This document shows positions 1-64,000 of a stretch of 64,000 bases of DNA, piece after piece. The notes below the pieces were generated by a model. The model was not told the DNA's origin and did no database searches. It saw nothing but the letters and a program-made list of their open reading frames with translations. A program made the position numbers and the translations under genes. Each line of letters begins with the position of its first letter. Positions within the stretch are counted from its first letter, which is position 1. The stretch lies in contig CACHQT010000001.1 in assembly GCA_902582105.1 (NCBI GenBank), positions 10,681-74,680 of the forward strand, read 5' to 3'. This stretch comes from an uncultured Pelagibacteraceae bacterium. GTDB lineage: Bacteria > Pseudomonadota > Alphaproteobacteria > Pelagibacterales > Pelagibacteraceae.

Positions 1-21
1 TAAAAATAAAATATCAACATT

Positions 22-1089
22 TTAATTTATAGATTTATAAACTTTCAAAGTTTCGGTTGCACACTTGTACCAATTAAACATTTTAATTCTTTTGTAACCT
101 TTTCTAATTTTTTTTTTTTGAAGAATAGGAGATTTTAATATTTTTTCTAATTTTTGCTTGATATCAATTATATTTTTAGGATTAAAAAAAATGGGGACGT
201 CACCACATACTTCCCTAATGGGTTTAATATTACTTGATGCTACCAGACAACCACATCTCATAGCTTCCAATGGTGGCAATCCAAAACCTTCATATAAACT
301 TGGATAAACAAGCAAACTTGCATCGGAATATATTTTATTGAGTTTTTTTTCATCTCCAGAAATATGCTGAATTTTATCTTCGATTTTTAAGTGTTTGATT
401 TTTTTTTCTTCTTCAATTGAAAATTTTTCATATCCAAAACACACAATGCCATAATTTTTTTTTAAAAATTCTGATCTACTATAAGCATTAATAAAATTTT
501 TGAAATTTTTGTACCCATCTCGTGCTCCAACGTAAACAATAATTTTTTTTTTTCTTACGTTAATTTTGTTTTGTTTTACACCCAGGTAAATAACTTTAAT
601 TTTATTTTCTTCAACATTATAATATTTTACTAAATCATTTTTGGTGCTTTTAGAAATACAAATAATTTTGCTTGCATTATTTATTAAGTATTTTTTATCA
701 AATTTTTTATTAAATAATTTTAATTTTTCATGAGTTAAATCGTATACAGTTAATATAAATGGTATACTAGTCATTTTAGCTAAAAAACTATTGTAATACG
801 TTAAATGTATTAAAGATGGTTTTTTAAAAAAGATGTAAAAAATAGTTAAAACATCATTAATGAGGTAGAAAAATTTTGTACAAAAGCTTGGTATTTTTTT
901 CAATTTAATAAAGTTTATTTTACTATCATTGTGAAAATTTAAGTTTTCATTAATTGAAATTGGAGAAAAAATTGTGGAACTGAATTTATTTTTAATTAAA
1001 TTTCTATTCAATTCACATATATATTTTGATATTCCTCCATTCTTTTGGTGAAGAAAAATTGAATGATCAAATAATATTTTTTTTATCAT
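22..1089 (-). CDS. Glycosyltransferase family 4 (GT-B fold)
   Basis: N-terminal GGISKY, TVYDL and C-terminal YPSLYEGFGLPPLEAM (EX7E) motifs. Confidence 0.9.
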   Translation of the reverse strand: MIKKILFDHSIFLHQKNGGISKYICELNRNLIKNKFSSTIFSPISINENLNFHNDSKINFIKLKKIPSFCTKFFYLINDVLTIFYIFFKKPSLIHLTYYNSFLAKMTSIPFILTVYDLTHEKLKLFNKKFDKKYLINNASKIICISKSTKNDLVKYYNVEENKIKVIYLGVKQNKINVRKKKIIVYVGARDGYKNFKNFINAYSRSEFLKKNYGIVCFGYEKFSIEEEKKIKHLKIEDKIQHISGDEKKLNKIYSDASLLVYPSLYEGFGLPPLEAMRCGCLVASSNIKPIREVCGDVPIFFNPKNIIDIKQKLEKILKSPILQKKKIRKGYKRIKMFNWYKCATETLKVYKSIN

Positions 1090-1090
1090 T

Positions 1091-1894
1091 TTAAAATATC
1101 ATTTTATTAAGATTTGAGTTTATTTTAAAATTTATAATTTTTTTTAATTTTAAATTATCAGATAGCAAGCATGTAGTTTTTGAAATATCTTCGAAATTTG
1201 CATCTTTTTTATATTTTTTTAAAATTATTTTAGCTATATCTTTTAAATATGTTTTTCTACCTGAGCCAATATTAATAATTCCAGAAAATTTTTTTCTCAT
1301 TAATACAAAAATTATATTAGAAATATCTTCCATTGAAATAAAGTCTCTATAATGATTTAAGTTTTTTAATTTAAGTTTTTTTTGAGTTTTTTTTATTTTG
1401 TTTTTAAGATCAGGTACTAAATAATTTTGTTTTTGATTTTTGTTAGTAGTGCTAAATATTCTTCCTATACAATAATTTATTTTCCCTTCTAACTTTTTTA
1501 CTATAAATTTTTCTGAAAGAAATTTTGTTTTTCCATAAAATGATATCGGCTCAATCTTTCCATTTTCATTTATTCTTTTTTTTGATGATTTATAAACATG
1601 GGATGTTGAAGCAAAAAAAAACCATTTAATATTATTTTTGAGAGCTATATTAACCAAATTTTTTGTACCTAAATAATTTACCTCATAGGCTTTTTTTTTA
1701 TTTTTTTTTACTATTTTTATTGGCACAATTGCAGCAAGGTGAAAAATTGCGTCTATTTTTTTATTTTTAAACCAACTTTTAATATCAGATTTTTTTCTAA
1801 TATCTCCTCTAAATCTATAAATTTTATTTGACTTATTTATATTTATTAAAGTTTTGCCAAGACTTCCTGAATATCCAGTAATACCGATTTTCAT
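1091..1894 (-). CDS. NAD-dependent epimerase/dehydratase (extended SDR)
   Basis: ITGYSGSLG Rossmann motif, HLAA, ASTSHVY, YGKTK catalytic YxxxK, RDFI. Confidence 0.88.
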   Translation of the reverse strand: MKIGITGYSGSLGKTLININKSNKIYRFRGDIRKKSDIKSWFKNKKIDAIFHLAAIVPIKIVKKNKKKAYEVNYLGTKNLVNIALKNNIKWFFFASTSHVYKSSKKRINENGKIEPISFYGKTKFLSEKFIVKKLEGKINYCIGRIFSTTNKNQKQNYLVPDLKNKIKKTQKKLKLKNLNHYRDFISMEDISNIIFVLMRKKFSGIINIGSGRKTYLKDIAKIILKKYKKDANFEDISKTTCLLSDNLKLKKIINFKINSNLNKMIF

Positions 1895-2517
1895 TTAATT
1901 ATTGATTTATATATTTTTCTAATTTTGTTTTTTACTGAATTTTCTCTTAATACTAATTTTTTCTTTTTACTTAAATTATGTTTCTTTTTTATAATTTTAC
2001 ACATTCCAGAGGATATGAAGCAGAATTCTAAGTCAAAATTATCTTGATTGTCATGATATATGCTCAGAATTCTATCAAAGGTTTCCTTATTGTTTATTTC
2101 ACAATAAAAATTGCTTCTTTCTTCGGTGCTTAAATAGGGTAACCAGGAAATATCATCAATATACAATATACCATTTAAATTCAATTTTTTGTAATAGTGA
2201 TAAAATATTTTTTCTACATGGTCCGCTTCATGAAGCGAGTCTATATAAATTACATCAATTGCTTTTGGTAATTTTTCTTCTAGAAATTCAAAATTATCAT
2301 CTCTACTTTTTATAAATTTCCAATTTGAGTCTGTAAATAAATTTGAATAATCATCAATATCAATCGAGTATAATTTGCCCCCTTTTTTTTTACAAATTTC
2401 TAAAAATAGTTCTGTAGATCTTCCTTCTTTTACACCAAATTCTACAATTTTTGGTTCGTCAAATTTTAATAAATCTTCTTTTAAAAAAGTATCTATTTTA
2501 TATAGGTAGTCTGACAT
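1891..2517 (-). CDS. Class I SAM-dependent methyltransferase (Methyltransf_24-like), probable glycan O-methyltransferase
   Basis: IVEFGVKEGRST motif I, LYSIDI, IYIDSLH, LNGILYIDD. Confidence 0.8.
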   Translation of the reverse strand: MSDYLYKIDTFLKEDLLKFDEPKIVEFGVKEGRSTELFLEICKKKGGKLYSIDIDDYSNLFTDSNWKFIKSRDDNFEFLEEKLPKAIDVIYIDSLHEADHVEKIFYHYYKKLNLNGILYIDDISWLPYLSTEERSNFYCEINNKETFDRILSIYHDNQDNFDLEFCFISSGMCKIIKKKHNLSKKKKLVLRENSVKNKIRKIYKSIIK

Positions 2518-2586
2518 ATTCAGATGTAAATTACTTGTTTCAGGTTTTTAAATATAATATCAATTATTTTATCTAATATCTTTTAA

Positions 2587-3387
2587 ATGAGTAAAATAAA
2601 AAAGCAAAAAAAAATTTTAATAAAAAAAAAGGTAAATAAACCTTTCTTTTCGGTAATTACAGTCGTTAAAAATGCAGAAAAGGACATTTTGAAAACAATC
2701 AAAAGCTTAAAAAATCAAAAATTTAAAAATTTTGAATACATCGTGGTTGATGGCATGTCTGAAGACAAAACAATAAAAAACATATTAAAAAATAAAAAAA
2801 TTATAAATTTTTTTATTTCTGAGAAAGATAAAGGAATTTATTTTGCTATGAATAAAGCACTTAAATTTGTAAATGGAGAAGTAATTGTTTTTATTAATGC
2901 AGGGGATATTTTTGTAAAAAATGCTCTACTAAAAATTTATAAAAAATTTAGAAAAAATTCAGAAATAGATTTTGTTTTTGGAACAGTTAAAAGGCATTAT
3001 TTAGAGTCAACTATTTTAAAATATGGATTTGATATTAATAGGTTAAAATACAATTTTGATTTTGCAACATCTCATTCAACAGGTTTTTTTATTAAAAAAA
3101 AATCTATGAAGATTTTAGGGAAATACAATACAATTTTTAAATGTTCTGCTGATTATGATTTATACTATAGAGCGCTTATAAAATATAAATTAAAAGGAGA
3201 TTATACCAGTAAAAAAGATTTAATCGGCATATTTAGTAGTGGAGGTTATTCAAGCAAAATAGGCTTTTTTGATCAATTAATCGAAGAGACAAAAATTAGA
3301 ATTCATAACAACCAAAATTTAATTTATGTTCTTCTAATATTTTTAAATGCTATGATTAAACATTGTTTTAAAAAATTAGTTAAATAA
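2587..3387 (+). CDS. Glycosyltransferase family 2
   Basis: SVITVVKN, EYIVVDGMSED, DKGIYFAMNK, FINAGD, SADYD. Confidence 0.9.
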   Translation: MSKIKKQKKILIKKKVNKPFFSVITVVKNAEKDILKTIKSLKNQKFKNFEYIVVDGMSEDKTIKNILKNKKIINFFISEKDKGIYFAMNKALKFVNGEVIVFINAGDIFVKNALLKIYKKFRKNSEIDFVFGTVKRHYLESTILKYGFDINRLKYNFDFATSHSTGFFIKKKSMKILGKYNTIFKCSADYDLYYRALIKYKLKGDYTSKKDLIGIFSSGGYSSKIGFFDQLIEETKIRIHNNQNLIYVLLIFLNAMIKHCFKKLVK

Positions 3388-4371
3388 TTATTTAATATAA
3401 TTTTTACTTATTTCACTTAAATCAAAATATAATTTATAACATTCATCATAAATTTCTTTTTCATAATTAATAGAAATATCTTTTACTGTGTTTTTAAAAT
3501 GATGATTTTTAGAATATTTTATTTTTAAGCTATCTAATAGATAAAAAAAAGACTTTTTATCTTTACATAAATTTTCATAGTTTATTAAGTAAATGTTATT
3601 AAACTTTTTAATTTCTATAAGTATTTTTTTATAAAATAATAACCATTGTTCTAACCAATAATTAATATCTTTTATATCGATAAATTTTTTTGGAATATTC
3701 CATGATTTGTGATTTTTCCCAAATTCATAATGGCCTAAATAATTCATATATTTCAAGATAAAATTATCTTTATTTTGAAGGTTAAAGAAATTTTTATTTT
3801 GTGTCATCAAAGAGTTAGCATGTTGAATAGGGTCTCTGAAGGGAATAAAAAAAAAACAATTTTTTATTTTTGAATTTATTAAATCAATTCTATTAAAATT
3901 ATTATTATTTTTACTTAAATAATTTTTTTTTTCGTATTTTAACTTGATCAAATTAATATATTGAGAAAAGTTTTCTAAGATTTCTTCTTTATTGTATGTT
4001 GATAAAAAAACCTCATCAAGTGCTTCTGGAGAGTTTATACTATATTTAATGCCATCATTATGCGGGCGCATAAACTCAGTACTAGATTTTTTATTGAATA
4101 AAAACTTTCCTAAATTTGGTGACATTAAAAAAGGAAGATCGTTATAAGTTAAAGATGAATATTCATCTGAATCATAAAACATATTTAAAATCGTTGTTGT
4201 GCCAGATCTTGGCAGACTTGTAATAAATATATTTTTTGAGGAAACGTTATCAAATTTCTTACTATTTTTAAAAATCAATGTTTCTAATTCAAATAAAGAT
4301 TTTTTTATAAATTTATTACCTAAACAAATTTCGTGTAAAATTTTTTGGACTTTATTATAATTTACTTGCAT
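3388..4371 (-). CDS. PAPS-dependent sulfotransferase
   Basis: 5'-PSB loop IFITSLPRSGTT, 3'-PB motif PFRDPIQHANS, YENL; no signal peptide. Confidence 0.85.
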   Translation of the reverse strand: MQVNYNKVQKILHEICLGNKFIKKSLFELETLIFKNSKKFDNVSSKNIFITSLPRSGTTTILNMFYDSDEYSSLTYNDLPFLMSPNLGKFLFNKKSSTEFMRPHNDGIKYSINSPEALDEVFLSTYNKEEILENFSQYINLIKLKYEKKNYLSKNNNNFNRIDLINSKIKNCFFFIPFRDPIQHANSLMTQNKNFFNLQNKDNFILKYMNYLGHYEFGKNHKSWNIPKKFIDIKDINYWLEQWLLFYKKILIEIKKFNNIYLINYENLCKDKKSFFYLLDSLKIKYSKNHHFKNTVKDISINYEKEIYDECYKLYFDLSEISKNYIK

Positions 4372-4718
4372 ATTTTTTTTCTCAAATATGTATAAATAAA
4401 AGATACAATAAACATTATAAGCATATTTTCAATTTTTATAAGATTTATATAAAAATCATTGTTTATGCTCTTTATAAAAAATAATAAAATAGCAACTAGA
4501 AATATTAGTATTAAAATTTTCGAAGAATTGAGTAAAATATTTTTTATTAATTTAAAATATTTTTGCTCAAATTCTTGGCTGTTTCTTGAGTTTTTTATTG
4601 TTAATATAAATTCTTTTAGTAAATTAAATTGATTAACAAATACTAATGAAATTTTGAATTTCAAAAATATTTCAATAAAAAAAATACATATTATAATTGC
4701 AATTAAATAAAATATCAC
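4362..4718 (-). CDS. Small membrane protein (about 3 TM), unknown function
   Basis: Three hydrophobic stretches; GTG start overlaps the upstream stop (GTGA); its end overlaps the sulfotransferase start. Confidence 0.7.
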   Translation of the reverse strand: MIFYLIAIIICIFFIEIFLKFKISLVFVNQFNLLKEFILTIKNSRNSQEFEQKYFKLIKNILLNSSKILILIFLVAILLFFIKSINNDFYINLIKIENMLIMFIVSFIYTYLRKKICK

Positions 4719-4933
4719 TTTTTGTTATTTTCATTTTTTTTTTTCTTAGAATTAAGGTATCTTTTAATTGGAAACCACAAGATACCAAATATTAAAGAAA
4801 AAATTGCTATAATAATTCCTATTGTTGCCGCAACAACTCCACCAGCCATTCCCGGACCAATATAAGCATTAGCATCAATAATATTAAGATTTAAAACTAA
4901 AAAAGAATAGAGTAAAAATTTTAGTTTATACAT
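4715..4933 (-). CDS. 72-aa micro-protein: signal peptide (ANA|), YIGPG motif, one TM helix, basic tail
   Basis: MYKLKFLL...IDANA-YIGPGMAGG...ILWFPIKRYLNSKKKK; overlaps both neighbouring genes. Confidence 0.75.
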   Translation of the reverse strand: MYKLKFLLYSFLVLNLNIIDANAYIGPGMAGGVVAATIGIIIAIFSLIFGILWFPIKRYLNSKKKKNENNKK

Positions 4934-6303
4934 TTTTTTTCATTTATAATTTTTTTTATTTTAAAAGCTTTATCTTCGTCTTCAACGATACTGCTCCATC
5001 TTAAAACATATACTTTACCATTATTTGCTTTATTAATATAACTCCAAATTAATTCATCTTTGTTATTTATATAAAGTATACGACCATGCTCTTGCTCTTC
5101 AACAATGAAAGATTTATCATTTAGGTACTGTATTAGACCACCAAATCTTGTACCAAAATTAGAATTTTCCAATATTTTAGAATGCATTTTTTTAAATTCT
5201 TTTGTATCAAAACTATAATGAACAATTGAGCTCACTTGGTTAATCAATTCAAATCCATTTGTTGTATGAAAACTTTCATTATTAAATATTGAAATAGTTT
5301 TATTATCAATAATATCAACATCGTGCTGCCCCGATATTAAGCTTGATTGAATAACATTAATTATTTTACCTGTGGATGGTCTAAAATGAAAAATTGTAGA
5401 TAAGTTTCTACAACTTAAAAATATGTCATCTTTTTTCCAATATAAAGTGTTATTAAAAGTTGGTTGTAGGTCGTTTAAATGACAAAAATCATTATTAATT
5501 GGGTTTTGCAAGTGTGTAAAAATTAAATTCTGATAATTGTTTTCTATCAGGATTTCTGAAAATGATTTTTCATATAATATTTTGCCATTAGAAGAAACTT
5601 TTACAACTCCATCATCCGACCAATCGCTTGATTTTTTTCCAATATATTTTTCATTAATTTTTGATAAAACACCATGTGTTGCCCAGTAATTATTTTCAAA
5701 ATTTTTTTCCAGTGAATGGTGAAAATATTTATCAATTACCCAGTTTACACGATTACATATATCTATATTAAACAAAGGTGAGCTTGAATTAAAAATTAAA
5801 TTTCCATTTTCTTCAATATAAGGATGCCACAAAAACATTCTATTTTCACTTAAATCTATTTCTGTAGTAGGATATTTTTTTTTATAATCATTGCTTAAAT
5901 TTTTTAACAAAGACTTTGAGTCTGGTTCGTATCTATGAATTACTTTAAAATTATTTAAATCAACAACTTCAACAACTCCTTTTTTTTTATCGCCATCATA
6001 ACGTGATAAGATAAGCAATTTATTTTTAAGTATTTCGTTATTCTTAAAAAAAGTGAATCCATTTTTTTCTTTAATATTCTTCATTGATTTATCCACAAAA
6101 TGATTTCCAGGATCATTAGTAGTTCTTAAAATTTTAATAAAATTTAAAGGTATATCCGAAATATAATTAGCAACTATTTGTAAGTTTTGAAGCTTTTTTC
6201 CACCAGATGCCGAATATTTTAAAAAACCACCAAAAAGAATTAAAGAAATAAAAAATATTAAAATTAAAAGGTAAAGTATCCAAATTTCAATTTTTTTAAA
6301 CAT
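4921..6303 (-). CDS. Membrane-anchored periplasmic arylsulfotransferase (ASST-like beta-propeller)
   Basis: N-terminal TM anchor; FHHS, CHLNDL, FLSCRNLS and GQHDVD motifs match the His-containing motifs of the arylsulfotransferase family. Confidence 0.75.
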   Translation of the reverse strand: MFKKIEIWILYLLILIFFISLILFGGFLKYSASGGKKLQNLQIVANYISDIPLNFIKILRTTNDPGNHFVDKSMKNIKEKNGFTFFKNNEILKNKLLILSRYDGDKKKGVVEVVDLNNFKVIHRYEPDSKSLLKNLSNDYKKKYPTTEIDLSENRMFLWHPYIEENGNLIFNSSSPLFNIDICNRVNWVIDKYFHHSLEKNFENNYWATHGVLSKINEKYIGKKSSDWSDDGVVKVSSNGKILYEKSFSEILIENNYQNLIFTHLQNPINNDFCHLNDLQPTFNNTLYWKKDDIFLSCRNLSTIFHFRPSTGKIINVIQSSLISGQHDVDIIDNKTISIFNNESFHTTNGFELINQVSSIVHYSFDTKEFKKMHSKILENSNFGTRFGGLIQYLNDKSFIVEEQEHGRILYINNKDELIWSYINKANNGKVYVLRWSSIVEDEDKAFKIKKIINEKKCIN

Positions 6304-6373
6304 TAAATTCCTTTTTATTTTTGTTTATTAATTTAGTTAAATTAAATTTAAATACCATAAAAAAAAATTTTGT

Positions 6374-7120
6374 TTATTTTATTAAAGAATTAAATGATAG
6401 TCTTATTAAATAAAAAAAAGATTTAAAAAAATTATATTTTAATTCACGATTATAAAGTCTAAAACCATCTAAAAGTTTTTGTGAAATAGATGAAGACAAG
6501 GAATTTCTTGTTTTTCTCCAACTTGATAAAATCTTATCAAATCCTTTAATTTTATTATTTTTTTTATATAAATTGAGCCATAATAGATAATCTTCTTTAG
6601 TTTTCATATCGCTAAATTTAACATTATTTACAATCCTTTTTTTTATCAACACAGTTGATAACCCAATATAACAATGAGTTAATAAAATTTTGTAATTAAT
6701 CTTTTTCTTTATCCTTCTTGATTTTATAATTTTTCCTTCTTCATCAATTATATTGTATGAAGTAAAAGAAAAATCCAGATTATTTTTTATCATGAATTTT
6801 AATTGCTCTGTAAGTTTATTTTTTTTCCAAACATCATCAGAATCACAGAAAGCCAAATATTCTCCTTTTGATTTTTTTATTCCAATATTTCTAGATAAGC
6901 CTACCCCTAAATTTTTTTTGTTTGCAAAAATTTTTATATTTTTATAATTTTGAATATAATTTCTGATGTAATTTAAATCTGATTTATTTTCATCATCATA
7001 AATAATTATAATTTCATAATTTTTAAAACTTTGGTTTAGAATTGAATTGATAGTTTCTTTAAAAAATTTTCTTTTTTTAAAAAAGGGAATTATAATACTA
7101 ATTTTAGGTTTTTTTTTCAT
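6374..7120 (-). CDS. Glycosyltransferase family 2 (TuaG-like)
   Basis: ISIIIPFF, NLGVGLSRN, FCDSDD (DxD), KEDY; start placed at ATG 7120 (MKKKPKIS). Confidence 0.88.
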   Translation of the reverse strand: MKKKPKISIIIPFFKKRKFFKETINSILNQSFKNYEIIIIYDDENKSDLNYIRNYIQNYKNIKIFANKKNLGVGLSRNIGIKKSKGEYLAFCDSDDVWKKNKLTEQLKFMIKNNLDFSFTSYNIIDEEGKIIKSRRIKKKINYKILLTHCYIGLSTVLIKKRIVNNVKFSDMKTKEDYLLWLNLYKKNNKIKGFDKILSSWRKTRNSLSSSISQKLLDGFRLYNRELKYNFFKSFFYLIRLSFNSLIK

Positions 7121-7121
7121 A

Positions 7122-8378
7122 TTAATAATAAACAAAATATGTAGTTAAAATAAATGCTGTTGAAAATAAGTATAGAGGAATTAAAAGTTTTTTCATTTTA
7201 GATAAAATAAAATCAATATATCTTGATTTTACTAATCCAAAAATAAATAAATAAAAAAGTGGGTCCAAGTATTTTTGAAATATGTAATTAGATGGAAAAC
7301 ATAAAAATAAACATATCAAAAGAAAATAATTTTGTTTTAAGTTGTTTCTAAAAAGAAAATGAAGAACTAAAGATGTAATTAATGCTATGATAATTAAAAA
7401 AAATTGCGAATTAAAATATACTTTATCTATTATTTTTTTTACAATACCACCACCTAAATTATTTTGATTAAAAGATATTAAATTTTCATATATAAAAATA
7501 TCTACGAGATAGATAGACAAAAAAATAAATGAAAATAATAAAAAGGTGAGAAAGTTCTTTTTATAATATTTTATTAATTGATTTATATAAAAGATGATGT
7601 AAGGAATTAAATAAAAAAAAAGAATTGATAATAAAATAATAAAATTTGTAGAATAATTAAATATGTTATGTCCTGAATCTAAATTAATTAATCTTAAAAA
7701 TTCATAATCTTGAATTATATAAATAAAATAAATTATCGCTGGTACTGAAATTAAAAATGAGAAAGTAATAATTTTTAAAATATTTTTTGTATTTTGGTTT
7801 TTGAAATAAATAAATATATAAAAAAAATAAAATGGGAAATAATAGTATCTAAAGTAACAGCATAGCGAGAGAAAAAATATACTATAATAACAAAAGTTCA
7901 AATTTTCATTTTTTTTAAACTTCAAATAAAATACTATAGATAGTCCTAAAAAAATCAGACTCAAGTTGTCTCCTAATAACCATATTGATGAAGATCTAAA
8001 ATATGGAGAAATAAATATGATTAGTGAAAATAAATATATGTAAATATTATCTCTATTTTTAAGTTTTAAGATTTGGTAAAAAATTAAAGGTAACGAAGAT
8101 GATATCAAAATATAAAATATTTTAACGTTGTCTAAATTTCCAAATATTTTTAGTAATTTTCCTGCCAAAATATAAAACACTGGCGAATGAACAACAAAAC
8201 CTAAGTTGGATAAAAATAATTTAAATCCATCATTTAAACTATTGCTAAATGCTATTACAGTAGGAATAAGATAATCATGATCTAGTTTTGCCCCACCAGA
8301 TAAATTTTCTTTAAGGTATAATCCAGTGAGTAGTGAAAAAAGCCCAATTAAAAATGAAACTGTTTTTATTTGATACAT
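7122..8378 (-). CDS. Polytopic membrane protein, putative GT-C fold glycosyltransferase
   Basis: About 11-12 hydrophobic segments; first loop GGAKLDHDY...HSPVFY, SPYFRSSS, late FQKYLDP motif; start placed at ATG 8378. Confidence 0.55.
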   Translation of the reverse strand: MYQIKTVSFLIGLFSLLTGLYLKENLSGGAKLDHDYLIPTVIAFSNSLNDGFKLFLSNLGFVVHSPVFYILAGKLLKIFGNLDNVKIFYILISSSLPLIFYQILKLKNRDNIYIYLFSLIIFISPYFRSSSIWLLGDNLSLIFLGLSIVFYLKFKKNENLNFCYYSIFFLSLCCYFRYYYFPFYFFYIFIYFKNQNTKNILKIITFSFLISVPAIIYFIYIIQDYEFLRLINLDSGHNIFNYSTNFIILLSILFFYLIPYIIFYINQLIKYYKKNFLTFLLFSFIFLSIYLVDIFIYENLISFNQNNLGGGIVKKIIDKVYFNSQFFLIIIALITSLVLHFLFRNNLKQNYFLLICLFLCFPSNYIFQKYLDPLFYLFIFGLVKSRYIDFILSKMKKLLIPLYLFSTAFILTTYFVYY

Positions 8379-8447
8379 TAAATAATTTATAGTAAACAAA
8401 AATTATACTAAGTTTAGTATTAGTAATAACTTATAAACCTTAAATTA

Positions 8448-9836
8448 ATGTATTTAAAACATAATAGCAAAATTTTTATAATTATTCTTATTGCAGTAAT
8501 AATAAATATTTTTATATCAAATTATAACATTTCTAAATATGACAACTATAGAACACTCTCTAACGGTCAAAAGGTAAACTCATTAATATTTTCAGATATT
8601 TACTCAATATGGTCAAAATCAGATGACTTTGTAAAAAAAATACGTGAGAAGGAAGGATTTGTAAATTCTCTACCAATTTATGATCGTTCTTTCTTACCAT
8701 CTATACTTGTTGGATTATATTATCTTGCAATAAACGAGGATATATCAGTTGAAGAAAATTCTGACAATATAAAAATTTTTAAAAAAGACAATTATAAAAT
8801 TGGTTTTTTAATTATACAAATATTATTTTTTTATTTCTCGTTATTTTATTTTAGTCAAAAATTAAAAAAATATATTAACGAAAAAAACCTTTTTTTAATC
8901 GTTTTTTTTTTATCTTTTGAGCCTACTTTAATTCAATGGCATTCAAGTTTTTGGTCTGAGAGTATTTTTTTATCACTTAATTTAATTTTAATGGCAAAAG
9001 TTATTGAGTTCAAAAAAGGCTTTTTTCAAAATTTAACGATAGGTATTATCCTAGGTTTCATATTTGCTCAAAGGGCTGCATCAGTTTTTTTATTTATCCC
9101 TTTAATTATTTTTTTCATTTTTGTTTATAAAAAAAATTTTAAACCTATAATTTACCTTTTGACTGGTTATTTATCGATTATACTTTTAATTGGAAACTTA
9201 CATTATATTAAAAAAGGTGTATTTTTTATACTACCTTATCATAGCAACCAATATTCAAATTACCACTATATGTATGATGATATTTTTTCAAAAGCCACCC
9301 AGATTTCTAAAGATCAGTCATATAATATTAAAATTAAAAAAGAAAAAGAGTGGAGGAAAAATAATCTTATACAGGATAATGAATTTAAAGATAAATTTAA
9401 AATCATAAATTATAGAAATAACGAATTTTTAAAATTAGTTATTAAATATCCTTTTACCTCTTTTAAATATTTAGTATATAAATCTTGTCAAGCCTCAATC
9501 CTAGATCCAATTTATGTTCAAAAATTTTTTAGTTTAGATAAGTCAATTAAAGACTATTATAAGGATCTTAATAAAGATTTAAAAATAAGAATAATTTATT
9601 CATCAATTATTTATTTACTTTGTTTATTAGGATTTCTTAATCTATTGTACAAAATTTTTTTTATGAAAAAAATTAATAATTATTATTATTTTTTAATTCT
9701 TAATATCTTAATTATTTTATATTATATGATATTTACTGGGGGTTATGGTGTTTCTAGATATTTTGCACCATTGTTAATTAATTATGTTTTTTTCCTCAAC
9801 ATGGGTTTGGAATTTTTTAATAAAAAAAAACTTTAA
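8448..9836 (+). CDS. Polytopic membrane protein, putative ArnT/PMT-like GT-C glycosyltransferase
   Basis: Large first periplasmic loop with SD...W, then EP...WSESIF, AQR and C-terminal SRYFAP motifs typical of lipid-linked sugar transferases. Confidence 0.6.
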   Translation: MYLKHNSKIFIIILIAVIINIFISNYNISKYDNYRTLSNGQKVNSLIFSDIYSIWSKSDDFVKKIREKEGFVNSLPIYDRSFLPSILVGLYYLAINEDISVEENSDNIKIFKKDNYKIGFLIIQILFFYFSLFYFSQKLKKYINEKNLFLIVFFLSFEPTLIQWHSSFWSESIFLSLNLILMAKVIEFKKGFFQNLTIGIILGFIFAQRAASVFLFIPLIIFFIFVYKKNFKPIIYLLTGYLSIILLIGNLHYIKKGVFFILPYHSNQYSNYHYMYDDIFSKATQISKDQSYNIKIKKEKEWRKNNLIQDNEFKDKFKIINYRNNEFLKLVIKYPFTSFKYLVYKSCQASILDPIYVQKFFSLDKSIKDYYKDLNKDLKIRIIYSSIIYLLCLLGFLNLLYKIFFMKKINNYYYFLILNILIILYYMIFTGGYGVSRYFAPLLINYVFFLNMGLEFFNKKKL

Positions 9837-9859
9837 ATTAATTGATTATTAATTTTATA

Positions 9860-9888
9860 TTTACACTAGCTCTATACATCTACATAAT
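9860..9888 (+). promoter_or_regulatory. Putative sigma70 promoter of gmd
   Basis: TTTACA (9860-9865), 17-nt spacer, CATAAT (9883-9888). Confidence 0.5.
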
Positions 9889-9892
9889 TTAT

Positions 9893-9934
9893 ATATATAA
9901 ATAATTAATTGAATTATTTTAATTATTTATATAT
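9893..9934. repeat. Perfect 16-bp inverted repeat with 10-nt spacer
   Basis: ATATATAAATAATTAA (9893-9908) and TTAATTATTTATATAT (9919-9934). Confidence 0.8.
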
Positions 9935-9955
9935 TGCTAATAGAAATATTTTTAA

Positions 9956-11014
9956 ATGCGAAAAACAGCTATAATTACAGGTATAACAGGACAGGACGGA
10001 TCATATCTAGCTGAGTTTCTACTAAAAAAAGGCTACATTGTTCACGGTATTAAAAGAAAATCCTCATCTTTTAATACAAATAGAATTGACCATATATTTG
10101 AAGACCCAAAATACAGATCAAAATTTTTTTTACATTATGGTGACTTAACTGATACAGATACTTTGACTAAAATTATTAACAAAGTTAAACCACAAGAAAT
10201 TTATAATTTAGGTGCGCAAAGTCACGTAGGTGTTTCATTTGAAAATCCAGTTTATACAGCAGAAGTTAATGGAATTGGATCTTTAAGAATATTAGAAATT
10301 ATAAGATTTTTAGGATTAAAAGCAAAATTTTATCAAGCTACAACATCAGAACTTTTTGGTGAGAAAGGTAAAAAAAATAAATTTAACGAAAAATCAGAAT
10401 TTAATCCTAAATCTCCTTATGGTGTATCTAAATTATTTGCTCATCATATTACAAAAGTTTACAGGGAATCTTACGGAATTTTTGCATCTAGTGGGATTTT
10501 ATTTAACCATGAAAGCCCAAGAAGAGGTGAAACATTTGTTACAAGAAAAATAACAATGTTTTTAGCAAAAAGAATTTTAGGTAGCAGAGAAGTTTTAAAT
10601 TTGGGAAATATTTATGCAAAGAGAGACTGGGGTCATGCAAAAGATTATGTAGAAATGCAATGGAAGATTATGCAACAAAAAAGACCTGATGATTTTGTAA
10701 TATCAACAGATAATACTTATAGTGTTAAACAGTTTATAAACCTTGCATGTAAAATATTAAAAATGAAAATAACCTGGGAGGGTAGAGGCCTTAACGAAAA
10801 AGCTTACGAGATAAAAAAAAATAAAAAAATATTATTAATTAAAATAAATAAAAAATATTTTAGGCCTTTAGATATTGAATACCTAAGAGGAGACTCATCT
10901 AAAGCTAAAAAATTATTAAAATTTAAGGCAAAATATAAATTTGAAGACTTGGTAAAAGACATGTTGTATTCAGATATAAAAGCCCAAAGACAAAATTTTA
11001 AGAAATTTGTTTAG
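9956..11014 (+). CDS. gmd: GDP-mannose 4,6-dehydratase
   Basis: ITGITGQDGSYLAEFLL, NLGAQSHV, SPYGVSK, FNHESPRRGETFVTRKI, RDWGHAKDYV. Confidence 0.97.
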   Translation: MRKTAIITGITGQDGSYLAEFLLKKGYIVHGIKRKSSSFNTNRIDHIFEDPKYRSKFFLHYGDLTDTDTLTKIINKVKPQEIYNLGAQSHVGVSFENPVYTAEVNGIGSLRILEIIRFLGLKAKFYQATTSELFGEKGKKNKFNEKSEFNPKSPYGVSKLFAHHITKVYRESYGIFASSGILFNHESPRRGETFVTRKITMFLAKRILGSREVLNLGNIYAKRDWGHAKDYVEMQWKIMQQKRPDDFVISTDNTYSVKQFINLACKILKMKITWEGRGLNEKAYEIKKNKKILLIKINKKYFRPLDIEYLRGDSSKAKKLLKFKAKYKFEDLVKDMLYSDIKAQRQNFKKFV

Positions 11015-11031
11015 TTATCTAATTTAAAATT

Positions 11032-12063
11032 GTGAATTATTTTTTTTTAATACTGGTTGTTTCATTTATTTGTTTTTATCTGTTAAATAATTCACTAAAA
11101 AAATACAAAATACTCGTTGATAATATAAAGTTTTCAGATCATAAAAAATTTACTGAAGAAAATAACGTTCCTTTTTCAGGGGGTATATTTTTTTTATTTG
11201 TAATATTTTATTTGTCTGAGAGTTTAAATTATATAAATTTTACTATTTTACTTCTTGTTTTTTTTCTGGGAATTTTTTCAGATTTAAACAAAATAACATC
11301 TCCAATGTATAGGATTTTGATACAGTCATTAATTATCTTAAGTTATATAGTTGTTAATGATTTGGTGGTTATAAATACAAGAATTGATTTATTTGATGAT
11401 ATTCTGAATAATTATAAAATTGTTGCAATATCTTTTACTTTTTTTTGTATAATAGTGTTGATTAATGGTACAAATTTTATTGATGGTGTTAATAATTTAG
11501 CTTCTGGATATTATTTTGTTGTCTTTTTAAATCTTATATTTTTAAGTAAAATGATTGAACTTAATATTGATCAATATTTTTTGATACAAATTTTAGCTTT
11601 TATTACGATTTTCCTAATATTTAATTTTTTTTCTCAATCTTTTTTAGGAGATAGTGGCTCTTATTTGTTAGGATTTTTTGTAGGATTCTATTTAATATCA
11701 TTTTATATAAATCAAAATAATATTATATCACCATATTACATCATAGTACTTTTATGGTACCCAGCCTATGAAAATCTTTTTTCTATAATGAGAAGACTTT
11801 TTTTTGAAAGAAAAAAAGTAAAAAAAGCTGATAACCTACATTTACATCATTTAGTATATAAATTTTTGTCAAAATTTTTAGGAAAAAATAAGTATGTAAA
11901 CTCTTTGACAGGAATATTGATAAATTTTATTAATTTAATAATAATTTTTCCTGGTAATTTTTATGCATATAAAACAAATATATTAGTAGGAATTATTTTT
12001 GTTAGTCTAGTAGTATATAATTCTGCATATTTCTATCTTAGATTTAAAACTTATAAATCTTGA
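11032..12063 (+). CDS. Polyprenyl-phosphate sugar-1-phosphate transferase (WecA/MraY family)
   Basis: PFSGG, LGIFSD, NGTNFIDGVN, FLGDSGS, ADNLHLHH; GTG start. Confidence 0.88.
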   Translation: MNYFFLILVVSFICFYLLNNSLKKYKILVDNIKFSDHKKFTEENNVPFSGGIFFLFVIFYLSESLNYINFTILLLVFFLGIFSDLNKITSPMYRILIQSLIILSYIVVNDLVVINTRIDLFDDILNNYKIVAISFTFFCIIVLINGTNFIDGVNNLASGYYFVVFLNLIFLSKMIELNIDQYFLIQILAFITIFLIFNFFSQSFLGDSGSYLLGFFVGFYLISFYINQNNIISPYYIIVLLWYPAYENLFSIMRRLFFERKKVKKADNLHLHHLVYKFLSKFLGKNKYVNSLTGILINFINLIIIFPGNFYAYKTNILVGIIFVSLVVYNSAYFYLRFKTYKS

Positions 12064-12076
12064 AAGATTAAATAAA

Positions 12077-13294
12077 CTATCGATTGCATCTTAAAATAAA
12101 CGATAAGTTTATCCAAAAAATTGTTGCAGTATATGTTGTGAAAAAACTTCCAGAAGGAATTAAAGGTAATATTGTTGTTAGTATAAATAGAGAACCAAAT
12201 AGGAATAAAAGATCTTTATTTTTTATGTAAAGCTTAATACCTTTAACAATAAAATATATTAATATAGTAAATAAAAAAATATACCCAAACAAACCCATCT
12301 CAGAGAGCATTTCAAAATGTATTTGGTGTGGATGAGTTGCTCCACCATTTATATTTTCAATTTTATTATATTCTTTTCCATAACTTACATTCCTAAAATT
12401 TTTAATTCCAATTCCAAAAATTGGATTTTTTTTAAATATCTCAAAAGCAGTATTGTAATGACTAAGATGTTGATTAGAGCTAATTAAACTTTTGTAGTTA
12501 GTTATTTCAGTCTTATTAAATATGTGATGTATAAATCTACTGTTAAAGGCTGGAGTTGATTTAATAAATATGAAAGCAAACATCATAAATAAACCTATTA
12601 AAGAAAGTTTTTTTAAAATAGAATTTTTATCGATGAAGAGTAAAAAGATTGAAATTATAAATAAACTTTTTATAAAATTTGCTTTTTCTCCTATTAATAA
12701 TGAAGAAAGTAAAAATAGAATTATAAAAAAAAAATAATATTTTTTATGATTTTTCAATACAATCCATAAAGAAATCAGCATGAATCCAAAATAATATCCA
12801 CCAATTTTTAATTCATCGCCAGAGAAACTGGCCAAACGTCCAGCATAGTTTGATTTGTTGCCTATAATGTTAAATCCAATAAAAAATTCAAATATAATAT
12901 CAAACGAAGTTATCATAAAAACAATAAACCATAAATTGATTATCGGTTTTTGATACCTGCCGTTTTCTAAAGAAAAATAATATGCAATTGCATATGCTAA
13001 AAGTGGAAATCTAATAAAACCTACCGCTCTAATTATTCCGTCTGAAGTTTGAGTTAAATATATACTATTTAAGATTATGTATATAAAAAAAGCAAATAAA
13101 ATATAAAAATCTTTCTCTAAAAAAAAATAATATTTTTTTTGAACACATTCTAAAATAAATAAAATTATAATTAAAATTATAAATATGTTTGTAATAGTTG
13201 AGCCAATAAAAAGCGATATAGGTAATAAAAGAATTAAATATAGTGTTTTATTCTTAAAATATAAGAATTTATAAAAATATTCATTTAAAATCAT
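12077..13294 (-). CDS. O-antigen ligase family protein (WaaL/Wzy_C)
   Basis: Polytopic; NPIFGIGIKNFR...THPHQIHFEMLSEMGLFG periplasmic signature. Confidence 0.85.
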   Translation of the reverse strand: MILNEYFYKFLYFKNKTLYLILLLPISLFIGSTITNIFIILIIILFILECVQKKYYFFLEKDFYILFAFFIYIILNSIYLTQTSDGIIRAVGFIRFPLLAYAIAYYFSLENGRYQKPIINLWFIVFMITSFDIIFEFFIGFNIIGNKSNYAGRLASFSGDELKIGGYYFGFMLISLWIVLKNHKKYYFFFIILFLLSSLLIGEKANFIKSLFIISIFLLFIDKNSILKKLSLIGLFMMFAFIFIKSTPAFNSRFIHHIFNKTEITNYKSLISSNQHLSHYNTAFEIFKKNPIFGIGIKNFRNVSYGKEYNKIENINGGATHPHQIHFEMLSEMGLFGYIFLFTILIYFIVKGIKLYIKNKDLLFLFGSLFILTTILPLIPSGSFFTTYTATIFWINLSFILRCNR

Positions 13295-13381
13295 TGTTTT
13301 GCATATTTACCACTAATATTAATTACTTGAAATTAAAAATTATATAATTACAAGTTTTTAAAACATTTTGAAGTTATTCAA

Positions 13382-14050
13382 TTGAAAAATTTAACATTAA
13401 TTATACCAGCAAAAAATGAAGCGGAATCACTTCCTAAATTTTTAAAAGAAATACAACACCTAGATTTAGATATTATTGTAATATTACAAGAAGGAGACGA
13501 AGAAACACAAAACTCAATTAAAAATCAACCTAATACAAAAACATTAATCCAAAAAATTAATGGTTATGGCAGTGCAATAATTGAAGGATTAAATAGTTCC
13601 AAAACAGAATATTCTTGTATAATCAATGCTGATGGATCTATGGATCCAAAATATCTTAAATCAATGTTGGAAAAGTGTATTGATAAAGATTTAATTTTTG
13701 CATCTAGATATGAAAAACCTGGAGGTGGAAGTGAAGATGATACATTTATCACCTTGATAGGAAATAAAATGTTTAGCCTTTTAGGTAATTTGATTTTTAA
13801 TTTAAAAATTTCAGATATTTTATATACTTTTGTACTTGGCAAAACTAAATCTTTTCAAAAACTGGAATTAAAATACCATGATTTCAGATTATGTGTTGAA
13901 TTGCCAATAAAGGCAAAGAAAAGAGGTTTAATATATTCAACTATGCCTAGTTTTGAAAGATCTAGAATTGCGGGAGAAAAAAAAGTGAATTGGTTTTTAG
14001 ATGGATGTCTTATACTTTATGGCATGTTAAGTTTTGTTTTTAAAAAATAA
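13382..14050 (+). CDS. Polyprenol-phosphate glycosyltransferase (DPM1/GtrB-like GT2)
   Basis: IIPAKNEAESL, GYGSAIIEG, INADGS, FASRY, R..GEKK; TTG start. Confidence 0.85.
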   Translation: MKNLTLIIPAKNEAESLPKFLKEIQHLDLDIIVILQEGDEETQNSIKNQPNTKTLIQKINGYGSAIIEGLNSSKTEYSCIINADGSMDPKYLKSMLEKCIDKDLIFASRYEKPGGGSEDDTFITLIGNKMFSLLGNLIFNLKISDILYTFVLGKTKSFQKLELKYHDFRLCVELPIKAKKRGLIYSTMPSFERSRIAGEKKVNWFLDGCLILYGMLSFVFKK

Positions 14051-14055
14051 TTTTT

Positions 14056-14991
14056 ATGATCAATAAAAATTCAAAAATTTACGTTGCTGGACATAATGGA
14101 CTTGTTGGTAGTGCAATTGTAAGAAAATTAAAAAAGAAGGGTTATACAAAAATAATTGTTAGAGACAAATCAAATCTAGATTTAACTAACCAGTCAAAAG
14201 TATATCAATTCATAAAAAAACAAAAACCAGATTTTATTTTTATAGCTGCTGCTAAAGTTGGAGGAATTTATTCTAATGATAAATATAGAGCTGACTTTAT
14301 ATTTAATAATTTATCTATACAAAATAATATTATTCACGGGGCTTTTTCAAATGGTGTAAGAAATTTAATATTTTTAGGATCAAGTTGTGTTTATCCAAGA
14401 AACTGCCCTCAGCCTATAAAAGAGAAATATTTATTAGACGGTAAACTTGAAAAAACAAACGATGCATATTCAATTGCTAAAATAGCAGGCATTAAAATGT
14501 GTGAAAGTTATAATGCTCAATATAGAACAAATTTTAAGTGTATTATGCCGACCAATACATTTGGACCGAATGACAAGTATGATACTTTAAACTCGCATTT
14601 TCTCCCAGCTTTAATAAAAAAAATACATAATTTAAAAGTAGGAAAAAAATCACGTTTAGTTTTATGGGGAAATGGTCTTGCAAAAAGAGAGGTGATTTAT
14701 GTTGATGATATTGCAGATGCTTGTATTTTTTTTATGAAAAAAAAAATAAGAGAAGATATTATTAATATTGGGACTGGAAAAGATTATACTATTAAAGCTT
14801 ATGCAAAATTATTACTAAAAATAATAAATCCAAATAAAAAAATTAAAATAGTTTATGATAAAACTAAACCAAATGGGACACCTAGAAAAGTTTTAGATAT
14901 TTCTTTAGCAAAAAAATATGGCTGGAGACCAAAGTATCAATTAAAAAATGCACTTTTAAAAGGCTATCAAAGCTATATAACTGAAAGATAG
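14056..14991 (+). CDS. fcl: GDP-L-fucose synthase
   Basis: YVAGHNGLVGSAI, AAAKVGGI, FLGSSCVYP, YSIAKIAG, KPNGTPRK. Confidence 0.95.
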   Translation: MINKNSKIYVAGHNGLVGSAIVRKLKKKGYTKIIVRDKSNLDLTNQSKVYQFIKKQKPDFIFIAAAKVGGIYSNDKYRADFIFNNLSIQNNIIHGAFSNGVRNLIFLGSSCVYPRNCPQPIKEKYLLDGKLEKTNDAYSIAKIAGIKMCESYNAQYRTNFKCIMPTNTFGPNDKYDTLNSHFLPALIKKIHNLKVGKKSRLVLWGNGLAKREVIYVDDIADACIFFMKKKIREDIINIGTGKDYTIKAYAKLLLKIINPNKKIKIVYDKTKPNGTPRKVLDISLAKKYGWRPKYQLKNALLKGYQSYITER

Positions 14992-15038
14992 GCAGATACA
15001 ATTCAATAATTAATGTTCTTTTAATATTTTATTTAATC

Positions 15039-15066
15039 TTTACTTTATAATTTTTTTATGTATAAA
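15039..15066 (+). promoter_or_regulatory. Putative promoter of 5S rRNA-rpmJ-pnt
   Basis: TTTACT (15039-15044), 16-nt spacer, TATAAA (15061-15066), ending 6 nt before the 5S 5' end. Confidence 0.45.
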
Positions 15067-15072
15067 ACTTTT

Positions 15073-15188
15073 GCCTGGTGATTATTGCGAAAGTGTAATA
15101 CCCGATCCCATTCCGAACTCGGAAGTCAAGCCTTTCTGCGCCAATGGTACTTTGTCTTAAGACATGGAAGAGTAGGACGTTGCCAGGC
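15073..15188 (+). rRNA. rrf: 5S ribosomal RNA (stand-alone)
   Basis: Terminal helix GCCTGGT/GCCAGGC; conserved ACCCGATCCCATTCCGAACTCGGAAGTCAAG, GCCAATGGTACT and GAGTAGGACGTTGCCAGG; ends approximate to about 1-2 nt. Confidence 0.97.
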
Positions 15189-15198
15189 TATAAAAATT

Positions 15199-15324
15199 AT
15201 GAAAATTAAAAGCTCACTTAAATCTTTAAAATCTAGAGACCTCAATTCTAAGCTGGTAAGAAGAAGAGGTAGAGTTTATATAATAAATAAAAAAAATCCA
15301 AAATTTAAAGCAAGACAAAAGTAA
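15199..15324 (+). CDS. rpmJ: 50S ribosomal protein L36 (Cys-free type)
   Basis: [41 protein letters not shown]; ATG at 15199. Confidence 0.95.
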
Positions 15325-15336
15325 TTTTCTGTTGTT

Positions 15337-16422
15337 ATGATTATAGGATCCATATCAGAAAATAAAGAACTAGAAAAAAGAATATCAATTACACCTGAAA
15401 TTGCTAAAAAATATATTTCAAATGGTTTCGAAGTTTTGATTGAGAAGGGATTGGGCGAACATCTTGGAATAAAAGATAGTGATTTTTTAAAAGAAAATTG
15501 CAAAATTGAAGATAAAAAAACTATATTAGATAAATCTGATATAATTTTACAATTAAATCTTCTTGATGATGAAACAATAGGTTTATTGAAAGATAATAAA
15601 GTTTTAATTGGAAACTTTAATTCAAATATTAATCGTGAAAAAATTATCAAAATAAACAAAAAAAAAATATCTATTTTTTCTTTAGAGCTTCTTCCAAGAA
15701 TAACTAGAGCTCAATCAATGGACATATTATCTTCGCAAGCTAATTTAGCTGGATATAAGGCGGTAGTAGATTCATTTGCTTTTTTTAAAAAAGCTATACC
15801 AATGATGATGACTGCTGCAGGCACAATATCTGCTGCAAAAGTTTTAGTTGTCGGTGCAGGTGTTGCTGGACTTCAAGCTATTGCTACGGCAAAAAGAATG
15901 GGTGCTATAGTTTTTGCTACAGATGTAAGATTGGCATCTAAAGAACAAGTAGAAAGTCTTGGAGGTAAATTTTTAGTTGTAGAGGGTGCTGAAAATTTAG
16001 AAACTGAAGGTGGATATGCAAAAGAAGCCTCAGAAGATTTTAAAAAAAAACAAGAGGAATTAGTAAAAGAAACTCTTAAAAAAATAGATATTGTAATTTG
16101 TACTGCGCTTATACCAGGAAAAAAGGCTCCAAAAATTATAAACGAAGAAATGATCGAAGGTATGCAGCCTGGCTCTATAATTTATGATCTTGCTGCATCT
16201 CAGGGAGGAAATACAGCTTTTACAAAGGTCGATGAAGTTGTTGATAAAAATGGAGTTATAATTTTAGGTGAAACAAATATTTTGAATAAATTGCCAACTT
16301 CTGCGTCTAATTTGTATGCAAAAAATTTATTTAATTTTGTAATAAATCTTTATGATAAAAAGAATAATAAAATAAATATTAATATGGAAGACGAAATTAT
16401 AACTAAAACTTTGGTTAAATAA
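15337..16422 (+). CDS. pntA: NAD(P) transhydrogenase subunit alpha, part 1
   Basis: PRITRAQSMDILSSQANLAGY, GAGVAGLQAIATAKRMGA, TALIPGKKAP. Confidence 0.95.
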   Translation: MIIGSISENKELEKRISITPEIAKKYISNGFEVLIEKGLGEHLGIKDSDFLKENCKIEDKKTILDKSDIILQLNLLDDETIGLLKDNKVLIGNFNSNINREKIIKINKKKISIFSLELLPRITRAQSMDILSSQANLAGYKAVVDSFAFFKKAIPMMMTAAGTISAAKVLVVGAGVAGLQAIATAKRMGAIVFATDVRLASKEQVESLGGKFLVVEGAENLETEGGYAKEASEDFKKKQEELVKETLKKIDIVICTALIPGKKAPKIINEEMIEGMQPGSIIYDLAASQGGNTAFTKVDEVVDKNGVIILGETNILNKLPTSASNLYAKNLFNFVINLYDKKNNKININMEDEIITKTLVK

Positions 16423-16423
16423 T

Positions 16424-16732
16424 ATGGAAATAGATCCTTTTATATTTAGATTAAGCATTTTTATTTTGTCAATTTTTATTGGCTACTATGTTGTGTGGAG
16501 TGTAACGCCGTCTCTTCATACTCCTCTTATGTCTGTAACAAATGCAATATCGTCAGTAATAATTGTAGGTGCAATAATTGCAGCTTTGGCAGGCGATGTT
16601 GAAAAGATTTTTGATACAGCTAATATTTATGGATATCTAGCAATAATTCTTGCTGCGATAAACATATTTGGTGGTTTTTTAGTAACTCAAAGAATGCTCG
16701 CAATGTATAAAAAGAAAAAGAAAGATAAATAA
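16424..16732 (+). CDS. pntA: NAD(P) transhydrogenase subunit alpha, part 2 (membrane)
   Basis: VTPSLHTPLMSVTNAISS, NIFGGFLVTQRMLAM. Confidence 0.95.
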   Translation: MEIDPFIFRLSIFILSIFIGYYVVWSVTPSLHTPLMSVTNAISSVIIVGAIIAALAGDVEKIFDTANIYGYLAIILAAINIFGGFLVTQRMLAMYKKKKKDK

Positions 16733-16734
16733 TT

Positions 16735-18129
16735 ATGTCAGCAAATTTATTAGCAATATTTTATTTAATATCTGGCGTGTTATTTATATTAGCACTTCGA
16801 GGATTATCATCTCCCGAGACTTCAAGACAAGGGAACTTATATGGTATAATTGGAATGGCGATAGCAATTGGCGTTACAATTTTATCGGTAGGAAACTTCT
16901 CAACTGGATTTATATTTTTATTAGTTTTTTTGCTAATTGGTGGTTCTATTGGAGCTTTTATAGCTTTCAAAATACCAATGACAGCAATGCCAGAATTAGT
17001 TGCTGGATTTCATAGTTTAGTTGGTCTTGCAGCAGTTTTTGTAGCAATTTCAGCTTTTTTGAATCCAATAGCTTTTAATTTAGGTACACCAGGCAACATC
17101 AAAATAGCAAGTCTGATTGAAATGTCTCTTGGTGCTTCAATAGGAGCAATAACTTTTACAGGGTCAATAATTGCATTTTTAAAATTAAGAGGGATTATGT
17201 CTGGATCCCCAATTACTTTTGTAGGCCAACACTACTTAAATTTAGTTCTTGGACTAGCCCTAGTAGCTTTAATAGTTTATTTATGTAGAACTCAAATTGA
17301 TACTTTTTTTTGGACAATCATTATCATCTCATTTTTAGTTGGAATTTTACTAATCATTCCAATTGGTGGAGCTGATATGCCTGTTGTAATATCAATGCTC
17401 AACTCATACTCTGGATGGGCTGCTGCTGGTATTGGATTTACTTTAGAAAATACAGCATTAATTATTACTGGTGCTCTAGTAGGATCTTCTGGTGCAATTT
17501 TATCTTACATAATGTGCAAAGGTATGAATAGATCTTTTTTTAATGTTATACTAGGAGGGTGGGGAGCAACAGACGATAAAACTAAAAATGCATCTAAAGA
17601 ACAGAAACCAGTTAAGAACGGAAATGCTGATGATGCAGCCTTTTTAATGAAGAATGCATCTTCTGTTATAATTGTTCCAGGATATGGAATGGCAGTTGCT
17701 CAAGCGCAACACGCCTTAAGAGAGATGGTAGATGCGTTAAAAAAAAATGGTGTTAAAGTTACGTATGCAATTCATCCAGTGGCAGGTAGAATGCCTGGGC
17801 ATATGAACGTTTTATTAGCGGAAGCCAATGTTCCTTACGATGAAGTATTCGAACTAGAGGAAATCAATAATGATTTTGCAAATTGTGATGTTGCATATGT
17901 AATAGGCGCAAATGATGTAACTAATCCTGTTGCTAAAACAGATCCACAAAGCCCAATTTATGGTATGCCAATATTAGATGTAGAAAAAAGTAAATCAGTT
18001 TTATTTGTAAAAAGAAGCTTATCTCCAGGATATGCAGGAATAGATAATGATTTATTCTACAGGGATAATACATTAATGTTGTTTGCAGATGCAAAAAAAA
18101 TGACAGAAGACATTATTAAAAATTTATAA
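16735..18129 (+). CDS. pntB: NAD(P) transhydrogenase subunit beta
   Basis: MPELVAGFHSLVG, IGGADMPVVISMLNSYSG, HPVAGRMPGHMNVLLAEA. Confidence 0.97.
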   Translation: MSANLLAIFYLISGVLFILALRGLSSPETSRQGNLYGIIGMAIAIGVTILSVGNFSTGFIFLLVFLLIGGSIGAFIAFKIPMTAMPELVAGFHSLVGLAAVFVAISAFLNPIAFNLGTPGNIKIASLIEMSLGASIGAITFTGSIIAFLKLRGIMSGSPITFVGQHYLNLVLGLALVALIVYLCRTQIDTFFWTIIIISFLVGILLIIPIGGADMPVVISMLNSYSGWAAAGIGFTLENTALIITGALVGSSGAILSYIMCKGMNRSFFNVILGGWGATDDKTKNASKEQKPVKNGNADDAAFLMKNASSVIIVPGYGMAVAQAQHALREMVDALKKNGVKVTYAIHPVAGRMPGHMNVLLAEANVPYDEVFELEEINNDFANCDVAYVIGANDVTNPVAKTDPQSPIYGMPILDVEKSKSVLFVKRSLSPGYAGIDNDLFYRDNTLMLFADAKKMTEDIIKNL

Positions 18130-18130
18130 A

Positions 18131-18823
18131 TTGACTAAAATATTTTGCGATATTGCTGATATAAGAGAAATAAAAAAATTCAATAAAAAGAATATTGTTA
18201 AGGGCTTTACCACAAATCCATCCTTAATGAGAAAAGCCGGTGCAAAAGATTATAGTTTATATAGTAAAAAAATTCTTAAATTAACCAAAAAGCCTGTATC
18301 ATGTGAAGTTTTTGCAGATGACGAAAAAAATATGATTAAACAGGGTCTAAAAATTAGTAAATGGGCTAGAAATGTTTATGTAAAGGTGCCCGTGACCAAT
18401 TCAAAAGGAAAATTTATGGGAAAAGTTATACATAAATTGAATAAAGAAAAAATTAAATTAAATATTACTGCAGTGTATTCAGCTAAACAAACTATGAAAA
18501 TTCTAAAAAAAATAGATAAGAAAACAAAAGTTATTATATCTATATTTGCTGGAAGAATGGCCGATGTAGGAAAAGATCCTTTGCCAGAATTCAAGAATAG
18601 TATTAAATTGTCTAAAAAATTTAAAAATGTTGAAATTCTTTGGGCAAGTACTAGAGAGCCATATAATTATTTACAAGCCAAAAGTATTAATTGTCATATA
18701 ATTACTGTTCCACCAACTATTATAGAAAAAATAGAAAAATTTGGAAAAAGTTTTCAAAGACTTACTACCGATACAGTAAAAGGATTTTTAATAGACTCCA
18801 AAAAATCTAATTTTTCGCTTTAA
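18131..18823 (+). CDS. tal: Transaldolase (short TalC-type)
   Basis: GFTTNPSL, SCEV (Glu), VYVKVP (Schiff-base Lys), ISIFAGR (Phe, transaldolase rather than FSA), WASTR. Confidence 0.9.
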   Translation: MTKIFCDIADIREIKKFNKKNIVKGFTTNPSLMRKAGAKDYSLYSKKILKLTKKPVSCEVFADDEKNMIKQGLKISKWARNVYVKVPVTNSKGKFMGKVIHKLNKEKIKLNITAVYSAKQTMKILKKIDKKTKVIISIFAGRMADVGKDPLPEFKNSIKLSKKFKNVEILWASTREPYNYLQAKSINCHIITVPPTIIEKIEKFGKSFQRLTTDTVKGFLIDSKKSNFSL

Positions 18824-18830
18824 AGTAAAT

Positions 18831-18907
<77 letters not shown>

Positions 18908-18911
18908 ATAT

Positions 18912-19106
18912 CTAAATTCTGTTTTTAAGTTTATTAAGTTTTTTAACTCTCTTTATGTTCTCTTGTAAAATTCTTTTCTTTTTTTCAGATGGTTTTTCGT
19001 AAGTATTTTTTAATTTAATAATTTTAAAAAACCCATCTCTTTGAAGTTTTCTTTTTAAAACTCTAAGAGCCTGCTCAACATTATTATCTTTTACTTCTAT
19101 TTTAAT
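18912..19106 (-). CDS. rpsU: 30S ribosomal protein S21; start proposed at ATT 19106 (ORF track uses TTG 19118)
   Basis: KIEVKDNNVEQALRVLKRKLQRDG...YEKPSEKKKR; GGAGGT lies at 19116-19111, 4 nt before an in-frame ATT. Confidence 0.9.
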   Translation of the reverse strand: MKIEVKDNNVEQALRVLKRKLQRDGFFKIIKLKNTYEKPSEKKKRILQENIKRVKKLNKLKNRI

Positions 19107-19162
19107 AAATACCTCCAAAAAAATGTGTAATTAACATTTTAAATTTTTTATGTCTATTAAAT

Positions 19163-19750
19163 TTATTCATTATTGCTGATTTTTGTTGACTGTTTAGCTT
19201 TTTCCTTTTCTCTTTTTTCTCTTTTTATTCTTCTTTCAGCCTTCTCTATTGCTTCAACTAGATCTTTTTGAGTAAACAAGTTCATTGCAACTGGATCTTT
19301 TGCATTCAAATTATTGAAGTTCCAGTAACTTTTGTTTCTTATAGCTACTACAGAATTTTTAGTTATTCCAACTAACTTTGCTATTTGTGAGTCTTTTAAA
19401 ATTCCATGATGCCTTATAAGCCAGAGCGCAGAGTCTGGTTTATCTTGTCTCTTAGAAAGTGGAACATATTTTTTAATTTTTTTGTTTTCAGAAGAAATTT
19501 CAATATCAGTGTTTTGAATTTGTAGTGGTCTATCAGCATCTTGGGAAGAAAGTTGAATTTCTTCTTTAGTTAACTGACCTGCAATAATTGGGTTATAGGC
19601 GATTATGCCTTTTGCAACTTCACCATCTGCGATTCCTTGAATTTCAACTTCATGTAGTTTACAAAATTCAGCAATTTGCCTAAAGGTTAATGTAGTGTTT
19701 TCAACTAGCCAAACAGCAGTTGCCATTGGCATTAATGGTGCGTTTGACAT
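19163..19750 (-). CDS. trcR: DUF1013 family alphaproteobacterial transcription regulator (TrcR-like)
   Basis: PLMPMATAVWLVENTTLTFRQIAEFC...EIQGIADGEV, YVPLSKRQDKPD signatures. Confidence 0.85.
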   Translation of the reverse strand: MSNAPLMPMATAVWLVENTTLTFRQIAEFCKLHEVEIQGIADGEVAKGIIAYNPIIAGQLTKEEIQLSSQDADRPLQIQNTDIEISSENKKIKKYVPLSKRQDKPDSALWLIRHHGILKDSQIAKLVGITKNSVVAIRNKSYWNFNNLNAKDPVAMNLFTQKDLVEAIEKAERRIKREKREKEKAKQSTKISNNE

Positions 19751-19981
19751 TTAGCTTTTCTTTTCTGATCTAAAATTTTGAAATTTTTTGTTAAATTTAC
19801 TTACACGACCTTTATCTAATAATTTTTGTTTGCCCCCGGTCCATGCAGAATGTGATTTAGGGTCAATCTCTAATTTTAAAACTTCTCCCTCAGATCCCCA
19901 TGTTGATCTTGTTTCAAATTGTGTTCCATCAGTCATTTCAACTTTAATCTTATGGTAGTTTGGATGAATGTCTTTTTTCAT
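19751..19981 (-). CDS. rpmE: 50S ribosomal protein L31 (Cys-free)
   Basis: [10 protein letters not shown]...[31 protein letters not shown]. Confidence 0.96.
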
Positions 19982-20016
19982 ATCGAGACTTATAACAAAA
20001 CAATTTAGGAAAACAA

Positions 20017-20760
20017 TTAAAAGTTAGTTAATTTTTCCATCATTTTTTCATTTATTGCGCTACTAGCTGCCGTTATTTTAATAACTTTATTTTGAGAAAT
20101 ATCAATTTCACTCACTATTCCCCCAGCTTCCTTAATTAAAATTATCCCTGCGGCAATGTCCCATAAATTTAGATTTTTTTGAAAATATCCATCGTATCTT
20201 CCTGATGCCACATAAGCTAAGTCCAATGCAGCACTTCCAGATTTTCTAACATTTAAATCAATTTTTTTTTCGCTATCCTTGCCACCAGTAGCAAATAAAC
20301 AACTGTTCAATTCTTTTTTATTTGAGACTCTTATTCTGTGATTATTAAAAAAAGCACCGTTATTTTTTTCTGCATAAAACATTTCATCTTTTATAGGATC
20401 GTAAATTAATCCAGAAACAATTTCATTATTGGTTTTTAAAGCTATGGAAATTGCAAAATGGGGAATTCCATGCAAAAAATTTGTTGTTCCATCGATAGGA
20501 TCAATTATCCAAACGTTATCTTTATCTTGATTAACTTTTGAACCATCTTCTTCGCTTAGTATTGAGAAATTTTTTTTTGCTTTAGATAGCTCTTCTATAA
20601 TTATTTTTTCTGCTTTTGTGTCAGCATTAGAGACAAAGTCTGAAGGTCCTTTTACAGATACTTGCAATTTTTCAAGTTCACCAAAATCTCTAATTAAATT
20701 TCGAGAAGCCTTTTGGCTTGCTTTGATCATTATGTTTAAGTTTGGTGAAATAGAGTTCAT
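20017..20760 (-). CDS. suhB: Inositol monophosphatase family protein
   Basis: [35 protein letters not shown]. Confidence 0.92.
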
Positions 20761-20765
20761 TATAT

Positions 20766-21326
20766 TTAAATTTTTTTAATATATTCAATTGTCCTAGTAT
20801 CAACTATTATTTCATCTCCACTTTCAACGAAAGGTGGAACTTGGATGTTAACTCCATTGGTAAGAGTCGCAGGTTTATAGGAAGAAGAAACAGTTTGGCC
20901 TTTTAACGCAACATCAGTACTTTCAATTTTACATTTAACTTGGTTAGGAAGTTCAACTGATAAAGGTTTATCGTTATAAAAACTTATATTTACCTCTAAA
21001 TTTTCAGTTAACATTTTGCCTTTCACACCAACTAAATCTTTTTTAATATTGATTTGTTCAAATGATTTTGGATTCATGAAATAGTAGTCTGTTTCGTCTT
21101 CATATAAAAAATTAAATTTTATTTCCTCAAGAGATGCCTTTTCTAATGTATCGCTTGATCTGAATCTTTCATTAAGTTTGGTATTTTTATTTACACTTTT
21201 CATTTCTACTTGTGCGAAAGCACCGCCTTTTCCTGGTTTTACATGTTGCGTTTTGAGAACTAGCCACAGATCATTTTTGTGCTCTAATAGCATTCCTACC
21301 CTAATTTCATTTCCAGATATTTTCAT
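20766..21326 (-). CDS. efp: Elongation factor P
   Basis: HVKPGKGGAF, YKPATL, QVPPFV. Confidence 0.97.
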   Translation of the reverse strand: MKISGNEIRVGMLLEHKNDLWLVLKTQHVKPGKGGAFAQVEMKSVNKNTKLNERFRSSDTLEKASLEEIKFNFLYEDETDYYFMNPKSFEQINIKKDLVGVKGKMLTENLEVNISFYNDKPLSVELPNQVKCKIESTDVALKGQTVSSSYKPATLTNGVNIQVPPFVESGDEIIVDTRTIEYIKKI

Positions 21327-21946
21327 TTTAATTTCTTTATAGCTTCCACAGGTTTATATTTTTTATTATTCCAAATGTAGCCTGAAATAGCTAAAAAGTT
21401 AGCTTTATTCAACAAAAGATTTTTATAATTGGAATGATTTATTCCACCTATAGCAACAATAGGAATATTTGTAATCTTTTTTACTTTTTGTAACAACTTA
21501 ATGTTTGCTTTGAATTTAATTTTTTTTGTTTTTGAAGGATTAAAAGCTCCAATAGCAATATAGCTAGCATTATCTTTAATAGCTTGTCCAACTAGCTTCA
21601 AGGAATTATGGCAAGTAATACCAATAATTTTATTTTTTAATATTTTTTGCGCTTTCAAAATTTTCATATCTTTTTGACCAAGGTGGCATCCATCTGAATT
21701 TAATTTATTTGCTAATATGGGGTCATCATTTACAATAAATTTGACTTTATATTTTTTGCAAATTTTATTTATTTTTTTCCCAATAATTAACTGGTTTTTC
21801 TTTGTTTCTTTTTTAAGTCTTAGTTGAAAAAAGCTGATTTTTTTTGTTCTAAATAAATTTTCTAATTTTAAATAAAAACTAATATTTTTAATTCTATTCG
21901 GTGAGATGAGATAAACAAATTTTTTTTTAATTATCTTGTGTTTCAA
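21323..21946 (-). CDS. thiE: Thiamine-phosphate synthase
   Basis: FQLRLK, IVNDD, GCHLGQKD, GITCHNS, SKTK, VAIGGI. Confidence 0.9.
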   Translation of the reverse strand: MKHKIIKKKFVYLISPNRIKNISFYLKLENLFRTKKISFFQLRLKKETKKNQLIIGKKINKICKKYKVKFIVNDDPILANKLNSDGCHLGQKDMKILKAQKILKNKIIGITCHNSLKLVGQAIKDNASYIAIGAFNPSKTKKIKFKANIKLLQKVKKITNIPIVAIGGINHSNYKNLLLNKANFLAISGYIWNNKKYKPVEAIKKLK

Positions 21947-22943
21947 TATTTTGTGACCATTTTCCCTGGGCCGCTAAAGAACACATATTAGCCCTGTGAT
22001 TAAAAGTAGTTTGAGTACCTTTTATATCTTTAATATTTTTAGACCAAAATTTCAAAGCGCTCTGTTGCAAGGCTCTACCAAATGAATAAGTCATAATAAA
22101 ATTTGTTTGGTTATTGTTATTTATAGAGTTCAAATTTTCTGTTGCTTCCGTTTCTGTTTGTCCACCAGATAAAAAGGCTATTCCTGGAACTTCGGAAGGT
22201 ACAGAGTCTTTTAAACATTTAACAGTCAATTTAGCAATTTCTTCACTTGGGATTTTTTCTTTAGAATTAGCTCCTGGCAAAATCATATTTGGTTTTAATA
22301 TTGTCCCCTTTAAATCAACCTTGTGAATGATTAATTCTTCAAAACATTTTTTAATTACCTCTGAAGTTTTTTTATAACAGTCCTCCGCAGTATGATTACC
22401 ATCCATTAATACTTCTGGTTCTATTATGGGAACCATTCCACTTTCTTGAACCAATGCAGCGTATCTAGCTAAAGCATGTGCATTTGAGATGATTGATAAT
22501 TTACTTGGGTAGTTTTTAGAAATTATGTATACAGCTCTCCATTTTGTAAATCTAGCTCCAAGTTTATAATATTCTTTTAATCTTTCTCTTAAACCATCCA
22601 ATCCTTCAGTAATTTTTTCTTCCCGAGAGTTAGCTAAAACTTTTGCACCTGTATCGACTTTGATACCAGGAACAGCATTTGAGTCTGAAATTAGTTCAGG
22701 AATTTTTTTTCCTGAAGAGCTAGATTGTTTTATAGTTTCATCATAAAGAATTACCCCACCGATACAATTTTTCATACTTTCTGAGCTAAAAAGAGTTTCT
22801 CTAAAAATTAATCTATTTTTAGAACTCGACTCTACATTAACACTATCGAGTCTTTTAGTCATTGTTCCGGTACTTTCGTCTGCAGCCAGAATTCCTTTTC
22901 CATTTCCAATAACTTTTAAAGCTATATTGTTAAGTTCAGACAT
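21927..22943 (-). CDS. fba: Fructose-bisphosphate aldolase class I
   Basis: GKGILAADESTGT, GARFTKWRAV, VPIIEPEV, LKPNM, FLSGGQ, SFGRALQ. Confidence 0.95.
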   Translation of the reverse strand: MSELNNIALKVIGNGKGILAADESTGTMTKRLDSVNVESSSKNRLIFRETLFSSESMKNCIGGVILYDETIKQSSSSGKKIPELISDSNAVPGIKVDTGAKVLANSREEKITEGLDGLRERLKEYYKLGARFTKWRAVYIISKNYPSKLSIISNAHALARYAALVQESGMVPIIEPEVLMDGNHTAEDCYKKTSEVIKKCFEELIIHKVDLKGTILKPNMILPGANSKEKIPSEEIAKLTVKCLKDSVPSEVPGIAFLSGGQTETEATENLNSINNNNQTNFIMTYSFGRALQQSALKFWSKNIKDIKGTQTTFNHRANMCSLAAQGKWSQNIETQDN

Positions 22944-24126
22944 TTTGATTTAATGCTTTTATACCAGGTAAGGTTTTTCCTTCAAGGTATTCTAAAAAGG
23001 CTCCACCAGCAGTTGAAATAAAAGTAAAAGAGTTTGATTTTTTAAATTTATTTATTGCCGCAACTGTCTCCCCACCGCCGGCGACAGAAAAAATTTTATC
23101 ATTTACGGTTTTTATTGAAATAGCTTCTAATATTTTTTTTGTTCCATTTTGAAAATTAGGATTTTCAAAATATCCTGCTGGACCATTCCATAACACTGTT
23201 CTGGATTTATTAATCATTACTTCAATTGATGATATCGTTTTTGGCCCTATATCTAATATCATTTCATTATCTTCTACCTCATCAATATTTTTTTCTATTC
23301 CATGACCATTTAAATTTTTCGAAACCACAACATCAATAGGGGCAATAATTTCACAATTATATTTTTTTGAATTTTTAAAAATTTCTTTAACCAATACACT
23401 ACTATCATTTTCGCATATTGATTTACCTACGTTTTTACCGGTATGTTTTAAAATTGTATTAGCCATTCCTCCGACTATTACAATATTATCAAATTTTTTA
23501 ATTAAATTATTAATAATTTTAAATTTTGTAGAAATTTTTGAACCTCCGATTACAAGAGAGATAGGTTTTTCAATTTTATTAGTTATCTTTTCTAAGGCAT
23601 TAATTTCTTCAGTAATTTGCAAGCCAAAATAAGAAGGAATATAATTTGTAATTGCGTCAATTGATGCATGTGCTCTATGTGAGCAAGAAAAAGCATCATT
23701 TACGTATATATCTCCAAGATTAGACATTTTTTTTGCAAATTTTACATCATTAATTTCTTCTTCTTTATTAAAGCGAATATTTTCTAACATTACTATAGAA
23801 CCATTCGAAATTTTATCTATTTTTAATTTTGTATCTTCATTAATAGGTTCACTATTAAACAAAACCTCTTTCTTTAATAAAAAGGATAATTTTTCTGAAA
23901 TAGGTTTTAATGACATTTCTTTAACAACCTTTCCTTTTGGTCTACCAATGTGGGATAAAATTATAATTTTAGCTTGTTTTTCAGATAAAAATTTAATTGT
24001 TGGTATTATTTTTTCTATTCTAGAAGTTTCAGTTATTGCTCCATTTTCCATCGGAACGTTTAAGTCAACTCTTAATAAAACTTTTTTTCCTTTTAAATCA
24101 AGATCTTTACTTAAACTATTTTTCAT
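22936..24126 (-). CDS. pgk: Phosphoglycerate kinase
   Basis: RVDLNVP, LENIRF, NDAFSCSHRAHAS, WNGP, STAGGAFLEYLEG. Confidence 0.97.
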   Translation of the reverse strand: MKNSLSKDLDLKGKKVLLRVDLNVPMENGAITETSRIEKIIPTIKFLSEKQAKIIILSHIGRPKGKVVKEMSLKPISEKLSFLLKKEVLFNSEPINEDTKLKIDKISNGSIVMLENIRFNKEEEINDVKFAKKMSNLGDIYVNDAFSCSHRAHASIDAITNYIPSYFGLQITEEINALEKITNKIEKPISLVIGGSKISTKFKIINNLIKKFDNIVIVGGMANTILKHTGKNVGKSICENDSSVLVKEIFKNSKKYNCEIIAPIDVVVSKNLNGHGIEKNIDEVEDNEMILDIGPKTISSIEVMINKSRTVLWNGPAGYFENPNFQNGTKKILEAISIKTVNDKIFSVAGGGETVAAINKFKKSNSFTFISTAGGAFLEYLEGKTLPGIKALNQNV

Positions 24127-24133
24127 AAAAAAA

Positions 24134-25138
24134 TTAAATTTTATGAATATATTTTGCTAAATCACACATTCTATTTGAAAAGCCCCATTCATTATCATAC
24201 CAAGCAGAAATTTTTCCCATATTTTTGCCAATTGTATTTGTTAAGCTAGCATCAATAATAGCTGAGTAAGGATTGTGATTGAAATCAACTGATACTAATT
24301 TTTCTTTAGTAACATCCAAAATACCTTTTAACGATTTTTTAGATGCCTCAACAAAACTTTTATTAATTTTTTGGGCTGATAAATCTTTTTTTGTACAAAA
24401 AACTAATTCGATTAAAGAGACATTTGGGGTTGGTACTCTCATCGCTACTCCCTCTAACTTACCTTTTAAAGAGGGTATGATCTCTCCAATTGCTTTTGAT
24501 GCACCTGTAGATGTTGGAACTATTGATTGTGATGCAGATCTTGCTCTTCTTGGATCTTTATGAGAATTATCTAGCAATCTTTGGTCGGCAGTAAAAGCAT
24601 GAATAGTTGTCATAAAACCTTTTTCTATTTGATAATTATTGTTAAGGACATTCGCTACTGGCGCTAGACAATTTGTAGTACAAGATGCTGCTGAAATAAT
24701 TTTATCATTTTTACTAATAGTATTTTGATTTACACCATAAACTATAGTTTTATCAGCATTTTTACATGGTGCTGAAACAATTACTTTTTTTGCACCATTT
24801 TTTAAATGAGGTAGCAACTTTTCTTTAGAGTTAAATTTACCTGTACATTCAAAAACATAATCAACATCATACTTTTTCCAATTAATATTTTCTATTTTTG
24901 TTTCTTGAGAAAATGAGATTTTTTGCTTGCCGATTATAATTTTATTTTTATCAAACTTAATCATAGAATTAAATTTTCCATGTATTGAGTCATGCTTAAG
25001 CAAGTTTGAGCTAACTTCTGAGTTAGTTCTATTATTTATATGTTTTATCTCAAAATTATTTAATTTACCCTCAATAATTGATCTAATGACCATTCTACCA
25101 ATTCTACCAAGACCATTAATACCTATTTTTATTTTCAT
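24134..25138 (-). CDS. gap: Glyceraldehyde-3-phosphate dehydrogenase type I
   Basis: [37 protein letters not shown]. Confidence 0.96.
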
Positions 25139-27138
25139 ATTCTTTCTTTAATTTTTTTAATTATATTTTCAGAATTAAGTTTAAAGTGATCGTAAATATC
25201 CATGTAGGGAGCACTTCTTCCAAAATCATTAATACCAAAATTCATTCCTTTAGATCCTGTATATTTTTTCCAAAATTCAGTTTCAGATGCTTCTATAGAA
25301 ACTAAAAGTTCTGTTTCAGATAAAATTTGTTTTTTGTAAGTTTCATCTTGTTTGTCAAATAATTCTTGACATGGGATTGATATAACTTTTGAATAGATAT
25401 TTTCTGTGGCTAATTTATGGCTAACTTCACATGCCAAACTGGTTTCAGATCCACTGGACAATAAGATTAGTTTAATGTTGTCCCCGGTTCTCATAACTTC
25501 ATATGCTCCTTTAGAGCACTTATTAATTTTGCTATATTCTTTCCTTATAGGGTTTATTTTTTGTCTAGATAATGCAATCACACTTGGTGATTTGTTACTT
25601 TCAAGTGCTAATTGCCAACACTCAAAAGTTTCAATTGTATCTGCAGGTCTAAAAACATTTAAATTGGGTATTGATCTTAAACTGGCTAATTGTTCAATTG
25701 GTTGATGAGTTGGACCATCTTCTCCAAGTCCAATAGAGTCATGAGTAAAAATATAAATCACCCTTTGTTTCATCATTGCAGCTAATCTAATTGATGGCTT
25801 GCAGTAATCACTAAAAATTAAAAATGTTCCACCATAAGGTATTAAACCACTGTGCAAAGACAATCCATTCATAATACCGCACATAGCGTGTTCTCTTACT
25901 CCATAATGAATATAATTTCCTTTAAAAATTCCCGGTTTAATTATTTCATGTTTTTTAGTTTTAGTGTTATTTGAACCAGCCAAATCAGCCGATCCTCCAA
26001 TTAAGTTTGGCAAAGTTGTAATTAATTCTAAAAACATTTCAGATGATTTTCTTGTCGCAATAGGATTCAAGTTTTTTAAATAGCTTTTCATAGCTTTTTC
26101 AATTGATTGATTAATATGATCCCTATGATTTTTGAAACCTGGAGGGTAATTATTATTAAAATGTCTTCCTATTGACCATCCTAACCAACTAAATTTTTTT
26201 ATTTCTTTTTGATATTTAGCTTCATCTTTTTCAGCTTTTGCAGACGCTTTATCACCAATTTTTTTCCATTCTTTTTTGATTCTACTTGGAATTTCGAAGG
26301 GTTTATAATTCCAATTTAGTTTTTTTCTAACTAAATTAACTTCTTCTTCCCCTAGTGGACTTCCGTGAGATGATGCCTTTCCACCTTTGTTTGGAGAACC
26401 ATAACCAATTGTTGTTTTACATGAAATAGCAAAAGGTTTTTTTGCTTTTTGTGCTTTTTTTAGAGCTTTAAATATTTGTTTTTCATCGTGACCATTTATA
26501 TCTACATAGTCCCAACCATAACTTTCAAATCTTTTTTTTGTATTATCAGAGACTGCTAAATTTGTAGGTCCATCAATTGATATTGAATTGTTATCAAATA
26601 ATAAAATAAGATTTTTTAATTTTAGATGACCTGCAAAACTTAATGCTTCATGGCTAATTCCTTCCATTAAACATCCATCTCCAGCTAAAACATAAGTCTT
26701 ATGATTTATAATTTTTGTACCTAATTTATTTTTTAAAATTTCTTCTGCTAAAGCAAAACCAACAGCATTTGCTATGCCTTGACCTAGTGGGCCAGTTGTC
26801 GTTTCAATTCCAGACCCTGCGTGATATTCAGGATGTCCTGCACAAATAGAGTCAAGTTGTCTAAAATTTTTTATATCTTCTATAGAAACACTTTTGTAAC
26901 CTGTTAGGTAAAGCAGAGAGTAAAGCAACATTGATCCGTGTCCAGCAGATAAAACAAATCTATCTCTATTTAACCAATCTGGTTTTTTTGGATTAAATTT
27001 TAAAAAATGTTTAAACAGAACTGTCACTACATCAGCCATTCCCATAGGCATTCCTGGATGACCAGAATTTGCTTTTTGCACAGCATCCATTGATAAAAAC
27101 CTGATACTATTTGCTAATTCTCTATGTTGTTTGCTCAA
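25135..27138 (-). CDS. tkt: Transketolase
   Basis: [43 protein letters not shown]; TTG start. Confidence 0.97.
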
Positions 27139-27188
27139 AAATTATCCTATCTAGACTAAGAAGATTCTATTTAATAATATGTATATAT

Positions 27189-27512
27189 ATGAAAACTTCT
27201 GACGAAAAAGAAAAAAAACTTAATTTGGCACTTAGCAAACTAAAAAAATTAAATTTTGAAAATCCTGACCTTAAAAATAGTATAGAAAATTTAAGTATTC
27301 AAAAAAATCAATTAGAAATTGAAAAAAAAGAAGTTGAAAACAAGTATAATTTATTAGCTTCGGAACATGAAAATCTTCAACAAAAATTAGACCATATAAA
27401 TACTCAAAAAAAGAATGAACAAAAAAAAGAAATAGAATTTTCAGAAAAAATTGATGAATTAAATCAAGAAACAGATAGTCTGTTAGAAGAAATAGATAAA
27501 TGGCAAATGTAA
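27189..27512 (+). CDS. Coiled-coil protein upstream of zapA (ZauP/ZapB-like position)
   Basis: Heptad-rich K/E/L sequence whose end overlaps the zapA start; start placed at ATG 27189, because the longer ORF overlaps tkt. Confidence 0.65.
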   Translation: MKTSDEKEKKLNLALSKLKKLNFENPDLKNSIENLSIQKNQLEIEKKEVENKYNLLASEHENLQQKLDHINTQKKNEQKKEIEFSEKIDELNQETDSLLEEIDKWQM

Positions 27513-27946
27513 ATATAAAATTTAATGGTAAAGATTTTTTGTTATCTTGCGAAGATGGCCAAGAAGCTCATTTAGAAGAATTATCAGAACAGCTTAATCA
27601 AAAGTTTGAAAATTTAAAAAAAGATCTAGGGAACATTGGTGAAAATAAGCTTTTATTAATTACTTCGATAAAAATTATTGATGAATATTTTGAAACAAAA
27701 AAAAAAATTGAAGAGAAGAAAGTAGAATTTAAGGATCTATCTAGCAAATTTCAAGAGCTTAAATCTTTAGTTTATGAATATAAAAAAAATAAAGAAAATG
27801 AAATTAAACAACTAAATAATCAACAAGATGAACTTAAAAAAGAAATATTAAGAAATAAAGATGATTATGAAAAAATTATAGATGATGCAACAAATCAAAT
27901 TGAAAATTTTTTAGAAAAAGCAAACCAAAAAGACTCAATTCAATAA
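27500..27946 (+). CDS. zapA: Cell division protein ZapA
   Basis: VNIKFNGKDFLLSCEDGQEAHL...GENKLLLI followed by coiled coil; conserved position next to tkt. Confidence 0.85.
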   Translation: MANVNIKFNGKDFLLSCEDGQEAHLEELSEQLNQKFENLKKDLGNIGENKLLLITSIKIIDEYFETKKKIEEKKVEFKDLSSKFQELKSLVYEYKKNKENEIKQLNNQQDELKKEILRNKDDYEKIIDDATNQIENFLEKANQKDSIQ

Positions 27947-27955
27947 ATTAATATT

Positions 27956-28499
27956 GTGTTAAAAAAAAAATTAAGAAAAAAAATTCTTAAGATTAGAAAA
28001 AAAATATATTTAAAAAGTAAAAATATTGATTTTACCAAAATTTTATATTTGATTAAAAAACAAAAAACCCCCCCCAAAAAATATTGGAGGATATTTTCCT
28101 GTAAATAATGAAATTGATGATTTAGAAATTTTAAAAAAACTTGAAAAAAAAAAATATAAAATTTGTTTGCCTGTAGTAAAGAAAAATTTCGATATGGATT
28201 TTTATAATTTTTCTTTCGATGATCCTTTAATAATTAATAAGTATGGTATACCAGAGCCACAGAAGAAAAGCGTTGTTTATCCGGATATAATTTTAATTCC
28301 TATGGTTGGTTTTGATAAAAGTTTAAATAGGCTAGGATATGGTGGAGGGTACTATGATCGAGTAATAGAAAAATTAATGAAAAAAAAAAAAATTTTAAAA
28401 ATTGGCCTAGCTTTTTCTGCTCAGCAAATTAATAATTTACCAATATCAAAATATGACAAGAAGATGGATTATATTGTAACAGAAAAGTATATTTTATAA
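27956..28499 (+). pseudogene. ygfA: 5-formyltetrahydrofolate cyclo-ligase, frameshifted (+1) at an A6-C8-A6 tract (pseudogene, phase-variable allele or sequencing error)
   Basis: GTG 27956 gives MLKKKLRKKILKIRK..., then a stop shortly after the tract. The next frame continues NIGGYFPVNNEID...GIPEP...RLGYGGGYYDR. Confidence 0.8.
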
Positions 28500-29305
28500 T
28501 GAGAATTCTTTTTTTGGGAGACGTAGTTGGAAGCTCGGGATGTAATGCTTTAAAAAAAAATTTGCCAGATATTGTAAATAAAAAAAAAATTGATTTTGTT
28601 ATAGTAAACGGTGAAAACGCTGCTGATCAAGGAGTTGGTATTACAGATAAAATTTGTAATGATATGTTCAATTCTGGAGTAGATGTTATTACTACTGGAA
28701 ATCATGTATGGGACCAAAAGGAAACCTTATCTTTCATCGAAAAAGAAAATAGACTGTTGAGACCTCAAAATTTAGTCAAACCCTCACCAGGAAAAGGTTT
28801 TGAAATATTTAATGCAAAAAATAACTTCAAGATTGGAGTTCTGAATTTAATGGGAAATATTTTTATGAAAAAATGTGATGATGCATTTATTGAAGCTAAC
28901 AATTTTATAAATAAAAATATTTTAAAAGAGACCTACGACTTTTTAATTGTTGATTTTCATGGTGAAATAACAAGTGAAAAAATGGCAATAGGACATTTCT
29001 TTGATGGGAAAGCTACTTTAGTTGTTGGCACTCATACTCACGTACCAACTAACGATGCTAGAATTTTAGAAAATGGTACTGGTTACCAAACTGATGCGGG
29101 AATGTGTGGAGATTATAATTCTGTAATTGGAATGAATAAATCTAATTCACTAAACAAATTTTTAAAAAAAGAAGCAAAAAAACATTTTCCGTCAATTGGC
29201 GAAGCCTCTTTATGTGGCGTTATTGTAGAGGCTAATATTAAAAGTGGCTTAGCAGACAAAATTGAAAACTTTATTTTCGGAGGAGAATTAAAAAATTCTA
29301 ATTAG
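28499..29305 (+). CDS. ymdB: YmdB/TIGR00282 family metallophosphoesterase
   Basis: LFLGDVVG, NGENAA, TTGNHVWD, VDFHGEITSEK, GTHTHVPT. Confidence 0.92.
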   Translation: MRILFLGDVVGSSGCNALKKNLPDIVNKKKIDFVIVNGENAADQGVGITDKICNDMFNSGVDVITTGNHVWDQKETLSFIEKENRLLRPQNLVKPSPGKGFEIFNAKNNFKIGVLNLMGNIFMKKCDDAFIEANNFINKNILKETYDFLIVDFHGEITSEKMAIGHFFDGKATLVVGTHTHVPTNDARILENGTGYQTDAGMCGDYNSVIGMNKSNSLNKFLKKEAKKHFPSIGEASLCGVIVEANIKSGLADKIENFIFGGELKNSN

Positions 29306-29306
29306 T

Positions 29307-30032
29307 ATGGCCGGTCATTCACATTGGGCAGGAATTAAACATAAAAAAGGAAAAGCTGATAAGCAAAGAGCAAATCTTTTTTCAAAATTATCAAAGGAGA
29401 TAACAGTAGCTGCAAAATTGGGTGATAAAAATCCTGATATGAATTCAAGATTGAGATCGGCAATACAAGCTGCAAGATCAGCAAATATGCCAAAAGAAAA
29501 TATTGAAAGAGCAATTGATAAATCTTCAAATTCAGTAAATGAAAATTTCGAAAGTATAAGATACGAGGGTTTTGGTCCTGACAAAGTAGCGGTAATAGTA
29601 GAAAGTTTAACAGATAATAAAAATAGAACAGCCTCAAATATAAGAACTATTTTTCAAAAAAATGGAGGGAGCCTTGGAACCCAAGGATCAGCGTCACATA
29701 ATTTTAAGCAAATGGGTATTATAAAAATTGATAAAAAAGAAATCTCAGAAGAAAAAATTTTAGAAATGGCAATAGACTCAGGTGCCAATGAATATTTTTC
29801 TAAAAAGGACTTTCATGAAATCCACTGTGATAAAAACGAAATTTACAATGTTAAAAAGGATTTAGAAAAAATGATAAAAAACTTTATATCTACAAATATT
29901 TGCTGGTTGCCATTAAATAGCGTAGAAGCTAAAGGTGAGAGATTAAAAATGGTTTTAGAATTTTTAGAAGAGCTTCAAGATGATGATGATGTTCAAAATG
30001 TTTATACAAATTTAATTACAGGGAATAATTAA
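29307..30032 (+). CDS. yebC: YebC/PmpR family protein
   Basis: MAGHSHWAGIKHKK, YEGFGP, LTDNKNRT, DDDDVQNVY. Confidence 0.96.
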   Translation: MAGHSHWAGIKHKKGKADKQRANLFSKLSKEITVAAKLGDKNPDMNSRLRSAIQAARSANMPKENIERAIDKSSNSVNENFESIRYEGFGPDKVAVIVESLTDNKNRTASNIRTIFQKNGGSLGTQGSASHNFKQMGIIKIDKKEISEEKILEMAIDSGANEYFSKKDFHEIHCDKNEIYNVKKDLEKMIKNFISTNICWLPLNSVEAKGERLKMVLEFLEELQDDDDVQNVYTNLITGNN

Positions 30033-30526
30033 TGTTGGTAATTGGTATCGACCCAGGAATTACCGGATCAATATGTTTTTTTGAGGATGGAAAAATAATT
30101 GATTTAATTGATATGCCAAATATGGCAGATGGAAAGAAACAAAAAAAACAGGTAAATGGTGCTCAAATTTATAATGAAATTCTTTTAAGAACAAAAAATG
30201 TTGAAAAAAGAAATATTAAAGTTGTAATAGAACACGTTTCAGCGATGCCTGGTCAAGGAGTTACTAGCATGTTTAACTTTGGTCAATCTTTTGGGGTTTT
30301 AAAAGGAATTTGTTCAGCTATGCAACTTTCCATGCATTTTGTTAGACCTGCAAAATGGAAAAGGTTTTTTAACCTAATTAATGCAGAAAAGGATGCAAGC
30401 AGAACAAAAGCAATAGAAATTTTTCCATATATTTCGACTCAGTTATCTAGAAAAAAAGATGCAAATAAAGCCGATGCGGCTTTAATTGCTAGTTTTTTTT
30501 ACGAAACTTACCAATCAGATCAATAA
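30032..30526 (+). CDS. Holliday junction resolvase, RuvC fold (MOC1/phage-like subtype)
   Basis: IGIDPG, VIEHV.AMPGQGV.SMF.FG..FG, PAKWK, KDASR..A..IFP, RKKD..ADAALIA. Confidence 0.85.
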   Translation: MLVIGIDPGITGSICFFEDGKIIDLIDMPNMADGKKQKKQVNGAQIYNEILLRTKNVEKRNIKVVIEHVSAMPGQGVTSMFNFGQSFGVLKGICSAMQLSMHFVRPAKWKRFFNLINAEKDASRTKAIEIFPYISTQLSRKKDANKADAALIASFFYETYQSDQ

Positions 30527-30588
30527 ATATATTAATAATAATAATTTAAAGACAAATTCATGACACATTTTAGTGTGAGATCTAACAA

Positions 30589-31263
30589 ATGGAAGCAGAT
30601 ATTACATCACAAGCCGTTGGGCTGGCAAGCAATACAGATTTTTCAATTTTAAAACTATTTGTTAGAGCTGATATAATTGTTAAGAGTGTCATCATTATAT
30701 TGATAGCTTGCTCAATATACTCGTGGGCAGTAATAATTGAAAAAATAAAACTATTTAAAAAAATAAACTCTTCTTCTGAAGATTTTGAAAATAAGTTTTG
30801 GAAATCAAAATCAGCAGAAAATTTTTACGACAACTTTCCCTCAAAAACAGAAGACCCAATGGCAAGAGTTTTTATGGACTCGATGCAAGTAATGTTAAAA
30901 TCTAAACGTAGTTCCAATTTGAATGAAAAAATGTCCAGGATGTTAGAAATTAACATTGAGAAACAAATGGAAAAAATTGAAAAAGGTTATACGTTCCTTG
31001 CTACAGTTGGTTCAACTGCACCTTTTATTGGTTTGTTTGGAACAGTTTGGGGAATAATGAATTCTTTTCAATCAATTGCAATATCAAGAAATACGAGTTT
31101 GGCAATTGTAGCTCCTGGAATAGCAGAAGCATTGTTTGCAACTGCCTTAGGTTTGTTAGCTGCGATACCCGCAGTTGTTGCTTATAATAAGTTTAATAAT
31201 GATGCAAAAAAGTATTCTCAAAAATTAGAAAATTTTTCAAAAAGATTTTTATCAATAATCTAA
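30589..31263 (+). CDS. tolQ: Tol-Pal system protein TolQ
   Basis: FLATVGSTAPFIGLFGTVWGIM, VAPGIAEALFATA. Confidence 0.95.
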   Translation: MEADITSQAVGLASNTDFSILKLFVRADIIVKSVIIILIACSIYSWAVIIEKIKLFKKINSSSEDFENKFWKSKSAENFYDNFPSKTEDPMARVFMDSMQVMLKSKRSSNLNEKMSRMLEINIEKQMEKIEKGYTFLATVGSTAPFIGLFGTVWGIMNSFQSIAISRNTSLAIVAPGIAEALFATALGLLAAIPAVVAYNKFNNDAKKYSQKLENFSKRFLSII

Positions 31264-31264
31264 G

Positions 31265-31681
31265 ATGGCTTTTAACTTAAAACGTTCATCAAAGGAACCT
31301 ATGAGTGAAATTAATGTAACTCCATTTGTAGATGTAATGTTAGTGCTTCTAATTATTTTTATGGTAACTGCACCCTTATTAACTGTAGGAGTACAAGTTG
31401 ATTTACCAGAAAGTTCGGCAGACTCTTTACCAGAAGAGCAAGAACCCTTGACGTTGAGCATCAATTCCAAAGGTGAAATTTTTATACAAGAGTCAAAAGT
31501 TGAATATGACAAAATTATTGCAAAAATATTAGCAGTTTCTAAAAATAGAACAGATACTAGAATTTATGTCAGAGGAGACAAAACAATTAACTATGGTAGA
31601 GTTTTAGAAATTATGGGAATGTTGTCTGGTTCAGGATTTACTAAAGTAGCGTTAATTTCTGAACCATATAAAGAAAGGTAA
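31265..31681 (+). CDS. tolR: Tol-Pal system protein TolR
   Basis: SEINVTPFVDVMLVLLIIFMVTAP, VRGD. Confidence 0.95.
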   Translation: MAFNLKRSSKEPMSEINVTPFVDVMLVLLIIFMVTAPLLTVGVQVDLPESSADSLPEEQEPLTLSINSKGEIFIQESKVEYDKIIAKILAVSKNRTDTRIYVRGDKTINYGRVLEIMGMLSGSGFTKVALISEPYKER

Positions 31682-31686
31682 GTTCT

Positions 31687-32493
31687 GTGACTAGAAATAT
31701 TGTTATTTCTTCAACTTTTCATTTAATAATAATTTTTATTACCGCAATGAGTTTGCCTTTTTTAACTAAAAAACCAATCGAACTTCCACCTATTGTTTCA
31801 GTAGAACTTATCCAAATCAAAGACATAACCAATATTCCTTTTGCTCCTAAAGCAAAAAAAATAATTGAAAAAGTTAAAGAAAAAGAAAAACTAGTTTCAG
31901 AACAAGCTCCACCAAAAGTTGTTAAAAAAGAAAAACCAGATGCCGTTCCGTTGCCTGATGAAAAAATAGAAAAAGTTAAAAAATTAGAGGATAAAAAGCA
32001 GAATCCTGAAAAAATAGATAACAAAGTCAAACAAGTTTCAGAGTTTGAAAAGGAAGAGCTTTTTGATCCCAATAATATTGCTGCACTTATAGATAAGTCA
32101 AAAGAAGATGTAGGAGAAACAACAGATAAACCAAATAAGATTTCGCAAGATCAAGATAGAACAGTAGAAAATATTGGACTATCTTTAAGTGAGGAAGATG
32201 CCTTAAAAGCTCAAATTTTTGGTTGTTGGAGCATTCCACTTGGTTTACCTTACAATGAAAATTTATTAGTGAGAATTAAATTGAAATTAAAACCAGATGG
32301 ATCTGTAATAAAATCAGAGATATTAGATCATGCCAGAATGAATAAACCAGGTCAAGGTTTTTACAAAGTTTTAGCAGAAAGTGCCCTTAGAGCCATTCAA
32401 CTGTGTCAGCCTCTCAGAGTTCCAACCACAGGCTACGAAAGATGGAAAGATTTGCAATTAAATTTTGACGCAAGAGAGATGCTAGAGGGATGA
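31687..32493 (+). CDS. tolA: Tol-Pal system protein TolA
   Basis: N-terminal TM with SxxxH, K/E/P-rich linker, TonB-C-like domain; position between tolR and tolB. Confidence 0.85.
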
Positions 32494-33836
32494 TCATGTT
32501 TTTTAGATATTTTTTAATTTTATTTTTTTTAATACCCACAAGCTCTTTAGCTTTAATTGAAGTTGATATAAGCAGAGGGAATTTAAGTCCACTTCCCATT
32601 GCAGTTTCACCATTATCTTTAGATAAAGCATCAAAACAGAGCTTAAAGAAAATATTAAAAAAAGAAGATTTAGGTTCAGAAATTTCTTTTGTTGTTGAAA
32701 ATAACTTAAAGAAGTCTGGACTTTTTAATCCTTTAAACAAAGACTCTTTTCTTCAAAAACCAGATATTGCTCATTTAAAACCTAGATTTGAAGACTGGGC
32801 TTTAATAAAAGCACAGGCTTTAATTACAGGCAAGGTTACATTTGTTGATGAAAAACTTAGAGTAGAATTTAGGCTTTGGGATGTGCTTGCAGCAAAAGAA
32901 ATGATGGCTTTAGCATTTACTACTGTTCCAAGTAACTGGAGAAGAGTCGGACATATTATAACTGATAAAATTTATGAGAGATTAACTGGAGAAAAAGGTT
33001 ATTTTGATACAAGAATTATTTATGTAGCTGAAGAAGGACCTAAAACAAGAAGGATAAAAAAGTTAGGCATAATGGATCAAGATGGATTTAATACAAAATA
33101 TTTAACTTTAGGAAACGAATTGGTTTTAACTCCAAGATTCAACCCAACCAATCAAATGGTTACTTATCTTTCTTACTTCAGAAATTTACCAAGAGTTTAT
33201 TTGTTAGATATTGAAACTGGTATTCAAGAAGTAGTAGGAGACTTTCCTGGAATGACATTTGCTCCAAGATTTTCTCCAGATGGTAAAAAAATCATAATGA
33301 GTTTTGCGCAGGATGGTAATTCTGATATTTATACTATGGATCTTGAAAATAGAATTGTTGAAAGAATCACTAATCATCCTTCAATAGATACATCTCCTTC
33401 ATATTCACCAGATGGAAAGTATATATGTTTCAATTCGGACAGAAGTGGTTATCAACAAATTTATATTATGAAAAGTGATGGATCAAATGTTAAAAGAATA
33501 TCTTTTGGTAAAGGTTTATATGGAACACCTGTTTGGTCGCCAAGAGGTGATTTAATAGCTTTTACAAAACTACATAAAGGTAAATTTTATATAGGAGTAA
33601 TGAGGACGAATGGAAAAGGAGAAAGATTATTAACTGAGAACTTTTATCAAGAAGCACCATCTTGGTCGCCAAATGGAAGAGTTTTAATATTTTATAGGGA
33701 GACAAAAACTGACGCCAAAGGAGAGGGTTTTTCTGCAAAATTGTGGTCTATAGATTTAACAGGTTATAATGAGAGGTTAGTAGAGACCGAAACCGACGCT
33801 TCTGACCCATCTTGGTCGTCTTTATTAAGTAATTAA
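32490..33836 (+). CDS. tolB: Tol-Pal system beta-propeller protein TolB
   Basis: Signal peptide, [12 protein letters not shown], repeated P.(F/W/Y)SPDG blades. Confidence 0.96.
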
Positions 33837-33933
33837 TATTAAATTAAGCTATTAATATTAAATAGTTGATTTTTAGGCTTGAAAGATTTAATTAGGTGTG
33901 AAAAAGTCATAATATTCAATTTAAGGAGTAGTA

Positions 33934-34410
33934 ATGAATCTGAACAAAATTTTAAAAAATGCACTTCTAGTAGCGATTGCTTGCTTAGCATTGTCTGCTT
34001 GTGCAAAAAAAGTAAGCACAGGTCAATTGCAAGGTGATGTGTATACAGGCACTGACACTGTTGAATATTTAGCATCGGGTGTTCCAGATAGAGTTTTCTT
34101 TGCAACAAATGAATCTGTTTTAACTACTAAGTCTAGAGATACTTTAAGAAAACAAGCAACCTGGTTAAGAAAAAATTCGAAAATAAATATAGTTTTAGAA
34201 GGTCATGCTGATGAAAGAGGAACAAGAGAGTATAACTTAGCGTTAGGGGAAAGAAGAGCTAATGCTGCGAAAGATTATTTAATGACATATGGAATTTCTT
34301 CAGATAGGATTTCTGTAATTAGTTATGGAAAAGAAAGACCTGTAGACTCAGGTTCAAATCCACTTTCATGGTCGAAAAATAGAAGATCAGTTACAGTTAA
34401 AGCTAACTAA
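33934..34410 (+). CDS. pal: Peptidoglycan-associated lipoprotein
   Basis: Lipobox LSAC, EGHADERGTREYNLALGERRA, KNRR; AAGGAG SD upstream. Confidence 0.97.
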   Translation: MNLNKILKNALLVAIACLALSACAKKVSTGQLQGDVYTGTDTVEYLASGVPDRVFFATNESVLTTKSRDTLRKQATWLRKNSKINIVLEGHADERGTREYNLALGERRANAAKDYLMTYGISSDRISVISYGKERPVDSGSNPLSWSKNRRSVTVKAN

Positions 34411-34421
34411 TTAATAGTTTT

Positions 34422-34461
34422 AAAAAAGACCCTGTTATTAAATTATCAGGGTCTTTTTTTT
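34422..34461 (+). terminator. Intrinsic terminator after pal (potentially bidirectional)
   Basis: AAAAAAGACCCTG, 12-nt loop, CAGGGTCTTTTTTTT. Confidence 0.85.
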
Positions 34462-34489
34462 GCCATCATTATCACTACTAATAAATTTA

Positions 34490-35485
34490 ATGTTAAGTAT
34501 TATAAAATTTGCATTAGTTAGTTTTTTTTTAATTTTCATTTTTTCTAGTAATAAAGTTTCTGCTGAAAATGAGAGTTATGATGAACTAATAGCGACACTT
34601 GATGCAATGCAAAAAGATATAAAAACTCTAGAAAGAGCTATATATTCAGAAGGAGATAATTCATCATCAGAAAATTATTTAGATCAAAATTCAGAAGATG
34701 TTCTCACTAGACACCTTTTAAAATTATCAGAAATAGAAAATCAATTTCAAAAACTTACAAACAAATTTGAGGAAATAAATTTTAAGCTAGATAAATTGTC
34801 AAATAGACTATCCAAAGTTCAAGCAGATAATCAAATTAGATTTCAACAACTAGAAGATGGTAAAGCTATCACTGAAATAGACATCGATAACCAAAATAAA
34901 ATTGTTTCTTCAACTACAGAGAGCCAAGAAGAAGTTTTACCAGGATCTTCGCAACCACAAGATTTAGGTTCAATTTCATATAAAGATACAGAAACAAATT
35001 CTTTATCACAAGAAACTCAGTCAATAGATTCAACTGGAACAGTTATAACTGAAGAATTCGAGTCTGAAGAAAAATTATTACCAAATGAAGTGCCAGAAAA
35101 ACAATATGAATTTGCAACTAGTTTTTTAAAAGTTGGAGATTACAATATGGCTGAACGTGCGTTTAAAGAATTTGTTGATACAAATCCAAATCATAAATTG
35201 GCTGGCAATGCTCAATATTGGTATGCTGAAACTTTTAGAATTAGACAGTTGTATACGGATGCAGCGTCTGCATATCTTGAAGGATATCAAAAATATCCTA
35301 AAAGCGCGAAGGGTCCTATAAATTTGTTGAGACTTGGTGTATCATTAGTTCAGATAGGAGAAAAAGATCAAGGTTGTTTAATGATCACTGGTGTTCAAAA
35401 ACAATACCCTGAAGCAAAACAGTCTGTTCTTCAAAAAGCAAAATATGAAGAAAAAAAGTTTGAGTGTAAAAAAGAAAAAACATAA
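34490..35485 (+). CDS. cpoB: Cell division coordinator CpoB (YbgF)
   Basis: Signal peptide, coiled coil, C-terminal TPR with LAGNAQYWYAE; start placed at ATG 34490 downstream of the terminator. Confidence 0.88.
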   Translation: MLSIIKFALVSFFLIFIFSSNKVSAENESYDELIATLDAMQKDIKTLERAIYSEGDNSSSENYLDQNSEDVLTRHLLKLSEIENQFQKLTNKFEEINFKLDKLSNRLSKVQADNQIRFQQLEDGKAITEIDIDNQNKIVSSTTESQEEVLPGSSQPQDLGSISYKDTETNSLSQETQSIDSTGTVITEEFESEEKLLPNEVPEKQYEFATSFLKVGDYNMAERAFKEFVDTNPNHKLAGNAQYWYAETFRIRQLYTDAASAYLEGYQKYPKSAKGPINLLRLGVSLVQIGEKDQGCLMITGVQKQYPEAKQSVLQKAKYEEKKFECKKEKT

Positions 35486-36485
35486 TAATTTAATTCTTAA
35501 ACACTTAAACAATAAAAATATTTTAAAAGTTTTTAAGGAATTCAAAAAAACAATTGATGTCAAAAGTAGCTATGCAGCAGCTATTTCTGGAGGTCCAGAT
35601 AGTCTTGCTTTAGCTTTCTTTTGCAAATGTATTTCAAAAATTTATAACACTAAAATCCAATACTATTTGGTGGACCACAAACTAAGAAAAGAGTCTACTA
35701 AAGAAGCTAAGAAAGTTTTACAAATTTTAAAAAAACAAAAAATCAACTGTAAAATTCTCACTTGGAAAGGTCAAAAACCAAAATCGAACATCCAATCTAT
35801 TGCAAGAGATAAACGTTATGCACTTTTAAAAAATGAATGTAAAAAAAATAGAATATCTTTCTTATTATTAGGTCACAATATTGATGATCTATATGAAAAT
35901 TTTCTATTAAGAATTCTACGAGGTAGTGGCCTAAAAGGTTTGGTATCTATGGATAAAGTATCTGAAAGCAATATTGATAATATAAAAATAATTAGACCAT
36001 TAATAAATATTAAAAAATCTGACTTAAAAAAAATATCAAAAATAGTTTTTAACTATTTTGTTGAAGATCCTTCAAATATCGATGAAAATTTTAAAAGAAT
36101 TAGAATAAGAAAATTAATAAATACATTAGAGCTCGAAGGGTTAGATAAAAATAAGCTTAAACTTACAATTAAAAATCTTAAAGACTCAAATGATACTATT
36201 AACTTTTATACAAAAAATAATATTGATAAAAATTCATATTTTTTTAAAGAAAGAAATACCTTTTTTTTAAACAAATTATTCTTTATACAACCTCATGAAA
36301 TTACCTTCAGATCCTTTGGGGAGATTATAAAAAAAATTGGCAAAAGATACTATTTGCCCCGAGGAAAAAGCATAAGCTCTACTTTGTCAGACATTAAATC
36401 TCCAAATTTTAAAAAAACAACTTTAGGAGGTTGCATGATTCAAAAAGTAAGTGAAACTATAGTTGTTTTTCCAGAAAGATCATAA
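35445..36485 (+). CDS. tilS: tRNA(Ile)-lysidine synthase
   Basis: AISGGPDSLAL, VDHKLR, ARDKRY, GHNIDD, EDPSN; start uncertain (ATG 35445 chosen). Confidence 0.92.
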   Translation: MKKKSLSVKKKKHNNLILKHLNNKNILKVFKEFKKTIDVKSSYAAAISGGPDSLALAFFCKCISKIYNTKIQYYLVDHKLRKESTKEAKKVLQILKKQKINCKILTWKGQKPKSNIQSIARDKRYALLKNECKKNRISFLLLGHNIDDLYENFLLRILRGSGLKGLVSMDKVSESNIDNIKIIRPLINIKKSDLKKISKIVFNYFVEDPSNIDENFKRIRIRKLINTLELEGLDKNKLKLTIKNLKDSNDTINFYTKNNIDKNSYFFKERNTFFLNKLFFIQPHEITFRSFGEIIKKIGKRYYLPRGKSISSTLSDIKSPNFKKTTLGGCMIQKVSETIVVFPERS

Positions 36486-36513
36486 AAAAGTCAAATTTTG
36501 TACTAAAATGCCA

Positions 36514-36541
36514 CTTGTTTAATTTACAATAATTCTTATCT
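36514..36541 (+). promoter_or_regulatory. Putative RpoH (sigma32) promoter of ftsH
   Basis: CTTG (36514-36517), 17-nt spacer, CTTATCT (36535-36541), matching the alphaproteobacterial heat-shock consensus CTTG-N17-CYTATNT. Confidence 0.55.
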
Positions 36542-36548
36542 TACAATT

Positions 36549-38453
36549 ATGAATTTTAAAAATTTAGTTATGTGGGCTGTTATAGTTTTTTTAACTATAG
36601 GTCTATATAATATGTTCAAAAATCCTCAAGGAAATTTAAATAAAACAAACCAAATAATTTTTTCAGAATTTTTATCTGAAGTTGATAATGGCAGAGTAGT
36701 TAAAGTTGAAATTAAAGAAAATAATATAAAAGGGGTTATGTCCAATGGTGAAGTATTTACTACCTACTCACCGAACTACCCAGATCTTATAGAAAAGCTT
36801 TCAGAAAGAGGAGTTAGTATATCAGCTTCTCCAGTTGACGAAAAAATGCCATCACTACTTGGTGTGCTTTTATCTTGGTTTCCAATGTTACTATTGATTG
36901 CAGTTTGGATTTTTTTTATGAGACAGATGCAAGGTGGAAAAGGTGGAGCTATGGGATTTGGTCGTTCAAAGGCAAAGATGATGAACGAATTAAAAGGCAA
37001 AGTAACCTTTAATGATGTGGCAGGCGTAGAAGAAGCTAAAGAAGAAGTCGAGGAAGTAGTGGAATTTTTAAAAGATCCAAAAAAATTTAGTAGACTTGGA
37101 GGTAAAATTCCAAGAGGATGTTTATTAGTTGGGCCACCCGGAACTGGAAAAACTTTATTAGCTAGAGCTATTGCTGGAGAAGCTGGTGTTCCATTCTTCA
37201 CAATTTCAGGATCAGACTTTGTTGAAATGTTTGTAGGTGTTGGTGCTTCAAGAGTACGAGACATGTTTGAACAAGGAAAAAAACATTCTCCATGTATAAT
37301 TTTTATAGATGAAATTGATGCAGTTGGACGAAGTAGAGGAGCAGGCCTTGGAGGAGGGAATGATGAAAGAGAGCAAACCTTAAACCAATTGTTAGTTGAA
37401 ATGGATGGTTTTGATACCAATGAAGGTGTGATTATAATTGCAGCTACTAATAGGCCGGACGTACTTGATCCTGCTTTATTAAGACCAGGAAGATTTGATA
37501 GACAAGTAGTGGTGTCTTTGCCAGATATTATTGGAAGAGAAAAAATATTAAAAGTACATGCTAAGAAAATATCAATGGCACCAGATGTAAATTTGAGAAC
37601 AGTTGCAAGAGGAACACCTGGATTCTCAGGAGCGGACTTAGCAAATTTAGTAAACGAAGCAGCCTTGTTAGCTGCAAGAAAAAATAAAAGAATAGTAACT
37701 TATAACGAGTTTGAAGAAGCAAAAGATAAAGTTATGATGGGAGCTGAGAGAAGGTCAATGGTTATGACAGAAGATGAAAAAAAACTTACTGCTTACCACG
37801 AGGGAGGTCATGCATTAGTTTCTTTTAATATGCCTGGCTACGATCCAATTCATAAAGCAACAATAATACCAAGAGGTAGAGCTTTAGGTATGGTAATGAA
37901 TATACCTGAAAAGGATAAACACGGTTATTCTATAAAGTTTTTAAAAGCAAGATTGGCTGTATGTTTTGGAGGAAGGGTTGCAGAAGAAATAATATTCGGT
38001 AAAGATAACATATCAACAGGAGCTGGAGGCGGTAGTGGCTCAGATATAAATCAAGCAACTCAATTGGCTAGAGCAATGGTTACAAAATATGGAATGACTG
38101 AAGAATTAGGTCCAGTTGAATATGGCGAAAACGAAGAAGAGGTATTTTTAGGAAGGTCAGTTGCTCGAACACAAAGCGTATCTGAAGCTGTAGCACAAAA
38201 AATAGACAAAGAAATTAGGAAACTGGTAGATGAAGGCTATAATAGAGCTAGAGAAATTTTAACTACAAAAATAGATGATTTGCATAAATTAGCCAAAGCA
38301 TTATTAACTTATGAAACATTGACTGGCGAAGAAATTGAAAATTTAATTAATAAAAACATATATCCTGCTAACAAAGAAGACTTAAAAGAGGAAGATAAAA
38401 AACAAGATTCAGCTTTAGATTCTATGGGATTGAAGCCCAAGATAGTTCATTAG
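36549..38453 (+). CDS. ftsH: ATP-dependent zinc metalloprotease FtsH
   Basis: Two TM segments, [26 protein letters not shown] zinc motif. Confidence 0.98.
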
Positions 38454-38459
38454 ATCATA

Positions 38460-39512
38460 ATGGTAAAATATTACACTAGAGCGTGTAATTTTTATTTCGG
38501 ACAAATATCAAAAAAAAAAATCAGTGAAGGAAAAGCGCTACCTTTAAATAATAATAATCTAATATCATTTGATTCAATCGAAGTAATATCCAGAAAAGAT
38601 AAAAAAAAAATTTATATAACAGAAATAAAAAAACAGAATCATGAAATTAGACAAAAAATTAAAGAAGATATTAAGTTAATTACAAAAAAAAAAAAATTTA
38701 AGGGGCTGAATTTTAAAGATTTCCCCATTTTAATGGGAGTAATTAATTTAACACCAGATAGTTTTTCTGACGGAGGAAAATATAATAAAAAAAACTTAGG
38801 TTTTGCTCATGCAAAATATTTAATAAAAAAAGGATGCCAAATTCTAGATATAGGTGGAGAGTCGACAAGACCAGGAGCCAAAGATATTAATAAAAAAGTA
38901 GAATGGAAAAGAATTAATAAGACTCTCCAAAAAATTAAAAAATTAAATAAGTTTATTTCTTTAGATACAAGAAAAAGCTGGATTATGAAACAAGGGATAA
39001 ATAATAAAGTTAATTTAATAAATGATGTTTCTAGTTTTAAATATGACGTTAATTCTATAAATATAATAAAAAAAAATAAAATTCCATTCGTTGTTCATCA
39101 TATGCAGGGAAGCCCAAAAAATATGCAAAAAAATCCAAGATATAAAAATGTTCTTTTGGACATTTATGATTTTTTTGAAAATAAAATAAAAAAAATGAGA
39201 TCTTTAGGAATCAAACATAATAATATTATTTTAGATCCAGGAATTGGATTTGGTAAAAACTTGAAACATAATATGACCTTGATTAAGCATGTTTCTATTT
39301 TTCACTCACTTGGATTTCCTATAATGTTAGGTGTTTCTAGAAAAAGATTTATTAAAGATCTATCTGGAATTAATGATAGTAAAGAAAGGTTGGGTGGCAC
39401 AATATCATCCAGTTTATATGCAATGACACAAGGAGTTCAAATATTAAGAGTTCATGATGTAAACGAGGTGAATCAAAGTATAAAAGTTTTTAAATCCTTA
39501 AATTTTAAATAA
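38460..39512 (+). CDS. folP: Dihydropteroate synthase with N-terminal extension
   Basis: MGVINLTPDSFSDGG, DIGGESTRPG, DPGIGFGK, SRKRF, RVHDV. Confidence 0.94.
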   Translation: MVKYYTRACNFYFGQISKKKISEGKALPLNNNNLISFDSIEVISRKDKKKIYITEIKKQNHEIRQKIKEDIKLITKKKKFKGLNFKDFPILMGVINLTPDSFSDGGKYNKKNLGFAHAKYLIKKGCQILDIGGESTRPGAKDINKKVEWKRINKTLQKIKKLNKFISLDTRKSWIMKQGINNKVNLINDVSSFKYDVNSINIIKKNKIPFVVHHMQGSPKNMQKNPRYKNVLLDIYDFFENKIKKMRSLGIKHNNIILDPGIGFGKNLKHNMTLIKHVSIFHSLGFPIMLGVSRKRFIKDLSGINDSKERLGGTISSSLYAMTQGVQILRVHDVNEVNQSIKVFKSLNFK

Positions 39513-40846
39513 TGTCAAAAAAATATTTCGGCACTGATGGAATTAGAGGTAAAGTAAACCAAGGAAATATTAATGGAGAAATGTTTTTTAAATTTGGTTT
39601 AGCAGCTGGAACATACTTTAAAAATCTCAAAAAAAATAAACAAATAGCAATTATTGCAAAAGATACAAGGTTGTCAGGTTATACCTTGGAACCAGCTTTA
39701 GTATCTGGATTAGCTTCGGCTGGAATGCATGTTTATACTTTAGGACCTTTGCCAACCAATGGTCTTGCTATGTTGACAAAAAGAATGAAGGCAAATATGG
39801 GCATAATGATAACAGCATCACATAACCCTTATTTTGATAATGGATTAAAATTATTTGGACCTGACGGTTTAAAATTATCCGATAAAATTGAAAAAAAAAT
39901 TGAAAAGTTAATAGACTCGAAAATCACAAAAAATTTATCTAAACCCAATATTCTTGGTAGAGTAAAAAGATTAGAGAATGCCAATGATAAATATATTGAA
40001 ATTTTAAAATCCAATTTTCCTAATAATTTTAGTCTTAAGGGAATTAAAATTGCAATAGATTGTGCTAATGGAGCTGGATACAAATCTGGACCAAAACTTT
40101 TAAAATCTTTAGGGGCCAAGGTTTATAATGTAGGCACGTCTCCTAGTGGTCTAAATATTAATCAAAATTGTGGATCTACTTTTCCAAAAAAAATTAAATC
40201 TTTAGTTAAAAAATATAGAGTTAATTTGGGGATATCATTAGACGGTGACGCTGACAGAATAATCCTATGCGATGAAAAAGGAATTATAATTGATGGTGAT
40301 CAGATTATAGCGATGCTAGCTAGCAGATGGAAAAGAAAAAAAATTCTAAGAGGCGGTGTAATTGGCACTTTAATGTCTAATTATGGATTGCAGAATTATT
40401 TTAAAGAACAAAAAATAAGATTTATAAGAGCTAGTGTTGGAGACAGATATGTTAAAGAAAAAATGCAAAAACATAAGTTTAATCTCGGAGGTGAGCAATC
40501 AGGTCATATTATATTAGGAAACTTTGCAACAACAGGTGATGGTTTACTAGTAGCTTTAGAGGTTTTATTTTCAATGAGAAAAGGTAAAAAAGCGAGCGAG
40601 CTACTAAATGTCTTTAAACCAATGCCTCAAATTTTAGAAAATATCATTGTAAGAGATAAAAATATAATAAATAATTTGGAGTGCAAAAAAGCAATTAAGA
40701 ACGCAAATAAACTTATGGGAAAAAATGGAAGACTTTTGGTAAGAAAATCTGGTACTGAACCAAAAATAAGAGTTATGGGAGAGTCATATAATAAAAATTT
40801 GATTATAAAGTGTATAAAAATAATTAAACGGTCAATAAAATATTGA
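39512..40846 (+). CDS. glmM: Phosphoglucosamine mutase
   Basis: YFGTDGIRG, ITASHNP, DGDADR, GGEQSGH, SGTEPKIRVM. Confidence 0.96.
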   Translation: MSKKYFGTDGIRGKVNQGNINGEMFFKFGLAAGTYFKNLKKNKQIAIIAKDTRLSGYTLEPALVSGLASAGMHVYTLGPLPTNGLAMLTKRMKANMGIMITASHNPYFDNGLKLFGPDGLKLSDKIEKKIEKLIDSKITKNLSKPNILGRVKRLENANDKYIEILKSNFPNNFSLKGIKIAIDCANGAGYKSGPKLLKSLGAKVYNVGTSPSGLNINQNCGSTFPKKIKSLVKKYRVNLGISLDGDADRIILCDEKGIIIDGDQIIAMLASRWKRKKILRGGVIGTLMSNYGLQNYFKEQKIRFIRASVGDRYVKEKMQKHKFNLGGEQSGHIILGNFATTGDGLLVALEVLFSMRKGKKASELLNVFKPMPQILENIIVRDKNIINNLECKKAIKNANKLMGKNGRLLVRKSGTEPKIRVMGESYNKNLIIKCIKIIKRSIKY

Positions 40847-41655
40847 AACCCAAGTCTAAAATTTTAATAATTGCAGGATCAGATTCTTCTGGAGGTGCGG
40901 GTATACAGGCAGACATTAAAACTGTTACAGCTCTTGGTTCATATGCAATGACCGCAATAACAGCTGTAACTTCTCAAAATACCACAGGCATATTATCGAT
41001 CGAGGCTATATCACCAAGAGAAATATCTAAACAAATAGAATTTACATCAAAAGATATTAAGCCTGATACAGTCAAAATTGGAATGCTACATTCAACCAAG
41101 GTAATAAAAGCTGTATTAAATTCTTTAAATAAAATAAAAGCAAAAAAAATTATTTTAGATCCCGTAATGGTTGCTAAAGGAGGAGCTAAATTAATAAACG
41201 ATGCTTCAATAAAAATCTTAAAATCAAAATTAATTAAAAGGGTTAGTTTGATAACACCAAATATACCTGAGGCAGAAATTTTAACAAAAATACGAATCTC
41301 TTCAGTAGACGATATGATACGTGCAGCAAAAATTTTGATAAATTTTGGAGCAAAAAATGTATTGATTAAAGGCGGACATCTGAAATCAAATATTATGATT
41401 GATGTTTTTCTAAGTAAAAATCAAATAACAACTTTTAAAAACAAAAAAATTAATACAAGAAATACACATGGCACTGGATGCACATTATCTAGCGCAATTG
41501 CTACATATTACTCATGTGGAAAAACATTAAAGAAATCTTGTGAGATGGCGATTAAGTATGTTAACCATTCAATTGGCACAAGACCAGAATATGGTAGGGG
41601 TCATGGGCCAATAAATCATTTAAGTACAATAAGTATAAATAAAAAGTTTAAATGA
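40843..41655 (+). CDS. thiD: Hydroxymethylpyrimidine/phosphomethylpyrimidine kinase
   Basis: [40 protein letters not shown]. Confidence 0.96.
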
Positions 41656-42944
41656 AAAATGTAGTTGTTGTTGGGTCTCAATGGGGAGATGAAGGCAAAG
41701 GAAAGATTGTTGATTGGCTTTCTAGTGAAGCTGATATTGTTATAAGGTTTCAGGGTGGACATAATGCAGGACATACCTTGGTGATCGATGGGACAACATA
41801 CAAATTAAGATTATTACCTTCAGGAATTGTAAGAAAAGATAAAATATCTATTATTGGAAATGGTGTCGTTGTTGACCCGTGGGCTTTATTAGATGAAATT
41901 AAGGAAATTCAATCTAAAGGCATTGAAATTACTCAAAAAAATTTGATTATTTCAGAGTCTGCAAATTTAATTTTACCATTCCATAGAGAAATGGACGAAA
42001 TAAGAGAAGATGCGGCAGGTAAAGCTAAAATTGGAACAACTAGAAGAGGCATAGGGCCAGCCTATGAAGATAAGGTTGGTAGAAGATCTATACGAGTTAT
42101 GGATTTAATTTCTGAAAAAAATCTAGACCACAGATTAGAAACTGTTTTGATGCATCATAATGCAATAAGGAAAGGATTAGGCAAGAAGATTTATAAAAAA
42201 GAAAAACTTAAAGATGATTTATTAAAAATAGCACCAGAAATTTTAAAGTACTCACAACCAGTATGGAAAAAAATAGATGAATTTAAATCACAAGAAAAAA
42301 AAATATTATTTGAAGGTGCGCAAGGCATATTGCTTGATGTTGATCATGGCACATATCCATTTGTAACATCTTCAAACACAGTAGCATCTGCTGCTGCTAC
42401 GGGTTCTGGTTGTGGTCCAAATTCAATAAATTATGTTTTAGGAATTACAAAAGCTTATACTACTAGAGTTGGTGAAGGTCCATTTCCAACAGAATTAAAA
42501 AACGAAATAGGAGAAAAACTAGGAAGTGTAGGAAAAGAATTTGGAACAGTAACAAGCAGAAAAAGAAGATGTGGTTGGTTTGATGGAGTTTTGGTTAGAC
42601 AAACAATTAAAATTGCTGGAATAGATGGAATTGCATTGACTAAATTAGATGTTTTAGACCAACTAGATGAAATTAAAATGTGTATAGCGTATGACGTCGG
42701 AGGCAAAAAAATGGATTATTTGCCTGCGGCTATGGATGATCAATTAAAAGCAAAGCCTATTTATAAAAATTTTAAAGGCTGGAAAAGTTCAACTAAAGGT
42801 ATAAAAAATTTCGAAGAGCTTCCAGAGAATGCAAAAATTTATATTAAAGAACTAGAAAAATTTATAGAAACAAAAGTTGCTAGTATTTCTACAAGCCCAG
42901 AAAGAAATGACACAATATTAATAGTTGATCCTTTTAGTATCTAA
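41652..42944 (+). CDS. purA: Adenylosuccinate synthetase
   Basis: [42 protein letters not shown]. Confidence 0.98.
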
Positions 42945-43834
42945 TTTGCTGGTAGAAGATTTTTTGATTTTGCAAGGTTTAACATATGCTTTTGAAGTTT
43001 CTCGAAAGCTTTATTTTCAATTTGTCTAATTCTTTCTCGACTTATTTTATATTTTTTACTTAAATCTTCTAAGGTAGTTGGTTCATCATTTAGTCTTCTA
43101 GAGTATAAAATTTCTTTTTCTCTATCATTTAATATTTCAATAGAGTCTCTTAAAAGATCTTTTCTTTGGTCCATTTCTTCTTTTTGAGCTAATTTCAGCT
43201 CCTGGTCCATCTCCTTATCCACAATCCAATCTTGCCATTCATCTCCATCTTCACCAATTTGAGCATTAAGAGAATGTTCTTTTCCTGATAGTCTTCTATT
43301 CATTGAAACCACTTCATCTTCACTAACATTTAATTTATCTGCTATTTCTGAGACGTGTTCTTGCCTTAAATCACCTTCAGTTCTAGGTGCAATTTGATTT
43401 TTAAGTTTTTTTAAATTAAAAAACAATTTTTTTTGTGCAGTAGTTGTTCCGATTTTTACTAAACTCCATGATCTTAAAATATATTCCTGAATAGAAGCTT
43501 TTATCCACCACATAGCATATGTAGCTAATCTAAAACCTTTTTCAGGCTCAAATTTTTTGACAGCTTGCATAAGACCAATATTGCCCTCTGAAATCATTTC
43601 ATTCACAGGTAATCCATAACCTTTATAACCCATCGCAATTTTTGCAACTAACCTCAAATGACTTGTCACAAGTTTTTCAGCAGATTTGATATCGCCAGTA
43701 GATTTCCAATTTTTTGCCAACATGTATTCTTCTTCAGCATCCAACATTGGAAATTTTTTAATTTGGGCCAGATAAGCCGATAGTCCACCTTCATTAGATA
43801 TGGCAGGAAGATTATAACTAGTAGTTGTGTTCAT
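42941..43834 (-). CDS. rpoH: RNA polymerase sigma-32 factor
   Basis: [13 protein letters not shown], RpoH box [28 protein letters not shown]. Confidence 0.96.
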
Positions 43835-43860
43835 AGAGATATTTATTTAGTTAAGATTTT

Positions 43861-44856
43861 TTATTTTACAACAATTTTTTTACCAGTATTTCTTAGGGTT
43901 TTTAATATATTTTTCAAATCATTTGGTAAAATAGAGGTAAATCTTAATTTTTTTCCTGATTTAGGATGAATAAAACCAATTACTTTTGCATGTAAAAATT
44001 GCCTATCTAAATTAAAAATTAGTTTTTCAAGATTTTTATTAATATTTTTTATTTTTTTATATTTTTTTTTATATTTTTTGTCTCCCAATATATTGTTTCC
44101 CTTGTGTTTCATATGAACTCTTATTTGGTGCGTTCTTCCAGTTTCAAGTTTGCACTCAACTAGACTTAGAGTAGGAGTTTTATCATTTTCAAATACTTCA
44201 AGGGTTTTATAATTCGTAATTGCTTTTTTTCCTTTTGTTATTCCAACTTCCATCAGTTGTCTATTTCTTGAACTTCGAGTAATTAAAGTCTCAATCCTCC
44301 CATATTGAGGTCTTAATTTTCCCCAAACTATCAATTCATACATTCTTTCTATTGAATGTTTATTAAATTGATTTGATAAGTTTTCATGAGCAAAATTGTT
44401 TTTTGCAACTACAATTAACCCAGACGTATCCTTATCTATCCTATGAACGATTCCAGGCCTTAATTCACCCCCTATATTTGATAAACTTTTTCCACAATAA
44501 TTTACAAGAGCGTTTACTATTGTGTTATCATAATTTCCAGCACCAGGGTGCATTACAATTCCAGCTGGCTTATTTAAAACTAATAGATCATCGTCTTCAT
44601 GAACTATATCAATTTTAAACTTATACGGTTTTAAAGAAGTTTTTTTTGGTTCAGGTATAAATAAATTAATTTTATCTCCAGTGAAAACTTTTTGTGATGG
44701 ATTGATTACTATTAAGTTATTTAACTTGAGGTTTTTTTGAATTATTAAATTTTTAATTCTAGTTCTGCTTAATTCTTTTTGTTTTTTTGAAACAAATGAG
44801 TCAATACGACTGCCATTTTCTTCATCTTTAACAATTATATTAATGATATTTTCCAT
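43861..44856 (-). CDS. rluD: 23S rRNA pseudouridine synthase (RluD family)
   Basis: S4 domain, NKPAG, RPGIVHRIDKDTSG, LETGRTHQIRVH. Confidence 0.93.
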   Translation of the reverse strand: MENIINIIVKDEENGSRIDSFVSKKQKELSRTRIKNLIIQKNLKLNNLIVINPSQKVFTGDKINLFIPEPKKTSLKPYKFKIDIVHEDDDLLVLNKPAGIVMHPGAGNYDNTIVNALVNYCGKSLSNIGGELRPGIVHRIDKDTSGLIVVAKNNFAHENLSNQFNKHSIERMYELIVWGKLRPQYGRIETLITRSSRNRQLMEVGITKGKKAITNYKTLEVFENDKTPTLSLVECKLETGRTHQIRVHMKHKGNNILGDKKYKKKYKKIKNINKNLEKLIFNLDRQFLHAKVIGFIHPKSGKKLRFTSILPNDLKNILKTLRNTGKKIVVK

Positions 44857-44879
44857 ATTTTATAATAATAGTATTATAT

Positions 44880-44956
44880 GCGCTTGTAGCTCAATTGGAT
44901 AGAGCGCCTGACTTCGGATCAGGAGGTTGAGGGTTCAAGTCCTTCCGGGCGCACCA
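44880..44956 (+). tRNA. tRNA-Arg (TCG)
   Basis: GCGCTTGTAGCTCAATTGGATAGAGCG-CCTGA-CTTCGGA-TCAGG-...GGTTCAAGT...CGGGCGCACCA; A20 Arg identity element present. Confidence 0.93.
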
Positions 44957-45748
44957 TTATTCCCCAATATTTATTAAAGTTCCTTTTTTTCTTGCTTTTT
45001 CAAAAGAGTAATAAAATAAAGATATTGCGATAATCAGATAAATTATATTCAAATAAAATGCTTTTATTATATTCTGAAAATCAACACTTTGATTAATAAG
45101 TATGTTCCTAGCTTCCTCAAAAATATAAACAAGTGGAAGCGAATAGGCTATTTTTTGAAAAAATTCTGGTAAAATTTCTACAGGGTAATAAATACATCCA
45201 AAAGGTGCCAATAAAAACATTGTTGACCAGGCAATATTTTCAAATGAAGGACCAAATCTTAATAAACCTGAGGATACAAATATTCCTAGAGTAATTCCAA
45301 ATATATATAAACTTAAAAAAAGAAAAAATAAATATATACCTAGATCTAATAAAGATATTCCAAAAAGTGGAGATGTCAGTAAAATTGCTGGTATTAAACC
45401 AATCAGAGCTCTAACTAATGCCGTAAAAACTAAAGATATAATAATCTCACTTATTTTTATTGGCGAAATAAATAAATTTGTAAAATTTCTGCTCCATATT
45501 TCCTCCAAAAATAACATATTAAAACCAATACTTGTCCTAAATAAAAAATCATACAATATTGCACATGTTAATATTACTCCAACTGCATTATTGTAATAAG
45601 TGCTATGGGATGCAAAAAAATTTGAAATAAAACCCCACAATGTTATTTGTATCGAAGGCCAGTATATTAAGTCTAAAACTCTTGGAAAAGATCTGGTAAT
45701 TAAAAAAAAGTGTCTTAAAAAAAGACCATATATTCTATTAAATTTCAT
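44957..45748 (-). CDS. ABC-2 type transporter permease
   Basis: About 6 TM segments, EEIWSRNFTNLFISP, YYPVEILP. Confidence 0.85.
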   Translation of the reverse strand: MKFNRIYGLFLRHFFLITRSFPRVLDLIYWPSIQITLWGFISNFFASHSTYYNNAVGVILTCAILYDFLFRTSIGFNMLFLEEIWSRNFTNLFISPIKISEIIISLVFTALVRALIGLIPAILLTSPLFGISLLDLGIYLFFLFLSLYIFGITLGIFVSSGLLRFGPSFENIAWSTMFLLAPFGCIYYPVEILPEFFQKIAYSLPLVYIFEEARNILINQSVDFQNIIKAFYLNIIYLIIAISLFYYSFEKARKKGTLINIGE

Positions 45749-46472
45749 TTTTACTTCTCGTTAGTTTTAAAAATACCTCTTCTAAATTTTGTCTACCATG
45801 TTTTGCTATTAATTCTTTAGGCTTACCTTTATCAATAATTACACCATCCTTCATCATTAATACTGATGCACACAGTCTCGTTACTTCGTTCATATTGTGT
45901 GACGCTAATAGGACAGATATTTTTTTTTCTCTTTTATAATTTTCTAAAAAAGTTCTAACAAAATCTCCAATCTCTGGATCTAAAGATGCAGTTGGTTCAT
46001 CTAAAAACAGTACATCAGGATCATTAATTAACGCTTTTGCTAAACTTACTCTATTTTTTTGACCTGAGGAAAGTTCACCAGTTATTTTGTTTAAAAGTTC
46101 TTCTAATCTTAGTTTGTTGGTAAGATATTCAATTCTGTTATTTAGATTTTTTACACTATATAATTTCCCATATACAAGCAAATTTTGTTTTACAGTGAGT
46201 TTTTTTGGCAATTCTATGTATGGCGAGATAAAATTTATCTTTTGAAGAATTTCTATTCTATTTTTTTCAATTTTCATTCCATTAATATTGATTTGACCTG
46301 TAGATGGTTTTAATAAACCAAGTAGCATCCCTATCGTTGTAGTTTTTCCACAACCATTAGGACCTAAAAGTCCAATTATTTCGTTTTCTTTGATTTTAAA
46401 ATCTATTCCTCTTACAGCATCTTTTTTTCCATAAGACTTAGAGAGGTTTATAACTTCTACTGAATATTCCAT
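45738..46472 (-). CDS. ABC transporter ATP-binding protein
   Basis: GPNGCGKTT, LSSGQ, LFLDEPTASLD, SH. Confidence 0.93.
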   Translation of the reverse strand: MEYSVEVINLSKSYGKKDAVRGIDFKIKENEIIGLLGPNGCGKTTTIGMLLGLLKPSTGQININGMKIEKNRIEILQKINFISPYIELPKKLTVKQNLLVYGKLYSVKNLNNRIEYLTNKLRLEELLNKITGELSSGQKNRVSLAKALINDPDVLFLDEPTASLDPEIGDFVRTFLENYKREKKISVLLASHNMNEVTRLCASVLMMKDGVIIDKGKPKELIAKHGRQNLEEVFLKLTRSKNEI

Positions 46473-47404
46473 TATAATTTTGAGGCTCTAAGCAATCTAT
46501 CATTAATTACTTCACCAAAACCTTTATTAGGTATTTTTTCAACTGCAATACTTTTAAATTTCCTTTTTTTAATCATTCTTAAAGTTTTGTATAAATTTTT
46601 TGCTGCATTTTTAAGATTTTTATCTTTACTTAAATAATAAAAGTTTTTACCAGACAATTTCCTTTTTTTAATTAATAAAAATGCCTCATCTTTATAAGCA
46701 TCATTAACATTTAACCTAATTGGAATCCCCGGAGAATAATGAACATTTCCTTGTCCAGGAGAAGCAATTTTCTTATTTTTACTATTATATTTAATATTAA
46801 AGCCAATTATTTTTTTTATTTTTTTTACTTCTGTTCCACCTAATCTTAATATCTCGGGTTTATTTATTAGACTAACTATTGTTGACTCAAGACCTATTTT
46901 TGATCTTCCTCCGTCAAGTATAAATTTAATTTTTTTTCCAAATTCATCTTTTACATCTTCTTTTGAAACCGGACTAATTTTTGTAGAAATATTTGCACTT
47001 GGAGCTGCAAGTGGATAATTGAGCTTTTTAAGTAATTTTTTTGTAACAGAATTTTTCGGAAATCTTATAGCTAATGTTTTGTTTTTATTAGTAACATTTT
47101 TTGAAATTTTACTATTTTTTTTTAATTCTAAAACAAATGTGATAGGTCCAGGGCAAAATTTTTTATACAATTTATAAAAAAAACTATTTGTTTTACAATC
47201 AATTTTTAACATTTTTAAACTATAATAATGAACTATTAAGGGATTTTTTTTGGGTCTTTTTTTTAATTTAAATATTTTTTTTGTTGCAACATCAGAGTAA
47301 GCATTAGCAGCTAATCCATATACTGTTTCTGTAGGAATACCTATACATTCATTTTTATCTAAGTAGTATTTAGCTTTTTTAATATTTGAAAGATTGTTTT
47401 TCAT
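46472..47404 (-). CDS. sua5: Threonylcarbamoyl-AMP synthase (Sua5 type)
   Basis: IPTETVYGLAA, KKRPKKNPLIVH, AAPSANIS, GLESTI; SPG...HYSP linker and C-terminal SUA5 domain (INDRL.RA). Confidence 0.93.
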   Translation of the reverse strand: MKNNLSNIKKAKYYLDKNECIGIPTETVYGLAANAYSDVATKKIFKLKKRPKKNPLIVHYYSLKMLKIDCKTNSFFYKLYKKFCPGPITFVLELKKNSKISKNVTNKNKTLAIRFPKNSVTKKLLKKLNYPLAAPSANISTKISPVSKEDVKDEFGKKIKFILDGGRSKIGLESTIVSLINKPEILRLGGTEVKKIKKIIGFNIKYNSKNKKIASPGQGNVHYSPGIPIRLNVNDAYKDEAFLLIKKRKLSGKNFYYLSKDKNLKNAAKNLYKTLRMIKKRKFKSIAVEKIPNKGFGEVINDRLLRASKL

Positions 47405-47423
47405 GTAATATTACAACTATTAT

Positions 47424-47678
47424 ATGAAAGATAAAAATTTGCCAAACGATATTAAAAATAAATCTCTAAATGAACTTACAGAATTAGCCAATAGCATAAT
47501 TGAAAATCTTGAAAAAGAGAAAGATCTAGGAAATTCAATAAACAAATATCAAGAACTATTAAGATTGAATAATTTTATTGAAAAAAAATTTCAAACTACC
47601 TCCAAAAACATATCCCAAAGCACAAAAGAAAAAATAAACAAATTAATAGTAAATAAAGATGGAAAAAAAATTAAATAA
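47424..47678 (+). CDS. xseB: Exodeoxyribonuclease VII small subunit-like protein (diverged)
   Basis: Helical IIENLE..DLGNSI..Y pattern and the conserved xseB-ispA-dxs position. Confidence 0.6.
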   Translation: MKDKNLPNDIKNKSLNELTELANSIIENLEKEKDLGNSINKYQELLRLNNFIEKKFQTTSKNISQSTKEKINKLIVNKDGKKIK

Positions 47679-48528
47679 AATTGTAAAAGATACTAATTCT
47701 TTTTTATTAAAATTTTTATCAAAGCAAAAAAAAACAGATTTAGTTAAGCCAATGAAATATGGTTTATTTCCAGGAGGTAAAAAAATTAGAACAAAATTGA
47801 TTGTAGATGTTGGTAAAATATTTCAAATAAAATATAATAATCTTATTCATATAGGAGCAGCCGTAGAATGTATTCATGCCTATTCTCTGATTCATGATGA
47901 TCTTCCATGCATGGATAACGATTTATTGAGAAGAGGTAAACCATCTACACATAAAAAATTTGGAGAGTCAACCGCGATACTTGCTGGCAATTCTCTACTT
48001 ACAATAGCATTTGAGATTTTGAGTCAAAAAAGTTTTCATGTTGATTATAGCTCTAAAATAAATTTGATTAAATTAATATCAGAATGTTCCGGACATACAG
48101 GAATAGCAGGAGGCCAATATTCTGATTTGAATTTTGAAGGTAAAAAAATTTCTTTAAATAAAGTTGTCGAAATGCAAATAAAAAAGACAGGAAAACTTTT
48201 TAGTTTTTGTTGTATGGCTCCTTTGATTATAGGTAAGAAAAATAAATATTTAAAAAATTTTGATATGATTGGTGCTGATATTGGTTTGTTATTTCAAATA
48301 GCTGATGATCTTATTGATTATAGTGGAAATTCGAAAGACGCAGGGAAGAAAACAAGAAAGGATTTAAAAAAAGGAAAGGCAACATTAATCAGTTTACTAG
48401 GTCATCAAAATACTATTAAATATGGAAACAAACTAAAATATAAGATATTTAAAAAACTTAATAAGTTTGGAAAAAGGTCTGAAGATTTAAAAGATACGAT
48501 TAAATATATATTAGAAAGACGCAAGTGA
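47659..48528 (+). CDS. ispA: Farnesyl diphosphate synthase
   Basis: [31 protein letters not shown]. Confidence 0.93.
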
Positions 48529-50438
48529 AAAAGAAATATAAATATTTGGATAAAATCAACTTTCCTAATGATATTAAGAAACTTAAACAATCAGAATTAA
48601 GAATTTTAGCAGATGAAGTAAGAGAAGAAATGATCGATGCAGTTTCTGAAACAGGAGGTCATTTAGGTGCTGGTCTGGGAGTTGTAGAGCTAACTGTAGC
48701 TTTACATTATATCTTCAATACCCCTAATGATAAATTAATATGGGACGTTGGTCATCAAACATACCCCCATAAAATATTAACTGGAAGAAAAGATAAGATT
48801 CGAACATTGAGAAAAGGAAAGGGTTTATCAGGTTTTACAAAAAGAAATGAAAGTGAATATGATCCTTTTGGTGCTGCTCACAGTTCTACATCAATTTCTT
48901 CAGCTTTAGGAATTGCAGTTGCAAACAGACTATCAAATAAATCTGATAACGTAATAGCAGTTATAGGCGATGGTGCAATGAGCGCAGGTATGGCTTATGA
49001 AGCTATGAACAACGCCGGAACAAGTAAGACAAAAATGATTGTAGTTTTAAATGATAACGATATGTCGATTGCTAAACCTGTTGGTGCAATGAGATCTTAT
49101 TTGGCAAAAATATTATCAGGAAAGATGTATTTTAGTTTAAGAGAAACATTTAAATTAATTATCTCTGCATTTTCAAAAAGATTTAGTAAAAAAGCTGGAA
49201 AAGCAGAAGATTTTTTGAGGTCAGCTGTTACTGGTGGAACTTTATTTAATTCACTGGGTTTTTATTATATTGGACCAATAGATGGTCACGATATGGACTC
49301 ATTAATATCTGTACTTAAAAATGTAAAAGAAGTTAATTACAATGGTCCAGTTTTAGTTCATTTAAAAACAGAAAAAGGTAAGGGATATAAATTTGCAGAG
49401 AGATCAGAAGACAAATATCATGGTGTTTCAAAGTTTAATGTAAACACAGGTGTTCAAGAAAAATCTAGTTCAAATATACCATCGTATACAAAAGTTTTTG
49501 CTAATACTCTAGTCAAACATGCTGAAAAAGATAGCAAGATTATAGGAATAACCGCAGCTATGCCATCAGGAACTGGAATGGATATTTTTGGTGAAAAATT
49601 TCCATCAAGAACTTTTGATGTTGGAATAGCAGAACAGCATGCCGTTACTTTTGCAGCTGGTTTAGCTACAGAGGGCTATAAACCTTTTGCGGCAATTTAT
49701 TCAACTTTTCTTCAAAGAGCATATGATCAAGTTGTTCATGATGTAGCCATTCAAAGTTTACCAGTTAGATTTGCTATAGATAGGGCAGGATTAGTTGGCG
49801 CAGATGGACCAACTCACGCAGGATCATTTGATGTTACTTATTTAGCTACGCTTCCTAATTTTATTGTTATGGCTGCAAGTGATGAAGCTGAGCTAGTTAG
49901 AATGGTTAATACCTCTGTAGATATTAATGATAGGCCATCTGCTTTTAGATACCCAAGAGGAAATGGGATTGGTATAGATTTACCTTCAATTGCTGAAAAA
50001 TTGGAAATTGGAAAAGGAAGAGTAATTACAGAAGGTAAAAAAGTTGCCATACTTAATTTCGGTGCAAGATTAAATGAATGTTTAATTGCAAAAGAAAATC
50101 TTTCAAAGAAAGGAATCAAACTTACAATTGTTGATGCTAGATTTGCAAAACCTCTAGATCAAAATTTAATTTGGCAATTAGCTACTGATCATGAAATACT
50201 TATTTCAATTGAAGAAGGTTCAGTTGGAGGTTTTGGTTCTCATGTGGGACAATTTTTATCAGATAAAAATTTGTTAGATAATAATTTAAAGTATAGATCT
50301 ATGATTTTACCTGACAGATTTATAGATCATGATAAGCCCGATTTAATGTATAAGTATGCTGGTCTTGATGCAGATAGCATCGAAAACAAAATATTAGATA
50401 CACTTAACTCAAAAATAATAATTAAGAAAACTAATTAA
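48525..50438 (+). CDS. dxs: 1-deoxy-D-xylulose-5-phosphate synthase
   Basis: [45 protein letters not shown]; GTG start. Confidence 0.97.
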
Positions 50439-51520
50439 CTTTTACATTGTGCACTATTCATCAAATAGTGATCTAATAAAACACAATGCATCATAGCTTC
50501 TCCTATTGGAACAGCTCTTATACCTACACAAGGATCATGTCTTCCTTTAACAGATATTGAAGTATTTTTTCCAAATTTATCTATAGTTTTTCTGGAAGTA
50601 AGAATTGAAGAAGTTGGTTTTACCGCAAAAGATACAATTATATCTTGTCCTGATGATATACCACCTAGAATTCCCCCAGCATTATTTGATTTAAAATTTG
50701 TTTTTTTATTTCTTTGAGATATTTCATCGGAATTTTGCTCACCAGTTAATTGCGCAGAATTCATCCCAGATCCTATATTTACTCCTTTAACTGCATTTAT
50801 ACTCATCATTGCAGAAGCTAAATCCATATCTAGTTTTGAATATATTGGTGCACCCAGACCAATGGGAACGCCTCTAGCCCTTACTTCAATTATTGCTCCA
50901 CATGATGAACCTGCTTTTCTTATACTTAATAAATATTTTTCCCAAAGTTTTACAATTGATTTATCAGGACAAAAAAATGGATTTTTTGAAATAAATTTAT
51001 CGTTCCATTTTTTTGTATCACAACCAAGTATTCCTAATTGTGTAACCGCTCCTGTGACTTTATATTTTTTTCCAATTTTATTTTGTAAAACTTTTTTTGC
51101 TATTGCACCAGCTGCTACTCTTGCAGCAGTTTCTCTAGCAGATTGTCTTCCTCCGCCTCTATAGTCTCTAATTCCATATTTCTTAAAATATGTAAAATCT
51201 GCGTGACCAGGTCTAAATTTATTTTTAATTGTCTCGTAGTCCCTTGATCTCATATCTTTATTATAAATAATCATCGAAATAGGAGTTCCTGTAGTTTTTC
51301 CCTCAAAAACACCTGAAAGGATATTTACATTGTCATCTTCTTTTCTTTGTGTTGTAAATTTTGATTGTCCTGGTTTTCTCTTATTAAGCTCAACTTGAAT
51401 ATCTTTTTCGCTAATATTTATATTTGGAGGACAACCATCAACCACGCATCCTATTGCAGGTCCATGAGATTCACCCCAAGTTGTAAAACGAAATATCTTT
51501 CCAAAAGTATTAAATGACAT
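50435..51520 (-). CDS. aroC: Chorismate synthase
   Basis: MSFNTFG...[33 protein letters not shown]; start placed at ATG 51520. Confidence 0.97.
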
Positions 51521-51553
51521 TAAATATATTATATAAGTTATTTTGTTGAAATT

Positions 51554-52180
51554 ATGAATCAAAAAAATTCTATTGGCCTAAATAAATGCTTTAAGGATCT
51601 TAATGATCCATTAAAACTCTTTGAAGAATGGTTTGAAGAAGCAAAAAAAACTGAAATTAATGACCCAAATGCCTTGGCTCTATCAACAGCTGACAAAACA
51701 GGAATTCCATCAGTAAGGATGGTTTTATTGAAAAGTTTTAGTGAAAATGGTTTTGTATTTTATACAAATTTTAACAGCAAGAAGAGTATTGAGTTAAAAG
51801 AAAATCCAAATGCCTCTCTGTGTTTCCATTGGAAAAGTCTTTTAAGACAAATAAGAATTAGTGGAAAAATCTCAAAGGTATCAGAAGAAGAAGCTGACAT
51901 GTATTACAATTCAAGATCGTATGGCAGCAAAATTGGTGCTTGGGCATCTGAGCAAAGTTCGATTTTAAAAACTAGAGAAGAATTATATAAATCAATTGAA
52001 GAATATAAAAAAAAATACCCCAATGAAAATAATGTTCCAAGACCAAAATATTGGTCTGGATGGTGTCTAAATCCAGATAATATAGAATTTTGGCTTGATG
52101 GAGAAAATAGAATTCATGAAAGATTAAAATATATAAAAATTAAAACAGGAAATTGGCAAAAGTATTTATTAAGTCCTTAG
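51554..52180 (+). CDS. pdxH: Pyridoxamine 5'-phosphate oxidase
   Basis: [27 protein letters not shown]....RIHER. Confidence 0.95.
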
Positions 52181-53190
52181 AAAGTTCTTTCTAAACTAAA
52201 TGACGTTAATCCTTGCAACATATCTTTTTCTTTTGATTGTTCAAATATGCTTAAAGAATTTGAAGCAAGATTTATGAAATGTTCTGCTTTTCTATAACAT
52301 TCAAAAATTATGTTGTATTTTTTAATCATTAACAAAACATTCTTAAAATCTTCTACCGATCTATCTTTTTTTTTAAATAAATCTTTCAATTCTTTTTTTT
52401 CATTACTTTTTGATTTTTGATAAAGTAAAATTAATGGCAAAGTTACTTTCCCCTCAAAAAAATCATTTCCGATTTCTTTTCCAAATAATTTTAGTTCAGA
52501 ATTATAATCCAAAGTGTCATCTGCTATCTGGAAAGTTAATCCAAGATTTTTTCCATAAAATTCTAAAGCATCTTTAATTTTATTTTCTTTATTTGCCAAT
52601 ATAGACCCCACTTTTGTTGCTGCAGCAAACAACGAAGCTGTTTTAGCAGATATTATTTTAAGATATGTTTCTTCCAACATATCAACTTCTCCTTCATGTT
52701 GTAGTTGCAATACTTCTCCTTGAGATATTTCTGCCGAAGTAGAAGAAAGAAGTTTTAAAACTTCAAGACTACCATCCTCAACCATCATTTCAAAACACCT
52801 GCTTAATAGATAGTCTCCAACTAAAATTGATGATTTATTTCCCCAAATATTATTTAAAGTTTTTTTTCCTCTTCTAACTTCACCATTATCTATAACATCG
52901 TCATGCATTAGAGTTGCAGCGTGTATTAGCTCTACACAAGCAGCAAGATTAACATCTCTAGAACCTTTAGAGTATCCACATAGTTTAGATGTGCCCAAAG
53001 TAAGCAATGCTCTTAATCTTTTACCACCTGTTCTAAGATGGTAATTTGTCATTTCATCAACTAGCTCTACTTTACTCGTTAATTTTGTTTTAATCTTTTC
53101 TTCAACTAGAATTAGCTTGTCTTCAACAGAATTTTTGAGCTCCGAATATGAATTGTTTATTCGATTCTTTAACTGAACAACGGTTCCCAT
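52177..53190 (-). CDS. ispB: Long-chain polyprenyl diphosphate synthase
   Basis: GGKRLR, ATLMHDDVID...RRG, GDYL, FQIADD, EGKVTLP. Confidence 0.92.
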   Translation of the reverse strand: MGTVVQLKNRINNSYSELKNSVEDKLILVEEKIKTKLTSKVELVDEMTNYHLRTGGKRLRALLTLGTSKLCGYSKGSRDVNLAACVELIHAATLMHDDVIDNGEVRRGKKTLNNIWGNKSSILVGDYLLSRCFEMMVEDGSLEVLKLLSSTSAEISQGEVLQLQHEGEVDMLEETYLKIISAKTASLFAAATKVGSILANKENKIKDALEFYGKNLGLTFQIADDTLDYNSELKLFGKEIGNDFFEGKVTLPLILLYQKSKSNEKKELKDLFKKKDRSVEDFKNVLLMIKKYNIIFECYRKAEHFINLASNSLSIFEQSKEKDMLQGLTSFSLERTF

Positions 53191-53300
53191 TAGAATAAGT
53201 TAGTACAATTGTCACAATATTATACTTATCAATTGACGCACCCCAAACTACAACTATAAGGAGACTTTATATTAAATCAAAAATTCTGTAAGCATTATTT

Positions 53301-54113
53301 ATGTTCTCTTTTTTTAAAAAAAAAAAAATTATTCCACACATAAGGCTGTCCGGTGTCATTGGTTCTGCTGGAAGATTTAAACAAGGTATTGATTTTTCAG
53401 GCCAGCAAGAGATTATAAAAAAAGCTTTTTCATTTAAAAAGTCTGAAAACATAGCAATATCAATTAATTCTCCAGGTGGCTCACCTGTCCAATCTCATTT
53501 AATTCATGACTATATAAGGCAGTTGGCTAAAAAAAATAAAAAAAAAGTTATAGTTTTTGCTGAAGATGTTGCAGCATCTGGTGGATACTTAATAGCTTGT
53601 GCGGGAGATGAAATATATGCGAATTCAAGTTCTATAGTAGGTTCAATTGGAGTTATCTCAGCCTCATTTGGTTTTCAGGATGCTATCAAAAAAATTGGTG
53701 TTCAAAGAAGGGTTTATACTGCTGGAAAAAATAAAAGCACTTTAGATCCTTTTAAAGAAGAAAAAGAAGAAGATATTGAAAGAATAAAAAAATTACAACT
53801 AGAGCTTCATTCAGATTTTATTGAAGTTGTAAAAAAAAGCAGGGGCTCAAAACTTAAAGATACTGAAAAAAATAATATTTTTACAGGAGAATTTTGGTCA
53901 GGAACCACATCAATGAAATTAGGATTAATAGATGGCATTGGTAATGCAGAGCAAATTTTAAGAGAAAAATTTGGAGAAGATATAGTTATTAAAAAACTAG
54001 AGAAGCAAAAAAGTTTTATAGCAAAAAAACTTTCATCTTCAATAGATAATCAAATTGATAGTATAGCTAGCGTTATAGAAGAAAGAGCCTTGTGGCAAAA
54101 ATTTGGTTTATAG
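53301..54113 (+). CDS. sppA: S49 family peptidase (SppA/SohB-like)
   Basis: INSPGGSPVQS, DVAASGGY, VGSIGV, FTGEFW. Confidence 0.88.
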   Translation: MFSFFKKKKIIPHIRLSGVIGSAGRFKQGIDFSGQQEIIKKAFSFKKSENIAISINSPGGSPVQSHLIHDYIRQLAKKNKKKVIVFAEDVAASGGYLIACAGDEIYANSSSIVGSIGVISASFGFQDAIKKIGVQRRVYTAGKNKSTLDPFKEEKEEDIERIKKLQLELHSDFIEVVKKSRGSKLKDTEKNNIFTGEFWSGTTSMKLGLIDGIGNAEQILREKFGEDIVIKKLEKQKSFIAKKLSSSIDNQIDSIASVIEERALWQKFGL

Positions 54114-55004
54114 ATGCCAAAAAAAAAAAAGATAAAGAAAAAAAATAAACCTACATTTCAATCTTTTCAAGATACAATCTTGAACTTACAAAAATATTGG
54201 AGCAAACATGGTTGTGTTATTGTACAACCTTATGACATGGAGGTGGGAGCTGGGACTTTTCATCCTGCAACAACCCTAAGATCATTAGGACCCAAACCTT
54301 GGAAAGTTGCATATGTTCAACCATCAAGAAGACCAACTGACGGAAGGTATGGAGACAATCCAAATAGACTACAACATTATTATCAATTTCAAGTTTTAAT
54401 AAAGCCATCTCCAAAAGAAATAAAAAAACTTTATTTAAATAGCTTAAACGTTATTGGGATCAGCCACAAAGATCACGATATTAGATTCGTTGAAGACGAC
54501 TGGGAAAGTCCAACTCTTGGAGCGGCAGGGCTTGGGTGGGAAGTTTGGTGTGATGGAATGGAAATTACACAATTTACTTATTTTCAACAAATGGCAGGCA
54601 TGGAATGTAAACCAGTTTCTGTTGAATTAACCTACGGTCTTGAAAGAATCTGTATGTTTACCCAGCAAAAAAAAAATGTGTTTGATCTTTTGTGGAACAA
54701 CGAGGGAGTTCAATATAGAGAAGTATTTCATCAAGCTGAAAGAGAATTTTCTGCTTATAATTTTGAACATGCAAATACTGAAAATTTATTTAAGATTTTT
54801 GATATGTTGGAATTAGAAGCTAAATCTTTGGTAGAAAAAAAATTATCTTTGCCAGCTTATGATCAATGTCTAAAAGCTAGCCATGTTTTTAATGTTTTAG
54901 ATGCAAGAGGTGTAATAAGTGTTGCGCAAAGAGCAGAATATATTGGAAGAATAAGAGATATAACTAAAGGTGTTGCAGAAATTTGGGTAAGTAGTCAAAA
55001 ATAA
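54114..55004 (+). CDS. glyQ: Glycine-tRNA ligase alpha subunit
   Basis: [36 protein letters not shown]. Confidence 0.98.
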
Positions 55005-55006
55005 AA

Positions 55007-57073
55007 ATGGCCGAATTTTTTTTAGAACTTTTCAGCGAAGAAATACCTCCTAACCTACAAAAAAATGCAAGAAAATTTTTTTTGGAAAGTTTTCAAAAAT
55101 TATTTGAGGAAAAAAAATTAAAATTTAAAAAATCAGCTTCTTACTCAACACCTAATAGACTAATAGTTTTATTTGAAGGTCTAGACAAAGAAATAAAAGA
55201 AAAATCTGAAGAAATTAGAGGCCCCAACATAAACGCTCAAGAAAAAGCCTTAGAAGGATTTTTAAGATCAAATAAAATAACTGAAAATAAAATTTTTAAA
55301 AAAAAAACTGAAAAAGGGGAATTTTATTTTTTTAAAAAAGAAGAAAAAATTATAAGAACTTTCGATTTATTGGAAAAAAATATTCCCTTAATTTTAGATA
55401 GATTACCCTGGAAAAAATCAATGAAATGGGCAGATTTTGATATGGAATGGGGAAGACCTTTGAAATCAATTTTGTGTATTTTTGATAATAAAAGCTTACC
55501 ATTTAAATTTCATCATTTAGAAAGCTCAAATACAACATTTCTCGACAAAGATTTTGAGGAGAAAAAAGTCATGTTCAAGAATTTTAAAAGCTATCAGAGT
55601 TATTTTAAAAAAATAGGCACTATTATCGATCAAAATTCCAGAATGAAGTTAATTGAAAATTCACTAAAAAAAATTTCAGAAAGAAAAAATCTTAAGCTAG
55701 ACATTAATACTAAACTTTTAAATGAAGTGGTCAATTTAGTAGATAAACCATATATTTTAAGTTGCAAATTTGATAAAAAATTCTTGGAAATACCAAAAGA
55801 GATTCTTATTATTACTATGCAATATCATCAAAAGTATTTTCACACTCTTGATCAAAAAGAAAATATCACCAACGAATTTTTTGTTGTAGCAAACAGCAAA
55901 GACCCAAAAGGTTTTGTAAAATTAGGAAATGAAAGAGTTGTGGATGCAAGATTAAATGATGCTAGATTTTTTTGGGAAAAAAATAAATCTCAAAACTTAA
56001 TTAAACAAATATCAAAATTAAAATCGATCAATTATTTTGAAGGACTGGGATCTTATTTTGATAAAGTTCAAAGAATGAGAAAGCTTGGCGGTATGATTTC
56101 AGACGAAATGCTCATAAGTAAAGATAAAGTAGAACTTTCAACATCTATATGTAAAATAGATTTAATTTCAGACATTGTTAATGAATTCCCCGAGCTTCAA
56201 GGAATAATGGGAGGATATTTCGCAAGCTCCCAAGGATTTGATAAAGATATTTCTTTAGCAATAAGCGAACATTATTTACCCACGGGATTAGATAGCAGAG
56301 TTTCAAAGAAACCTTTTAGTATTACTTTAGCTTTAACTGATAAGCTGGATACTCTTGTAGGTTTTTTTGGAATTAATCAAAAACCCACTAGCTCAAAAGA
56401 TCCGTATGCATTAAGAAGATCAGCTTTAGGAATAATCAGACTAATATTAGAAAATAAAAAAGAATTTAAATTAAGTGATTTAATAAACTATTCAATATCA
56501 CTTTATAAAGATCAAGGATTTAAGTTTAATAATGACAATGTTCAAAAAGATTTATCTTTATTTTTGGTTGATAGATTAAAGTTCTATATGAAAGAAAAAG
56601 ATATTCGTTATGATATTATTGAAGCAAGCATAAATTCCTTTTCAATAGATAATGTGTCAAAAATTTATAATAAGGCAATAGCTTTAAATAAATTTATTAT
56701 TAATAGTTTTGGAAAAGATATAATTGCTAGCTACAAAAGAGCTTCAAATATTTTGGAGAACGAACTTAAAAGTAAAGAATTAGATCTTTCAAATACGACT
56801 GATCCTGGAATTTTCAAAAATGACTATGAAAAAAATTTATATAAAAAAATACATGAATTAAGAAAATACTTTACAAGCATTAATAAAGATGAGGATTATC
56901 AAGTAACTCTTGGAAATCTAGCTGATGCTAAATTAACTATTAATGAATTTTTTGATAATGTGATTGTTAATGATGAAGATCAGAGTATAAAAAAAAATCG
57001 ATTGGAACTTTTACAAATGTTATGTAAAACATTTGACAATTATATAAATTTTTCAAATATTGAAACTACTTAG
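55007..57073 (+). CDS. glyS: Glycine-tRNA ligase beta subunit
   Basis: LELFSEEIP, TPNRL, EFPELQG, SSKDPYALRR, NRLELL. Confidence 0.96.
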   Translation: MAEFFLELFSEEIPPNLQKNARKFFLESFQKLFEEKKLKFKKSASYSTPNRLIVLFEGLDKEIKEKSEEIRGPNINAQEKALEGFLRSNKITENKIFKKKTEKGEFYFFKKEEKIIRTFDLLEKNIPLILDRLPWKKSMKWADFDMEWGRPLKSILCIFDNKSLPFKFHHLESSNTTFLDKDFEEKKVMFKNFKSYQSYFKKIGTIIDQNSRMKLIENSLKKISERKNLKLDINTKLLNEVVNLVDKPYILSCKFDKKFLEIPKEILIITMQYHQKYFHTLDQKENITNEFFVVANSKDPKGFVKLGNERVVDARLNDARFFWEKNKSQNLIKQISKLKSINYFEGLGSYFDKVQRMRKLGGMISDEMLISKDKVELSTSICKIDLISDIVNEFPELQGIMGGYFASSQGFDKDISLAISEHYLPTGLDSRVSKKPFSITLALTDKLDTLVGFFGINQKPTSSKDPYALRRSALGIIRLILENKKEFKLSDLINYSISLYKDQGFKFNNDNVQKDLSLFLVDRLKFYMKEKDIRYDIIEASINSFSIDNVSKIYNKAIALNKFIINSFGKDIIASYKRASNILENELKSKELDLSNTTDPGIFKNDYEKNLYKKIHELRKYFTSINKDEDYQVTLGNLADAKLTINEFFDNVIVNDEDQSIKKNRLELLQMLCKTFDNYINFSNIETT

Positions 57074-59733
57074 TGACTAAATTAATTTTAAATTTTAAAT
57101 CAAAGGAAATACCAAAAATAAAGAATCCTAAAAACTTTTTAGGGGGCAAGGGAGCAAACCTTGCCCAAATGGGTAAAATGGGACTACCAGTTCCATCGGG
57201 ATTTACAATTTCAACAAAAGTGTGTGAGTTATTTTACAAGAATAAAAAAAAACTTAATTCAAAAATTATTAAAAATATAGAAAAAGAACTCAAAAAAGTT
57301 GAGAAGGAGTCTGGAAAAAAATTTGGTGATTTACAAAATCCCTTACTGGTATCGGTGAGATCAGGCGCCAGAATATCCATGCCTGGCATGATGGATACAA
57401 TTTTAAACCTTGGTTTAAATGATAAAACAGTTTTAGCTTTGGGAAAAAAGACTTCCAATATTAGATTTGCAAAAGACAGCTATAGAAGATTTATTCAAAT
57501 GTATTCAAATGTTGTTTTGGGTGTTGCAAGCTACAATTTTGAAGAATTGATTGAAAACTACAAACTTACAAAGGGAGTTCTTCTAGATACAGAATTAGAT
57601 GCTGATGATTGGGATGGTTTAATTAATGATTTTAAACAAGTTGTTAAAGAAAAAACAAAAAAAGAATTTCCACAGGACGTATATGAACAATTGGTCGGAG
57701 CTATTTCTGCTGTATTTTTATCTTGGGAGAGTAATAGAGCTAAAGTTTATAGAAAGCTTAACCATATTCCTTCAGATTGGGGAACGGCAGTTAATGTACA
57801 ATCAATGGTTTTTGGTAATATGGGTAATGATTGCGCTACAGGAGTTGCATTTACGAGAAACCCATCTGATGGAGAAAAGGAGATTTATGGAGAGTATTTA
57901 ATTAATGCTCAAGGGGAGGATGTAGTTGCTGGCACAAGAACTCCTCAGTATATAACTAAAAAAGCAAAAAAACTTGCAAACTCAAAAGAAAGTTCCATGG
58001 AAGAAAATATGCCTAAAATCTTTAAAGAATTAAAAAAAATTCTTAAAATTTTAGAAAAACATTTTAAAGATATGCAGGACGTTGAGTTTACAGTTGAAAA
58101 TAAAAAACTTTGGATTTTGCAAACTAGATCAGGCAAAAGAACAGCAAAATCTTCAGTCAAAATTGCAGTAGATATGGTTAAAGAAAAAATAATTTCAAAA
58201 AAACAAGCAATTTTAAGAATAGATCCTAATACTTTAGAAACTCTTTTACATCCAAGTTTAGATGAAAAAAGTGAACTGAATGTAATAGCCAAAGGTCTAC
58301 CAGCATCTCCAGGAGCTGCGAGTGGAAAAGTAGTTTTTTCATCAGATGAAGCAGAAAGACTCAGTGATGTTATGCAAAATACAATTTTAGTAAGAATAGA
58401 AACTTCTCCTGACGACATTCATGGAATGCATGCAGCAAAAGGAATTCTAACTGCTAGAGGAGGAATGACTAGCCACGCAGCGGTTGTAGCTAGAGGAATG
58501 GGAAGACCTTGTGTATCAGGTTCTAGCGAGATTGATATTGATTATAAGAATAAATTATTCAAGACAAAAAACTATGAAATTAAAGAAGGCGATGTAATTA
58601 CTATTGATGGATCGACGGGTAGAATAATTTTAGGAAAAGTTAAAACAATTAAACCAGAGATTTCCAATGATTTTTCAAAAGTTTTAAATTGGGCAGATAG
58701 TTTAAGAAAATTAAAAATTAGAACAAATTCTGAAACTCCACTTGATAGTAAAATTGCTAGAGAATTTGGCGCCGAAGGTATTGGCTTGTGTAGAACAGAG
58801 CATATGTTTTTTGAAGAAGAGAGAATTCTTTCGGTCAGACAAATGATATTGTCAAAATCAAAAGAAGATAGAGACAAAGCTCTAGATAAGTTGTTACCTC
58901 ACCAAAAGAATGATTTTGTTGAAATATTTAAAATAATGAATGGACTGCCAGTTACAGTAAGGTTGCTGGATCCGCCTTTGCACGAATTTTTACCAAAAAA
59001 TGAAAATGAAATAAATGATGTGGCTAAATCACTTAATTTATCTACCGAAGAAGTTAAAGCAAGAACTGGTGAACTCCATGAACATAATCCAATGCTTGGA
59101 CATAGAGGATGCAGGTTAGGAATTTCTTTTCCAGAGATTTATGAAATGCAATGTAAAGCTATATTTGAAGCTCTAGTCGAGTGTAAAAGAAAAAAATTAA
59201 AACCTATTATGCCAGAAATAATGATTCCATTAATTTCTACAGAGGCTGAAATAAAAATTATGAAAGATTTGGTAATTAGAGTGGCAAGACAAGTTCAGGA
59301 TGAAAACAAAGTTAAAATAAATTTTCTAGTAGGTACAATGATAGAACTTCCAAGAGCAGCTTTAAAAGCAAAAGATATTGCAAAACATGCAGAATTTTTT
59401 AGTTTTGGAACTAACGATCTGACACAAACAACATTTGGAATTAGCAGAGATGATAGTGGAAAGTTCTTAAGTGATTACTTAGAAAATAAGATTTTTGATA
59501 TAGATCCGTTCATATCAATTGATGAAGGAGTTGGAGATTTAATTGAAATTGCAACTTTAAGAGGAAAGAAACAAAATAAAAAAATTAAACTAGGAATATG
59601 TGGAGAGCATGGAGGAGATCCAAAAAGTATTTATTTTTGTTCTAAAACAGGTTTGGATTATGTTTCTTGTTCACCTTATAGAGTTCCTGTTGCAAGATTA
59701 TCGGCAGCTCAAGCTGAAATTAAAAAGAATTAA
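57073..59733 (+). CDS. ppdK: Pyruvate, phosphate dikinase
   Basis: LGGKGANLA, SMPGMMDT, GGMTSHAAVVARG, GIGLCRTEHMF, SFGTNDLTQ, GICGEHGG. Confidence 0.97.
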   Translation: MTKLILNFKSKEIPKIKNPKNFLGGKGANLAQMGKMGLPVPSGFTISTKVCELFYKNKKKLNSKIIKNIEKELKKVEKESGKKFGDLQNPLLVSVRSGARISMPGMMDTILNLGLNDKTVLALGKKTSNIRFAKDSYRRFIQMYSNVVLGVASYNFEELIENYKLTKGVLLDTELDADDWDGLINDFKQVVKEKTKKEFPQDVYEQLVGAISAVFLSWESNRAKVYRKLNHIPSDWGTAVNVQSMVFGNMGNDCATGVAFTRNPSDGEKEIYGEYLINAQGEDVVAGTRTPQYITKKAKKLANSKESSMEENMPKIFKELKKILKILEKHFKDMQDVEFTVENKKLWILQTRSGKRTAKSSVKIAVDMVKEKIISKKQAILRIDPNTLETLLHPSLDEKSELNVIAKGLPASPGAASGKVVFSSDEAERLSDVMQNTILVRIETSPDDIHGMHAAKGILTARGGMTSHAAVVARGMGRPCVSGSSEIDIDYKNKLFKTKNYEIKEGDVITIDGSTGRIILGKVKTIKPEISNDFSKVLNWADSLRKLKIRTNSETPLDSKIAREFGAEGIGLCRTEHMFFEEERILSVRQMILSKSKEDRDKALDKLLPHQKNDFVEIFKIMNGLPVTVRLLDPPLHEFLPKNENEINDVAKSLNLSTEEVKARTGELHEHNPMLGHRGCRLGISFPEIYEMQCKAIFEALVECKRKKLKPIMPEIMIPLISTEAEIKIMKDLVIRVARQVQDENKVKINFLVGTMIELPRAALKAKDIAKHAEFFSFGTNDLTQTTFGISRDDSGKFLSDYLENKIFDIDPFISIDEGVGDLIEIATLRGKKQNKKIKLGICGEHGGDPKSIYFCSKTGLDYVSCSPYRVPVARLSAAQAEIKKN

Positions 59734-60563
59734 ATTTCTAATTTTAAATCTATAGAATTAAAAGAATGCGTTAAAGATCCAATGGAAATTCTTTTAACAC
59801 CTGTGCTAGCAATTTTTTTTACATTTTTTAATGTAATGCCTCCCGAGGCTTCTGTTTCATAAAATTTTTTTGATAGTTTTACACCTTTTCTTAAAATTTT
59901 AGGACTCATATTATCAAACAATACTCGGTCAAATTTTAAACCAATTACCTTTTTTAATTGACTAAGATTATCTATTTCAACTGTAATTTTTTTACCCTTT
60001 TTTTTCTTTATAGCTAATTTAATTAATTTTTTTATATCTGCGCTTGCAACATGGTTATCCTTTATCAAATATTCGTCACTTAAATTAAATCTGTGATTAA
60101 TTCCACCTCCTAATTTTACAGCATATTTTTGAATTACTCTTAGATTTGGTATTGTTTTCCTTGTACAACAAATTTTGCTTTTTTTTCCTACTTTTTTTAC
60201 AAAGCGATCAGTTGTAGTAGCAATTCCTGATATGTGAGATAAGAAATTTAATGCAATTCTTTCTCCGGTTAATATATGTTTTATATTACCCTCTATTGTA
60301 GCAATTAGATCACCTTTTTTAATTTTAGATCCTTCTTTTTTTTTTAAATTAATTCTGATTTTTTTATCTATTAATTTAAATGTTTGTTTAGCAAACTCTA
60401 ATCCGCCTATTATTCCAGATTGATTGGAAATTAATTTTACTTTTTTTTTAACATTATTTTTTAAAAGATTTGAAGAAATATCTCCTGAAGGATAAAGATC
60501 TTCATTTAAAGCTGATTTGCAAATGCCTCGTATAAAATTTTTACTTAGATTTATTTTTGACAC
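59730..60563 (-). CDS. nadC: Quinolinate phosphoribosyltransferase
   Basis: EDL..GDI, TRKT.P, HRFNLSD..LIKDNH, EASGG, ISIGSLTHS. Confidence 0.94.
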   Translation of the reverse strand: MSKINLSKNFIRGICKSALNEDLYPSGDISSNLLKNNVKKKVKLISNQSGIIGGLEFAKQTFKLIDKKIRINLKKKEGSKIKKGDLIATIEGNIKHILTGERIALNFLSHISGIATTTDRFVKKVGKKSKICCTRKTIPNLRVIQKYAVKLGGGINHRFNLSDEYLIKDNHVASADIKKLIKLAIKKKKGKKITVEIDNLSQLKKVIGLKFDRVLFDNMSPKILRKGVKLSKKFYETEASGGITLKNVKKIASTGVKRISIGSLTHSFNSIDLKLEI

Positions 60564-60568
60564 AGACT

Positions 60569-61558
60569 TTATCTGCCTATTTTTGTCATTCTTTCTACTG
60601 ATTTTCTTGCTTTCTCAATAGTTACTTCATCCATTAAAATTTCGTTAGTTTCATTTTGTAGGCAGTCTAAAATTTTTGGTAGAGTAATTTTTTTCATATG
60701 AGGACATAAGTTGCATGGTCTTATAAATTTAACATTTGGGTTATCAACTTGGACATTGTCGCTCATCGAACACTCCGTAACCATCATAACTTTTTCTGGC
60801 TGATTATCTTTTACATATTTTATCATTCCACTAGTGGATCCGGTAAAATCACTTGCATTTATAACATCAGGAGGACACTCGGGATGTGCTATTACTTTAA
60901 TTCCAGGATTATTTTTTCTAATTTCATTTATTTCTTGATCGTTAAATTGTTCATGCACTTCACATGTTCCTTTCCAAGATATTATTTCAACATCTGTTTG
61001 AGAAGCTACATATTTTGCCAAGTAGTCATCGGGTAAAAAAATTACTTTTTTAACACCAAGAGAATTTACTATTTTAACAGCATTTGCTGAAGTACAACAA
61101 ACATCAGTCTCAGATTTTACATCTGCTGAAGTGTTAACATATGACACAACAGGCACACCTGGATATTTTTTTTTCAAATTTCTTACATCTTCACCTGTAA
61201 TAGAGGACGACAATGAACAACCTGCACTCATATCTGGAAGTAAAACTTTTTTATTTGGACTCATAAGCTTTGCAGTTTCCGCCATGAAGTGGACACCACA
61301 CATAACAATAATATCTGCTTTTGTTTTTGCTGCTTCAACAGCTAAAGCAAGTGAGTCAGCTGAAAAATCTGATATCCCATGATATATTTCTGGAGTTTGA
61401 TAATTGTGAGCAAGTATAACTGCGTTCTTCTCTTTTTTTAATTTATTGATTGCATAAATATAAGGGGCATGACTTGACCATTCAATCTCAGGAACAGCCT
61501 TTGAAATTTTTTGATAAATTGGTTCTGTTGCTTTTCTTATTTCAGCAGTAAACTCCAT
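60569..61558 (-). CDS. nadA: Quinolinate synthase
   Basis: LAHNYQ, CGVHFMAETAK, GCSL, YVNTSA, AHPECP, CPHM; start placed at ATG 61558. Confidence 0.96.
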   Translation of the reverse strand: MEFTAEIRKATEPIYQKISKAVPEIEWSSHAPYIYAINKLKKEKNAVILAHNYQTPEIYHGISDFSADSLALAVEAAKTKADIIVMCGVHFMAETAKLMSPNKKVLLPDMSAGCSLSSSITGEDVRNLKKKYPGVPVVSYVNTSADVKSETDVCCTSANAVKIVNSLGVKKVIFLPDDYLAKYVASQTDVEIISWKGTCEVHEQFNDQEINEIRKNNPGIKVIAHPECPPDVINASDFTGSTSGMIKYVKDNQPEKVMMVTECSMSDNVQVDNPNVKFIRPCNLCPHMKKITLPKILDCLQNETNEILMDEVTIEKARKSVERMTKIGR

Positions 61559-61574
61559 ATTTAAATCTATCAAC

Positions 61575-61603
61575 TTGCAACATAAATGTCATTCAATTAT
61601 TCT
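61575..61603 (+). promoter_or_regulatory. Putative promoter of tRNA-Leu
   Basis: TTGCAA (61575-61580), 17-nt spacer, TATTCT (61598-61603), ending 9 nt before the tRNA. Confidence 0.55.
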
Positions 61604-61612
61604 GACGCATGA

Positions 61613-61698
61613 GCGGCCATGCTGAAATTGGTAGACAGGCACGGTTGAGGGCCGTGTGGGCCTAGCCCATGAGAGTTCAAGTCTCTCTGGCCGCACCA
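61613..61698 (+). tRNA. tRNA-Leu (GAG)
   Basis: GCGGCCA acceptor stem, CACGG-TTGAGGG-CCGTG anticodon arm, long variable arm, GTTCAA, TGGCCGCACCA. Confidence 0.95.
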
Positions 61699-61706
61699 TT
61701 TCTAAT

Positions 61707-62594
61707 TTATTTTAACCATTCCGGTTTTAAAACCTTTATTAATGCAGAACCACAGTCTAATTTTTTATCAAAATCAAAATTTTCATCTTTAAATTTAATC
61801 AGTCCAAAAGGATATTTTTCGCTAATTAATATTTTACCTAGATCTTTTTTGTTAATTGATACTTGGTCATCAATTTTTATTACTCCATCTAGAACTCTAA
61901 TTGGTAATAATTTCTTTGAAAGTTTATTTTTTAGTTTAATTCTTGCTGTATTTTCCTGTCCTACGTAACAACCTTTTTTAAAATCTATTCCATTTAATTC
62001 TTCAAAATTACACTCAATTCCAAAAAGTTTATTTTGTAATTTATCAGTATTTAGTTGCGAAACGCCCAATCTAAAACTAAAATCATAATAATCTTTGCTT
62101 ATCGCAGATTTTAACTCTAATTTTTTGACTGAAAGATAGAGCTTTTCCAAATTAATTATGAGTCTTCCTCCCAACTCTTTATTTCTTGGATCTAAAAATA
62201 TTGGGTCTTCTCTGTACTTTGTAGTAAAACCATTTTCTTCTATGACATTTTTAAAGGATAAAAATTTTTCCTTACTTATCGCCGCTACCACAAACTCATT
62301 ACTCAGGTTTAAAATTTCTACTTTAGACCTTAATTTATAAGCTAGTAATTGTTTATAAAGTTGGTCTATTTGTTTTCTTTCACAATCAAAGAAATAACCT
62401 TTTTTATGTTTTACAATTATAAAATCAAAAAGATATTTACCCTGAGGTGTGAGCAAAGAAGCAAAGCAACTCATACTATCTGTTACTTTAGTAATATCGT
62501 TAGTTATTATATTTTGTATATATTCTAGAACGTCTTCCCCATGAATATAGAGTATTCCCCTATCCTCTAATGTATAAATATTATCTTTGTTCAT
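61707..62594 (-). CDS. ygfZ: Folate-binding Fe-S cluster repair protein YgfZ
   Basis: LLTPQGK and KKGCYVGQE signature. Confidence 0.93.
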   Translation of the reverse strand: MNKDNIYTLEDRGILYIHGEDVLEYIQNIITNDITKVTDSMSCFASLLTPQGKYLFDFIIVKHKKGYFFDCERKQIDQLYKQLLAYKLRSKVEILNLSNEFVVAAISKEKFLSFKNVIEENGFTTKYREDPIFLDPRNKELGGRLIINLEKLYLSVKKLELKSAISKDYYDFSFRLGVSQLNTDKLQNKLFGIECNFEELNGIDFKKGCYVGQENTARIKLKNKLSKKLLPIRVLDGVIKIDDQVSINKKDLGKILISEKYPFGLIKFKDENFDFDKKLDCGSALIKVLKPEWLK

Positions 62595-62637
62595 AATTGA
62601 TTATTCTTGATTTATAATATAATTACTTTTTTCAAAA

Positions 62638-63945
62638 ATGTTAGACCTTATAATTAAAAACGGGGATTGTTTTATCAATGGAAAACTTGAAAAAAAGGAC
62701 ATTGGAATAGCAGATGGTAAAATTGTTCAAATAGAAGACTCTATTGAAGAATCATCAAAAAATATTTTGGATGCAAATGAGCTAATTGTTTTACCAGGAT
62801 GTATTGATACCCAAGTTCATTTCAGAGAACCAGGTTCTACAGATACAGAGGATCTAAATAGCGGAAGTAAAGCTGCAGTAGCAGGAGGTATAACAGGTGT
62901 ATTTGAAATGCCAAATACAAATCCACCAACTGCAAATGAGAAAGAGTTTCAAAAAAAATTAGATTTAGCAAAAGGTAGAATGTTTTGTAACTATGCCTTC
63001 TACTTTGGTGCAACTCCCACTAATCAGTCTGAGTTATCAAAACTTAAAAATTTAGAAGGATGTTGCGGAGTAAAATTATTTGCAGGATCATCAACTGGTA
63101 ATTTACTTGTACACAAGGAAGAAGATATAGAAAAAGTTTTTGAGCATACATCTAAAGTAGTTGCGGTACATTCTGAGGATGAAGATATTCTTAATCAGAG
63201 AAAAAAATTAAGAGAAAATGGAAATGTTCTTAGCCATCCAATTTGGCGAAATGTAGAGTCTGCGATGTCCTCAACAAGAAGAATAGTTAAAATTGCAAAA
63301 CGTCTAAATAAAAAAGCGCATATACTTCATGTGACAACTAAAGAAGAGGTAGATTTTTTATCTCAGAATAAAGGTAATATTACTTTTGAAATTACTCCTC
63401 AACATTTAACAATATATTCACCAGACTGTTACCAAACAATTGGAACCTACGCACAAATGAATCCGCCTATCAGGGATAAATCTCACTATGATCGATTATG
63501 GTATGCAGTGAGAAATAATTATAATGATACTATTGGATCAGATCATGCCCCACACTTAAAAGTAAATAAGGATAAAGAGTACCCAAATTCCCCATCAGGT
63601 ATGCCAGGCGTTCAAACTTTACTATCAGTAATGCTTAATCATATTAATGATGGAAAACTAAAATTAGACCAATTAGTAAAATTTTTATGCGAAAACCCTG
63701 TTAAAATTTTTGGAATTAAAAACAAAGGATATATCAAAAAAGATTTTGATGCTGATTTTACAATAATAGATTTAAAAAAAGTTATAGAAATTAAAAATGA
63801 AAATATTCAAAGTAAGTGCGGCTGGTCACCTTTTAATGGATATAAATTTAAAGGTACGCCCGTTGCAACGATTGTTAATGGTGAAATTAAAATGAAAAAT
63901 GGTAAATTATTAGGACAACCGTCTGGTAAACCAATGCTATTTTAG
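62638..63945 (+). CDS. pyrC: Dihydroorotase (long type)
   Basis: PGCIDTQVHFREPG, EMPNT, MNPPIR, GSDHAPH. Confidence 0.9.
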   Translation: MLDLIIKNGDCFINGKLEKKDIGIADGKIVQIEDSIEESSKNILDANELIVLPGCIDTQVHFREPGSTDTEDLNSGSKAAVAGGITGVFEMPNTNPPTANEKEFQKKLDLAKGRMFCNYAFYFGATPTNQSELSKLKNLEGCCGVKLFAGSSTGNLLVHKEEDIEKVFEHTSKVVAVHSEDEDILNQRKKLRENGNVLSHPIWRNVESAMSSTRRIVKIAKRLNKKAHILHVTTKEEVDFLSQNKGNITFEITPQHLTIYSPDCYQTIGTYAQMNPPIRDKSHYDRLWYAVRNNYNDTIGSDHAPHLKVNKDKEYPNSPSGMPGVQTLLSVMLNHINDGKLKLDQLVKFLCENPVKIFGIKNKGYIKKDFDADFTIIDLKKVIEIKNENIQSKCGWSPFNGYKFKGTPVATIVNGEIKMKNGKLLGQPSGKPMLF

Positions 63946-63999
63946 AATATTATTTTTTCTAAGATCTTCTTCTATCTCTTTTAATATTGCAGGATCATC
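63937..63999 (-). CDS. C-terminal fragment of a gene running off the window, probably an acyl-CoA synthetase (PrpE/Acs-like)
   Basis: Reverse strand reads ...DDPAILKEIEEDLRKNNILK*; DDPAIL.EI resembles the PrpE/Acs C-terminus; only 20 codons visible. Confidence 0.5.
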   Translation of the reverse strand, partial: DDPAILKEIEEDLRKNNILK

Positions 64000-64000
64000 A

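What the first reader, a model, noticed from the sequence alone, without database searches (positions are those of the whole stretch)
3388..6303. Four-gene sulfation module: periplasmic arylsulfotransferase, Tyr-tipped micro-protein, membrane protein and cytoplasmic PAPS sulfotransferase
Seen: four co-directional genes all overlap (13, 4 and 10 nt), implying translational coupling. Two chemically different sulfotransferases flank two small membrane proteins. One enzyme is membrane-anchored and ASST-like (FHH, HxND, QHD histidine motifs); the other is soluble and PAPS-dependent (PRSGTT, RDP). Known: ASSTs are PAPS-independent and move sulfate between phenolic groups via a sulfo-His, PAPS is cytoplasmic, and physiological ASST donors are mostly unknown. 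Inference: the module could relay sulfate from cytoplasmic PAPS via a membrane carrier to the periplasmic ASST, which sulfates surface glycan built by the neighbouring genes. That would alter charge and phage receptors.
Basis: partly seen in the sequence, partly recalled or inferred. Interest (0 to 1): 0.8.

Follow-up and report, generated by a model that had tools for sequence, protein, structure and literature searches.

The report
Membrane-spanning four-gene sulfation cassette
Four overlapping genes form a widely conserved but undescribed cassette that pairs a sulfate-adding enzyme inside the cell with a different one outside the membrane, linked by two tiny membrane proteins, and probably hands sulfate outward to the cell surface of marine bacteria.

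Summary
Four minus-strand genes overlap by 13, 4 and 10 nt.

- **460-aa protein:** a membrane-anchored six-bladed propeller. Its closest solved structure is Cpz4 (Z 27.8), then E. coli ASST (Z 23.8). The catalytic His/His-x-Asn/His set is invariant.
- **72-aa microprotein:** a signal peptide, then invariant Y-[ILV]-G-P-G, one TM helix and a Lys-rich tail.
- **118-aa protein:** three TM helices and no invariant residue. In many cultured marine and halophilic bacteria it is fused to the N-terminus of the sulfotransferase, so it is that enzyme's membrane anchor.
- **327-aa protein:** a PAPS-type sulfotransferase with intact PAPS-binding motifs.

The same cassette occurs in 27 of 29 informative loci (SAR11, Prochlorococcus, SAR86, SAR116). 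It also occurs in 13 of the 14 other Pseudomonadota genomes that carry the microprotein, often outside glycan clusters. It is therefore a self-contained module.

The best reading is a two-step sulfuryl relay like Cpz8→phenol sulfate→Cpz4, but across the membrane. The microprotein's Tyr is the best, unproven, candidate for the shuttle.

The main gap is PAPS supply. I found no PAPS-synthesis genes in this 75.6%-complete genome or in a closed genome of the same genus.

This scan has already noted the cassette on other DNA (e1-2436959, e1-1357113). I found no published description.

The parts
4921..6303 (-). 460-aa type-II membrane-anchored, outward-facing six-bladed beta-propeller of the PAPS-independent (ASST/Cpz4) sulfotransferase kind
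   Evidence: PF14269 at 87.5 bits. AF2 model pLDDT 90.4. VIA-align: Cpz4 9kf6 Z 27.8 over 317 residues, E. coli ASST 3ets Z 23.8, generic propellers 22.5 or less.
6208..6294 (-). N-terminal helix (residues 4-32) that holds the TM anchor, preceded by the conserved Lys3-Lys4 (N-in, propeller outside)
   Evidence: Hydropathy peak at residues 7-25. Helix 4-32 in the model. K3 invariant and K4 nearly invariant. Conserved C183/C458 pair fits an oxidising compartment.
5716..5724 (-). FHH motif (residues 194-196). H195/H196 align with the first conserved sulfate-binding His of classical ASSTs.
   Evidence: Invariant in 45 of 45 homologues. hhalign against six PF05935 ASSTs.
5470..5481 (-). H275-L-N277-D278 motif, aligned with the H-x-N of classical ASSTs (His356/Asn358 of the E. 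coli enzyme by offset)
   Evidence: Invariant in 45 of 45. hhalign. Active-site residues of EcAST as listed in PMC13426309.
5323..5325 (-). His327 codon (Q-H-D), aligned with the Q-H that carries the catalytic sulfo-histidine (His436 of E. coli ASST by offset)
   Evidence: Invariant in 45 of 45. hhalign Prob 74%, E 2.8e-5.
4715..4933 (-). 72-aa microprotein: signal peptide ending A-N-A, then Y24-I-G-P-G, Gly-rich linker, one TM helix, P-I-K-R and a Lys-rich cytoplasmic tail
   Evidence: Invariant Y24 G26 P27 G28 G39 P55 K57 R58 in 23 cassette copies. Profile search: 2359 clusters at E<=1e-3. All of the best 150 are 60-138 aa and all carry Y[ILVF]GPG.
4862..4864 (-). Tyr24 codon, the predicted first residue of the mature microprotein on the outer face
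   Evidence: TAT read directly. Among the 150 best relatives, position -1 is Ala, Ser or Gly in 148 and position -3 is Ala in 92 (AxA in 85), a signal-peptidase-I pattern. Cleavage itself is inferred.
4362..4718 (-). 118-aa three-TM protein (N-out, C-in), membrane anchor/partner of the sulfotransferase. Its GTG start overlaps the microprotein's TGA (GTGA).
   Evidence: A 117-123-aa ORF is present at this position in the canonical loci. No invariant residue. Fused to the N-terminus of the sulfotransferase in L050 and L056 and in more than 100 clusters of ~450-517 aa.
3388..4371 (-). 327-aa soluble PAPS-type sulfotransferase
   Evidence: PF13469. AF2 pLDDT 89.1. VIA-align: Stf9 Z 15.9, Stf1 15.1, TPST1/2 about 14. 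Profile against PDB: best hit TPST1 at E 1.7e-5.
4195..4212 (-). 5'-phosphosulfate-binding loop P-R-S-G-T-T (residues 54-59)
   Evidence: R55 G57 T58 T59 invariant in 20 orthologues. Aligns with the GVPRSGTT loop of TPST1.
3829..3837 (-). 3'-phosphate-binding R179-D-P181 (followed by S187)
   Evidence: R179, P181 and S187 invariant. Aligns with the R-D...S segment of TPST1.

Best explanation
The four genes form one functional unit, an envelope sulfation cassette. Shown here: the sulfotransferase has a PAPS-type fold with intact PAPS motifs and no TM segment. The 118-aa three-TM protein is its membrane anchor, because the two are one polypeptide in many bacteria. The 460-aa protein is a Cpz4/ASST-type propeller with the catalytic histidines and is anchored with the propeller outside. 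The microprotein keeps one invariant Tyr at the predicted mature N-terminus outside. Inferred: the cassette works as a two-step sulfuryl relay. The inner enzyme uses PAPS to make a phenolic sulfate ester. That ester becomes available on the outer face. There the ASST-type enzyme takes the sulfuryl group onto His327 (ping-pong) and passes it to an extracytoplasmic acceptor, most likely a surface or secreted glycan. ASST chemistry needs a phenolic donor, and the only conserved phenol the cassette itself supplies on the outer face is Tyr24 of the microprotein, so that Tyr is the best candidate shuttle. It could be sulfated before or during export, or through a complex with the anchor. How the sulfuryl group crosses the membrane is the unproven step.
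For: - **Co-occurrence.** The canonical order ASST-microprotein-anchor-ST is found in 27 of 29 informative loci from Pelagibacterales, Prochlorococcus, SAR86, SAR116 and Gammaproteobacteria. At least ASST, microprotein and ST are found in 13 of the 14 other Pseudomonadota genomes that hold the microprotein, and all four in G428 and G592.
- **Self-contained module.** Neighbours differ between genomes.
- **Fusion.** Anchor-ST fusion forms occur in L050 and L056 and in more than 100 clusters.
- **ASST fold.** The closest solved structure is Cpz4, the ASST of the known two-step sulfation, at Z 27.8. The catalytic residues are conserved and aligned.
- **Precedents.** The Cpz8→sulfated pyrone→Cpz4 relay. 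ASSTs sulfate Tyr peptides, including ones with an N-terminal Tyr such as Leu-enkephalin. A Tyr shuttle on a membrane microprotein is established for DltX.
- **Microprotein Tyr.** Tyr is invariant in 150 of 150 relatives, with a signal-peptidase pattern just before it.
- **Tandem ASST paralogues.** Two ASST genes beside one microprotein and one ST gene (with an identifiable anchor gene in L049) in L049 and L055 fit one donor system serving several transferases.
- **PAPS genes adjacent.** cysD and cysNC are divergently transcribed 229 bp from the cassette in SAR116.
- **Glycan links.** An AT3-SGNH glycan acetyltransferase is inserted inside the cassette in L006. ST homologues are named from Halomonas maura and H. 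stenophila, which make sulfated exopolysaccharides.
Against: - No step of sulfate transfer was observed; everything beyond family assignment is inference from genes.
- No mechanism for crossing the membrane is evident. The 118-aa protein has no invariant residue and is too small to be an obvious channel.
- If the Tyr is sulfated before export, each microprotein would deliver one sulfate, which is costly.
- A distant YIDPGTGS microprotein keeps the Tyr next to a sulfatase-family membrane enzyme with no ASST or ST. The Tyr may therefore have a role not specific to sulfate.
- No Sat, CysD or CysNC was found in this 75.6%-complete genome, and no Sat or CysD in the closed same-genus genome G428 that carries the cassette.
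- L002 has the ASST and microprotein without the ST within 5 kb.
- The ST's acceptor cannot be read from its fold: Stf9, Stf1 and TPST score similarly.
Confidence: 0.55

Rival explanations
1. Relay as above, but the shuttle is a small or lipid-soluble phenol made elsewhere (for example a quinol or an aromatic metabolite). The two small proteins only scaffold the inner and outer enzymes or help the shuttle cross.
For: In the only characterised two-step sulfation the shuttle is a small phenol, not a protein. The anchor protein has no invariant residue. The Tyr is also kept in a non-sulfation relative of the microprotein.
Against: The cassette holds no gene for making a phenol, and no type III PKS was found in this genome (genome incomplete). 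The cassette moves between very different bacteria as a four-gene unit, which favours a self-supplied shuttle.
Confidence: 0.15
2. There are two independent sulfations. The inner enzyme sulfates a lipid-linked sugar before export. The outer propeller uses some other (environmental or metabolic) aryl sulfate to modify a second site. The genes travel together only because both decorate the same polymer.
For: PAPS-type polysaccharide sulfotransferases normally act directly on sugars (reviewed in PMC11625862). The ST fold is as close to the mycobacterial Stf enzymes as to TPST. In this window the cassette lies in line with glycosyltransferase genes.
Against: It does not explain the strict linkage with two dedicated membrane proteins, the membrane tethering of the ST by fusion, or the cassette's presence away from glycan clusters. 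Free aryl sulfate donors in oligotrophic sea water are not an obvious supply (inference).
Confidence: 0.15
3. The microprotein is the end product, not a carrier: a sulfated N-terminal Tyr peptide displayed on or released from the membrane (a signal or a charge modifier).
For: The best sequence matches of the ST among solved structures are tyrosylprotein sulfotransferases. Tyr is invariant. The cassette is self-contained.
Against: One enzyme would suffice, so the need for a second, ping-pong transferase outside is unexplained. Tandem ASST paralogues and insertion of a glycan acetyltransferase point to other acceptors.
Confidence: 0.08
4. The propeller is not an active sulfotransferase (a binding protein or a hydrolase of the same fold), and the resemblance to ASST is structural only.
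For: Sequence identity to Cpz4 and ASST is only 13-14%. Profile and sequence searches of the PDB do not find them. The hhalign probability is moderate at 74%.
Against: The residues that align with the ASST nucleophile and sulfate-binding set are invariant in 45 homologues. ASST and Cpz4 rank above all other propellers. The protein is strictly linked to another sulfotransferase.
Confidence: 0.07

Closest known systems
Two-step sulfation in caprazamycin biosynthesis (Cpz8 PAPS-dependent sulfotransferase, Cpz6 type III polyketide synthase, Cpz4 ASST-type transferase; Streptomyces sp. MK730-62F2)
   Same: A PAPS-type and an ASST-type sulfotransferase are encoded together. Cpz4 is the closest solved structure to the 460-aa protein (Z 27.8) and is of similar length. 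Cpz4 sulfates a sugar hydroxyl using phenolic sulfate made by the PAPS enzyme.
   Different: There is no polyketide synthase or other phenol-making gene here. Instead there are two small membrane proteins. The ASST-type enzyme is anchored outside the membrane and the PAPS enzyme is tethered inside, so the relay would have to cross a membrane. The context is envelope decoration, not antibiotic synthesis.
E. coli CFT073 periplasmic arylsulfate sulfotransferase ASST/AssT (PDB 3ELQ, 3ETS) with DsbL/DsbI
   Same: Six-bladed propeller (Z 23.5-23.8). Extracytoplasmic location. Conserved His, His-x-Asn, Arg/Lys and Q-His aligned with classical PF05935 enzymes.
   Different: Different Pfam family (PF14269, not PF05935). 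No N-terminal beta-sandwich domain (the propeller starts at about residue 80 after a TM helix and a linker helix). Membrane anchor instead of a cleaved signal peptide. Partner genes are a PAPS sulfotransferase and membrane proteins, not Dsb oxidases.
DltX, the Tyr 'acyl shuttle' microprotein of teichoic acid D-alanylation (DltB-DltX-DltD)
   Same: A single-pass membrane microprotein with an invariant Tyr at its extracytoplasmic end, encoded between an inner and an outer transferase.
   Different: DltX carries the Tyr in a C-terminal FxYxxF motif and shuttles an acyl group through the MBOAT funnel of DltB. Here the Tyr is at the predicted N-terminus in Y-I-G-P-G, the group would be sulfuryl, and no MBOAT-like channel is present. 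No sequence relationship was found.
Tyrosylprotein sulfotransferases (TPST1/2) and mycobacterial Stf1/Stf9
   Same: Same PAPS-sulfotransferase fold and PSB/PB motifs. TPST1 is the best PDB sequence hit (E 1.7e-5). Stf9 and Stf1 are the best structural hits (Z 15.9 and 15.1).
   Different: Only 11-15% identity. The acceptor specificity cannot be inferred. The cassette enzyme has an extra N-terminal helical segment and a dedicated (sometimes fused) three-TM anchor.

Membership tests
PAPS-independent arylsulfate sulfotransferases (ASST/Cpz4 type) | Six-bladed beta-propeller catalytic domain | tested here: met
   AF2 pLDDT 90.4. Cpz4 Z 27.8 over 317 residues at rmsd 3.6. E. coli ASST Z 23.8.
PAPS-independent arylsulfate sulfotransferases (ASST/Cpz4 type) | Pfam ASST-family match above the curated cut-off | tested here: met
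   PF14269 at 87.5 bits against a cut-off of 27. Some homologues also carry PF05935.
PAPS-independent arylsulfate sulfotransferases (ASST/Cpz4 type) | Catalytic His nucleophile and sulfate-binding His, His-x-Asn, Arg | tested here: met
   hhalign against six classical ASSTs aligns H195/196, H275-x-N277, S297-x-R299 and Q-H327 with their conserved H, H-x-N, S-x-R and Q-H (Prob 74%). All are invariant except R299 (37 R, 4 K of 45). Mapping to E. coli residue numbers is by offset, not by direct alignment.
PAPS-independent arylsulfate sulfotransferases (ASST/Cpz4 type) | Sulfuryl transfer from aryl sulfate via sulfo-His (enzyme activity) | not testable with these tools
   Needs purified protein.
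PAPS-dependent sulfotransferases (Sulfotransfer_3 / TPST-Stf group) | 5'-PSB loop and 3'-PB motif | tested here: met
   P-R55-S-G57-T58-T59 and R179-x-P181...S187 are invariant in 20 orthologues and aligned to TPST1.
PAPS-dependent sulfotransferases (Sulfotransfer_3 / TPST-Stf group) | Sulfotransferase fold and Pfam match | tested here: met
   PF13469 at 31.5 bits against a cut-off of 27; 62.8 bits in the fused form. The top 50 structural matches are all PAPS sulfotransferases.
PAPS-dependent sulfotransferases (Sulfotransfer_3 / TPST-Stf group) | Availability of PAPS in the host | tested here: inconclusive
   No Sat, CysD or CysNC in the own genome, which is 75.6% complete, and no Sat or CysD in closed G428. 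cysD and cysNC are adjacent to the cassette in SAR116 L029.
Cpz-type two-step sulfation system | PAPS-type and ASST-type sulfotransferases encoded together | tested here: met
Cpz-type two-step sulfation system | Dedicated enzyme that makes the phenolic shuttle (type III PKS) | tested here: not met
   None in the cassette. PF02797 was not found in the own genome (genome incomplete). I therefore do not file the cassette as a member, only as working alike.
DltX-type Tyr-shuttle microproteins | Single-pass microprotein with invariant Tyr at the extracytoplasmic end | tested here: met
   Topology and cleavage are predicted, not measured.
DltX-type Tyr-shuttle microproteins | C-terminal FxYxxF motif and an MBOAT partner | tested here: not met
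   The motif is N-terminal Y-[ILV]-G-P-G. No MBOAT is present in the cassette. This is an analogy only.

The most novel reading that the evidence does not exclude
The microprotein is a covalent sulfuryl shuttle. Its N-terminal Tyr is O-sulfated by the membrane-tethered PAPS enzyme, and the sulfo-Tyr then serves as the physiological donor for the outer ASST-type enzyme. That would be the first protein-borne sulfate carrier and the first defined natural donor for an envelope ASST, operating in SAR11, Prochlorococcus and sulfated-EPS producers.
Probability: 0.3. Interest if true: 0.88.

Novelty: new variant of a known kind. Interest (0 to 1): 0.72.

Why it matters
- **ASST donors.** The natural donors and roles of bacterial ASSTs are still called poorly understood (PMC13426309). 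This cassette supplies a concrete, testable donor pathway.
- **Ecological reach.** It occurs in the flexible genomes of the most abundant marine bacteria (SAR11, Prochlorococcus, SAR86, SAR116). There, surface charge affects phage adsorption, grazing and the composition of dissolved organic matter.
- **Experimental access.** It also occurs in cultured bacteria, including Halomonas species known for sulfated exopolysaccharides. The genetics can therefore be done, and the genes may explain how those polymers get their sulfate.
- **New mechanism if true.** A protein-Tyr sulfuryl shuttle would extend the DltX principle from acyl to sulfuryl transfer.

Tried and rejected
The contexts of distant microprotein relatives and of the Halomonas ST homologues could not be fetched. 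Whether H. maura and H. stenophila carry the whole cassette is untested.
- **Sequence-only PDB searches** with the propeller found no ASST. Global hhalign failed. Only local hhalign at low MAC gave the mapping.
- **Viral contigs:** no relative of the propeller.
- **Promoter and terminator scan:** no better than shuffles in this AT-rich DNA.
- **ESM Atlas** for the 118-aa protein returned only unnamed clusters.
- **Fusions of the microprotein:** only 13 singletons on short contigs, so it stands alone.
- **The 136-aa APS-kinase-like gene** (L032) is rejected as CysC. The match is partial (positions 4-90 of 152), and the gene sits beside an ORF with a GRWQPFHDGH motif that I read, from memory of NadM, as a nicotinamide-nucleotide adenylyltransferase.
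- **APS kinase enrichment** in cassette-positive Pelagibacteraceae (3 of 5 against 32 of 195, p 0.04) is too small and non-independent to use.
Full report
**1. Observation**

The minus strand carries four ORFs: 4921-6303 (460 aa), 4715-4933 (72 aa), 4362-4718 (118 aa, GTG start) and 3388-4371 (327 aa). They overlap by 13, 4 and 10 nt. They lie in a 12-kb stretch of 18-23% G+C, against about 25-32% in the rest of the window. That stretch is full of glycan genes: GT4, epimerases, a methyltransferase, two GT2, GDP-mannose dehydratase, a WecA-like transferase and a Wzy_C protein. Directly upstream on the same strand are a GT2 gene (6374-7135) and a multi-TM gene with about ten hydrophobic segments (7122-8399). 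Here the cassette is therefore probably part of a longer transcription unit. The promoter scan could not test this.

**2. The two enzymes**

*The 460-aa protein.*
- It matches PF14269 at 87.5 bits.
- With 45 homologues, AlphaFold2 gives a confident model (pLDDT 90.4): one TM helix, a linker helix and a propeller from about residue 80.
- Structure comparison ranks Cpz4 first (9kf6/9kf4, Z 27.8/27.7), then the E. coli ASST entries (Z 23.0-23.8), then unrelated six-bladed propellers (Z 22.5 or less).
- Sequence searches of the PDB miss these relatives.
- A local profile-profile alignment against six classical PF05935 enzymes gives Prob 74% and E 2.8e-5. It places H195/H196, H275-x-N277, S297-x-R299 and Q-H327 on their conserved H, H-x-N, S-x-R and Q-H.
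- With a constant offset of 21-23 residues these correspond to His252, His356/Asn358, Arg374 and the sulfo-histidine His436 of the E. coli enzyme, as listed in PMC13426309.
- All are invariant in 45 homologues except R299 (37 R, 4 K).
- Conserved Lys3-Lys4 before the TM helix and a conserved C183/C458 pair fit an outward-facing domain.

*The 327-aa protein.*
- It matches PF13469 and has no TM segment.
- It keeps P-R-S-G-T-T and R-D-P...S invariant.
- It folds (pLDDT 89.1) like the PAPS sulfotransferases Stf9, Stf1 and TPST1/2 (Z 15.9-14).
- TPST1 is the best sequence hit in the PDB.
- The acceptor cannot be read from this.

**3. The two small proteins**

*The microprotein.* It has a variable signal-peptide-like start, invariant Y24-x-G-P-G, a Gly-rich linker, one TM helix, invariant P-x-K-R and a Lys-rich tail. 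A profile search of 1.84 billion representatives finds 2359 clusters (684 at E<=1e-10). The best 150 are all 60-138 aa and all carry Y[ILVF]GPG. Position -1 is Ala, Ser or Gly in 148 of them and position -3 is Ala in 92 (AxA in 85). Cleavage would leave Tyr as the first residue outside the membrane; this is inferred. I found no recurrent fusion of this module.

*The 118-aa protein.* It has three TM segments, a Lys-rich first loop and no invariant residue. Most copies have an ISDHWKE loop motif that the window's copy lacks. In L050 and L056 it is the N-terminal domain of a 500-aa sulfotransferase. L050 is named Pelagibacterium halotolerans. This fused form dominates a search of the protein collection: more than 100 clusters of about 450-517 aa. 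They come from Devosia, Chelativorans, Halomonas, Paracoccus, Tateyamaria, Roseovarius, Jannaschia and others. This is Rosetta-stone evidence that the 118-aa protein tethers the sulfotransferase to the inner face of the membrane.

**4. Co-occurrence**

- Of 31 loci found with the propeller, two are uninformative (a 211-bp fragment, and a contig that ends at the gene).
- Twenty-seven of the other 29 have the same four genes in the same order, mostly with overlapping stops and starts.
- L003 has the microprotein and ST genes divergent from the ASST gene. L002 has only the ASST and the microprotein.
- Carriers are Pelagibacterales, Prochlorococcus (including the closed genome of MIT 9314), SAR86, SAR116 and other Gammaproteobacteria. 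The Marinamargulisbacteria contig (L025) ends at the ASST gene, so its cassette is unverified.
- In an even sample of 400 Pseudomonadota, 14 genomes besides the window's own hold the microprotein. Thirteen of them have the ASST-type and PAPS-type genes next to it, in three different gene orders and at 42-66% G+C.
- The 87 neighbouring genes in those 13 loci share no theme: isocitrate dehydrogenase, KdpA, MdoG, TGT and so on. The cassette is therefore self-contained.
- Within Pelagibacteraceae it is patchy, in 5 of 200 other genomes, as expected for island genes.
- This exact DNA is present in marine metagenomes from a dozen studies.
- Every named carrier is marine or halophilic. This is an observation, not a test.

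**5. Mechanism**

Three facts constrain it.
- ASST-type enzymes work by a ping-pong mechanism through sulfo-His and use aryl (phenolic) sulfates as donors.
- The one system whose physiology is known, caprazamycin sulfation, makes that donor with a PAPS-dependent sulfotransferase acting on a phenol. Its ASST, Cpz4, then sulfates a sugar hydroxyl.
- Here the PAPS enzyme is inside and the ASST-type enzyme is outside.

The simplest reading is the same two-step logic stretched across the membrane. The cassette contains no phenol-making enzyme, but it does encode one invariant phenol on the outer face, the microprotein's Tyr. ASSTs are known to sulfate Tyr peptides, including ones with an N-terminal Tyr. 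A Tyr on the outer end of a membrane microprotein is the established shuttle in D-alanylation (DltX).

Further support for a donor module serving outer transferases:
- Two ASST paralogues sit beside one microprotein and one ST gene in L049 and L055, with an identifiable anchor gene in L049.
- An AT3-SGNH glycan acetyltransferase is inserted in the cassette in L006.
- cysD and cysNC are divergently transcribed from the cassette in SAR116.
- ST homologues are named from Halomonas maura and H. stenophila. Mauran contains 6.5% sulfate, and H. stenophila is described as producing sulphated exopolysaccharides (PMC6268429). I could not verify the gene neighbourhood in those two species.

**6. Weak points**

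- Nothing shows how a sulfuryl group crosses the membrane. If the Tyr is sulfated before export, each microprotein would be used once.
- A distant relative (AYIDPGTGS) keeps the Tyr beside a membrane sulfatase-family protein with no sulfotransferases. The Tyr may have a broader role.
- No Sat, CysD or CysNC was found in this genome, which is 75.6% complete. The closed same-genus genome G428 carries an intact cassette but has no Sat or CysD and only a 177-aa APS-kinase-like ORF.
- The 136-aa APS-kinase-like hit in this genome is partial and probably belongs to NAD salvage. This attribution rests on my memory of the NadM motif.
- The PAPS source in this genus is therefore open.

**7. Comparison and novelty**

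The two enzymes are ordinary members of their families. The combination works like the Cpz8/Cpz4 relay but fails that system's defining feature of a dedicated phenol synthase. It adds membrane topology and two new small proteins. The microprotein resembles DltX in principle but not in motif or partner.

Full-text searches found no description of the cassette. SAR11 and Prochlorococcus pangenome papers only list 'arylsulfotransferase' and 'sulfotransferases' among island genes. PF14269 appears only in catalogues.

Earlier follow-ups in this scan described the same cassette on other DNA (e1-2436959, e1-1357113). My results agree with them and were obtained independently on this window. The cysD/cysNC adjacency noted there was reproduced here in L029.

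**8. Verdict**

- Observation: confirmed.
- First reading: partly supported.
- A real, conserved, undescribed four-gene sulfation cassette: about 0.85.
- A two-step trans-membrane relay: about 0.55.
- The microprotein Tyr as the shuttle: about 0.3.

Noticed in passing
window 1-12000: G+C is 18-23% here against about 25-32% in the rest of the window. The stretch is a glycan-synthesis island (GT4, GT2 x2, epimerases, methyltransferase, GDP-mannose dehydratase, WecA-like, Wzy_C at 12077-13294).
   Followed up: partly
window 7122-8399 (-) and 8448-9836 (+): Two divergently transcribed multi-TM proteins (425 and 462 aa, about 8-10 hydrophobic segments) with no Pfam match. Possibly a flippase or polymerase of the island. 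The first is in line with the cassette.
   Followed up: partly
L061:7322-7516 and 7524-13725: A distant relative of the microprotein (signal peptide, then AYIDPGTGS) lies in front of a 454-aa protein without a family, a 740-aa membrane protein with a Sulfatase domain and an 848-aa membrane protein. No ASST or ST is present. This hints at a wider family of Tyr-tipped microproteins partnered with outer-face transferases.
   Followed up: partly
L006:7580-9421: A 614-aa AT3-SGNH acyltransferase is inserted between the microprotein and anchor genes of the cassette.
   Followed up: partly
L049:6575-9167 and L055:7678-10402: Two tandem ASST-type paralogues precede one microprotein and one ST gene. 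An anchor gene is identifiable in L049 only.
   Followed up: no
L029:2322-5772: cysD and a fused cysNC are divergent from the cassette in SAR116. Next to them are an SxtJ-family small membrane protein and an asparagine synthase.
   Followed up: partly
L032:1495-1905 (G000 contig 8): A 136-aa P-loop protein matches only the first 90 positions of the APS kinase model. It is conserved in Pelagibacteraceae and overlaps an ORF with a GRWQPFHDGH motif that I recall as NadM-like. It is probably not CysC.
   Followed up: partly
G340 (L073, L076, L077, L078): One gammaproteobacterial genome carries four classical PF05935 ASST paralogues of 592-622 aa. Only 3 of 400 sampled Pseudomonadota have a classical ASST, fewer than have the cassette (14 of 400).
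   Followed up: no
Pelagibacteraceae sample: Full-length APS-kinase genes, some as cysNC fusions, occur in 35 of 200 genomes of a family usually described as lacking assimilatory sulfate reduction. Their distribution is patchy, as for island genes.
   Followed up: no

What the first reader, a model, noticed from the sequence alone, without database searches (positions are those of the whole stretch)
19100..19120. rpsU probably initiates at AUU behind a strong Shine-Dalgarno: candidate bS21/IF3 autoregulatory switch
Seen (minus strand): TTTT-GGAGGT-ATTT-ATT-AAA-ATA-GAA-GTA-AAA-GAT-AAT-AAT. There is no ATG. The called TTG start would put the SD inside the CDS, whereas ATT (19106) lies 4 nt after GGAGGT. 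IKIEVKDNN aligns register-for-register with the usual alphaproteobacterial S21 start MQVLVRDNN, so ATT occupies the Met position. Most other genes in the window show no obvious SD. Known: AUU initiation makes infC sensitive to IF3, and in Flavobacteria bS21 occludes the anti-SD while rpsU carries a strong SD for autoregulation. Inference: a similar or hybrid feedback loop may operate in SAR11. The initiator tRNA gene begins 4 nt after the rpsU stop.
Basis: partly seen in the sequence, partly recalled or inferred. Interest (0 to 1): 0.75.

Follow-up and report, generated by a model that had tools for sequence, protein, structure and literature searches.

The report
SAR11 rpsU: AUU start behind retained Shine-Dalgarno
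The gene for ribosomal protein bS21 in this SAR11 genome almost certainly begins at the weak start codon AUU, helped by one of the genome's few strong ribosome-binding sites; this pairing is conserved across the order, and the one subclade that changed AUU to AUG also erased the binding site.

Summary
On the minus strand, GGAGGTA (19116-19110) precedes ATT (19106-19104), the codon that aligns with the initiator Met of bS21.

- **Family:** of 174 distinct Pelagibacteraceae sequences, 161 have ATT, 2 ATC and 11 ATG. Every ATT/ATC copy keeps a Shine-Dalgarno (SD); none of the ATG copies does.
- **Called TTG start:** 61 of 82 ATT loci have no in-frame ATG/GTG/TTG upstream, so it is an artefact.
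- **Order:** its second family uses AAGGAGG-N7-ATA.
- **Genome context:** GGAGG is correctly placed before about 1% of ORFs, yet the 16S anti-SD is intact.
- **Class:** alpha-type rpsU avoids AUG (16 of 80 ATG), whereas the control gene rpmE has 29 of 30 ATG.

The bS21 tail is basic and lacks Tyr. The SD helix is 7 nt, not 13. Other genes carry equally strong SDs. infC here starts at GTG, and the tRNA-fMet adjacency occurs with both start codons.

Best reading: an AUU start that depends on the SD, with IF3-gated control of bS21 synthesis likely but unproven. NCBI already holds the ATT-start protein, but I found no paper describing this.

The parts
18912..19106 (-). rpsU (bS21) coding sequence read from ATT: 64 codons plus the TAG stop at 18914-18912
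   Evidence: Pfam PF01165 at 9e-16. 64-codon frame in all relatives. The 64-aa form with M at this codon is on record in NCBI nr and UniRef.
19104..19106 (-). ATT, the inferred initiation codon (AUU)
   Evidence: Aligns to residue 1 of all homologues. ATT 161, ATC 2, ATG 11 among 174 distinct family sequences. 61 of 82 ATT loci have no canonical in-frame start upstream.
19110..19116 (-). Extended Shine-Dalgarno GGAGGTA: 7 nt complementary to the 16S 3' tail, 5 nt between the GGAGG core and ATT
   Evidence: 16S tail reads GGATTACCTCCTTTCT. RNAduplex gives -12.0 kcal/mol. GGAGG-to-start spacing is 4-9 nt in 81 of 82 ATT loci. The SD is absent in all 11 ATG loci.
19116..19118 (-). TTG used by automated gene callers (68-aa form); judged spurious
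   Evidence: It overlaps the SD and has no SD of its own. It is not in frame or not present in most relatives. The 68-aa form is on at least 1000 contigs of automated calls.
19128..19156 (-). Probable promoter: TAGACA (19156-19151), 17-nt spacer with TG (19136-19135), TAATTA (19133-19128). It implies a 5' UTR of about 15 nt.
   Evidence: TGnTA lies 18-31 nt before the start in all 89 family loci scored, and an upstream TAGACA-like box is visible in the loci printed. The tool's strict sigma-70 scan did not call it.
18831..18907 (-). Initiator tRNA-Met gene, 4 nt after the rpsU stop, probably co-transcribed; context and not part of the switch
   Evidence: ARAGORN and Rfam. C1xA72 mismatch. Anticodon stem A29:U41, G30:C40, G31:C39. 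Linkage is present in ATT and ATG clades and absent in several ATT genera.

Best explanation
rpsU is translated from AUU (19106-19104) by initiator tRNA. A short, unstructured leader of about 15 nt carries an extended SD (GGAGGUA) that pairs with the free, canonical anti-SD and places the near-cognate codon in the P site. The called TTG start is an artefact. This near-cognate-start-plus-SD pair is ancestral for Pelagibacterales: ATT in one family and ATA in the other. It is the local form of a class-wide avoidance of AUG by alpha-type rpsU. SAR11 has shed nearly all SDs, and this one survives because the weak start needs it: the subclade that mutated ATT to ATG changed all four G's of the SD to A. 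Shown by computation: the start, the SD, their conservation and covariation, the SD-poor genome, the intact anti-SD, and the gene-specific avoidance of AUG. Inferred from the established behaviour of AUU/AUC/AUA starts: bS21 synthesis is throttled by start-codon proofreading. It would rise when IF3 is limiting relative to 30S subunits, or when 30S subunits are immature and less discriminating, and fall under ppGpp or nutrient limitation. That would couple the supply of a late-binding, exchangeable 30S protein to the state of the initiation machinery. The mechanism is not the Bacteroidia anti-SD sequestration circuit.
For: Start and SD. Family conservation: ATT 161, ATC 2, ATG 11 of 174 distinct sequences. 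No canonical in-frame start upstream in 61 of 82 ATT loci, and none in the whole frame of 13 ATT loci, including this window. Perfect covariation: all ATT/ATC loci have an SD (5-10 nt contiguous, mode 7; two have GGGGG, one GGAGA), and all 11 ATG loci have only 3-5 nt A-rich non-core matches. Second family of the order: AAGGAGG-N7-ATA in 10 of 10. Genome context: GC 28.8%, GGAGG placed before 10 of 892 ORFs, and rpsU about 6th of 1062 frames under scoring that favours the other genes. Anti-SD intact in both clades. Trans factors are identical in both clades: bS21 tail, tRNA-fMet, infC start. The leader is unstructured, z +0.97, and has no Rfam leader family. Gene specificity: rpsU ATG 16, GTG 31, TTG 13, CTG 1, AUH 19 of 80 class loci, against rpmE ATG 29 of 30; Fisher p 3e-13 for the non-Pelagibacteraceae loci, 16 of 80 against 27 of 28. 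Gamma/beta-type rpsU is ATG in 14 of 15. Literature: AUU/AUC of infC are the target of IF3 autoregulation, ATG is almost exclusive in very low-GC genomes, and non-AUG starts are preferentially depressed by ppGpp and nutrient limitation (PMC5499595). Assembly-defective 30S subunits evade IF3 scrutiny of non-canonical starts (PMC6868393). Other retained SDs in this genome sit on accessory or conditional genes: HSP20, and a homocysteine methyltransferase of the bhmt type that PMC2704228 lists behind the SAM-binding pseudoknot motif (PMC2704228, PMC6061858).
Against: Any regulatory role is inference. The ATG clade shows that the organism can live without the arrangement while every trans factor examined stays the same. 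infC here uses GTG, so SAR11 lacks the textbook IF3 autoregulatory loop. At class level SD strength does not track start-codon weakness (AUH against ATG, p 0.71), so compensation by a stronger SD is not a general rule. GTG and TTG, which IF3 treats as canonical, make up more than half of class-level rpsU starts, so IF3 discrimination cannot explain the whole class pattern. The related sequences are not independent.
Confidence: 0.6

Rival explanations
1. Compensation only, with no regulation. A weak rpsU start was inherited from the alphaproteobacterial ancestor for reasons unrelated to control. The SD simply restores adequate output and start-site selection, and ATT plus SD is functionally equivalent to ATG without SD.
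For: One subclade made a clean swap to ATG without SD while its 16S tail, bS21, tRNA-fMet and infC start stayed unchanged. ATT-to-ATG needs a T-to-G change against the AT mutational bias of a 29% GC genome, so persistence of ATT could be partly mutational.
Against: ATT is nearly invariant across at least 16 genera whose bS21 proteins are down to 63% identical (2 ATC, 0 ATA of 163), whereas the Ile codon two positions later varies more (13 of 163). AUG avoidance is specific to rpsU (16 of 80 against 29 of 30 for rpmE) and recurs in GC-rich lineages, where bias would favour ATG or GTG over ATC. Low-GC genomes use ATG almost exclusively (PMC5499595).
Confidence: 0.3
2. Bacteroidia-type bS21 autoregulation. 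bS21 helps sequester the anti-SD, or an extended SD-ASD helix sterically excludes bS21, so that only bS21-free ribosomes translate rpsU.
For: The genome is SD-poor with a conserved anti-SD, and rpsU keeps an above-average SD. This is the same logic as in F. johnsoniae (PMC9976891, PMC13000457).
Against: The bS21 C-terminal tail is strongly basic (net +8 to +10, pI about 11) and lacks Tyr in 12 of the 13 genomes checked (one has a C-terminal Tyr), unlike the Tyr54-bearing, less basic Bacteroidia tail (PMC7797042). The helix is 7 nt in most loci (range 5-10) and -12.0 kcal/mol, against 13 bp and a threshold below -13. At least seven other genes carry SDs of similar strength with ATG, so ribosomes are probably not SD-blind. 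The ATG clade dropped the SD without any change in bS21 or 16S.
Confidence: 0.07
3. The annotated TTG (19118) is the true start, giving a 68-aa protein, and GGAGGT merely encodes Glu-Val.
For: TTG is the only canonical start in the frame, and the 68-aa form is the commonest automated call.
Against: TTG is absent or out of frame in 61 of 82 ATT loci. There is no SD or A-rich tract before it. The four extra residues are not conserved (EVF, EVV, GGF, EEV and others). ATG relatives start exactly at the ATT position. GGAGG is conserved as nucleotides even where the frame differs, as in L024 and L037.
Confidence: 0.03

Closest known systems
infC (IF3) AUU/AUC start-codon autoregulation in E. coli and relatives
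   Same: A translation-machinery gene with a phylogenetically conserved near-cognate AUU start behind a functional SD. By established knowledge such starts are discriminated by IF3 (PMC5499595).
   Different: The product is bS21 and not IF3, so any loop is indirect. In SAR11, infC itself starts with GTG abutting the upstream stop. IF3 dependence is untested here.
rpsU extended-SD autoregulation by bS21-free ribosomes in Bacteroidota (F. johnsoniae; PMC9976891, PMC7797042, PMC13000457)
   Same: The same gene, in a lineage that has largely abandoned SDs but keeps the anti-SD. rpsU retains an unusually strong SD.
   Different: The helix is 7-8 nt and not 13 bp. rpsU is not the sole SD gene. The bS21 tail lacks the Tyr54 and low-pI signature. 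The start codon is AUU; the Bacteroidia papers as read here stress the SD and do not describe a near-cognate start. The SD is lost whenever the start becomes ATG.
Start-codon/SD compensation, and regulatory use of non-AUG starts in bacteria generally (tufA and hupB GUG, cyaA UUG; PMC5499595)
   Same: A gene-specific, phylogenetically conserved non-AUG start on a well-expressed gene.
   Different: Here the codon is of the non-canonical AUH class, in a 29% GC genome where ATG should be near-exclusive. A natural paired reversion (ATG together with SD erasure) is visible among close relatives.

Membership tests
Ribosomal protein bS21 (Pfam PF01165) | Match to the family profile above the curated cut-off | tested here: met
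   57.7 bits against a cut-off of 27, E 9e-16. PDB bS21 and bS21m chains are hit.
IF3-discriminated near-cognate start (infC type) | AUU/AUC/AUA at the true N-terminus, conserved in relatives | tested here: met
   ATT 161 and ATC 2 of 174 in the family; ATA in 10 of 10 in the sister family.
IF3-discriminated near-cognate start (infC type) | Functional SD at proper spacing supporting the weak codon | tested here: met
   GGAGG lies 4-9 nt before the start; 7-nt pairing to the 16S tail.
IF3-discriminated near-cognate start (infC type) | Translation repressed by IF3 and relieved when the codon is changed to AUG | not testable with these tools
   Needs reporters or in vitro translation.
IF3-discriminated near-cognate start (infC type) | The gene product is the sensor (closed autoregulatory loop) | tested here: not met
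   The product is bS21. infC in this genome and in five relatives starts with GTG.
Bacteroidia-type bS21/anti-SD autoregulation | SD-poor genome with a canonical anti-SD retained | tested here: met
   10 of 892 ORFs have GGAGG placed before the first ATG. Only 2% of frames reach -12 under scoring that favours them. The 16S tail reads ACCTCCTTT.
Bacteroidia-type bS21/anti-SD autoregulation | rpsU has the strongest or only SD, with pairing stronger than -13 kcal/mol (13-bp helix) | tested here: not met
   rpsU is about 6th of 1062. RNAduplex gives -12.0. The helix mode is 7 nt and the maximum 10. Energies were computed differently from the paper.
Bacteroidia-type bS21/anti-SD autoregulation | bS21 C-terminal region less basic, with the signature Tyr54 | tested here: not met
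   Tail net charge +8 to +10, pI 10.8-11.6, and no Tyr in 12 of 13 genomes sampled.
Bacteroidia-type bS21/anti-SD autoregulation | bS18 (Phe50, Asn56, Lys37) and bS6 C-terminal helix (Trp100, Arg103) pocket residues | not tested
   SAR11 bS18 and bS6 were not retrieved.
Bacterial initiator tRNA | C1xA72 mismatch and CAU anticodon | tested here: met
   5' CGCGGGG pairs with CCCCGCA-ACCA at the 3' end; anticodon CAT.
Bacterial initiator tRNA | Three consecutive G:C pairs (29:41, 30:40, 31:39) in the anticodon stem | tested here: not met
   A29:U41, G30:C40, G31:C39, so two of three. The same in the ATT and ATG clades.

The most novel reading that the evidence does not exclude
Synthesis of alpha-type bS21 is governed everywhere by initiation fidelity. 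30S subunits that are immature or lack bS21, or a cell short of IF3 relative to 30S, initiate more readily at the weak rpsU start. This closes a homeostatic loop that tops up the last-binding, exchangeable 30S protein. SAR11 keeps its only translation-gene SD solely to run this loop, and pelagiphages that bring their own bS21 (one with TTG behind a 13-nt SD) tap into or bypass it.
Probability: 0.2. Interest if true: 0.8.

Novelty: new variant of a known kind. Interest (0 to 1): 0.6.

Why it matters
SAR11 is the most abundant heterotroph in the ocean, and most automated annotations give its bS21 a wrong N-terminus.

The locus also offers a natural experiment in translation-initiation design. 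Within one genus, otherwise identical translation machinery serves either AUU with a strong SD or AUG with no SD. Cultured strains appear to exist on both sides.

Together with the class-wide, gene-specific avoidance of AUG by rpsU, this points to a second way of controlling bS21 supply. It would be independent of the Bacteroidia anti-SD sequestration circuit and is directly testable with reporters, in vitro translation and ribosome proteomics. It also bears on why SD-poor lineages keep the anti-SD, and on what pelagiphage-encoded bS21 copies achieve.

Tried and rejected
1. **Whole-genome RNAduplex scan for SD-like sites.** It was dominated by Gly-Gly codons inside genes and was replaced by scoring limited to initiation regions.
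2. **Two apparent extra cases.** An 8-codon ORF behind AAAAGGAGGTA on contig C7 and a 53-codon ATT frame behind AGGAGGTA on C5 are both internal Gly-Gly codons of longer frames. Dropped.
3. **Structured leader or r-protein-binding mimic.** The MFE is no better than shuffles (z +0.97) and there is no Rfam leader family. Rejected.
4. **tRNA-fMet adjacency as part of the switch.** It is present with both start codons and absent from several ATT genera. Rejected.
5. **Correlated change in trans factors between the ATT and ATG clades.** None was found in the 16S tail, bS21, tRNA-fMet or infC start.
6. **Class-wide compensation (weaker start, stronger SD).** Not seen.
7. **TrcR tree to prove a single origin of the ATG state.** It is poorly resolved. 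Seven ATG genomes form a supported clade, four are unresolved, and a single origin is neither shown nor excluded.
9. **Strict sigma-70 scan.** It did not call the conserved TAGACA-N17-TGnTA promoter.
10. **First infC query.** It used wrong coordinates and was repeated correctly.
11. **Literature.** Searches found no description of non-AUG rpsU starts in SAR11 or Alphaproteobacteria. The library is incomplete, so this is not proof of novelty.

Full report
**1. What is there**

On the minus strand the sequence reads TTTT-GGAGGT-ATTT-ATT-AAA-ATA-GAA-GTA-AAA-GAT-AAT-AAT. GGAGGT lies at 19116-19111 and ATT at 19106-19104. The frame opens after a TAA eight codons upstream. It contains one canonical start, TTG 19118-19116, which overlaps the SD. 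From ATT the frame is 64 codons and ends in TAG at 18914-18912. The product matches Pfam Ribosomal_S21 at 9e-16.

Four bases after the stop begins a tRNA-Met gene (18907-18831). It has the initiator hallmark C1xA72. Its anticodon stem has only two of the usual three G:C pairs, because position 29:41 is A:U.

The upstream gene (19163-19750) is a TrcR-family regulator. The window is C1:10681-74680 of a 953-kb, 75%-complete, 28.8% GC genome. Its closest named relatives are uncultured Pelagibacteraceae single-cell genomes and Candidatus Pelagibacter strains.

**2. ATT is the start**

I collected rpsU loci from 179 genomes of the family, which gave 174 distinct sequences. The codon aligned to residue 1 is ATT in 161, ATC in 2 and ATG in 11.

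- In 61 of the first 82 ATT loci there is no in-frame ATG, GTG or TTG between the upstream stop and ATT.
- In 13 ATT loci, including this window (L001) and for example L002, L046, L055, L063, L074, L075 and L083, there is none in the whole 64-codon frame from the ATT on.
- The residues a TTG start would add are not conserved. In some genomes (L024, L037) the SD is shifted by one base, so that TTG is out of frame while GGAGG is kept as nucleotides.
- In the 11 ATG genomes the ATG sits exactly where ATT sits elsewhere.

Public annotation is split. The 64-aa form with M at the ATT position is in NCBI nr and UniRef on 25 contigs. The 68-aa TTG form is on at least 1000 contigs of mostly automated calls.

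**3. The SD and its covariation with the start codon**

The 16S rRNA ends in GGATTACCTCCTTTCT, both in this genome and in relatives of both start-codon types.

- All ATT/ATC loci carry an SD 4-9 nt before the start. It is GGAGG in all but three, which have GGGGG twice and GGAGA once.
- Contiguous complementarity to the 16S tail is 5-10 nt, with a mode of 7. For this window it is GGAGGUA at -12.0 kcal/mol.
- All 11 ATG loci lack it. Their leaders read for example cttAAAAAAtattt-ATG where the others read tttGGAGGtattt-ATT, so all four G's have become A.
- The ATG genomes all belong to the window's genus. Outgroup genera are all ATT, so ATG without SD is the derived state.
- A TrcR tree places seven ATG genomes in a supported clade and leaves four unresolved. 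One origin is not excluded.
- The ATG-clade protein carries accessions AAZ21399.1 and EAS84739.1. From my memory of accession ranges these belong to strains HTCC1062 and HTCC1002. The tool itself names only Candidatus Pelagibacter.

**4. Genome context**

GGAGG lies at -4..-12 of the first ATG in 10 of 892 long ORFs. I then gave every open frame its best-scoring candidate start. Even so, only 2% reach a helix of -12 or better, and rpsU ranks about sixth of 1062.

The other strong-SD genes that look real are accessory or conditional: HSP20, a GYD protein, a luciferase-like monooxygenase, a Rieske oxygenase, a CMD-family protein, a SnoaL-like protein and a homocysteine S-methyltransferase. Genes of that last type (bhmt) are listed behind a SAM-binding pseudoknot in Pelagibacter, a motif that acts on translation (PMC2704228, PMC6061858). 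rpsU is the only translation gene in this set. The pattern suggests, without proving, that SAR11 keeps SDs where translation is controlled.

**5. Leader**

A TGnTA element lies 18-31 nt before the start in all 89 loci scored, preceded by a TAGACA-like box. In the window TAGACA is at 19156-19151, followed by a 17-nt spacer containing TG, then TAATTA at 19133-19128. This resembles an alphaproteobacterial housekeeping promoter and implies a 5' UTR of about 15 nt. The tool's strict sigma-70 scan does not call it.

The leader plus early coding region folds no better than shuffles (z +0.97). No Rfam leader family matches. An r-protein-binding structure is therefore unlikely.

**6. Beyond the family**

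- **Order.** The second family has AAGGAGG-N7-ATA-GTY-GAA in 10 of 10 genomes, with no canonical in-frame start in the leader stretch shown.
- **Class.** In 80 genomes from other alphaproteobacterial families I assigned the start from alignment register, the open frame and SD spacing. The counts are GTG 31, AUH 19 (ATC 11, ATA 4, ATT 4), ATG 16, TTG 13 and CTG 1. These are my assignments, and a few are ambiguous (for example L129, L132, L147).
- **Control gene.** rpmE (bL31) in the same class sample is ATG in 29 of 30. Comparing the non-Pelagibacteraceae loci, 16 of 80 against 27 of 28, gives Fisher p 3e-13. The genomes are related, so this overstates independence.
- **Other classes.** Gamma/beta-type bS21 genes (MPxxKV...) are ATG in 14 of 15. 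A further group with the alpha-type DNNV motif uses GTG.

Avoidance of AUG is thus a property of alpha-type rpsU, and AUH starts are its extreme form. At class level SD strength does not differ between AUH and ATG genes (p 0.71). The strict ATT-SD coupling is visible only where SDs are otherwise dispensable. Another AT-rich lineage with ATG (L116, L117) also has almost no SD. The tallies include the unpublished genome G216.

**7. Tests of the proposed mechanisms**

*Bacteroidia-type circuit.* The defining features come from PMC7797042, PMC9976891 and PMC13000457.

| Feature | Result here |
|---|---|
| SD-poor genome with intact anti-SD | Met |
| Unique or strongest SD, below -13 kcal/mol, 13-bp helix | Not met |
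| Less basic bS21 tail with Tyr54 | Not met: net +8 to +10, pI about 11, no Tyr in 12 of 13 |
| bS18 and bS6 pocket residues | Not tested |

The ATG clade lost the SD with no change in bS21 or 16S. I therefore do not file this locus under that system.

*infC-type control.* A conserved AUH start with an SD is present. The product is not IF3, and infC itself starts with GTG directly after an upstream TAA in this genome and in five relatives of both clades.

That AUU/AUC/AUA starts are discriminated by IF3, and that non-AUG starts are preferentially depressed by ppGpp and nutrient limitation, is established for E. coli (PMC5499595). Assembly-defective 30S subunits escape this scrutiny (PMC6868393). 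None of this is shown for SAR11.

**8. Verdict**

The AUU start and its dependence on a retained SD are well supported; I put them at about 0.9. That the arrangement serves to gate bS21 synthesis by initiation fidelity is the most likely functional reading but remains inference, at about 0.35. The main rival, at about 0.3, is compensation without regulation.

The start is already implicit in some NCBI records. I found no paper describing it, the ATT/SD to ATG/no-SD switch, or the class-wide pattern.

**9. Side observation on phages**

Pelagibacter phage HTVC008M encodes bS21 with ATG behind a weak AAAGGG. Phage Mosig encodes it with TTG behind a 13-nt perfect complement of the host 16S tail, GAAAGGAGGTAAT. 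Mosig thus shows the same strong-SD, weak-start pairing as the host.

Noticed in passing
L116-L195 and L313-L342 (class and phylum rpsU loci); L283-L312 (rpmE control): Alpha-type rpsU avoids AUG across the class: ATG 16, GTG 31, TTG 13, CTG 1 and ATC/ATA/ATT 19 of 80. rpmE is ATG in 29 of 30, and gamma/beta-type rpsU is ATG in 14 of 15. Many GC-rich genomes read ATC-GTT-CAG at the start.
   Followed up: partly
window 18831-18907 (-): The initiator tRNA has A29:U41 in place of the first of the three canonical anticodon-stem G:C pairs. It is identical in the ATT and ATG clades. This could bear on P-site and IF3 scrutiny in SAR11.
   Followed up: partly
G000 C6:35142-35687 (-) = L096:1495-2040; L276-L280: infC opens with GTG immediately after the TAA of the upstream gene (TAAGTG), with no SD, in all six genomes checked. 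This suggests translational coupling and no AUU autoregulation. In one genome (G101, L280) the infC match is broken by several stops, from a frameshift or an assembly error.
   Followed up: partly
L282:130-150 (Pelagibacter phage Mosig) and L281:130-150 (phage HTVC008M): Phage-encoded bS21 genes differ in how they initiate. Mosig has TTG behind a 13-nt perfect extended SD (GAAAGGAGGTAAT) that lies in the end of the upstream ORF. HTVC008M has ATG behind a weak AAAGGG.
   Followed up: partly
G000 C28:3763-4209, C8:36176-37222, C3:49230-49553, C5:17166-18335, C8:40372-41547, C3:41248-41640, C3:34090-34410 (L343-L349): The few other strong SDs in this SD-poor genome precede accessory or conditional genes: HSP20, homocysteine methyltransferase, GYD, luciferase-like, Rieske, CMD and SnoaL-like. 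SDs may survive in SAR11 mainly where translation is regulated.
   Followed up: partly
L265 (JABABI010000320.1, 749 nt): A 749-nt contig filed in a Fuerstiella (Planctomycetota) MAG carries a 98%-identical SAR11 rpsU. This is probably binning contamination.
   Followed up: no
window 19098-19100 (-), codon 3 of rpsU: The Ile codon ATA at position 3 is itself strongly conserved (150 of 163 ATT-type sequences), and codon 2 is AAA in 164 of 174. The first codons may be constrained as part of the initiation region.
   Followed up: no
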